DNA from: a virus
Lineage: Duplodnaviria > Heunggongvirae > Uroviricota > Caudoviricetes
Direction: 5' to 3' (one strand)
Virus record (IMG/VR): IMGVR_UViG_2623620502_000007
Length of the DNA: 35,017 nucleotides
Part shown: positions 1-35,017 of the stretch, one piece after another
Layout: every line of letters begins with the position of its first letter
Numbering within the stretch: position 1 is the stretch's first letter
Translations under genes and position numbers: made by a program
The notes under the pieces: generated by a model
The model's input: only the letters and a program-made list of their open reading frames with translations
What the model was told of the DNA's origin: nothing
The model's database searches: none

Positions 1-1362
1 ATGTTTAAACCGGAACTCCTTTCCCCGGCGGGAACGCTGAAAAATATGCGTTACGCTTTCGCTTATGGCGCAGATGCTGTTTATGCGGGCCAGCCGCGTT
101 ATTCCCTGCGTGTGCGCAACAACGAATTCAACCACGAAAATCTTCAGCTCGGCATCAATGAAGCCCACGCGCTGGGGAAAAAGTTTTATGTCGTGGTCAA
201 CATTGCACCGCACAACGCCAAGCTGAAAACCTTTATCCGTGACCTGAAACCGGTGGTGGAAATGGGGCCGGATGCGCTGATTATGTCCGATCCAGGGCTG
301 ATTATGCTGGTGCGTGAGCACTTCCCTGAAATGCCGATCCACCTTTCGGTGCAGGCTAACGCCGTGAACTGGGCGACGGTGAAATTCTGGCAGCAAATGG
401 GCCTGACCCGCGTGATCCTCTCTCGCGAGCTGTCGCTGGAAGAGATTGAAGAGATCCGCAATCAGGTGCCGGATATGGAGATCGAGATCTTCGTTCACGG
501 CGCGCTGTGCATGGCCTACTCCGGTCGCTGCCTGCTCTCTGGCTATATCAACAAGCGCGACCCGAACCAGGGCACCTGCACCAACGCCTGCCGCTGGGAG
601 TACAACGTCCAGGAAGGGAAAGAAGATGATGTTGGCAACATCGTACACAAGTACGAGCCGATTCCGGTGCAAAATGTTGAGCCGACGCTGGGTATCGGCG
701 CACCAACCGACAAAGTGTTTATGATCGAAGAGGCCCAGCGTCCGGGCGAGTATATGACCGCGTTTGAAGATGAGCACGGCACTTACATCATGAACTCGAA
801 AGATCTGCGCGCCATCGCCCATGTAGAACGCCTGACCAAAATGGGCGTGCATTCGCTGAAAATCGAAGGTCGTACCAAATCTTTCTACTATTGTGCACGC
901 ACCGCACAGGTTTACCGCAAAGCTATCGATGACGCCGCTGCGGGAAAACCGTTCGATACCAGCCTGCTGGAAACTCTGGAAGGTCTGGCGCATCGTGGCT
1001 ATACCGAAGGTTTCCTGCGTCGTCATACTCACGACGATTATCAGAACTACGAATACGGTTATTCAGTTTCTGACCGCCAGCAGTTTGTTGGTGAGTTTAC
1101 CGGTGAGCGCAAGGGGGACCTCGCGGCGGTAGCGGTGAAAAATAAATTCTCCGTTGGCGACAGCCTTGAGCTGATGACGCCGCAAGGCAACATTAATTTT
1201 ACCCTTGAGCACATGGAAAACGCCAAAGGCGAAGCTATGCCGATAGCACCAGGCGATGGTTATACTGTGTGGCTCCCGGTCCCGCAGGATCTTGAGCTCA
1301 ATTACGCGCTGCTGATGCGTAATTTCTCCGGGGAAACCACGCGTAATCCCCACGGTAAGTGA
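1..1362 (+). CDS. yegQ: U32-family peptidase-like protein YegQ (also called RlhA)
   Basis: Full 453-aa ORF starting at window position 1; N-terminus MFKPELLSPAG and Cys-rich motifs (CMAYSGRC, CTNACRWEY) recognisable as E. coli YegQ; host-like GC content. Confidence 0.9.
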   Translation: MFKPELLSPAGTLKNMRYAFAYGADAVYAGQPRYSLRVRNNEFNHENLQLGINEAHALGKKFYVVVNIAPHNAKLKTFIRDLKPVVEMGPDALIMSDPGLIMLVREHFPEMPIHLSVQANAVNWATVKFWQQMGLTRVILSRELSLEEIEEIRNQVPDMEIEIFVHGALCMAYSGRCLLSGYINKRDPNQGTCTNACRWEYNVQEGKEDDVGNIVHKYEPIPVQNVEPTLGIGAPTDKVFMIEEAQRPGEYMTAFEDEHGTYIMNSKDLRAIAHVERLTKMGVHSLKIEGRTKSFYYCARTAQVYRKAIDDAAAGKPFDTSLLETLEGLAHRGYTEGFLRRHTHDDYQNYEYGYSVSDRQQFVGEFTGERKGDLAAVAVKNKFSVGDSLELMTPQGNINFTLEHMENAKGEAMPIAPGDGYTVWLPVPQDLELNYALLMRNFSGETTRNPHGK

Positions 1363-1506
1363 TTAATTTCGATTATTTTTCCCGGATGGAAAATTCTTAG
1401 AAACCGATCACATACAGCTGTATTTATTAAGGTTATCATCCGTTTCGCTGAAAAACATAACCCATAAAATGCTAGCTGTACCAGGAACCACCTCCTTAGC
1501 CTGTGT

Positions 1507-1533
1507 AATCTCCCTTACACGGGCTTATTTTTT
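1507..1533. repeat. att core, left junction (27 bp, exact copy of 34514-34540)
   Basis: aatctcccttacacgggcttatttttt occurs identically at both prophage ends; it is the reverse complement of the P2 att core as I recall it. Confidence 0.85.
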
Positions 1534-1595
1534 ACGTACAACAAATTGAAATAAAAGGATTTATTTCTGGTCACGTCCACACATTGACCACATCG

Positions 1596-1621
1596 ACAAA
1601 AAAGCCCCTCGACTGAGGGGC
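1596..1621 (-). terminator. Rho-independent terminator downstream of ogr (usable on both strands)
   Basis: GC-rich hairpin gcccctc-gact-gaggggc (1604-1621) flanked by an A-run on the plus strand (T-run on the minus strand) immediately after the ogr stop; weaker T-rich tract tttctgttt also follows on the plus strand. Confidence 0.65.
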
Positions 1622-1634
1622 TTTCTGTTTGTAA

Positions 1635-1853
1635 TTACATCCACATAATTTGCTGCCCTGATGGCAACGGGTGCGGCCTTACGGCGTGGACTTCTCCCGG
1701 CTTCACGATGTATCGCTGTACCGACTCATAAGTGATGAACGTGGCACTGCAATTCACGTTCTGACACTGGTGATAACGCTCTTTTGTCGTGTCAGTGATA
1801 TAGCGGCTTGTACGCGCATGTGCGGCATGCTGGCATAAAGGACAATGAAACAT
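1635..1853 (-). CDS. ogr: Ogr, zinc-finger late-gene transcriptional activator (72 aa)
   Basis: MFHCPLCQHAAHARTSRY...CQNVNCSATF with C-x2-C...C-x4-C zinc finger; the 72-aa product from the internal Met matches P2 Ogr length. The six-frame ORF extends 21 codons upstream (to 1916) but I take the internal Met as the start. Confidence 0.88.
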   Translation of the reverse strand: MFHCPLCQHAAHARTSRYITDTTKERYHQCQNVNCSATFITYESVQRYIVKPGEVHAVRPHPLPSGQQIMWM

Positions 1854-1934
1854 CGCGAGCACCTCTTCCGGTTTTGTTGATGGTGCCATTTTAGTTAATT
1901 TATCCTTATAAAACAAATAGATAAAATAAAAACA

Positions 1935-3098
1935 TCACTCGTCATCTTCTGTTTCGTACTCCACATCAGAAAGCCTGACCTCAAGCTCCAGGGACGTCGT
2001 GAAGCCGCTATTATTCAGAAAATGTGTCACCTTAGTGATTGTCCAGTCCTGCTCGTCTATGACGCGCTTAAAGCCTGACACTTTGACCGGTGTTTCCGTG
2101 TAAATATCTGCACGACCGGTAGCCAGGCTGATGGAGAACTCCGCAACGCCCCGTTGCAGTTTATCCCACTTCGCCTGAGCGGCGCGCATGGCCTGCGCTT
2201 TCGTGGCATATACCGTGGTCAGGGCAAAAACATTGTCAGCCTCACCGGCCATGTATTCACCTTCGCGCGCTTCCGGTACTTTTGGCGCTTTCTTCTGCGT
2301 GACCGGTTTCGCTTTCGGGGGCTCCAGTGCGCGCAGGTGTTTCTCTTTCTTTTTGCGTTTCAGTTTTACCTTCTGCTTTTGTGGCTTCGGGTCTTTGGTG
2401 TGTAACCACTTTGCCGTTACGCCTGTGTAGGCTCCACGGTCAGCAATCGCAAAATGATGACGGTCGCCGTCGCTGCGGGTGATGGTAATCTGCGGGATTT
2501 TTTTACCGCTGGCCGTCACCCCCTGCCCCGCTTTGAGAAACAGCAGTTTTCCCATTTTTACCGACACCTCACCGCCGTTGCGTTCAGCAAGACGGGTCAG
2601 GAATTTCGCATCGGACTCCTGCGACTGGTCGATGTGCGGGATTTTAATTCCGGCCAGTGACGGAGCGACACTGGCTTCCAGCCTGTTACGGGAGGCAATC
2701 GCCTCAACAATCGCACCGAGCGTGGTGTCATGCCAGGAGCCTTCCCGGCGGGAATTGAGCGTGCCACGAAAATCTGCACTCCGGGCGCGGATGGTGACCA
2801 CATCCGGTGCGCCCCGGTGTTCAACCTCATCAACGGTGAATTTCCCCTTGCATACCAGGGCAAAACCTTTCCAGCCGATATACACCGTCAGGACAGCGCC
2901 ACGAACCGGCAGCCCGACCTGCCCGTCGGCATCGTTCAGTTCAATATCAAGCTGGTCAGCCTCAAAGCCCCGGTTATCCGTCAGGGTCATGCTCATCAGA
3001 CGGTCACTGATATTGCCGGTAATATCCCTGCTGTCGAGCATCAGCATGTAATCCGGCGTCAGCGTACTGCCTGCATCAAATGTCAGCGCATCCAGCAT
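1935..3098 (-). CDS. D: Tail protein gpD (387 aa)
   Basis: Position and length identical to P2 D; N-terminus MLDALTFDAGSTLTPDY; follows U in the tail operon. Confidence 0.88.
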   Translation of the reverse strand: MLDALTFDAGSTLTPDYMLMLDSRDITGNISDRLMSMTLTDNRGFEADQLDIELNDADGQVGLPVRGAVLTVYIGWKGFALVCKGKFTVDEVEHRGAPDVVTIRARSADFRGTLNSRREGSWHDTTLGAIVEAIASRNRLEASVAPSLAGIKIPHIDQSQESDAKFLTRLAERNGGEVSVKMGKLLFLKAGQGVTASGKKIPQITITRSDGDRHHFAIADRGAYTGVTAKWLHTKDPKPQKQKVKLKRKKKEKHLRALEPPKAKPVTQKKAPKVPEAREGEYMAGEADNVFALTTVYATKAQAMRAAQAKWDKLQRGVAEFSISLATGRADIYTETPVKVSGFKRVIDEQDWTITKVTHFLNNSGFTTSLELEVRLSDVEYETEDDE

Positions 3099-3577
3099 TA
3101 TCTCGCCCCCGTCATCCCCGTGAATCTGGTCGCCATACTGCCAGCCTTACCGATGAGCGATTCCGCCTGTTTACCGATATCGCCATAAAGCGCGGCCAGT
3201 GATTCATCAACGCGGGTGAGCGACAGCGTAAAATCAATTTTCCGGGGTGTGCCGTCTGCAAAGAAAATACTCCCTGTTTCACTCACCCTGCTGATGACAT
3301 ACATGCCGTAAATCATGCCGGTGCCATCCAGCAACGGCCACGCCCGGCCTTCCTCTGCCATCAGCCTGAGCGTGGTCATCGTCAGCTTCCCGCCGGTCAG
3401 TTCGGGATAAAGCACGCCGGCAAGCGTCATGTTTTCCTCACCCACACCGAGAAACTGAAAGGCATCCCGTTTACCGATACGGGAATTTGACGGCCAGCGA
3501 TAATCTGATTCGCGCTGCATGGTCTGGTGTGGCAGCGTCTGGCGCATAAAAACAAACATACCTAACGCGAGCATCAT
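3098..3577 (-). CDS. U: Tail protein gpU (159 aa)
   Basis: Synteny and length match P2 U; stop overlaps the D start. Confidence 0.85.
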   Translation of the reverse strand: MMLALGMFVFMRQTLPHQTMQRESDYRWPSNSRIGKRDAFQFLGVGEENMTLAGVLYPELTGGKLTMTTLRLMAEEGRAWPLLDGTGMIYGMYVISRVSETGSIFFADGTPRKIDFTLSLTRVDESLAALYGDIGKQAESLIGKAGSMATRFTGMTGAR

Positions 3578-3591
3578 TTTTCGTCACCTCC

Positions 3592-6039
3592 TTAACCGTC
3601 ATGCATCATGCTGGCACGGGCGCGCGCACGTTTATCCCGCTCGTATTTTTCGAGCGCATCCTGTAACTGGCGGTCGAGCTGAGTCCCCGGCGCAGTACCG
3701 CCCGTCAGACTGATGTGATATTCGTTTTTACTCTGGTCCACATAAGAGCGGCCAGCCGGTGCCGTAACCGGCTGATAAGCCTGATAGCCTGCATAAGAGC
3801 TGGTCGCCGGAATATAACCACCGGTGCCATACGTGGCGGCATGAGTTCTGGCGGCAGTCTGGTCAAGTGCGTCAGACTCTTTGTTGATAACACCGAGTTT
3901 TTCCAGTACCCAGTCAATACCACTGCGCAGTTTGTTGAACGCACTAAGCGGCAGCATCAACGCGTCAGCCAGTGCCTGCCCGAACATGACGCCCGTGTCA
4001 CGGCAACGATTCAGGGTGTCCTGGGTGGCTTTGACCGGAGCAATCAGGTTTTTAAACCACTGCCACGCGGCCTGTAACTTTTCACCCAGCCAGTCAAACA
4101 CCGGTTTAAGTGGCGTGAACAGTTCCCCCACCGGCGCAAATGCCGCTTTCAGCCCTTCCACCACACCGCCAAAGAATGCGCTGACAGGCTCCCAGTATTT
4201 ACGGATAAGCAACGCCCCGGCGACAATGGCGGCCACCACGGCCACAACCGGCCAGCTAATCGCCCCGATGGCCGTCATAACAGCACTGCCAACCGTCGTG
4301 AAGATTGCCCCCATTGCGCCTGCTGCCGCGATGATGGCATTGATGCCGGTGATAACCGGCCAGGCTACAAGACCAATGGCACCGATGATGCCAGTAAGTG
4401 CCAGCGCGCCACCGGCAATGAGGCCAATGGTTGACGCCAGTGATTTGTTTTTCTGGATCCAGCCGTCGAGTTTTAACACATACTTTGTGGCCGTCTGCGT
4501 GAGCTTACGCAGTGCGCCTTCCTGCTGGTCAAACAGGTCAGTCCCCACCGCCTCATAAGCGGACTGAAACTCCTTAAAGTCACCGCCGAGGTTGTCCTGC
4601 ATGATATTTACCAGCTCTGCGGTCTTCCCGTCTGAGGCTTTAAACGCAGCGGTCAGTTTGTCCAGCTTTCCGGTTGAGGCGGCAGTCATCAGCACAGCGG
4701 CGGCTGAGCTGGCCTCCTCCCCGAAAATGGTTTTCATGTATTCAGCCTGCTGGGCAGTACCGAGCCGGTTTTTCTCAAAACTGGCCTGCATTTCTTTCAG
4801 AATGGTAAATACTGGTCGGGTGTTTCCCTTGCTGTCTGAGGTTTTCACACCAAGCTCTTTCAGTGCATCCCATGCTTTTCCCGTCGGTGCCTGCAGGCGG
4901 CTTAACACGGCACGGCTTCCCGTCCCCGCCATTGAACCGGTAATTTTTGCGTCATGCAGCGCCCCGACCATTGCGGCGGTTTCTTCAATGCTGACACCGG
5001 CATTTTTTGCCACTGGTGCGGCATAGGTCAGCGCATCGCTCATACCGTCAAAATCGGCGGCGGTTTTGTTCATCGTCATGGAGAGAACATCCCCGATATG
5101 AGCGACCTTATCGTTTGAAAGCTGAAAGGCGGATTTCATCCCCATCAGCAGGGCGGCGTTTTCTTCCATCGTGCGGCGGTTCGCCAGCGCCATATTCAGC
5201 GTGACCGGCGTTGCCGCCTGAATGGCATCAACATCCCCACCGGCTTTCGCAATGATAATCTGCGCACCGGCAGCATCATCCGCCGAGGCGGCAGTATTGT
5301 CGCCGAGCTGGCGCGCCTGTTTGCGGAGCGCGGCCATTTCGGCGGAATCTTTTGCCACACCGAGCACAGCCTGCAATTCTGAGTTTTTCTGCGCAAACTC
5401 ATAACCGGGCATCAGCAGCTTAACTCCGGCCATCGTTCCCGCCGCCGCAATCCCCACACCGGCAGCGCCCACTGAGGCCATATTTCCGGCAAGTTCTTTT
5501 CCTGCCTGATAACGCTGTTTGACTGCGTTAAGTTTTGCCTGTTGTGCACTGACACGCGCCAGCGCGTCACGCTGCCGGTTAAGCTGTGCGGTGGTTTCAC
5601 TGATACGGTTTTTCAGCCCCTGCTCATCATGTGCAAGATTGCGGGTATTAATTCCCACAGCGGCCAGTTCCCGCTGCTGGCGTTTAACGGAATCCGTCAG
5701 GCGGTTATATTTCGCCTGTAAGTCCTCCGCCGCACGCTTTGCGGATTCCAGCACTTTCGCCTGAGCACGGGTCGGACGTTCAGTGTTTTTAAACTGTGTG
5801 GCAAGTGCTTCGGCCTCCTGCCGTGCCTTTTCAAGTGCATGACCAGTCACGGCGAGCTGTGCACTGGTCTTGCGAAACCCCTCAATACGGGATGCCTGAC
5901 CGTTCAGCTCGCGCAGTGATTTTTGTGTTTCCCGGATATCCCCCGACAGCGACTTACTCGCTGTGCGGATGGATTTAAACGGGCGGGATGCCTGGTCAAC
6001 AGCCCTGAGCAATACCTGTAATTTTACATTGTTACTCAT
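3592..6039 (-). CDS. T: Tail tape measure protein gpT (815 aa)
   Basis: Long Ala/Gly-rich coiled-coil N-terminal region and hydrophobic Gly/Ala-rich central segment typical of tape measure proteins; length equals P2 T; lies directly downstream of E/E'. Confidence 0.9.
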   Translation of the reverse strand: MSNNVKLQVLLRAVDQASRPFKSIRTASKSLSGDIRETQKSLRELNGQASRIEGFRKTSAQLAVTGHALEKARQEAEALATQFKNTERPTRAQAKVLESAKRAAEDLQAKYNRLTDSVKRQQRELAAVGINTRNLAHDEQGLKNRISETTAQLNRQRDALARVSAQQAKLNAVKQRYQAGKELAGNMASVGAAGVGIAAAGTMAGVKLLMPGYEFAQKNSELQAVLGVAKDSAEMAALRKQARQLGDNTAASADDAAGAQIIIAKAGGDVDAIQAATPVTLNMALANRRTMEENAALLMGMKSAFQLSNDKVAHIGDVLSMTMNKTAADFDGMSDALTYAAPVAKNAGVSIEETAAMVGALHDAKITGSMAGTGSRAVLSRLQAPTGKAWDALKELGVKTSDSKGNTRPVFTILKEMQASFEKNRLGTAQQAEYMKTIFGEEASSAAAVLMTAASTGKLDKLTAAFKASDGKTAELVNIMQDNLGGDFKEFQSAYEAVGTDLFDQQEGALRKLTQTATKYVLKLDGWIQKNKSLASTIGLIAGGALALTGIIGAIGLVAWPVITGINAIIAAAGAMGAIFTTVGSAVMTAIGAISWPVVAVVAAIVAGALLIRKYWEPVSAFFGGVVEGLKAAFAPVGELFTPLKPVFDWLGEKLQAAWQWFKNLIAPVKATQDTLNRCRDTGVMFGQALADALMLPLSAFNKLRSGIDWVLEKLGVINKESDALDQTAARTHAATYGTGGYIPATSSYAGYQAYQPVTAPAGRSYVDQSKNEYHISLTGGTAPGTQLDRQLQDALEKYERDKRARARASMMHDG

Positions 6040-6459
6040 TCGTGTTTCCGCTTCGCCGGAGCGCCTTTTCGCGCCATGTGATGAGTTCGGTCAGGCTCAT
6101 GGGATACAGTTCTGATGGCGGCCAGTGAAATATCACTGCCACATCCGCCATCAGGTCATCGACCGAGAGATTTTTCGGAAACGTCACTGCACCGAGTTCG
6201 GCGACAAAAAACCGACCACCTTACCGGCCAGCGCCACAAGGTCAGGCAGTTCCAGTGCGGCGACTTCCTGCTCGGTCAGCATCGGTGCCGTCATGCGCGG
6301 CAACACCTTAATCAGTGCATCGACTTCGGAGTTTGCGACCGCTGCCAGACTGACACCGCGCAGCGTCCCGGCACTGGGTTTCATCAGCGTGACCTGTTCG
6401 ATAACCTGCTCACCACGTTTGACCGGATTGTCCAGGGTAATCACATTTTCTTTGTTCAT
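6032..6459 (-). CDS. E': Tail assembly chaperone gpE+E' (142 aa) made by programmed -1 ribosomal frameshift at 6205-6211
   Basis: After a -1 slip on GGT TTT TTG the reading frame stays open for 57 further codons (VAELGAVTFPKNLSVDDLMADVAVIFHWPPSELYPMSLTELITWREKALRRSGNTNE) and stops at TAA overlapping the T start (ATGAGTAA). Total 142 aa equals P2 E+E'. Confidence 0.8.
6184..6459 (-). CDS. E: Tail assembly chaperone gpE (91 aa, zero-frame product)
   Basis: 91-aa ORF immediately upstream of T, ending ...VGFLSPNSVQ; contains the TTTTTTG slippery heptamer 7 codons before its stop. Confidence 0.85.
   Translation of the reverse strand: MNKENVITLDNPVKRGEQVIEQVTLMKPSAGTLRGVSLAAVANSEVDALIKVLPRMTAPMLTEQEVAALELPDLVALAGKVVGFLSPNSVQ
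6205..6211 (-). other. Slippery heptamer TTTTTTG (minus strand) for the E/E' -1 frameshift
   Basis: Plus strand reads c-aaaaaa at 6205-6211; on the minus strand this is TTT TTG in the E frame. Confidence 0.8.
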
Positions 6460-6515
6460 GGTTTTCTCACTTATGAATCGGGGTTAACCGGTCAGCCAGG
6501 CTGACCGGATGAAAA

Positions 6516-7034
6516 TCACAGGCCGATATTGCGGCGGTGTTGCTCCAGCCGGTCGACGCCGTTCACCTTCTCAATCATGTTGATGGTGTCGATTTCGACC
6601 AGCTCCTTACCGTCCATCGTCAGCCGGAAATAGGTGCAGACCACGGAGATTTTCGACTCGGTGTCTTCTCCCTGTTTACCCTCGCCGGTGTCGATTTCTT
6701 TCTGACGTCCACGCATGACCACCTCGACGGCCACCGTTTCGCCGGTATCGTCACGCTGGTAAGAGCCTGCAAAACGAATCGGCACAGCATCCACACCGGT
6801 TGCGGCGTAAAGCTCCCAGATAACCGAATCCGGGAAGCCCCCGAGCGACCACTCCATTGACAGCGCATCGTCATCAAGGCCGAGGTCTACCGGTGCGCTG
6901 CCGTTCATTCCCGCACCGCGATAGTTTTCGAGCTTACGGGTCAGTTTTGGCAGCGTGACGGACTTTGCAACGCCCTGATAGCTGTAGCCGTTCAGAAAGA
7001 CGTTCATTAACTTGAGTTTGCGCGGCATTGCCAT
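6516..7034 (-). CDS. FII: Tail tube protein gpFII (172 aa)
   Basis: Synteny (between FI and E) and length match P2 FII. Confidence 0.88.
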   Translation of the reverse strand: MAMPRKLKLMNVFLNGYSYQGVAKSVTLPKLTRKLENYRGAGMNGSAPVDLGLDDDALSMEWSLGGFPDSVIWELYAATGVDAVPIRFAGSYQRDDTGETVAVEVVMRGRQKEIDTGEGKQGEDTESKISVVCTYFRLTMDGKELVEIDTINMIEKVNGVDRLEQHRRNIGL

Positions 7035-7046
7035 CGGTCAGGCTCC

Positions 7047-8237
7047 TTAATTGCTGTTAACCGAGGTGACCAGATTTGCCAGGTATTTATCGGTAATACG
7101 CTGGCGCAGGGTCAGGTTTTCGAGAGGAGGCACCGGTGTATAGTCGTAGTCGATATACAGTTTTCCGGCCTTGAGGGTTTCCGCATCGTTGGATTCTTCG
7201 CTGAACCAGCAGGTCGCATCCACGATATAGCCGTTTGTTTTCAGCTCTCGGAATTTGGCATTGATGCCATCAACGATGTCGCGAATCAGCGTTGCGGTGA
7301 TGGGCTTGTCCACCGCCCACATGTGCGCCTCAGCCATCGTGTCGGCCAGCACCTGCGCGGTGCGGGTGTAGTTTTCAAAGAGGAACAGCGGGTCATCAGA
7401 GCAGGTACGGTTACCCCAGAAGCGGAAACCGTCACGGCGAATCAGCGTTGTGACGCCTGACTCATTCAGCAGGTCAGCATCGGTGCCGGACTCCTGCAAA
7501 TCCCAGAATACAGATGCGCTGATGCCGGTAACACCGTTCACCCCAACGTTGGACAGTGTTTTATGCCAGCCCTGCTCCTGGTCGATTTTAGCGCGCAGAC
7601 CCAGCGCACGGGCGGTGGCATACGCGGTGGCGGTGGTACTGGTGACCGTATCCCATGCGAGGAAATCCGGCCAGATGACCATCAGCTCACGCTGGCTGAA
7701 ATTCTGGCGGTAGGCTTTCACCTCGGAAATGGTCTTACAGCCCCATGCGCTGATATATCCGAAAGCGCGCAGCTTCTGACAGACGGATGCCAGTGCAACA
7801 GCCACCTCTTTGGTGTCCAGTCCCGGCACACCGAGAATACGCGGTTTAACACCGGTTACCGACTCTGCCGCCAGCAGGGCTTTCAGTCCGGTGTACTGAC
7901 CGTTTTCGTCGGTGGTGCCGATGATATTGGAAACGGTCTGCGCAAGTTTCGTTTCTTCGTCGTCGCCGGTGCCGTCCTCCACGCGCACAACAACGGTAAC
8001 CGGTTTTGACTGGTCGGCGATGGCCTGCAACGATGCCGCCAGCGTGCCTTTTTTACCGGCCTTTGCAATTGCGCTCTGCACATTGGTAATCAGCACCGGT
8101 TTATTGATGGGGAAGGTTTCCGCATCCGCATCGCTGGCCGTGCAGACCATGCCGACAATGGCTGTGGATACGGTGGAAATGACGCGGGTGCCGTCGTTAA
8201 TCTCCAGCACCTGCACGCCGTGATGATAGTCACTCAT
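7047..8237 (-). CDS. FI: Contractile tail sheath protein gpFI (396 aa)
   Basis: Length identical to P2 FI; N-terminus MSDYHHGVQVLEINDGTRVISTVSTAIVGMV; first gene of the FI-FII-E-T-U-D operon. Confidence 0.9.
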   Translation of the reverse strand: MSDYHHGVQVLEINDGTRVISTVSTAIVGMVCTASDADAETFPINKPVLITNVQSAIAKAGKKGTLAASLQAIADQSKPVTVVVRVEDGTGDDEETKLAQTVSNIIGTTDENGQYTGLKALLAAESVTGVKPRILGVPGLDTKEVAVALASVCQKLRAFGYISAWGCKTISEVKAYRQNFSQRELMVIWPDFLAWDTVTSTTATAYATARALGLRAKIDQEQGWHKTLSNVGVNGVTGISASVFWDLQESGTDADLLNESGVTTLIRRDGFRFWGNRTCSDDPLFLFENYTRTAQVLADTMAEAHMWAVDKPITATLIRDIVDGINAKFRELKTNGYIVDATCWFSEESNDAETLKAGKLYIDYDYTPVPPLENLTLRQRITDKYLANLVTSVNSN

Positions 8238-8330
8238 CCGTTTAACTCCGTGGTTAATGGGTGCAACTATTTTCCGTTGGGTAGTACATGAGACGCTATT
8301 TGACCTGGCTGGTCAGTGGATGAAACAACA

Positions 8331-8360
8331 GATAAAGAAAAGGCGGGCAATCTGCCCGCC
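8331..8360 (-). terminator. Rho-independent terminator on the minus strand, between the cargo gene and FI
   Basis: Hairpin ggcgggca-atc-tgcccgcc (8342-8360) followed on the minus strand by TTTTCTTTATC. Confidence 0.6.
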
Positions 8361-8592
8361 TGTCCTGATTTGTACACACTCATTTTCCGACTGACAATTT
8401 ACATAGCCAAAATGCTATCAAATCTGACAGCCTGTTTTGAGCGAAGAGGAACCTGAGATTGTGGTATGCTAATTTATGGGGAGCAGGTCAATTGTATTAG
8501 TTATCTTTTTGCCTTTCTTTATCCCATTTCTTTACAGTGGTCTGATACCACTCTTCACGTGTTCGTTATTCCTCTGCTCTGTCACTTGAATT

Positions 8593-9189
8593 TTAGTTGT
8601 CTGTTTTAATTTTTTTGCTTCCCTGGGAAATCGGCCTCCAGTCTTCTCTAATATTTTTCATCTGCTCAGCTATCTGTGTCATTGGACTCCTTGCACCTAA
8701 GTAGCTAACCCCCTCGAAAGAAGCCATATCATAAGAATACTCATTCCGCTCTCTTTCAGTTGAGCCCGGCTGTTTAGACCAGCTAATACTAACAGAATAA
8801 ACTTGATCTTTAATCTGGTCATACTTACAAAGACTGCTGTTGAGGGAATGGCCGTTTTTCAATACGCTAACCTTGCTAAATGGTATACCTTTATTTTTTC
8901 TATGTTCTGCATTAACCAGTGGGGGATTAAATCCGACTTCAATATCATAGGCTGGGGCATTTCCGGTATTAGCAATATTGATATCAAAATAAAAAGCAGC
9001 CCAAGAATTTGGTTCAAGAGTCACAACGACATGAGGTTGAACTGATGCGTCAACCATCCTTTTTGTCTCGTCTGCTAATAGCCTTGTTACTCTCCACAAG
9101 AAAAATGTAGCAACTGCTGTTAGCAATGCTGCCAAAGCGGAGATAAGTGTACTTACTGTGTTTATATGCTCTGCGATAAATTCGATCAT
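8593..9189 (-). CDS. Hypothetical membrane-anchored protein (198 aa), cargo in the FI/G slot
   Basis: AT-rich ORF with a Shine-Dalgarno-like AAGGA upstream; predicted single N-terminal transmembrane helix (VSTLISALAALLTAVATFFLW) followed by a roughly 165-aa soluble domain; no family recognised by eye. Confidence 0.6.
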   Translation of the reverse strand: MIEFIAEHINTVSTLISALAALLTAVATFFLWRVTRLLADETKRMVDASVQPHVVVTLEPNSWAAFYFDINIANTGNAPAYDIEVGFNPPLVNAEHRKNKGIPFSKVSVLKNGHSLNSSLCKYDQIKDQVYSVSISWSKQPGSTERERNEYSYDMASFEGVSYLGARSPMTQIAEQMKNIREDWRPISQGSKKIKTDN

Positions 9190-9641
9190 GAGTTGTCCTT
9201 GGGGGCGTACTAATTGTTTTCAATACTAAAATAGCGCCGGGCTTGAAAAATTGCACACTTATGGTTCGATTTACCTCAACAGTTAAGGCTTCAACTTCCC
9301 CCATGCACCTCACCCAGCCCAAGACTGTATGAGGTCTGACAAAGAACTTCCTGACACTTGAAAACGAGGCAACGGCTAGGGTTTCTCGTAGGGCAAGGAT
9401 TGAATACGAAGCCTGTATATTGCTCCGCGAACGCTGCTGAGGGCAGTTTAAATGTTGGGCGTTTATGTAGCCTTTCACTCACCAGCATGAGTTCAATGTC
9501 TGTGAGTTACCGACAACAATATAAAGGGGGTGGCATCATCATATATCCAAGCTAGAGTCAAATCCTCTAACTGGTTTTATGATCAGTGTCAATTGTTTGA
9601 TTATTGAACGTTTACGAAGCAGCACGGGAGCCATATAACTA

Positions 9642-9860
9642 ATGGGCAGGTATAAGCCTGTATCACGAGGAATCAGTAAAATGGCTGATGATAAGACCAA
9701 AATCGGTACCCCTGACAATGATTTAATAAGTATCAAACAGGATTACGAGAGACGTGATTGGGCTGAAAAGTTTGGAGTTAGCGAGACCAAACTTGTTCAA
9801 GCCGTACAGGCTGTAGGTCATTCGGCTAAGAAAGTACAGGCATGGCTTAAAGACCATTAA
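9642..9860 (+). CDS. Small hypothetical protein (72 aa; 59 aa if started at the internal ATG 9681), possibly DUF3606-like
   Basis: ORF in the AT-rich cargo region; the internal ATG at 9681 has the better RBS (GAGG about 10 nt upstream); the motif DYERRDWAEKFGVSETKLVQAVQAVG resembles DUF3606-type small proteins from memory. Confidence 0.5.
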   Translation: MGRYKPVSRGISKMADDKTKIGTPDNDLISIKQDYERRDWAEKFGVSETKLVQAVQAVGHSAKKVQAWLKDH

Positions 9861-9912
9861 TATATGAGCGCCTTTCTAGGCGCTTTTTTCTTTGTCCTTT
9901 GGGGGATGATTT

Positions 9913-10191
9913 ATGGCTAATAATTTATTTATTACTTACGACCTCATTAAAACGAAAGATTATGCGGCTGTGTATGATGCAATTAAATCTTTAGGAAATT
10001 GGGCTTTAACAACTGAATCGAACTGGTATGTTAACTGTAGTTACTCTGCCGAGGATGCAGCCAAAATTGTGAGGGCGATCATGGATAGTGATGATAAGCT
10101 TATTGTTGTAGACGCAACCAATAACTCAGCTTATTGGTACAATCTCTCAGATGAAGTTAGTAACCAAATTCTGACTGAGTGGAACAAGTAA
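9913..10191 (+). CDS. Small hypothetical protein (92 aa), cargo in the FI/G slot
   Basis: Strong RBS (GGGGGA 7-9 nt upstream of ATG), AT-rich codon usage, followed by a hairpin terminator; no family recognised. Confidence 0.6.
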   Translation: MANNLFITYDLIKTKDYAAVYDAIKSLGNWALTTESNWYVNCSYSAEDAAKIVRAIMDSDDKLIVVDATNNSAYWYNLSDEVSNQILTEWNK

Positions 10192-10196
10192 TTAAA

Positions 10197-10220
10197 GGGG
10201 GTGGGTAGCCCCCTTTAATT
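10197..10220 (+). terminator. Weak rho-independent terminator after the 92-aa ORF
   Basis: ggggg-tgggtag-ccccc stem-loop followed by tttaatt. Confidence 0.5.
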
Positions 10221-10411
10221 CAGAAACCATCATGATTGAAACATTAAATATACTGGGTTAATTCTTTCATCCTTGCTCCCTTGCTATATGTCCTGAAAGC
10301 GTCCTTTTTAGCCTTCTGCTCAGTATGTCCGGTAATGGCACAGAGCGGACTGCCAGATTAGGCTTTACTCTGTGCCATAGATATGTAATCTCACACCAGA
10401 GCTTATACAAC

Positions 10412-10939
10412 TTATTGCGGCATTTCCGGCCATTCAGGATTTGCAGGATCCACACGACTGACCAGAACGCTGTAGCGTTCCCAAGCCTCCAGCCGTGTGC
10501 GCTCCTCCTCTGTTGCCATGTTCAGCCTGACAGCGCGCTCCAGCGGCAAAATCACGGATTCAGCATCTGCAAGAAGTCTGGCTTTCCGATTTTCTGCCTG
10601 CTGCTGCAATTCCTCTGCCGTATAAATGCGTTTAATCACTTTGCCGTCCTTAAACATCCAGTTCCCTGAAATGTCCGCCCGTCGGTTAGCAGTAATATCC
10701 GCCACTTCAACCACACTTAATCCATCCGGTCTGATAGCTGTCACATCCTTTTCCACATAGCGGATGATATTATCTTTGTCGTACGCTATTTTTATCGTGT
10801 CATCAGCAAAATACTTTTGTTCTTCGTACCAGTTCTTACCATCTTCTGTAAAAAACCAGACGACATCAAAGTTCTTTGTCAATTGATATTGTTCAACCGT
10901 TTTTGGATTACCTGCCGTTATATTTATCAAATGCTGCAT
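10412..10939 (-). CDS. G: Tail fibre assembly chaperone gpG (175 aa)
   Basis: Length equals P2 G; immediately downstream of H with a 3-nt gap. Confidence 0.85.
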
Positions 10940-10942
10940 AAA

Positions 10943-13153
10943 TTATACCTGCGCCACGTTGTACCATGTCCCGTTAATGTATTTCTGAACCGGTCTGTAA
11001 TATACGCCACCAATGTTATCGGCAGAGTTTGAGCCGGTATCCTGAACAATAATGCCGGTATATACACACCCGGACGGTGCCTGATGTGTCCATGTCATGC
11101 CATTGTTCGCAGGTTTGTATGTGGCGGCACCACCAAGTCGGATATCCCGGACATAGCGGGAGTCAAAATTGCTGAAATTTGATGGTATCACCTGCCCGGT
11201 AACCCGTAGTGCATCAGGCTTAAGCGTCATCAGATCTTTTGTTGTGCTGCCAGACCTGATGCGCCATTTAAAATATTCATTGCCATTATCACCAGTTTCA
11301 AACCACATGTATGAGTCAGAATCAGCATCTGAATCATTTTTAAATCCAATTTTCGCCCAGTCAGTGTTTCTTTCCCAAATCAGGAAGGCATCATTGATAA
11401 ATTTTATGCTGCCTGACATGCTTCCGCCTGATAATGCCAGAGCAAGAATATCCGCAGGTGTTGGCTTTCGTGATGTGGTATAAAACTCTGACCAGTCAGC
11501 CTCAAATCCATACCCATCACGTGCCGACCTGTAAAAAATCCCCCTGTTTTTATAATCCACAAGAAACTGCATTGCCGGACAACTTCCCTCACCCGTGTAA
11601 AAATGCAACACCATTTTTGATGCTCCGCCATCCTGTGCACAATAAGCACCACTGTCCCAGTTCCATCCTACCGCTTTATTATTTGCAACCGTATTTCCTG
11701 TTTTCCCTAATGCAAAAGCCGGTTGCTTATTTTTCGTATTGTAGTCGCGTCGCCAGCCCGGCGCATAATCAGCTCCGTGATTGATATACGTGAATTGCGC
11801 ACTGGTGGTACCACCACCGCTTGATGTACTCGGAGTGGTCACACGAATGGTCATTGCTGCTTTAACGCCCATAACCTCAATCACGCAACCTGCAAGATGA
11901 ATAGTCCCACAGTCAGTATCGGTAATAATTTTGTTATTACCATATGACCAGGAACACTTGCACATCCAGTAAGGATGATTAAAGGCTCCCTGAGACTCTA
12001 GCCAGTCAATAAACTGAGCGGTTGTCCAGTTTCCGGCTTCAGTGCTCAAAGCGCCGCTATAAGCACGACAGGCACCGATATTTTTCGTGAAGGTATCCTT
12101 TCCCGGAATATCCGCACCGTTCTGATCTTTCTGAAGACGTTTTTCAGCATTGTCATAGGCAGACCTCACCGCTTTTGGTGTTGCGGCCAGCGTTTCTGAA
12201 TCGCTGTTGGTGGCGCTACTGAGCTGGACAAGCCCTTTTCGCGCCGTGGTGGCATCCTGTGCGGTATATTTCCCGTTAGCGAGGTCATATGCTGCCTTTA
12301 CCGCCTTTGGCGTTGCCGCAAGCGTTTCAGAATCGCTGTTGGTGGCGCTACTGAGCTGAGCAAGCCCTTTTCGCGCTGTGGTGGCGTCCTGTGCAGTGTA
12401 TTTCCCGTTAGCAAGGTCATATGCTGTCTTTACTGCTTTTGGCGTTGCGGCGAGCGTTTCAGACGTGCTGTTAGTCGCACTACTGAGCTGAACAAGGCCT
12501 TTTCGCGCCGTGGTGGCATCCTGCGCAGTATATTTCCCGTTAGCAAGGTCATATGCGGCCTTTACCGCTTTCGGCGTTGCGGCCAGTGTTTCAGACGTGC
12601 TGTTGGTCGCACTGCTTAACTGAGTAAAACCTTTTGCGGTCAGCGAGGCGTCCGGGTGACGTCGTGACTGTTCGTGCTCTGCAATTTTGTCATCAACGTA
12701 ATCCTGCGTCGCCATCACCGTTGTGGTGTCAATGGTCAGCGCCACTGAGGCCACACTGCTGACGATGATGACCATGCGACAGGTCTGCGAACGCCCTGAG
12801 CCTTCGGCAAGAGCTGGCTTATAACTTTCGGCCATGTTCGCCACGGCAATTAATGTTCCCGCATCATCGTACAGGCCAAGCTCACGCATCCAGAAACCGC
12901 CCACCTCCGGCGGAATAACCAGCTCTGCGATAATATAATTACTGTTTCGTTTGTCCTGACTGATTTTGTTCAGCGCATGTCGCCAGACTTCGTGGATAAG
13001 CCCGGTCTGTCCGGCATCCGGGACAGGCAATTTACCACCGCCATCCCCGACGGCCATCGTGGTAATGTTGACCTTCCGCCCTCCCGGTGCGGTTGCCGCT
13101 GCCAGCTTTGCTGCACCGGCAGTGGTGATAACGGTTTTGAATTTTGTGCTCAT
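10943..13153 (-). CDS. H: Tail fibre protein gpH (736 aa) with internal tandem repeats and a divergent C-terminal receptor-binding region
   Basis: N-terminus MSTKFKTVITTAGAAKLAAA is typical of P2-family H; about 3.7 tandem copies of a 44-aa unit; C-terminal half is lower-GC and Cys-containing, unlike the N-terminal part. Confidence 0.88.
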   Translation of the reverse strand: MSTKFKTVITTAGAAKLAAATAPGGRKVNITTMAVGDGGGKLPVPDAGQTGLIHEVWRHALNKISQDKRNSNYIIAELVIPPEVGGFWMRELGLYDDAGTLIAVANMAESYKPALAEGSGRSQTCRMVIIVSSVASVALTIDTTTVMATQDYVDDKIAEHEQSRRHPDASLTAKGFTQLSSATNSTSETLAATPKAVKAAYDLANGKYTAQDATTARKGLVQLSSATNSTSETLAATPKAVKTAYDLANGKYTAQDATTARKGLAQLSSATNSDSETLAATPKAVKAAYDLANGKYTAQDATTARKGLVQLSSATNSDSETLAATPKAVRSAYDNAEKRLQKDQNGADIPGKDTFTKNIGACRAYSGALSTEAGNWTTAQFIDWLESQGAFNHPYWMCKCSWSYGNNKIITDTDCGTIHLAGCVIEVMGVKAAMTIRVTTPSTSSGGGTTSAQFTYINHGADYAPGWRRDYNTKNKQPAFALGKTGNTVANNKAVGWNWDSGAYCAQDGGASKMVLHFYTGEGSCPAMQFLVDYKNRGIFYRSARDGYGFEADWSEFYTTSRKPTPADILALALSGGSMSGSIKFINDAFLIWERNTDWAKIGFKNDSDADSDSYMWFETGDNGNEYFKWRIRSGSTTKDLMTLKPDALRVTGQVIPSNFSNFDSRYVRDIRLGGAATYKPANNGMTWTHQAPSGCVYTGIIVQDTGSNSADNIGGVYYRPVQKYINGTWYNVAQV
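12140..12634 (-). repeat. Intragenic tandem repeat in H: about 3.7 copies of a 132-nt (44-aa) unit
   Basis: Protein repeat KG[FL]xQLSSATNS[TD]SETLAATPKAVKxAYDLANGKYTAQDATTAR at aa 174-217, 218-261, 262-305 and a partial fourth copy; near-identical at nucleotide level. Confidence 0.85.
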
Positions 13154-13163
13154 TATTCCTCAC

Positions 13164-13694
13164 TTATCCGGGGTAAACCGTAATTACATCGCCGTCGTAA
13201 GCCACACCACCGGCGAACAGGTAGCCGGGAATGTCCCGGGTAATGTTCAGGCCAATAAGGTGGCGGCTTGCAGGTTTGGCATCAGCAATCAGCCGTTCCA
13301 TTTCCTGATACATTGCCTCTGTGATGCCACTTTCCAGTACACCAATATCAAGCCGGAAGGTGCCGGGCGGGTCACTGTTTTCCCACCACTCCGTCACGTT
13401 GATGAGATAGCCGAGCGGCTCCACCACACGCCGGATTGCACCTATAGTGCCTTTATGACAGTGGATGAAATACGCATCGCGGATAACGGCGCGTTTTGTC
13501 GCTTCCGGCCACTTTTCATCCCACCTGTCGACCGAAAACGCCCACGCCAGCCACGGCAGCAGATTTGCCGGACAGGTGTCCGGGTTCCACAGCTCACGAA
13601 TACTGACCGGCGTTTTTTCAATTTCCGCACAGGCTTTTGCGGCGGCGACCTCAAGCGGTGATGAGCCGGTCGGCAGCAGTCGCGAATCACTCAT
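13164..13694 (-). CDS. I: Baseplate protein gpI (176 aa)
   Basis: Synteny and length match P2 I; overlaps the J stop. Confidence 0.85.
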   Translation of the reverse strand: MSDSRLLPTGSSPLEVAAAKACAEIEKTPVSIRELWNPDTCPANLLPWLAWAFSVDRWDEKWPEATKRAVIRDAYFIHCHKGTIGAIRRVVEPLGYLINVTEWWENSDPPGTFRLDIGVLESGITEAMYQEMERLIADAKPASRHLIGLNITRDIPGYLFAGGVAYDGDVITVYPG

Positions 13695-14595
13695 CCGAGC
13701 CTCCGGTCACGACGCGGTATTCGGTACAGAAAGACGCCTGCGTACTGTTGAGCACGATGTCGGCCAGTGGTGCAGCCAGTTCGACACGCTGCACACCTTC
13801 CACATGCAAAGCGGCATAAATGGCAGACAGACGGATGTCGCGCCCCAGCCGGTGCTGTGCCGTGATATACGCTTCCAGTTTTTTCACGGCGGCAGCGCGA
13901 ATGGGTTCGCTTTCGGGACCAGGGTAAAGGTAAAGCGTGGCGTTTATCTGGTATTCAACGATGGCGGCAGACTGCACGGTCACGCGGTCGGCCACCGGCC
14001 TGACGTCCTCGCCATTAAGGGCGTTACGCACCACCGCCAGCAGGTCTTCGGATGCGACACCGTTATTTTCACGTGACAGCACAGAGATGGTGACGCAGGC
14101 CGGAGACGGACTGGTTACAGAAATATCCGCGACACGCCCGTCGGCACTGCGACCATGATACTGATAAGCACCCACCGACCCGGCGACGCTTAAGCCCTCA
14201 AACGCCTGCTGAATACGCAGACGATAATCGGTGTCAGATTCCATCACTGCCGGTGTCGGCGGAATGGTCGAATCATCTGCCGGGGTGATAGTCAGGCGCG
14301 TGGTGTTGTAATTGGCACCAATCACATCAAGGTCATTACCGGCTGCACAGGCCAACATCACCGCCCGTGCGGCCTCATTCACACGCTGACGCCAGATAAG
14401 CTCACGATAAGCGTTTTCCTCCAGCAGTTTGACGAGAGGCTCGGATTCCAGCGTCAGGGTACGGGCGACCGCCTCCTGCTGGTCTTCCGGGTAAAGGGAA
14501 ATCAGTGTCGCCTTGCGTTCGGCAAGAATGGTTTCAAAGTCCAGCTCCTCGACCACATCCGGTGCAGGTAGCTGGTTCAGGTCGATAATCGGCAT
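13687..14595 (-). CDS. J: Baseplate wedge protein gpJ (302 aa)
   Basis: Synteny and length match P2 J. Confidence 0.87.
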   Translation of the reverse strand: MPIIDLNQLPAPDVVEELDFETILAERKATLISLYPEDQQEAVARTLTLESEPLVKLLEENAYRELIWRQRVNEAARAVMLACAAGNDLDVIGANYNTTRLTITPADDSTIPPTPAVMESDTDYRLRIQQAFEGLSVAGSVGAYQYHGRSADGRVADISVTSPSPACVTISVLSRENNGVASEDLLAVVRNALNGEDVRPVADRVTVQSAAIVEYQINATLYLYPGPESEPIRAAAVKKLEAYITAQHRLGRDIRLSAIYAALHVEGVQRVELAAPLADIVLNSTQASFCTEYRVVTGGSDE

Positions 14596-14599
14596 GGTT

Positions 14600-14947
14600 T
14601 CAACTCACAGGGATGGTTAACGAAAGTGGCTGGCCGGTGTCGTTGTGCTGGCCGGTCAAAGTGACAGTCATTCGCCCGTCAAAACCGCGCTCAGTGGTGA
14701 CGGATGACAGGGTGATGCGGGGTTCCCATTTCAGCACCGCCATGTAACAGGCGACCTTAATCTGCAACTCAAGCGCCGGGGTCTGCGGCTGGTCAATCAT
14801 TGACGCCAGCAACGAGCCGTAATCACGACGCATCACCCGTGAGCCGACCGGTGTGCGCAGGATATCGCCGATACTCTGGCTGATATGCTCAAGGTCAGTG
14901 ACAGTCAGGCCATCACTGCGATTCATTCCGAGATAACGCGCTGTCAT
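14600..14947 (-). CDS. W: Baseplate protein gpW (115 aa, gp25-like)
   Basis: Synteny and length match P2 W. Confidence 0.85.
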   Translation of the reverse strand: MTARYLGMNRSDGLTVTDLEHISQSIGDILRTPVGSRVMRRDYGSLLASMIDQPQTPALELQIKVACYMAVLKWEPRITLSSVTTERGFDGRMTVTLTGQHNDTGQPLSLTIPVS

Positions 14948-15579
14948 AGAGGGCTCCCGGTTGTGCCGCCGCTGTCGCCGGGGTGTTTATGGGTATGCAG
15001 TACCTTACCGTTTGATGAGAGTTCACCGCCGGTGTGTTCAATGTTGCCGCGCATCGTCCCGCCCTTCTGCACTTCCAGCGTGCCGGTAATCAGCCTGTTG
15101 GTGCAGACCACCTCCGGTGTGTCCAGGGTGACGCGGGTTGATGCTTTCACCATGACCACCGGCACCGTGGCAGTAACAGAATCAGAAGCCGTCACGCTGG
15201 CCGTTTTAATTCCGCTTACCGTGAGTGCACTGGTTTCGGGTTCATACTCAATCACCGCCCCGTCAGGGAAACGGATATGCAGGGCATCCGCCGACGCAGA
15301 CGGCGCGGGGTTATCGCCGGAATAAATCCCCGGCAGAACAAACGCCGTGTCAAGTTCACCGCCCACGGCCAGAATCAGCACCTGCTCCCCCACGGAAGGT
15401 GCCCACCATGTGCGCGAGCGCCCGGCACGACAGGTCAGCCACTGAAGCCAGTCGGTGCACATGCCGCCGGTCTGCACACGGCAGCGACCGGCTTTAAGGT
15501 TGGTTTCGACGACAAGGCCGGTACGAATCATGTTGCGCAGTGCGCGCGCGAGTTCCTGGATATTTGCGAGAGTGTTCAT
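14944..15579 (-). CDS. V: Baseplate spike/hub protein gpV (211 aa)
   Basis: Synteny and length match P2 V; 4-nt overlap with the W start. Confidence 0.85.
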   Translation of the reverse strand: MNTLANIQELARALRNMIRTGLVVETNLKAGRCRVQTGGMCTDWLQWLTCRAGRSRTWWAPSVGEQVLILAVGGELDTAFVLPGIYSGDNPAPSASADALHIRFPDGAVIEYEPETSALTVSGIKTASVTASDSVTATVPVVMVKASTRVTLDTPEVVCTNRLITGTLEVQKGGTMRGNIEHTGGELSSNGKVLHTHKHPGDSGGTTGSPL

Positions 15580-15645
15580 AACGGGAAGGATGCCGCCGGG
15601 TCATACCGGCGGCAATGTAACGATGAGGTGTCGGGAATGGCACAA

Positions 15646-16098
15646 CTAACGGTCGAGGTGAGCCAGGATAATCTCTTCAATCATCTGCACATCCTCACCG
15701 GTAAAGCCGAGCAGAGGACGCGCCGGATAATCAATTTTCTTACCGTCTTTCCGGGTTTCTTCCGACAGACCGAACTGATGCACACTGGCGATTTTCGGTG
15801 ACTTCCCGCCGTAAAACTCCATTGATGCCTGTTCAGGGCTGGCGCGGATATGCAAAAAACGACTGGTGATAAGTTTCGCAAACATTTTTCGCTTAACGCG
15901 ACCGGTCTTTTTTCTGGCGCTCTGCTGCTGGCGTGGCACGTAGGGGGTGCCGTCCGGGGCTTTCTGTGCCATCACCCGACGCTGCTGACTCTGCCGCAGA
16001 CGTTTCGCCAGTTCGGCACTCAGTCGCCGACGCCCTGACGGTGACAGCGATTCAATAAGTCCGGTCAGCCGGTCTTCAAAACGCTTAAACTCATTCAT
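15646..16098 (-). CDS. S: Tail completion protein gpS (150 aa)
   Basis: Synteny and length match P2 S. Confidence 0.82.
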   Translation of the reverse strand: MNEFKRFEDRLTGLIESLSPSGRRRLSAELAKRLRQSQQRRVMAQKAPDGTPYVPRQQQSARKKTGRVKRKMFAKLITSRFLHIRASPEQASMEFYGGKSPKIASVHQFGLSEETRKDGKKIDYPARPLLGFTGEDVQMIEEIILAHLDR

Positions 16099-16558
16099 CC
16101 CACTTGCTCACCAGTTCGCCATTGATATAAAGCTCCATCGGGCGGGTGACGGGCTCCGGCGGCGTGGGTTCCGGGATATTCTTCACATGCAGCGCGCCGT
16201 CAACCTCACTGACCAGCGTGCGCTCGGTCAGCATCAGGCTGATACTGATATCAAAGCTGCTGTCATTGTTGATGTCCGCATAAAACGTGAAGCCCTTTTT
16301 CTGGCCTTCGTCGGTGGTCATGATGTCGGGCTGATTTTCCCGCAGCCACGCCAGCACCGGCACAATGAGCAGGTCAAAATCACCGGTAAAGTCGGTCACA
16401 ATCACATTGAGCGTGTAACGCTTTTCGAATGACAACGACGTCGCCAGTGTGGAGGCAATACTCCCGTTATCCACGAATATCCGCAGCATCTCGGGACTGG
16501 TTTTCAGCACCGTGACGGCATCAGTCAGCGCCCTGCGCAGGCTGTCGGGTTTGAGCAT
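16091..16558 (-). CDS. R: Tail completion protein gpR (155 aa)
   Basis: Synteny and length match P2 R. Confidence 0.82.
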   Translation of the reverse strand: MLKPDSLRRALTDAVTVLKTSPEMLRIFVDNGSIASTLATSLSFEKRYTLNVIVTDFTGDFDLLIVPVLAWLRENQPDIMTTDEGQKKGFTFYADINNDSSFDISISLMLTERTLVSEVDGALHVKNIPEPTPPEPVTRPMELYINGELVSKWDE

Positions 16559-16811
16559 CGTTTTCGTCCTGACAGTGTTTAATCATTTTTACCTGGCTGG
16601 CACAGCGTGCCAGCGCGTTCTCAAGCTGCCGGATATCGGCACTTAAATCGCCGTTCGTCTGCGGGTCACTGCCCGGCATCGGGCAAAGGCTCACTTTCGG
16701 GCAGGCGTTGGCGACAATCACTGGCGTCGGTGCAGGCCGGGCGCTGGTGCAACCGGCGCACAGCATCAGGCAGGTCAGCGCCGTACCAGCGGCGAAAATC
16801 TTCGTTTTCAT
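16521..16811 (-). CDS. lysC: LysC, outer-membrane lipoprotein spanin (Rz1-like), partly embedded out of frame in lysB
   Basis: Internal start MKTKIFAAGTALTCLMLCAGC gives a lipoprotein signal with lipobox LCAGC; Pro-rich mature part; overlaps the 3' end of lysB in a different frame. Confidence 0.75.
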   Translation of the reverse strand: MKTKIFAAGTALTCLMLCAGCTSARPAPTPVIVANACPKVSLCPMPGSDPQTNGDLSADIRQLENALARCASQVKMIKHCQDENDAQTRQPAQGAD

Positions 16812-17091
16812 TAAGTAACCTCGTGATGGTTTTCTCGCGCTGTGCTTCACGCTTCGCGGCGTTCTCCAGTTCCTGACGCAGTACCACCTGCGCCAGCTCG
16901 TTTTTGTCTGCTCTGGTGAGGGCAACATGAAGCTGATTTTTCAGCATGGTGATGGTCGTCTGCTGCCCGCTGGCGACGTTGTTCGCCCTGTCCAGCGAGG
17001 CGCGCAGGCTGGCGTTTTCATGCTTCGCCAGAAACAGCCCCGCCACCGCCAGCGATAACAACACGACCAGCACAATCATCAGCTTTGACAT
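16666..17091 (-). CDS. lysB: LysB, inner-membrane spanin (Rz-like, 141 aa)
   Basis: N-terminal TM helix followed by a coiled-coil region; length equals P2 LysB. Confidence 0.8.
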   Translation of the reverse strand: MSKLMIVLVVLLSLAVAGLFLAKHENASLRASLDRANNVASGQQTTITMLKNQLHVALTRADKNELAQVVLRQELENAAKREAQREKTITRLLNENEDFRRWYGADLPDAVRRLHQRPACTDASDCRQRLPESEPLPDAGQ

Positions 17092-17504
17092 AATTCCCGC
17101 CCCTCAAGACGCTGACGACAGGCTTTACGTATCAGCCGGAAAAACAGCGACGCCACAAGATAAATCAGCGCGGTAAAAATCCATCCGGCGGCGACCAGCG
17201 AGATAAATGTCGCCACCATCGCCACCAGAGCCACTGCCCGTCTGCACCACGGCACCGGCTGCAAAAACAGCGACGTGACAATCTTCACGGCCAGCGATTC
17301 CGGCGGCAGCTCCCGTCCGTAGCGTTCCAGTACATACTCAGTGGCATACACCCCGACACCACCGGCAACCACACAGATAACCGCCGCCAGAATCGCCCAG
17401 GCGGCGACAAAACTGACGGCCACGCTCTGCGGGTAAATCAGGGACAGTGCCAGCATCAGCGCCAGCGACACGTGCAGCATCAGTGAAAGGGATAATTTCT
17501 TCAT
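17079..17504 (-). CDS. lysA: LysA, multi-pass membrane lysis-timing protein (141 aa)
   Basis: Four hydrophobic segments; length and position match P2 LysA. Confidence 0.78.
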   Translation of the reverse strand: MKKLSLSLMLHVSLALMLALSLIYPQSVAVSFVAAWAILAAVICVVAGGVGVYATEYVLERYGRELPPESLAVKIVTSLFLQPVPWCRRAVALVAMVATFISLVAAGWIFTALIYLVASLFFRLIRKACRQRLEGRELCQS

Positions 17505-17518
17505 GGTGTTTACTCCGT

Positions 17519-18016
17519 TTAAGCCGGTACGCCGCCAGCGGTACGCCAGACGGTGACCAGTTTTTCCAGTGAATGCTCACGCTGACCGTAACCGGCACCC
17601 GGCAGGGACGCCCAGATATTGCGACAGCGTGAAATGGCGCGCTCAATGCGTCCCGCCCGGATGTCATCCAGTGCACCGCGTTCGCGGATCAACTGAATGG
17701 CGAGTCTGTCCTGTGACAACGGACTGAAATCCGGCAGGGCAAGCTGTTTGCGGTAATGCGGCCAGAACAGGTAAAGCTGCTGATAGCGACCGGAGGCCGT
17801 GGATTTTTCACCGCGACGGTTAAACACCTTCGCCGGTCGGCCATGTGCGAACGGGTGGTCACTGTAGTCGGTGAAAATTTCCGGCTTCCCGTCCAGTCCG
17901 GTGACTATCACGTCATAGCCACGGTTTTTCGTCAGCGGATGATTCGCCGTCCCTTCGGATACCGCCAGCATGTCGAGAAAGGCGGCGATATTCTGATGCG
18001 TGTTAATTACCGGCAT
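17519..18016 (-). CDS. K: Endolysin gpK (165 aa, lysozyme-like)
   Basis: Position between Y and lysA; length equals P2 K. Confidence 0.85.
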   Translation of the reverse strand: MPVINTHQNIAAFLDMLAVSEGTANHPLTKNRGYDVIVTGLDGKPEIFTDYSDHPFAHGRPAKVFNRRGEKSTASGRYQQLYLFWPHYRKQLALPDFSPLSQDRLAIQLIRERGALDDIRAGRIERAISRCRNIWASLPGAGYGQREHSLEKLVTVWRTAGGVPA

Positions 18017-18297
18017 TACGGTTTCCCCCTGCCCTTAAAGCGACGCTGAATGGCAATCTCAATCACCTGATAACCGGCGATACCCAGCATGGAGCCGATG
18101 CCGCACACCGCAGGCAGTGACAGGTCAGGAAACTGCACCAGAACAACACCGGCAACCATCGAGACAAAACCACCGAGCAACATGCGTCCGATAAACAGAC
18201 GCGGGGTGATGGGTTCACCACCGGCAAGCACCTTGCCGACAACAATCAGCACCCCAATCATGAAAAGCGACAGGACGCTTTTTTCTTCTGCTGTCAT
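18016..18297 (-). CDS. Y: Holin gpY (93 aa)
   Basis: Small protein with hydrophobic helices and a basic C-terminus (RRFKGRGKP); length equals P2 Y. Confidence 0.82.
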   Translation of the reverse strand: MTAEEKSVLSLFMIGVLIVVGKVLAGGEPITPRLFIGRMLLGGFVSMVAGVVLVQFPDLSLPAVCGIGSMLGIAGYQVIEIAIQRRFKGRGKP

Positions 18298-18300
18298 GCG

Positions 18301-18504
18301 TTACTCCCACAGATTGACAGTTTCAGCCACGGGCGCGGTCTGAACGTCGGGCAGTTCGACGGCGGTGCCGTGTGGCAGCACCGCACCCAGTTCAGCCAGT
18401 CCCGGATTTGCGGCGAGCACGGCTTCGACCACGCCCTCAGTGCGCCCGTAATACCGGACACAAATGGCGTCGAGCGTGTCGCCCTGTAGCGCAAAGGTCT
18501 TCAT
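18301..18504 (-). CDS. X: Tail protein gpX (67 aa)
   Basis: Internal Met start MKTFALQGDTLDAICVRYYG gives 67 aa as in P2 X; the six-frame ORF extends 23 codons upstream and overlaps L. Confidence 0.78.
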   Translation of the reverse strand: MKTFALQGDTLDAICVRYYGRTEGVVEAVLAANPGLAELGAVLPHGTAVELPDVQTAPVAETVNLWE

Positions 18505-19013
18505 CAGATTTGACTCACGATGCAGCGCGGCTTGTCCTGGATACGCGCCACCGCCCAGCGCATATCCCGCCACAGCTCATCAATGGTGCTGTCAATGCTG
18601 TCAGCCTTCTTGTCGCCTTTCGCACTGGCATCCACGCCGCGATAACGCTCATAAAGCGACGCGGTCGCCATCGCACACACGGCGCGCTCGTAGTAAAAAA
18701 CTTTGATGCTTTCACCGTCGATATCGTCCGCCGGGACGTCCGCCAGACGCGTAAAACCGGCGGCAATTTTCTGTTCGCGGTACTCGTACAGCTCCGCATT
18801 CGTCTCCGCCATGCCTGACTTGATGGCCTCACGCAGACGGGCGGGGGCGACGGTCTGCTCAAGGCGCATACGTTCCCGGACGCGCTTCGGGTCGATATCG
18901 GGAAAAAAGAACGTGTTTTTAATCACCGGCTCGTCGCCTGCCGGTTGCGGGATGACCACCGTACCCTCACCGGACACGGGAGCCTCCTTTCGCGGAATAA
19001 TCAGCGTCATCAT
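18504..19013 (-). CDS. L: Head completion protein gpL (169 aa)
   Basis: Start taken at MMTLIIPRKEAP to give 169 aa as in P2 L; the six-frame ORF extends 20 codons upstream. Confidence 0.8.
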   Translation of the reverse strand: MMTLIIPRKEAPVSGEGTVVIPQPAGDEPVIKNTFFFPDIDPKRVRERMRLEQTVAPARLREAIKSGMAETNAELYEYREQKIAAGFTRLADVPADDIDGESIKVFYYERAVCAMATASLYERYRGVDASAKGDKKADSIDSTIDELWRDMRWAVARIQDKPRCIVSQI

Positions 19014-19112
19014 GACTACCTCTGAAAAGTCGGGCGGTGGACGCCGGTACAGCGTCAGGTGATTCACCCTCACTGACCGGCGTGCCGCCCTGGCGCGGGG
19101 CGCATTCGGTTG

Positions 19113-19856
19113 TTAACTGGCTTTCTTTTTCGGGCGTCCACGTTTTGCCGGTGTCACGCTCCGGGTCTTACGCGGGGTACGGGTGGCCGCTTTGGGCTGC
19201 GGCTCCGGCTTCGGTTTCAGCTCCCGCTCCAGTCGTTCAATCTCTTTTTTGACGCCTGCCTGACAGTCGAGCTGTGTCGCACGTTGCAGGTGAGCCAGCG
19301 CACCGGCGGCATCACCACCGTCACGCAGAAACAGACCGGTGATTTTGTGCAGCTTTGCGCGCACTTCATCAGGCATGTCTGCCGTGGCAGTCAGTTCAAG
19401 TGTGTCCGTCAGCAGGCGGGGATCCACAGACTCACCGGCAGCGTGAGCGCGCATGGCCGCGAGCGCCACCTCCTCGGTGAACATGTACGGCGGGGTGCGG
19501 CGGTGTTTACCCGGCATGGTCAGACCGTACTTCAGGGCATAACGGGCAATCTCCAGCGCACCGGCAATATCGCCGGTATCCAGACGCCACAGCATGACCG
19601 TCATCAGAATGTCATCCTGTGCACCTTTGCCCTGCTCCAGCACGCCGTTCACCCACGGCAACCAGAACGGCAGCAGTTCGCGTTTTTTCGCGGCCTTCAG
19701 CTCTTTTGAATAAATCGCTTTCAGTGTGCGCTGGTCTGCGGCCAGCTTGACCAGCATCTGCTCATAGACAGTTGCATGTCGCAGCGGGGCGGCTTCCCGC
19801 TGCGCGGTCATCGCTGCCGAAACCCGCATCATGTGGCGCTGTGCGGGACTCGTCAT
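19113..19856 (-). CDS. M: Terminase small (endonuclease) subunit gpM (247 aa)
   Basis: Length equals P2 M; basic Lys/Arg-rich C-terminus; follows N. Confidence 0.85.
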   Translation of the reverse strand: MTSPAQRHMMRVSAAMTAQREAAPLRHATVYEQMLVKLAADQRTLKAIYSKELKAAKKRELLPFWLPWVNGVLEQGKGAQDDILMTVMLWRLDTGDIAGALEIARYALKYGLTMPGKHRRTPPYMFTEEVALAAMRAHAAGESVDPRLLTDTLELTATADMPDEVRAKLHKITGLFLRDGGDAAGALAHLQRATQLDCQAGVKKEIERLERELKPKPEPQPKAATRTPRKTRSVTPAKRGRPKKKAS

Positions 19857-19859
19857 CGG

Positions 19860-20933
19860 TTACGCTCCCGGCTCTGCGGTCGCTTTAGCCGGTGTGGAGA
19901 AATCACCGACCTTAATTTTTTCCACCAGACAACCGGCGGCGTAGTCCTCCACCACGTAATCAATGTTCATTGACTCGTAGTTCTCCACGCGGTCGAGTTT
20001 CGGGTTTTCCTCAATCACGCGGCGATGGCTGTCATCCATGTAGTAGATGGACAGGTTTTCCAGCTTCGTGATGAGCATCGCATCCGCCGGGAAGTACGGG
20101 ACGCGTACCGCTGGCAGGTTGCCGATGCGTTTCTGGCTGATGATGACGTCAGCGGCCAGCATTTCGCTGTTGTCCTGCTCCTTGTTGACGATGGGAAAAT
20201 ACTTGTCCGCCAGTAGCTGACGTCCCACAATCACCACAAGGTCAGGGTCTTCCTGATACCACGGCTCAATCAGGTTGTTGGTCGCATCCATCACCAGTGC
20301 ATCGAGGCTGGCATAATCACCGCCCTTACCCACGCGGATGACCTCAGAGGTGGTGTGCCCTTCCTCGTCAGTGACCTTGCTCATCACGCGCGCCGGTGCT
20401 TCATTGCGGTATTTCTGCAGCCAGCCGACCGCCACATCCTGCAGCATCGGATTGCTGCTGCGGTCAGAGGTTTCGGCACGCTTCACGCCGTTAAAACCGG
20501 CCATGATGAAATCAAGGGACTGGCGTTTGATAATGGCGTTACGGACACGGAGCTGGAAATCCTGATAACGCGCCCACAGGTCCAGCGTTTTGTAGCGGAT
20601 ATAAAAATCGAAATTAATCTGGTCGCATTCGTACTTGTTGGACGCCAGCTTCGAGAAGTCCTTCGGCTGACGCTCGGTGCCACCGGCGGTGTCGGTGGTG
20701 CTGGCGATGGAGCCGGTGACACCGATGCCAATTTTTTCCCCTTTCATTTCGCTGACCGGCACAATGTTGATGCGGGTCAGAAAGTCAGAGGACTCCTGCA
20801 TGGTGTTCATCAGGGTCTGGGTGACCGACGGTTCAACGGTGAATTTTTTCGACACATCACCGGCGTCGATGCCGTTCAGTTCGGCAACACGGGACAGGTA
20901 AGCATTAAATTTAAAGCGGGTTTCCTGGCGCAT
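19860..20933 (-). CDS. N: Major capsid protein gpN (357 aa)
   Basis: Length equals P2 N; synteny O-N-M. Confidence 0.9.
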   Translation of the reverse strand: MRQETRFKFNAYLSRVAELNGIDAGDVSKKFTVEPSVTQTLMNTMQESSDFLTRINIVPVSEMKGEKIGIGVTGSIASTTDTAGGTERQPKDFSKLASNKYECDQINFDFYIRYKTLDLWARYQDFQLRVRNAIIKRQSLDFIMAGFNGVKRAETSDRSSNPMLQDVAVGWLQKYRNEAPARVMSKVTDEEGHTTSEVIRVGKGGDYASLDALVMDATNNLIEPWYQEDPDLVVIVGRQLLADKYFPIVNKEQDNSEMLAADVIISQKRIGNLPAVRVPYFPADAMLITKLENLSIYYMDDSHRRVIEENPKLDRVENYESMNIDYVVEDYAAGCLVEKIKVGDFSTPAKATAEPGA

Positions 20934-20991
20934 AGTTATTCCTGAAATTAAGGGTTAATCGTGAAGGTTTTCCCGGACTGACTGACGCCGG

Positions 20992-21846
20992 TCAGCAGTT
21001 CGTCATCAGGGCGTCACCGCCACCACCGGTGGCCTTGCTGCGGCGCTGCTGGGTCAGACTTTCGGTGTGGTCGAGACTGTTTTTCAGGCGGGTGAATGCC
21101 TGGCTGGTTTCATCCGCCCTGTCAGTCACCTCCTGCTTAAGTGCGGAAAAGGCGGTTTCCATCTCAGCGAGGCGCTGCTCAGTGGCGCTCAGTTTTTCCT
21201 GCACATGTTCAGCAACAGCGGTCACCGCTTCATGCACGTCATTCAGACGGGCGTCATCGCTGGCCTGTTTGCGGCCAAAAATGGATTTCACCTTTTCGGT
21301 CAGGGCGGTGAACACGGTTTCAGGCAGGTCTTCAAATTCCAGCTCAACAGGCGTTGCCACTGAAATCAGGTTTTCAGGGCTTAATTTGAAGCGGTTCAGA
21401 GGGTTGTGTTTTGCCGTGCGGCAGAATTCCAGGTATTCCGTGCCGAGGCTTGCCGGGTCATCGGTGACGGCCAGACCCACCAGATAACATTTGCCGGTAT
21501 TGGCAAAGTTCGGCTGAATTTCCATTGAGGTATAGACCTTCTGCGCGGCCTTGTTCATCGCGATAAGGTCATCGGTCGGGGTGATTTTCGCAAACAGCGC
21601 CCATTTGCCTTTCAGCGCCGAATCATCGTCAATCTTTTCGGCCTTCAGTTCGACCACATCGCCATAACGCTTAAAAATACCGTCAGGCAGGATGCCGCGC
21701 AGATGTTCCAGGTTAATGCGGCAACCATAGACACGCGGGTCAAAGGTTTCGGCCATTTCCTGAATATCCTGCGCACTGATGACACGCCCGTCACAGGTGT
21801 CACCCTCAACGCCGATACGAAAGAATTTTGAGACTTTTTTTGCCAT
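20992..21846 (-). CDS. O: Capsid scaffold protein gpO (284 aa)
   Basis: Start taken at MAKKVSKFFRIGVEGD to give 284 aa as in P2 O; the six-frame ORF extends 22 codons upstream. Confidence 0.85.
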   Translation of the reverse strand: MAKKVSKFFRIGVEGDTCDGRVISAQDIQEMAETFDPRVYGCRINLEHLRGILPDGIFKRYGDVVELKAEKIDDDSALKGKWALFAKITPTDDLIAMNKAAQKVYTSMEIQPNFANTGKCYLVGLAVTDDPASLGTEYLEFCRTAKHNPLNRFKLSPENLISVATPVELEFEDLPETVFTALTEKVKSIFGRKQASDDARLNDVHEAVTAVAEHVQEKLSATEQRLAEMETAFSALKQEVTDRADETSQAFTRLKNSLDHTESLTQQRRSKATGGGGDALMTNC

Positions 21847-22019
21847 TGTCAGGAGTCCTGAATAGTGATTAGAGGAGTCACATGTCGGCATCAGTTTCCC
21901 GACGATGCGCATCCTCCGCCATCAGTCCCGGATGGCTTATCACTGACACAACAGCACCTTAGCGAATCGCGGGGCGCGACTCAGTAGCCTTGCCGTGTAT
22001 TCATCACGGCGAGGTATTC
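21847..22019. promoter_or_regulatory. Divergent late-promoter region between O (minus) and P (plus)
   Basis: Non-coding gap between divergently transcribed late operons, where P2 carries Ogr-dependent late promoters; I could not find an exact TGT-N12-ACA activator motif by eye, so this is positional only. Confidence 0.4.
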
Positions 22020-23792
22020 ATGACCATCACCACAGACACCACTCTTTTACACGACCCGCGTCGTCAGGCGGCGCTGCTGTACTGGCAGGGGTTTTCCGTG
22101 CCGCAGATTGCCGCCATGTTGCAGATGAAACGCCCGACGGTGCAGAGCTGGAAACAGCGCGACGGCTGGGACAGCGTTGCCCCCATCAGCCGTGTCGAAA
22201 TGAGTCTGGAAGCGCGACTGACCCAGCTCATCATCAAACCGCAGAAAACCGGCGGTGACTTCAAGGAAATTGACCTGCTGGGACGCCAGATTGAACGACT
22301 GGCACGGGTAAACCGCTACAGTCAGACCGGCAACGAGGCAGACCTTAATCCGAACGTCGCTAACCGCAACAAAGGCGGGCGTCGCAAACCGAAAAAGAAT
22401 TTTTTCAGTGACGAGGCCATCGAAAAGCTGGAGCAGATTTTCTTTGAGCAGTCTTTCGAATATCAGTTGCACTGGTATCGCGCCGGGCTTGAGCACCGCA
22501 TCCGCGATATCCTGAAATCCCGCCAGATTGGCGCGACGTTTTATTTTTCCCGCGAGGCGCTGCTGCGCGCCCTGAAAACCGGTCATAACCAGATTTTTCT
22601 GTCGGCCAGTAAAACGCAGGCGTATGTGTTCCGCGAATACATCATCGCCTTTGCCCGTCTGGTTGACGTTGACCTGACCGGTGACCCGATTGTCCTGGGC
22701 AATAACGGCGCAAAACTGATTTTTCTCGGCACCAACTCCAACACCGCACAGAGCCATAACGGCGACCTGTACGTCGACGAGATTTTCTGGATCCCGAATT
22801 TTCAGGTACTGCGTAAGGTGGCATCAGGTATGGCCTCACAGAGTCACCTGCGTTCGACCTATTTCTCCACCCCGTCCACGCTGGCGCACGACGCCTACCC
22901 GTTCTGGTCAGGTGAACTGTTCAACCGGGGACGCGCCAGCGCCGCCGAACGCGTGGAAATCGACGTCAGTCATAACGCCCTTGCCGGTGGGCTTCTCTGT
23001 GCGGACGGCCAGTGGCGGCAGATTGTCACCATTGAGGACGCCCTGAAAGGTGGCTGCACGCTGTTCGACATTGAGCAGCTCAAACGTGAAAACAGCGCCG
23101 ACGATTTTAAAAACCTGTTCATGTGTGAATTTGTTGACGACAAGGCGTCGGTGTTCCCGTTCGAGGAGCTGCAACGCTGCATGGTCGACACGCTGGAAGA
23201 ATGGGAAGACTATGCGCCGTTTGCCGCGAATCCGTTCGGCTCCCGCCCGGTATGGATTGGTTACGACCCGTCACACCGTGGCGACAGCGCCGGATGCGTG
23301 GTGCTGGCACCGCCGGTGGTGGCCGGTGGCAAATTCAGAATACTTGAGCGTCACCAGTGGAAAGGCATGGACTTTGCCACTCAGGCGGAATCCATCCGCA
23401 AACTCACCGAAAAATACAACGTCGAATACATCGGTATTGATGCCACCGGCCTCGGTGTCGGCGTGTTCCAGCTCGTGCGCTCGTTCTATCCCGCCGCGCG
23501 CGATATCCGCTACACGCCGGAAATGAAAACCGCAATGGTGCTCAAGGCAAAAGACGTTATCCGCCGTGGCTGTCTGGAATATGACGTCAGCGCCACCGAC
23601 ATCACCAGCTCGTTTATGGCTATCCGCAAGACCATGACCAGCAGCGGACGCAGCGCCACCTATGAGGCCAGCCGCAGCGAGGAAGCCAGCCACGCCGACC
23701 TCGCCTGGGCAACCATGCACGCCCTGTTAAATGAGCCACTCACCGCCGGTATCAGCACTCCGCTGACATCCACCATTCTGGAGTTTTACTGA
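22020..23792 (+). CDS. P: Terminase large (ATPase) subunit gpP (590 aa)
   Basis: Start taken at MTITTDTTLLHDPRRQ to give 590 aa as in P2 P; the six-frame ORF begins 10 codons upstream. Confidence 0.88.
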   Translation: MTITTDTTLLHDPRRQAALLYWQGFSVPQIAAMLQMKRPTVQSWKQRDGWDSVAPISRVEMSLEARLTQLIIKPQKTGGDFKEIDLLGRQIERLARVNRYSQTGNEADLNPNVANRNKGGRRKPKKNFFSDEAIEKLEQIFFEQSFEYQLHWYRAGLEHRIRDILKSRQIGATFYFSREALLRALKTGHNQIFLSASKTQAYVFREYIIAFARLVDVDLTGDPIVLGNNGAKLIFLGTNSNTAQSHNGDLYVDEIFWIPNFQVLRKVASGMASQSHLRSTYFSTPSTLAHDAYPFWSGELFNRGRASAAERVEIDVSHNALAGGLLCADGQWRQIVTIEDALKGGCTLFDIEQLKRENSADDFKNLFMCEFVDDKASVFPFEELQRCMVDTLEEWEDYAPFAANPFGSRPVWIGYDPSHRGDSAGCVVLAPPVVAGGKFRILERHQWKGMDFATQAESIRKLTEKYNVEYIGIDATGLGVGVFQLVRSFYPAARDIRYTPEMKTAMVLKAKDVIRRGCLEYDVSATDITSSFMAIRKTMTSSGRSATYEASRSEEASHADLAWATMHALLNEPLTAGISTPLTSTILEFY

Positions 23793-24826
23793 TGAGCAAG
23801 AAAAAAGGGAAAACACCGCAACCTGAGGCAAAAAAAATGACCGCCAGCGCCCCGAAAATGGAGGCTTTCACCTTTGGTGAGCCGGTGCCGGTACTCGACC
23901 GCCGTGACATTCTGGATTACGTCGAGTGCATCAGTAACGGCAGATGGTATGAGCCGCCGATCAGCTTTACCGGTCTGGCGAAAAGCCTGCGTGCTGCCGT
24001 GCATCACAGCTCACCGATTTACGTTAAACGCAATATTCTGGCCTCGACATTTATCCCGCATCCGTGGCTTTCGCAACAGGATTTCAGCCGCTTTGTGCTG
24101 GATTTTCTGGTGTTCGGTAATGCGTTTCTGGAAAAGCGTTACAGCACCACCGGTAAGGTCATCAGACTGGAAACCTCACCGGCAAAATATACCCGCCGTG
24201 GCGTGGAGGAGGATGTTTACTGGTGGGTGCCGTCCTTCAACGAGCCGACAGCCTTCACGCCCGGCTCCGTGTTTCACCTGCTGGAGCCGGATATCAATCA
24301 GGAGCTGTACGGCCTGCCGGAATATCTCAGCGCCCTTAATTCTGCCTGGCTGAATGAATCAGCCACACTGTTCCGCCGCAAGTATTACGAAAACGGCGCT
24401 CATGCCGGATACATCATGTACGTCACTGATGCCGTGCAGGATCGCAACGATATCGAAATGCTTCGCGAAAACATGGTGAAGTCGAAAGGCCGCAACAACT
24501 TTAAAAATCTGTTTCTCTATGCCCCACAGGGGAAAGCCGACGGCATCAAAATTATCCCGCTCAGTGAAGTGGCAACGAAGGACGATTTTTTTAATATCAA
24601 AAAAGCCAGCGCCGCTGACCTGCTGGACGCGCACCGCATCCCCTTTCAGTTGATGGGCGGCAAGCCGGAGAACGTCGGGTCGCTGGGTGATATTGAGAAA
24701 GTGGCAAAGGTCTTTGTCCGCAATGAGCTTATCCCGCTACAGGACAGGATCCGCGAGATAAACGGCTGGCTCGGTCAGGAGGTCATCCGCTTTAAAAACT
24801 ACTCACTGGACACTGACAACGGCTGA
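23792..24826 (+). CDS. Q: Portal protein gpQ (344 aa)
   Basis: Length equals P2 Q; start overlaps the P stop (ATGA); reads toward cos. Confidence 0.9.
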   Translation: MSKKKGKTPQPEAKKMTASAPKMEAFTFGEPVPVLDRRDILDYVECISNGRWYEPPISFTGLAKSLRAAVHHSSPIYVKRNILASTFIPHPWLSQQDFSRFVLDFLVFGNAFLEKRYSTTGKVIRLETSPAKYTRRGVEEDVYWWVPSFNEPTAFTPGSVFHLLEPDINQELYGLPEYLSALNSAWLNESATLFRRKYYENGAHAGYIMYVTDAVQDRNDIEMLRENMVKSKGRNNFKNLFLYAPQGKADGIKIIPLSEVATKDDFFNIKKASAADLLDAHRIPFQLMGGKPENVGSLGDIEKVAKVFVRNELIPLQDRIREINGWLGQEVIRFKNYSLDTDNG

Positions 24827-24993
24827 ACATCGCCGCCTGCGGGCGGCTTTTTTATACCCCGTCATCACGCCCTCACTCGCTCACCACCGCACAAAACACC
24901 CCGCAGACACACCAACCCCCAACGGGCAGACTAAGCGCCGTCACGACGCGCTGAGACGCTGGAAAATAAAATCAGCACCACCGCCAGCGCGCA

Positions 24994-25012
24994 GTGCTTT
25001 CCCCGCCTCGCC
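24994..25012. other. cos site (19-nt cohesive-end sequence)
   Basis: gtgctttccccgcctcgcc is the reverse complement of GGCGAGGCGGGGAAAGCAC, which I recall as the P2 cohesive end; it lies about 170 nt beyond Q, as expected. Confidence 0.75.
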
Positions 25013-25063
25013 CGCCCGCTTCGTGGGGCAGTTTTAATGCATATGAATGTAAATTTAGAAACC

Positions 25064-25091
25064 ATACCAAGCCTAGATATAGGCTTGGTAT
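25064..25091. terminator. Perfect 12-bp inverted repeat hairpin (ataccaagccta-gata-taggcttggtat); candidate bidirectional terminator
   Basis: Lies 50 nt downstream of the minus-strand kinase operon stop and just past cos; T-rich tract tttatt follows on the plus strand and the minus-strand flank is moderately U-rich. Confidence 0.45.
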
Positions 25092-25140
25092 TTATTCAGG
25101 AATTGTGAATGCAAAATAATGCAAGAATATGCATTATTTA

Positions 25141-26202
25141 CTACTTAGCCTTGATAACTGGATGAGCCCGGTCATGGCCCCCTCCCAAGAACTTTGAAAA
25201 AATCACCTTATCATTACTCACTGGTTTACTACCATACACACTATCGTAATGAAAAAATACTTGTGGTTGGTTTGGTATACGAATGAAACCATAAGCTAGT
25301 CTAGTATCACCTATTACTCCTTCTTCTCTATTACAAACCGGATAGCATAATTGACCACATAATGACACGAGCTCATCTGCAGTGGGGCGTTTAGAAGGGT
25401 CTAGATTTAAACATTTTTCAATTATATCTATAATTTCATTTGCCAGCGGAGCAAACTGCTTATTTGACTTAATAAAATCAGGATATTGAGTATGCTTTCC
25501 AGATAAGATGTTCGGAATAGCCATATACCCTAATCCAAAAGGATACTCTCCCGTGAGGATTCTGAACATCATCGCACCTAATGCCCAGACATCAGATGGT
25601 TTTGAAACTTGCCCCTGACTTTGTATAATTTCCGGGGCCATATATGGCAATGCCCCCATAGCTGTTTGAGATGAAGTAATCGATCCTTGCCCATTCTTTG
25701 CGGCCTCATCAATTTCATCACCGGCCATTTTTGAAATTCCAAAATCGGTGATTTTAACACCTGTAGCACTAACTCCTCCAATAACCATTATGTTAGAAGG
25801 TTTGAGGTCTCGATGTATTACATCCACATGATGGGAAGCCGAAAGAGCCTTCGCTAAGTTATGAAATATCTTTGCAGTCAAGTAAGGATCAACACTTGTA
25901 TAGCTACTCAACAATGCTTTATCCAGATCTACTCCATCGATAAATTCCTCCGTTAAAAATTCACGTCCATCTTCGGCAAAATAATCTAATGTTTTAGCGA
26001 CGTTAGGATGGTTGACCCTAGATGCTAAAATAGCACTTCTATGGAATCGTTTTTCAGCAGACTTATTTTTAGGGGTCTTAAGAGCAACTTGCCTATTTAA
26101 TATCTTATCATTCGCAAGGTAAACCTTTTGCATCCCCCCCTCACCAATTTCGCTGATAATAGTATAACGATTTATATTAGTCCCAGGAACCAACTCAATC
26201 AT
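25141..26202 (-). CDS. Hanks-type Ser/Thr protein kinase with C-terminal OB-fold-like extension (353 aa), third gene of the cargo operon
   Basis: Kinase motifs IGEGGMQKV (Gly-rich loop), VALK, HRDLKPSN, DFG, APE, DVWALG; start ATG overlaps the upstream kinase stop (ATGA) with GGAGG 7 nt upstream; AT-rich. Confidence 0.85.
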   Translation of the reverse strand: MIELVPGTNINRYTIISEIGEGGMQKVYLANDKILNRQVALKTPKNKSAEKRFHRSAILASRVNHPNVAKTLDYFAEDGREFLTEEFIDGVDLDKALLSSYTSVDPYLTAKIFHNLAKALSASHHVDVIHRDLKPSNIMVIGGVSATGVKITDFGISKMAGDEIDEAAKNGQGSITSSQTAMGALPYMAPEIIQSQGQVSKPSDVWALGAMMFRILTGEYPFGLGYMAIPNILSGKHTQYPDFIKSNKQFAPLANEIIDIIEKCLNLDPSKRPTADELVSLCGQLCYPVCNREEGVIGDTRLAYGFIRIPNQPQVFFHYDSVYGSKPVSNDKVIFSKFLGGGHDRAHPVIKAK

Positions 26203-27263
26203 AACACAACCTCCGGATGAGAAAGATCAAATGTGATAAATATACGTTTTGTAGTTGTTCTTCCGGCAGGGCCAAGTATTATCACGCATGAGCTAGGCAA
26301 TAAATTTCGTTTTTTAGCCCTAATATTATTAACATAGACATCCCCTGATATATCTGAAATATAAAACTCGGAACCAGAGTAAGTAATTTCCACACTACCC
26401 ACCCCTGGATTGTTATAAGACTCCGTCTTGTGTGTAGCTGAGAGCACTACTGGTTTTTTATTATCAGATATAAGCAATGCTCGATGAGAGTTGTGCAATA
26501 ATATTTTTTTCAAAACATCGCAAACATCTTTCATAGGGGGCCTAGCTTGAGGATTTGCATCAAGACATTTGAAAAACAATTCCTTTACAATACTTGGTAA
26601 TTTTATTACCGACAAATCAAATGGATTAGATGTCAGAATCTTAGGGTAACGGGTCAATTCATCTGGGACAGGGGTTTTAGCTAAGCACATTGCTGTAACA
26701 GCAAAGGCATATGTATCAATTGCTTTAGTAAAGTCTACGTTCTGCAAATACAACTCAGGAGCTGCAAAAATTGGGGTACCTTTAAACCCAATTGTTTTTG
26801 CATTATCTATTTTTCTTGACAAGCCAAAATCATATATTTTTACAAGCCCTTCTTTATCAATCTTCATATTCCCAGGCTTTATATCACGATGAATGATATC
26901 ATGTTCATGTATCTCGCAAATACCTGATGCTATTTGCCACAAAATCTTAATAAGCTCCCCTACTGTAGTAATTTTATTATTAACTTCATTCAACGATGGA
27001 CCATCGATAAACTCTTCAACAATTGCAAGATTGCCTTCAGCATAATTAATCACATCAAACAGTTCAACAACATGTTTTGAACGTAGTGTCATTAGAGCAG
27101 CCAACTCGTCTTTCATTCGCTCTGTATCTGATGGATCATTTATAGTCTTTATTGCAACAAATCTCTCAAGATGAGAATCGCGGCATTTGATTACACTACC
27201 AAATCCCCCTAAATCAGGATCCCCAACCACTTGATATCTTTCTGGGAGAAAATCACTCATCAT
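26199..27263 (-). CDS. Hanks-type Ser/Thr protein kinase with uncharacterised C-terminal domain (about 354 aa), second gene of the cargo operon
   Basis: Motifs LGGFGSV, VAIK, HRDIKPGN, DFG, APE; start taken at the ATG preceded by AAGGAG with 6-nt spacing (the six-frame ORF begins 2 codons upstream at 27269); overlaps the phosphatase stop. Confidence 0.85.
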   Translation of the reverse strand: MMSDFLPERYQVVGDPDLGGFGSVIKCRDSHLERFVAIKTINDPSDTERMKDELAALMTLRSKHVVELFDVINYAEGNLAIVEEFIDGPSLNEVNNKITTVGELIKILWQIASGICEIHEHDIIHRDIKPGNMKIDKEGLVKIYDFGLSRKIDNAKTIGFKGTPIFAAPELYLQNVDFTKAIDTYAFAVTAMCLAKTPVPDELTRYPKILTSNPFDLSVIKLPSIVKELFFKCLDANPQARPPMKDVCDVLKKILLHNSHRALLISDNKKPVVLSATHKTESYNNPGVGSVEITYSGSEFYISDISGDVYVNNIRAKKRNLLPSSCVIILGPAGRTTTKRIFITFDLSHPEVVL

Positions 27264-28449
27264 CACCATCTCCTTTTATTGAATTCCTTTCAAGGAATGA
27301 CATGTCAAGCTGTGAAATACAATCAAGTCTATTATTTTTATTTAACCCATTTTTTTTCTCATCTAATTCCTGAAGAGATTTATTCTTATTTTTTGTTCTT
27401 GCCTTTCTTTTTGTTGTTGCTTTGTTTATATCGCTAACGACTGAATCAGTATTTTTTTTGTTTGACACTTTTCTAACACCAGAAGTGCCTTTATTATTTT
27501 TTTCAAGCTCAACTGTATTTAAAGGCTCTAATGAAGATGACTTATTCGGCACGCTAATGACTTTTAATTCACCAAATGGATCCCAGAGATTTATTACATC
27601 TCCAGATGAAACATCTAACTCTTTTAGAGTATTAAAAAGGTCTATAACTGCTATACTTGCATTGTCGAAACCACCAAACCAACTAGCAAGATCAATAACC
27701 CGCCTAGAATAAACACCTAGATTCGCCGAGTGCACATATAACTTTCTTAAATTATCCTTACCGATAGAATGCGCACCATCAGAACTTAAAATAATTACGC
27801 CACTCTCCAAGGCTTGGATATGATGAAAGTGTATTTCCAATGTGCCATCTATGCCTATAAATTGTACTAATTCACCACCAAAGCGTAAATCAATATCCTG
27901 TGGATCCATATTTAGATGATTATTATACTTTTTGGCTAAGGCAACTAAAGTATCGTCCTCGCTCAACTGAGTAGTTTCTTCATGCGAGACATAATAAATA
28001 CGGCTATCACCTACATTTACTGCGGTAATATTATCATCATCTTCTAAAGCTATCGCTGATAATGTCGCCCCTCCATTACCCTTATATACATTCAAAACAG
28101 AATCATTCGCTTGTAGCACAGCTTTCTCAAGACAAGAACGTATTGGTAAATGAGAATTTCTTATTATTTCAGTAAAAAATGTAGATAAAGTTAAAGATGC
28201 TGCATTGGCACCCCCCTCCATCCCCCCCATACCATCGGCTAACGCAACAACAACGATATCTTTAGCTTTGCTACTTGGGCGGAATTTCAATATAGCAACC
28301 CTATCTTGGTTTTCCTTCCGTACCAACCCAATGTCAGTAGCTATAGCCACTGGTAAGGTTGAGACACGACGCACTGAGGATGCTATATTTTTTCGATGTA
28401 GCCATCCGTGAATATGCTCATGAAGGATTTCGTAAGAATCACGGCTCAC
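27253..28449 (-). CDS. PP2C (PPM) family Ser/Thr phosphatase with Lys/Asn-rich C-terminal tail (398 aa), first gene of the cargo operon
   Basis: PP2C signature motifs ENQDR, ALADGMGG, VGDSR, SSDGAH, DNAS; GTG start 4 nt after AGGAGG (an in-frame ATG one base upstream runs straight into TGA); AT-rich. Confidence 0.82.
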   Translation of the reverse strand: MSRDSYEILHEHIHGWLHRKNIASSVRRVSTLPVAIATDIGLVRKENQDRVAILKFRPSSKAKDIVVVALADGMGGMEGGANAASLTLSTFFTEIIRNSHLPIRSCLEKAVLQANDSVLNVYKGNGGATLSAIALEDDDNITAVNVGDSRIYYVSHEETTQLSEDDTLVALAKKYNNHLNMDPQDIDLRFGGELVQFIGIDGTLEIHFHHIQALESGVIILSSDGAHSIGKDNLRKLYVHSANLGVYSRRVIDLASWFGGFDNASIAVIDLFNTLKELDVSSGDVINLWDPFGELKVISVPNKSSSLEPLNTVELEKNNKGTSGVRKVSNKKNTDSVVSDINKATTKRKARTKNKNKSLQELDEKKNGLNKNNRLDCISQLDMSFLERNSIKGDGDDE

Positions 28450-28579
28450 ATTACCTCCTAGTTACTTTGATAGACCAAAGAGTTAGCTTACAAAAATAGA
28501 GCGGAAATGCCTAGTGTTTCAATCGATTTTTGTGAGAATTGGTTATTTAATAACTATATAAAAACATTGGAATTTACCA

Positions 28580-30862
28580 CTAATTCCAGTTAGCAAAAAG
28601 CCCCCATTCCTCTTGCGAGCGCTCATTAAAACTATAATATTTTCCTTCGTAAAAGAGTGTAGCTCCGCGAGCTAGAGCAAGAAGCAGCCACCTTTCCACC
28701 GCAACCCCCTGCTGAGCAAGGTCTACGCGGATACGGGTAATTTGCATTCGTTCTGACCGGGTCAGTCTGGCCGATGGTGCAATTTCATGCGGTTTTAACG
28801 GGCTTCCATTTCTTTGCTGACGGTTTGGCGTTCTCAGGTCGTGTTTTAATGCGCCCCTGAGCGCCCTCACGACCTCCGGTTCATTCCATTCAATAACACC
28901 GTCATCAACCAGATTAAGCACTGCTGCGGCGTGCTCAGAAGGAGTGGGAGCCGGTAACGAAGTATCACCGCTGGTGAGCTTTCCACAGTTATTGACAGGA
29001 CTCCGAGGCGCGGCGATGCCGCTTTTTAAAGTCAAAGGCTCAACGACCGGCACTTTCGGCACAATGCGCCAGTCCGTCGTTCTGGTGATATGAATATGAC
29101 GCGCGCCGAGATGCGGCGCGTAAATGCCGACCACTCTCTCGACTTCTTCCTCGTACTCGTTAACGTCATCCGACGGGCTACGGGCAACCCTGACAGTCTG
29201 ACAATCGCGCGGAACATTTGCCCCACCCTGCGCGCTGATATACAACGCAAAATCACCACTGTCTGCGGCGGCGCGTGCAGCCTCGACGCGTTCGTCAAAC
29301 TCATCAGCAATGCTGACGCCACGAGGCAATTTGCGTAGTTCACGGTAAGCCCCCATTGTCGGCAGACCAACCGTTTTAAATTGCGGGATGCGCCACGTTG
29401 ACGCCCATGCGGTAACAGCCGCGGCAGTATCTTTAAGCGGCCTGCCGGTATCGTTATCGAGCTGACCATCCAGTGCATAGCCGTCGATATTTTTTGAGAT
29501 GTATTTAGCGATATACCCCGCAGCACCACCCCGGTTAAGGTGTTTTGCCTGAAAACGGTTTCGCGCGGCTCCTCTTTCGTCGCCATCCTCTTTGAGCGCA
29601 TAGCGACGCATGATTTCGATAATCTGGTTACGCTGGCGTGGATTACAAAAAAGCATCATATGCCAGTGCGGCGTTCCGTCGTGGTGTGGCTCGACGACAC
29701 GCAAACCGTAGACCTGTAAATCATTATCCTTGAATGCCGTGCGCATCAGGCTCCAGATACGGCAGAGATAACGCTGCGCATCCTTTGGATTAAATGCCTC
29801 ATCATTCCAGCCGTGATTAAGCTGGACGGTTTTACTTTCGCCTTTTCCGACCTGACGTGTCGGGTGATACTTTGACGGCGTGGTCAGCGTGATAAACATC
29901 CCCACATCACCCTCTGCGGCGGCGTAACGCTCAATACCGGCAATGGTGTTCATCAGCTCCATCCGGCGAATTTCAGGATTAGAAATACTGCCCATCACCT
30001 TACTGATAAGGTCGATGCGCTCGCCGGTTTCCCTGTTTTCAAGGTCACACGATTTAAGAAATTCCAGATTTGCCTGGCGGCGTGCACGCACATCACGAAT
30101 GGCATGTTTACTGGCATAAGGAGAACGGTCTTTATTGACTTCCCCGACAGCTATCAGTAACGCCTCATGCCAGCGCATACGCTGGCCTTTAAGCTGATGA
30201 GTCCACCACTCATCGTTAAACAGACGGGCAATGGCAGAATATGCCTGCCTCGTGGTCATCTGCCCTTTACGGTATTTTTTCCAGTAGAGAGGGGAAATAT
30301 TGAAAGCACGTGCAGCGCCAGCAACATGACCATAGAGGTGAGCCTGCGCCTCATCCGTAAACAGCGATTCTTTTTCGCCATGCGCATCCACCCAGGCATC
30401 GCTGAGTTCCTCATACATCATGAAAAGCTGCGATGAGATACGGGCAGCAAACTTTTTCAGCTCCTTGTCATTCATTCCCGGCAGGCGCGCATAGTGGTCA
30501 CGCTCTGCCAGAAACAGTAACGACGCGTCGGTGTTCATTTCATGGCGCTGATTCACACGCTCAATGCGCGGCCATAAACGACGCTGAAAAGTGGATGTGA
30601 GGAAATAAAACCCGTGCACCGGGCTTTTATTGCGCCGGATGTAGTCATAGCGTGAAGTAAACAGCGAGCGCAAAAAGTAAGGCAGGCGGTTAATCGTGGA
30701 TAAAACACCTTGCACCTGACGCATCTCGTCACGTGTAAGGGGTCTTTCGCGCCCGACGGCCTCGCGTGGCGCGTTCCATGCATAAGCACCGGTAAACGTC
30801 TTACCGGTGCCTGCGGCAAATGCTGACGGAGGGACAAAACGCCCGGAGGCTTTAACGGCCAT
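28580..30862 (-). CDS. A: Replication initiator gpA (rolling-circle nickase, about 760 aa)
   Basis: Start taken at MAVKASGRFVPPSAF; large protein with conserved HxH (PHWHMML) and Tyr motifs; the six-frame ORF extends 14 codons upstream to 30904, so the start is uncertain. Confidence 0.85.
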   Translation of the reverse strand: MAVKASGRFVPPSAFAAGTGKTFTGAYAWNAPREAVGRERPLTRDEMRQVQGVLSTINRLPYFLRSLFTSRYDYIRRNKSPVHGFYFLTSTFQRRLWPRIERVNQRHEMNTDASLLFLAERDHYARLPGMNDKELKKFAARISSQLFMMYEELSDAWVDAHGEKESLFTDEAQAHLYGHVAGAARAFNISPLYWKKYRKGQMTTRQAYSAIARLFNDEWWTHQLKGQRMRWHEALLIAVGEVNKDRSPYASKHAIRDVRARRQANLEFLKSCDLENRETGERIDLISKVMGSISNPEIRRMELMNTIAGIERYAAAEGDVGMFITLTTPSKYHPTRQVGKGESKTVQLNHGWNDEAFNPKDAQRYLCRIWSLMRTAFKDNDLQVYGLRVVEPHHDGTPHWHMMLFCNPRQRNQIIEIMRRYALKEDGDERGAARNRFQAKHLNRGGAAGYIAKYISKNIDGYALDGQLDNDTGRPLKDTAAAVTAWASTWRIPQFKTVGLPTMGAYRELRKLPRGVSIADEFDERVEAARAAADSGDFALYISAQGGANVPRDCQTVRVARSPSDDVNEYEEEVERVVGIYAPHLGARHIHITRTTDWRIVPKVPVVEPLTLKSGIAAPRSPVNNCGKLTSGDTSLPAPTPSEHAAAVLNLVDDGVIEWNEPEVVRALRGALKHDLRTPNRQQRNGSPLKPHEIAPSARLTRSERMQITRIRVDLAQQGVAVERWLLLALARGATLFYEGKYYSFNERSQEEWGLFANWN

Positions 30863-31127
30863 ATGAGCCAAAAACCTCTGAACAACGCTTGCTGAGTTGC
30901 TCAACCTGCGCGTTTAAATCAGCAAAAGACTTTGCGCTTCCGGTCAGAATATCGTGATGCATCAGGCCGGAAACGAGCTGGCTTAATTTCGGGTAATAAC
31001 CAACCACCGACAGCCATTCCTGACCGGCGTTTTTACCGCTTTCCGCTCTCTTTTTCTCGTGGAGAATAAACTGAAAGCTGTCACTGGTAACGACATAACG
31101 TTCGCCAATTTCAATACGAATACTCAT
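30852..31127 (-). CDS. Hypothetical early-region protein (91 aa)
   Basis: Sits between the TraR-like gene and A in the early operon, the position of the small orf80-83 genes of P2; overlaps neighbours at both ends. Confidence 0.6.
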   Translation of the reverse strand: MSIRIEIGERYVVTSDSFQFILHEKKRAESGKNAGQEWLSVVGYYPKLSQLVSGLMHHDILTGSAKSFADLNAQVEQLSKRCSEVFGSYGR

Positions 31128-31348
31128 GCCGTTCTCCGGTAATGTTTGTTTTTTGCTTCAAAGACTGACTGACAGGAAACACAACGCGTGGCTGACGGAT
31201 AAGCCGCACGACGGGCAGCAGGTATTGGCGCATCACACTCTTCGCAAACCAGCGAAGAAACTCCGCAATGTTTTACCCTTGCCGCGTTAATCTGGCGCTC
31301 CAGTAATTCAGCCTGTTGTTCCTGAATAAAATCTACGTTGTCCGGCAT
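31124..31348 (-). CDS. TraR/DksA-family C4 zinc-finger protein (74 aa)
   Basis: C-x2-C...C-x2-C (CEECDAPIP...CVSCQ) with a flanking acidic/coiled region, typical of phage TraR/DksA-like proteins. Confidence 0.7.
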   Translation of the reverse strand: MPDNVDFIQEQQAELLERQINAARVKHCGVSSLVCEECDAPIPAARRAAYPSATRCVSCQSVFEAKNKHYRRTA

Positions 31349-31653
31349 TACCAGCTCCTTTTATCGTTCAGTTTCTTGAATTCATCAGCGCAATAGCTGG
31401 CGATTTCTGTCGTTAATTTTGTCAGCTCATCCACGGATGAAATTTGCTTGTGGAATACAGCGCGTTTAACAAGTAAATTGACCACATCAGACAGGAGGTT
31501 TAATTCATTCTGATAAATCGCGATAACAGATTCAGTTATGTCGCGTTTTTCTTTATCAAGACAAAGTTGAATAAGAGACAAATCGCCATTTTTCATAACG
31601 GCGATTTTTAAGGCGTTATTCAGTAATACAACTGAATGAGAACAGGACATCAA
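31348..31653 (-). CDS. Hypothetical early-region protein (101 aa), AT-rich
   Basis: ORF with stop/start overlaps to its neighbours; composition noticeably more AT-rich than the flanking early genes. Confidence 0.55.
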
Positions 31654-31874
31654 AGCACCTTCCCGCGAGACAATCCGATATTGTGAAATTTTTCCGACTC
31701 CTCACTGAGCAGCTCGACTATCTCCACGCGGGATAACTCCGCCTTTGTGATGTGGCGAATCATGGCGTCAAGATGAGAAGAAAAGCGCGTCGCAGCGTCG
31801 GCCTGTGCTTCGGTTCTGGCCTGTTGCAGCAGTAATGCGTATATACCGCACTGATTTTCAGAAACTGTATGCAT
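31650..31874 (-). CDS. Hypothetical early-region protein (74 aa)
   Basis: Small ORF directly downstream of B in the early operon. Confidence 0.55.
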
Positions 31875-31937
31875 GACTTTCTCCAGGCAAAAAGAAGCCC
31901 CGCACGATTAAGTGCGTTAAAAACTCTGGTTAATTAT

Positions 31938-32438
31938 TTAATGCAGATATTGCTCTGGTTTTACCGACGTCAGAATTGTCGGTGCATACTCAAACAGGCT
32001 GAATAATTCACGTAATGCACGGAACAAAGCATCACGCCAGTAACATGATTCTTCATTAATTCGCCAGTATGGCTGGTTGAATTCTTTTTCAGTCAGTCGT
32101 GCGTGCATAAATAAAGTGCGACGCTGACTGACTGTTAAAAAACTAATATATGCATACTCACTTGCACCAACCTGACGGCGTTTTGAGAATGCGCCACGCA
32201 ATTCATCAATTGCACAAACCAGTCGTTCACGTTCGACGTCGTTCATTTCTTCAAAACGCATCGTTGCGTGACGCTGTTTTAACTGTGCATGAAAGCAAAC
32301 CGTTAGCCGTTCGCGCTCCATCATCTGATTATAATAATCACATGTATCCTGCCAGCGAGGGACGGCAAGATGCTTGCCAATTATCCGGCGCATAGCTGCT
32401 GGCTGTTTTTCAACGAGATTGAGCGTCATCACTGTCAT
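31938..32438 (-). CDS. B: Replication protein gpB (166 aa)
   Basis: Start taken at MTVMTLNLVEKQPAAMRR to give 166 aa; the six-frame ORF begins 2 codons upstream; the ATG overlaps the upstream small ORF stop (ATGA). Confidence 0.82.
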   Translation of the reverse strand: MTVMTLNLVEKQPAAMRRIIGKHLAVPRWQDTCDYYNQMMERERLTVCFHAQLKQRHATMRFEEMNDVERERLVCAIDELRGAFSKRRQVGASEYAYISFLTVSQRRTLFMHARLTEKEFNQPYWRINEESCYWRDALFRALRELFSLFEYAPTILTSVKPEQYLH

Positions 32439-32605
32439 TTCCATACCCTCCGGCTTTTCAGAAAGGTCAGAGCCTTTTTTAACGGACTCTGTTTTTTGGT
32501 GCGGATAATGATTCCCTTACGCCCCTTACCGTGGGTGATGGTGAAGTCAATCGCCCTGGGGCTTTCGTTACGCAGTAACTGAGCAATACAACGAGGCTCA
32601 TTCAT
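32435..32605 (-). CDS. Small basic hypothetical protein (56 aa) between cox and B
   Basis: ATG at 32605 preceded by AAGGAGA with 5-nt spacing; Lys/Arg-rich; the six-frame ORF start at 32629 would overlap cox. Confidence 0.55.
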   Translation of the reverse strand: MNEPRCIAQLLRNESPRAIDFTITHGKGRKGIIIRTKKQSPLKKALTFLKSRRVWK

Positions 32606-32615
32606 ACGGTTCTCC

Positions 32616-32891
32616 TTAACGTGGTTCACCGAGACCTAACCACATCAACCAGCCGTCACGAATCTCTTTAGGGCGGCTTTCATAAGCCAGTTTTAGTCCG
32701 TTATTCCATGCCGGAAGGTATACCCAATATTCACCTGCACGACCTGAAGCTGATTGTGGATCGGTCATATCAATTACAGGCAGCTTTCCTTTATCAATCA
32801 TCCGACGAACCGCTCCTGTCGATTTTCCTATTAGTTTTGCGAACTCCTGATAAGGAATCGCATCAGTCATGAGTGTTACTTGCTTGCTCAT
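32616..32891 (-). CDS. cox: Cox, excisionase and repressor of the lysogenic promoter (91 aa)
   Basis: MSKQVTLMTDAIPYQEFAKLIGKSTGAVRRMIDKGKLPVI...; 91 aa as in P2 Cox; divergent from C. Confidence 0.88.
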   Translation of the reverse strand: MSKQVTLMTDAIPYQEFAKLIGKSTGAVRRMIDKGKLPVIDMTDPQSASGRAGEYWVYLPAWNNGLKLAYESRPKEIRDGWLMWLGLGEPR

Positions 32892-33005
32892 GTCGTCCTC
32901 TAGCCCTCATGAATTGCGTTTAATGTCTTATAATGCCTTTTAGTGCCCACATCCAAGCACTAAACAATCTACATCTAAACTAAATACTATTGAGATCTAA
33001 ACACC
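32892..33005. promoter_or_regulatory. Pe/Pc divergent promoter-operator region (lysis-lysogeny switch)
   Basis: 114-bp AT-rich gap between divergent cox and C, the position of the P2 switch; operator repeats not resolved by eye. Confidence 0.55.
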
Positions 33006-33305
33006 ATGTCAAACACGATAAGCGAGAAGATAGTCTTAATGCGAAAATCAGAGTATTTGAGCAGACAACAACTTGCTGATTTAACAGGGGTTCCGTATGG
33101 CACGCTGAGTTACTATGAAAGTGGTCGTTCAACACCTCCAACAGATGTCATGATGAACATCCTGCAGACCCCACAATTCACCAAATACACTTTATGGTTC
33201 ATGACCAATCAGATCGCTCCTGAGTCCGGGCAAATTGCGCCCGCTCTCGCACACTTTGGGCAAAACGAAACAACGTCGCCCCACTCCGGTCAAAAGACTG
33301 GTTAA
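33006..33305 (+). CDS. C: Immunity repressor C (99 aa)
   Basis: 99 aa as in P2 C; helix-turn-helix segment LSRQQLADLTGVPYGTLSYYESGRSTP. Confidence 0.88.
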   Translation: MSNTISEKIVLMRKSEYLSRQQLADLTGVPYGTLSYYESGRSTPPTDVMMNILQTPQFTKYTLWFMTNQIAPESGQIAPALAHFGQNETTSPHSGQKTG

Positions 33306-33420
33306 CAATTCATCGTGAATATATTCATCACAAGTGCCTACTATTGGTGGCTAAATTTCAGCCACCACGAAAAAAGCGATTAGTAGTCGCAAAAAAACAC
33401 ACCACTCGGAGGGTTTTCTG

Positions 33421-34434
33421 ATGGCAATCAAAAAACTCGATGATGGTCGATATGAAGTGGACATCCGCCCTACTGGACGTAATGGAAAACGCATCCGTAG
33501 GAAGTTTGATAAGAAAAGCGAAGCTGTCGCTTTCGAGAAATACACGTTGTACAACCACCACAATAAAGAATGGCTATCAAAACCAACAGACAAGCGACGT
33601 CTGTCGGAGCTGACACAGATCTGGTGGGATTTAAAGGGTAAACACGAAGAGCATGGGAAATCTAATCTTGGAAAAATTGAAATCTTCACAAAAATAACGA
33701 ATGACCCATGCGCATTTCAAATTACGAAATCGCTTATCAGCCAGTACTGCGCCACCCGAAGAAGTCAGGGTATTAAACCTTCGAGTATCAATCGTGATTT
33801 AACATGTATTAGCGGCATGTTTACAGCCCTGATTGAAGCGGAGTTATTCTTTGGTGAGCACCCTATCAGAGGGACAAAAAGGCTTAAGGAGGAAAAACCA
33901 GACACAGGCTATCTCACGCAGGAAGAAATTGCCTTACTGCTTGCTGCTCTTGACGGCGACAACAAAAAGATTGCGATTCTTTGCCTGAGTACTGGAGCAC
34001 GTTGGGGAGAAGCAGCTCGTTTGAAAGCAGAAAATATCATCCATAACCGCGTCACGTTTGTTAAAACGAAAACAAACAAACCACGCACCGTCCCGATCTC
34101 AGAGGCTGTTGCCAAAATGATCGCGGATAACAAACGAGGTTTTTTATTCCCTGATGCTGATTACCCTCGCTTCAGACGAACAATGAAAGCAATAAAACCG
34201 GATTTGCCAATGGGGCAAGCCACACATGCACTAAGGCACAGCTTTGCCACTCATTTCATGATTAATGGAGGAAGTATTATCACGCTACAACGGATACTAG
34301 GTCACACGCGGATTGAGCAAACTATGGTTTACGCTCATTTTGCGCCAGAGTACCTTCAGGACGCCATTTCTCTTAATCCGCTAAGAGGTGGTACTGAAGC
34401 CGAGAGTGTCCACATAGTGTCCACAGTAGAGTAA
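33421..34434 (+). CDS. int: Tyrosine integrase (337 aa)
   Basis: Length equals P2 Int; C-terminal catalytic motifs HALRHSFATHF and LGHTRIEQTMVYAH; GGAGGG RBS; att core 80 nt downstream. Confidence 0.92.
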   Translation: MAIKKLDDGRYEVDIRPTGRNGKRIRRKFDKKSEAVAFEKYTLYNHHNKEWLSKPTDKRRLSELTQIWWDLKGKHEEHGKSNLGKIEIFTKITNDPCAFQITKSLISQYCATRRSQGIKPSSINRDLTCISGMFTALIEAELFFGEHPIRGTKRLKEEKPDTGYLTQEEIALLLAALDGDNKKIAILCLSTGARWGEAARLKAENIIHNRVTFVKTKTNKPRTVPISEAVAKMIADNKRGFLFPDADYPRFRRTMKAIKPDLPMGQATHALRHSFATHFMINGGSIITLQRILGHTRIEQTMVYAHFAPEYLQDAISLNPLRGGTEAESVHIVSTVE

Positions 34435-34513
34435 CGTTTAAGGGCTTTCAGTGGTAATTTATGCCGCTCAAACCCGCATTGTACCGTTGAAAGCCCCTAC
34501 TGGTGACACCCTA

Positions 34514-34540
34514 AATCTCCCTTACACGGGCTTATTTTTT
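34514..34540. repeat. att core, right junction (27 bp, exact copy of 1507-1533)
   Basis: Identical 27-mer; the right copy is followed by one extra T. Confidence 0.85.
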
Positions 34541-34699
34541 TATGCATAAGCCCTATCTCTGGTAACCGTCTTCCATTGACCACATCGATAGAATCTCCCT
34601 TCATAGCACGATGCCTTTCACGTAACGGCATCGTGCTCGCACAGGTTCCGGCTAAGCACAACCAGAACGCGCATGTTTGACGCTTACCAAAAAATATTC

Positions 34700-35017
34700 T
34701 CACTCTCCACATTTGAATGTCAGACGAGCGACGCCATGTAATCCTGCACCTTCTGTCTTCAGGTCAACTATCTGCATTTTTTTGCCCTGAGTAACACAGA
34801 AATGGGCTGCATCATTTTTTACTATATTTTCTGCACCAGATATTCTGCCCCTGGCTAAAGAAGCTTCGGCTTCGGTGTAGTATTGGTTATCGAGTTTACG
34901 CTGAATATTACTTTTATATGCAAGACCAAATTTACCGATACTTGTCTCATCATTATGCACAGCACAACCAGACACAATAAAAATACTAATTAATGATATA
35001 GCAGCTATCTTTTTCAT
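34700..35017 (-). CDS. yegR: Small lipoprotein (105 aa), probably YegR
   Basis: Signal peptide with lipobox (MKKIAAISLISIFIVSGC); start codon exactly at the window edge; neighbourhood with yegQ fits the E. coli yegQ-yegR locus. Confidence 0.6.
   Translation of the reverse strand: MKKIAAISLISIFIVSGCAVHNDETSIGKFGLAYKSNIQRKLDNQYYTEAEASLARGRISGAENIVKNDAAHFCVTQGKKMQIVDLKTEGAGLHGVARLTFKCGE

Follow-up and report, generated by a model that had tools for sequence, protein, structure and literature searches.

Organisation and identity of the locus

The window (the whole stretch of viral DNA under analysis, 35,017 nucleotides) holds on its minus strand three co-directional genes, a PP2C phosphatase gene followed by two kinase genes, with overlaps of 11 nt between pfpC and pfkB (taking the PGAP start of the latter) and of 4 nt between pfkB and pfkA. 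The genes and their surroundings are the following:

23792..24826, plus strand: portal gene gpQ, flank of the hotspot
24827..28579, unstranded: P2-like prophage cargo hotspot between gpQ and gpA (GC profile; RefSeq annotation of the identical locus)
25141..26202, minus strand: pfkA-type Ser/Thr kinase, 353 aa, with a C-terminal cold-shock domain and GFI motif (Pkinase, E 9e-47)
26199..27263, minus strand: pfkB-type Ser/Thr kinase, 354 aa from the PGAP start (Pkinase, E 1e-39; WP_050438546.1)
27253..28449, minus strand: pfpC-type PP2C phosphatase gene, 398 aa, GTG start (ORF; PF13672; PGAP; AF2; Foldseek; phrog_17277)
28580..30904, minus strand: replication gene gpA (replication endonuclease), flank of the hotspot

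Both kinases match the Pkinase family (PF00069) at the E values listed, and pfkB is translationally coupled to pfpC. The sequence YGFIRI in the pfkA product corresponds to the GFI motif of the cold-shock domain: the single-sequence Pfam match to this domain is sub-threshold (E 0.012), and a profile of 15 orthologous PfkA C-termini matches cold-shock structures such as Unr and CspB (E 3e-6 to 1e-4). The AF2 model of the pfkB product (pLDDT 91) comprises a kinase domain and then an all-β C-terminal domain of ∼90 aa (residues 260–350), compatible in this model with FHA; searching the PfkB C-terminus for FHA (PF00498) gave no Pfam match even at E≤10 and no meaningful PDB sequence-profile match.

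Modules of this kind (PfpC-PfkB-PfkA), designated KKP, have already been published (Guo 2024), and the locus is recognisable as one of them and, for annotation, ordinary. KKP is a widespread prophage defence and lysogeny-control system, known from Pseudomonas prophage Pf6 and from P2-, P4- and Mu-like prophages (PMC11341870; follow-up PMC12328805), with more than 1200 clusters reported (Guo et al. 2024, PMC11341870); in the published definition the two kinases together are toxic, their toxicity is neutralised by the phosphatase, and the module protects against lytic phages (PMC11341870). Four heterologous modules, including one from E. coli, were active in experiments (PMC11341870), the present allele not being among them. 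Our assignment follows from the gene order PP2C-kinase-kinase, the overlaps, the cold-shock domain and GFI motif of PfkA and the low-GC island between gpA and gpQ, all of which match the published definition (PMC11341870). Indeed, the module of Pseudomonas Pf6 has the same order of PP2C, kinase, and kinase with cold-shock domain and GFI motif, in tight overlaps, and published KKP modules occupy the same niche, a P2-type prophage between GPA and the portal gene (PMC11341870); the Pseudomonas PfpC is also of similar size, about 360–400 aa. It is thus very probable that the segment 27253–27552 is correctly identified as coding for the disordered C-terminus of a PfpC-type PP2C, which is the antitoxin in a toxin-antitoxin and anti-phage module of the KKP kind.

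The GC content of the operon is 35–40%, against 51–59% in the flanks (GC profile of the window), and in RefSeq the identical locus belongs to a P2-family prophage of E. coli VG12A2, where it is flanked by the genes for the replication endonuclease and the portal protein; the gpA–gpQ interval is a described P2 defence hotspot (PMC9122126; PMC13586616). The allele was found in 4 of 5426 complete E. coli genomes, and the nearest named homologues of the phosphatase are only 69% identical to it. A tblastn search of 50,697 phage records returned four matches from three distinct phages, Pf6 being absent from them. PADLOC v2.0.0 gave no match for the phosphatase and matched the kinases only to the generic families mad6, PD-T4-6 and MkoA; it leaves the locus unnamed, and KKP is not modelled in that version.

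Catalytic and globular part of the phosphatase

The ORF at 27253..28449 translates exactly as an earlier note on this DNA had quoted it, and RefSeq/PGAP annotates an identical 398-aa protein (WP_032316594.1). Its globular part is made up of the following elements:

28360..28449, minus strand: N-terminal extension before the PP2C core, aa 1–30, with a helix at 5–17 (high-confidence prediction)
27640..28359, minus strand: PP2C catalytic core, aa 31–270 (invariant PPM motifs; NCBIfam Stp1 alignment)
27556..27639, minus strand: family-specific β-hairpin closing the globular part, aa 271–298 (strands and conservation)
27565..27585, minus strand: WDPFGEL motif in the hairpin, aa 289–295 (conservation)

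The PP2C identity proposed in the earlier note is borne out by the PF13672 match (27 bits, with a cut-off of 24 bits), by the catalytic motifs and by the fold. The AF2 model, built on 99 homologues, has a pTM of 0.76 and is matched by Foldseek to the bacterial PPM phosphatases tPphA, STP and PstP (E∼1e-15). Across 99 sequences the PPM motifs R44/N47-Q48-D49, D72-G-x-G-G76, G147-D-S-R150, D224-G225 and D262-N263 are invariant, and all metal-binding aspartates are kept (within D72-G73-M-G75-G76, D224-G225 and D262-N263). The NCBIfam Stp1 PP2C model aligns only to residues 38–269, scoring far below its own cut-off, and phrog_17277 covers residues 8–390, reaching through the tail to its final profile position. 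Both additions to the core are conserved: in the N-terminal extension, in which W16 and R19 are invariant, identity among close homologues reaches 88% (73% in the core), and in the hairpin, whose strands (285–290 and 293–298) are modelled by AF2 with pLDDT∼90, W289, D290 and G293 are conserved at 98–99%.

The fold and metal-binding motifs are shared with the stand-alone PPM/PP2C enzymes (tPphA, Stp1/STP, the catalytic domain of PstP, MsPP), as evidenced by Foldseek E values of 1e-15 to 1e-13 and a target-normalised TM of ∼0.8. However, the stand-alone bacterial PP2Cs that have been solved are of ∼220–257 aa and are devoid of such a tail, whereas this phosphatase adds the N-terminal helix of ∼30 aa, the WDPFGEL β-hairpin and a disordered tail of ∼100 aa.

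Composition and disorder of the tail

On the minus strand, 27253–27552 corresponds to residues 300–398 and the stop codon. Residues 299–398 contain 16% Lys, 14% Asn and 12% Ser, and the windows overlapping the tail, with a K+N fraction of 0.30–0.31, are the top six of the 1297 windows of 100 aa taken from 29 long ORFs (median 0.10), in agreement with the description of the tail as Lys/Asn-rich. The accompanying terms 'highly basic' and 'low complexity' are only moderately true. Residues 299–372 are basic (+10), but the last 26 are acidic (−4), and the 21 K/R against 15 D/E over residues 299–398 leave a net charge of only +6; likewise, the Shannon entropy is 3.67 bits in the tail as compared with 4.03 bits in the domain.

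The disorder of the ∼100 residues past the catalytic domain is confirmed by AF2, the pLDDT being 42–59 over residues 301–398, as compared with 88–98 over most of residues 1–300 (one block of 10 residues at 81), and there is no secondary structure after residue 306. A slight rise to 53–55 is noted over the last 18 residues, which include the conserved hexapeptide described below. The AF2 model was inspected for docking in cis and showed no packing of the hexapeptide against the PP2C domain, as would fit a partner in trans. Pfam returned nothing above noise for the isolated tail (E above 0.2), and a search for an internal kinase promoter in its coding DNA found no promoter-like site on the minus strand within 27253–27552. 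A mis-called frameshift or a separate small ORF was considered and ruled out: the reading frame is unbroken, PGAP calls the gene in the same way, and hundreds of homologues have this architecture.

Across 15 loci the Asn and Lys contents vary with GC content (r = −0.86 and −0.85, respectively), and the enrichment in these two residues is for the most part a by-product of low GC. The informative content of the tail is two short conserved motifs, and not its bulk composition.

Conserved architecture of the tail

From the hairpin to the stop codon the tail is divided into five parts:

27424..27555, minus strand: part 1, variable disordered linker, aa 299–342 (pLDDT 42–59; composition tracks GC)
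27379..27423, minus strand: part 2, conserved basic cluster KATTKRKARTKNKNK (KRKARTKNKNK), aa 343–357 (conservation)
27313..27378, minus strand: part 3, variable spacer, aa 358–379 (conservation)
27295..27312, minus strand: part 4, amphipathic hexapeptide QLDMSF, aa 380–385 (family consensus [P/S]-Q-L-x-I/M-x-F)
27256..27294, minus strand: part 5, charged end LERNSIKGDGDDE, aa 386–398 (sequence)

This layout, a fast-evolving linker, a basic cluster, a spacer of ∼20 aa, Q-L-x-I/M-x-F and a short end, is family-wide. It is observed in the 120 best homologues and in 132 further representatives at 50% identity, within a PfpC family of 1022 clusters at 50% identity (E≤1e-30), and the tail measures 52–142 residues throughout the homologues examined. 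Close homologues share 13% identity in the linker and 27% in the spacer, and distant ones 6% and 5%, respectively; the basic cluster is 50% identical among close homologues and the hexapeptide 70%, to be compared with 73% for the core. From the centre of the cluster to the hexapeptide the distance has a median of 26 aa (interquartile range 20–31). At least six K/R within a 12-aa window are found in 177 of 187 family tails versus 3 of 187 catalytic domains, and the pattern [Q/E]-φ-x-φ-x-φ in 199 of 244 family proteins versus 4 of 244 for a control slice of the domain. In its strict form the hexapeptide pattern is carried within the final 40 aa by 104 of 120 homologues, the expectation being 0.006 per protein.

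Within the hexapeptide, column conservation over 99 sequences amounts to 0.82 for Q, 0.79 for L, 0.84 for I (Met in this protein) and 0.93 for F. Of 232 motifs, 185 begin with Gln, and nearly all have L, I or V at position 2; at position 4 there are 167 with I, 31 with M (as here), 19 with V, 8 with L and 7 with F, and at position 6 there are 178 with F, with a sizeable sub-clade ending in I, V or L, as in QLEIEI. The final residue, usually Phe, is followed by 1–13 residues (median 9 in one set of homologues and 6.5 in another; 13 here). A conserved Ser/Thr phospho-acceptor in the basic cluster was also considered as a ligand of a PfkB FHA domain, but no column is conserved as S or T, and it was dropped as a family-wide feature.

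The amino acids of both motifs are kept in genes of 37–63% GC. Among KKP loci the basic cluster is present in 15 of 15 and the amphipathic motif in 11 of 15, while the two together were found in none of 64 non-KKP PP2C loci, mostly generic PP2Cs among the matches listed in the genome-contig scan; in addition, two PfpC-like PP2Cs without adjacent kinases end ∼14 residues past the hairpin. A tail regarded in the earlier note as unusual for bacterial PP2Cs is thus absent from the ordinary members but is the rule among those of PfpC type. Its presence extends to homologues in E. coli, Klebsiella and phage-borne modules of the kind for which function has been demonstrated.

Both the present PfpC and that of Pseudomonas have a C-terminal region past the phosphatase domain, published for the latter as a 'domain of unknown function' and a 'predicted disordered region', the homology of the two tails being presumed on the basis of the family pattern. 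What these results newly show is that the PfpC C-terminus, labelled as dispensable, carries two short conserved motifs and vanishes when the kinases are absent. The two-motif anatomy and the overlap with the pfkB start are given no mention that we could find in PMC11341870 or PMC12328805, as far as these are searchable. The motifs offer precise and cheap point mutations with which to address the location of the antitoxin, its binding partners and the access of triggers and proteases.

The charged end and the start of pfkB

The last seven codons of pfpC (27256..27276) double as the translation-initiation region of pfkB, with these signals:

within 27268..27276, minus strand: AGGAG Shine-Dalgarno sequence of pfkB (sequence)
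27269, 27263 and 27260, minus strand: candidate pfkB ATG codons (PGAP start at 27263)

The final codons, AAA GGA GAT GGT GAT GAT GAG TGA, hold both the AGGAG and the ATG starts, so that the acidic end K-G-D-G-D-D-E is largely a nucleotide constraint. The GDGDDE terminus to which the earlier note had drawn attention is therefore present, but its codons largely serve the downstream gene as ribosome-binding site and start. The same arrangement is seen elsewhere, the pfpC stop overlapping or abutting the pfkB start in 12 of 14 loci analysed (−25 to +10 nt), with a Shine-Dalgarno-like GGAG inside the last pfpC codons in several of the 14. This has a practical consequence: a naive truncation of the tail removes the ribosome-binding site and start of pfkB and changes kinase dosage, which can confound the phenotypes of tail deletions.

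Similarity to known docking motifs

In the D-motif (KIM) of eukaryotic MAPK phosphatases and substrates, a docking motif by which such phosphatases attach to their kinases, a basic cluster is followed by φ-x-φ at a distance of 1–6 residues. The PfpC tail resembles it in having a basic patch and alternating hydrophobic residues on a disordered segment, and in belonging to a phosphatase that opposes Hanks-type kinases; it departs from it in its spacing of ∼20–30 residues, the median of 26 lying outside the 1–6 range, and in having φ-x-φ-x-φ with a leading Gln. The likeness may be read as an analogy of mechanism only. The comparison with the hexapeptides that bind the β-clamp is likewise mixed: both kinds of motif begin with Gln, have an aliphatic second and a hydrophobic or aromatic sixth residue and lie in a disordered terminus, but position 4 is Ile or Met and not Leu in 85% of the PfpC motifs (198 of 232), and the PfpC motif is not at the extreme terminus. 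The present protein has the Gln and the aliphatic residue, with Met in place of Leu 4.

Possible functions of the tail

The Pseudomonas PfpC C-terminus has been described as a disordered region of unknown function, dispensable for toxin neutralisation (PMC11341870; PMC12328805): its deletion left the neutralisation of PfkA and PfkB unimpaired (PMC11341870, Supplementary Fig. 5b; restated in PMC12328805). This indicates that, at least when over-expressed from a plasmid, PfpC can do without a tether to the kinases, and we infer that neither catalysis nor toxin neutralisation as such involves the tail. The roles that the earlier note had put forward, namely nucleic-acid binding, membrane binding or partner docking, are possible ones.

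As a whole, the explanation that we consider best, and rate as somewhat probable, is that of a KKP antitoxin tail of fixed layout for which a docking role is favoured. Taken separately, the proposal that the tail is a flexible arm with a bipartite docking element is put forward tentatively. Of its two elements, the basic patch would make contact with nucleic acid or an acidic surface and the hexapeptide would become a short β-strand once bound; at native, low expression the tail might thereby keep the phosphatase near its own kinase pair or near their nucleic-acid-bound substrates. Besides the deletion, two observations speak against docking, a spacing between cluster and motif (median 26 aa) that is far longer than in classical kinase-docking motifs, and the occurrence of 4 of 15 KKP loci without a recognisable hexapeptide.

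Since it is unstructured, the tail is also an obvious entry point for the reported proteolysis that releases the kinases. We regard it nevertheless as unlikely that its function is to set the lifetime of the antitoxin, as an unstructured start for Lon, ClpXP or an adaptor, with the hexapeptide or the basic cluster as recognition tag and phage-triggered degradation of PfpC freeing the kinases. The disorder predicted by AF2 agrees with such a role, and dispensability for neutralisation is what is expected of a pure stability element; yet the motif is internal (a median of 6.5 residues come after it), unlike C-terminal ssrA-like or MuA-like tags, and since the antitoxin action in KKP is enzymatic, turnover need not matter. 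PfpC is degraded in cell lysates, a process that Pf4 RepG4 speeds and RepG6 slows; a phage protein triggers its degradation, and purified Pseudomonas PfpC gives a stable fragment from which ∼44 C-terminal residues have been clipped (PMC12328805). However, a stable clipped core indicates a labile tail and does not by itself make the tail a tag that would target the whole protein.

It is improbable that the end of the tail, acidic and hydrophobic (L-D-x-I-S-Q-L-D-M-S-F-L-E...D-G-D-D-E), is a mimic of the acidic SSB tails, serving as a bait through which basic replication proteins of phages, for instance T4 Gp59 or Pf RepG, would be recruited to the phosphatase and would inhibit or destabilise it. 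The last 26 residues are net acidic and the motif shares D-I/M-x-F with the tip of SSB, whose sequence is DDDIPF; but recognition of that tip requires a free C-terminal Phe, with an aromatic last residue and its carboxylate, whereas 1–13 residues follow the motif (13 in this protein), and the overlap with the pfkB start region accounts for much of the acidity at the terminus. The known triggers are PfpC-binding replication proteins, Gp59 and the arginine-rich RepG4 (for RepG4, PMC12328805), and the Gp59 escape mutation G32E adds a negative charge, altering, according to its authors, the surface electrostatics near the interface. In the published structural model, however, Gp59 covers the active site of the phosphatase domain.

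Still a little less credible is a tether in which the basic cluster binds nucleic acid and Q-L-x-I/M-x-F binds the β-clamp DnaN, or in which both imitate the tail of an SSB or clamp partner, the phosphatase being parked at replication forks beside the ssDNA/RNA-binding cold-shock domain of PfkA. The clamp consensus Q-φ-x-L-x-L (QVELEF in Pol III α, QLVLGL in Pol IV, QLSLPL in Hda; bioRxiv 10.64898/2026.05.27.728225) recalls the Gln, the aliphatic position 2 and the final Phe of the PfpC motif on its disordered terminus; a toxin, SocB, is known to bind DnaN through such a motif (PMC9690074), PolA, TopA and DnaG are among the reported targets of the kinases, and replication proteins act as triggers. 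On the other hand, the conserved clamp Leu at position 4 is seen in only 8 of 232 motifs, the sub-clade with I, V or L replaces the final F, 4 of 15 KKP loci are devoid of the motif, and the likeness is that of a short degenerate pattern. If such a tether were true, KKP would in effect monitor replisome integrity, the kinases being set off when a phage replication protein such as T4 Gp59 or Pf RepG displaces or destabilises the tethered phosphatase.

Finally, it is very improbable that the tail has no function at the protein level and is low-complexity filler in an AT-rich acquired gene, kept only for the pfkB coupling signals at its 3′ end: the dependence of Asn and Lys on GC, the essentially unconstrained linker and spacer, the pfkB Shine-Dalgarno sequence and start codons in the last seven codons and the deletion without a neutralisation phenotype would all agree with this, but coupling explains only those last ∼7 codons and not a tail of 52–142 residues kept in the homologues examined, both motifs are conserved as amino acids across 37–63% GC, and the relatives without kinases have lost the tail.

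Identity of the phosphatase and its operon

The open reading frame at 27253..28449 (minus strand) encodes a protein of 398 residues, which corresponds to RefSeq WP_032316594.1 of E. coli VG12A2, a strain whose chromosome is 100% identical to the phosphatase part of the window. The C-terminal sequence is exactly that quoted in the earlier note, and the interval 27253-27552 takes in residues 300-398 together with the stop codon. Three features identify the protein as a PPM/PP2C phosphatase: its PF13672 score exceeds the cut-off, the PPM/PP2C metal-binding motifs are invariant in its family, and the best structural matches of its model are tPphA, STP, MsPP and PstP (E 1e-15 to 1e-13). Two genes for Hanks-type kinases follow on the same strand, the junctions overlapping by 11 nt and 4 nt; the middle kinase has a confidently predicted all-beta domain at its C-terminus and the last one a C-terminal cold-shock domain with a GFI motif. 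The three-gene island has 35-40% GC within a P2-family prophage of 51-59% GC, and sits between the replication endonuclease gene gpA and the portal gene gpQ, an interval which is a classical P2 defence hotspot (PMC9122126; PMC13586616).

The architecture and genomic niche of the operon are those of the kinase-kinase-phosphatase (KKP) module of Guo et al. 2024, in which the kinases PfkA and PfkB are toxic together and PfpC is the phosphatase antitoxin, and which protects against T4 and T-odd phages (PMC11341870). The FHA domain of PfkB, a KKP-defining feature, was not confirmed by sequence searches; PADLOC v2 has no model for KKP, and the PHROGs family phrog_17277, to which no function is assigned, spans the phosphatase including its tail. 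The present locus represents a new and rare allele of this known module: it shares 69% identity with its closest named homologues, 4 of the 5426 complete E. coli genomes carry the exact allele (25141-28449) at 99% identity or above, and an allele of about 74% identity occupies the same gpA-gpQ position in other E. coli strains, such as S40 (locus L002). The interpretation in the earlier note was right in part but overlooked this identity, and the tail which it considered unusual is indeed so for PP2Cs generally, but is standard among the PfpC antitoxins of KKP.

At the other end of the protein, residues 1-30 (28360-28449, with a helix at 5-17) form an extension that stand-alone bacterial PP2Cs do not have. 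It is the best conserved part among close homologues, with 88% identity versus 73% in the catalytic core, and its residues W16 and R19 are invariant.

Composition and disorder of the tail

The richness in lysine and asparagine is real: residues 299-398 contain 16% Lys, 14% Asn and 12% Ser, and the six 100-residue windows overlapping the tail have a Lys+Asn fraction of 0.29-0.31, the highest among 1297 windows from 29 long open reading frames (median 0.10). The description of the tail as highly basic and of low complexity was somewhat overstated. There are 21 Lys/Arg versus 15 Asp/Glu, the tail being positively charged as far as residue 372 (+10) and its last 26 residues acidic (-4), and the sequence entropy is 3.67 bits, compared with 4.03 for the domain. 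An AlphaFold2 model was made from an alignment of 99 homologues. Most of residues 1-300 are modelled confidently (block means 81-98); for residues 301-398 the pLDDT drops to 42-59, with no secondary structure beyond residue 306 and no docking of the tail motif in cis on its own phosphatase; the tail is shown by this prediction to be disordered.

In a comparison of 15 KKP loci, the tails of genes richer in GC contain less Asn and Lys (r = -0.86 and -0.85) and more Pro+Ala (r = +0.86), with Lys+Arg steady at 0.17 ± 0.04. The Lys/Asn-rich appearance is therefore the product of mutational drift in a linker free of constraint within an AT-rich gene, positive charge alone being retained. The final pfpC codons, AAA GGA GAT GGT GAT GAT GAG TGA, hold the AGGAG Shine-Dalgarno sequence and the ATG codons of pfkB, whose start is placed by PGAP at 27263, six nt past GGAG. 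Of 14 loci analysed, 12 have the pfpC stop codon overlapping or directly adjoining the start of pfkB, and several carry a Shine-Dalgarno-like GGAG within the last pfpC codons. Since these codons house the initiation signals of pfkB, the acidity of the end and its conserved K-G-D largely reflect nucleotide-level constraints of translational coupling.

Opposite the tail-coding DNA there are two antisense open reading frames, 27231-27437 (plus strand, 68 residues) and 27422-27712 (plus strand, 96 residues). Both are rich in Phe, Leu and Ser, as expected from the complement of Lys, Asn and Glu codons, and are most likely spurious.

Conserved anatomy of the tail

The best 120 homologues, which reach down to about 35% identity, have 337-440 residues; the distant ones align over no more than the first ~290 residues, and yet each has a tail of its own, the median length past the WDPFGEL hairpin being 84 residues. 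The common order is a variable linker, a Lys/Arg cluster, a spacer, a hexapeptide [P/S]-Q-L-x-I/M-x-F and a short charged end, and in the window protein identity to close homologues differs sharply between segments of the chain.

Segments of PfpC and their identity to close homologues
Catalytic core: 73%
Linker, residues 299-342: 13%
27379..27423, minus strand: basic cluster KATTKRKARTKNKNK, residues 343-357: 50%
Spacer, residues 358-379: 27%
27295..27312, minus strand: hexapeptide motif QLDMSF, residues 380-385: 70%

Of the 120 homologues, 104 match the strict hexapeptide pattern within their final 40 residues, for an expectation of 0.006 per protein. When 1.84 billion representatives were searched with a profile, 1022 clusters were retrieved at E<=1e-30, and most among the matches listed reach the C-terminal profile positions. 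The looser pattern [Q/E]-phi-x-phi-x-phi (phi, hydrophobic) is present in the last 45 residues of 199 of 244 full-length members, versus 4 for a slice of the domain used as control, and windows of 12 residues with at least 6 Lys/Arg are found in 177 of 187 tails versus 3 of 187 domains, the median separation between basic cluster and hexapeptide being 26 residues. Variants of the QLEIEI type characterize one sub-clade, which includes the P2-like Klebsiella phage Kp4865-2. The tail is a hallmark of the family, with a fixed anatomy and two conserved linear motifs. An exception to this pattern was noted in a Gammaproteobacteria metagenome-assembled genome (L019, 3908-5143), where in a KKP context the tail is repetitive, rich in Thr, Asp, Glu and Pro, and devoid of the amphipathic motif near the C-terminus.

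The tail also co-occurs with the kinases. The basic cluster is present in all 15 KKP loci and the amphipathic motif in 11, and both motifs together are found in none of the 64 non-KKP PP2C loci among the matches listed in the same scan. The PfpC-like PP2Cs of Shewanella marinintestina (L003, 3947-4900) and S. schlegeliana (L004, 3977-4885), 36-38% identical to the window protein, have no kinase genes downstream and stop about 14 residues past the WD.FGE hairpin, and are therefore natural tail-less, kinase-less relatives. In the cyanophage PaV-LD of Planktothrix (L084, 3471-5425) a tailed PP2C, with a basic cluster and PQVNIEF, is followed by a truncated PfkB-like kinase of 272 residues, PfkA being absent; phage Kp4865-2 (L083, 3492-6683) has a complete KKP and the variant motif QLDIEI.

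Possible roles of the tail

Published work on PfpC bears on these observations. Toxicity of PfkA/PfkB is reported to be neutralised still after deletion of the PfpC C-terminus (PMC11341870, Supplementary Fig. 5b), and a 2025 follow-up, which terms this part a predicted disordered region, describes a stable fragment devoid of ~44 C-terminal residues and neutralisation of the kinases by C-terminally degraded PfpC, and shows that RepG4 of Pf4 binds PfpC, inhibits it and sets off its degradation (PMC12328805). The C-terminal region of a homologue is thereby shown to be dispensable for neutralisation under over-expression; we assume that the deletion in the Pseudomonas protein took out the same two motifs. 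Full-text and supplement searches of PMC11341870 and PMC12328805 returned no mention of the two motifs or of the overlap with the pfkB start. The present analysis adds a motif-level description of the tail and its dependence on the context of the kinases, together with the warning that the 3' end of its coding sequence serves as the initiation region of pfkB.

We infer that the tail is a regulatory arm, for which a docking or localisation role is plausible. The reading that we favour, tentatively, is that of a bipartite docking element: at native expression levels, the basic patch and a beta-strand folding upon binding would hold the phosphatase near the kinase pair, or alternatively near nucleic-acid-bound substrates of the kinases, and the tail would double as a protease-accessible end. 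The other explanations are not mutually exclusive. That the tail is a degron appears unlikely. It is less probable that the tail acts as bait for basic replication proteins of phages, for instance RepG or Gp59, the T4 protein which binds and inhibits PfpC (PMC11341870). Lower still we place a tether to DNA or to the beta-clamp: the hexapeptide is reminiscent of the Q-phi-x-L-x-L motifs that bind the clamp, among them QVELEF of Pol III alpha, but the diagnostic leucine at position 4 is replaced by Ile/Met in 85% of the members. A filler that just carries the coupling signals is very improbable, and is contradicted by the motifs being conserved as amino acids across genes of 37-63% GC.

Other observations

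The last strand of PfkB, R-x-F-[IV]-T-F-D-[LV]-S-[HN]-P-E-V (residues ~340-354, 26199-26240), is nearly invariant in 86 homologues, and a phi-D-phi-S pattern is common to this strand and to the PfpC motif Q-L-D-[IM]-S-F, a likeness that might reflect mimicry or competition for one binding site.

A second cargo island of low GC (37-45%) is found at 8240-10400, between a tail-sheath gene (7047..8237, minus strand) and a tail-fibre-assembly gene (10412..10939, minus strand), and its position suggests that it may represent the other variable locus in P2-like phages. It comprises three open reading frames.

Open reading frames of the second island
8593..9189, minus strand: 198 residues, N-terminal hydrophobic helix, no Pfam match
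9642..9860, plus strand: 72-residue DUF3606 protein (E 9e-18)
9913..10191, plus strand: 92 residues, no Pfam match
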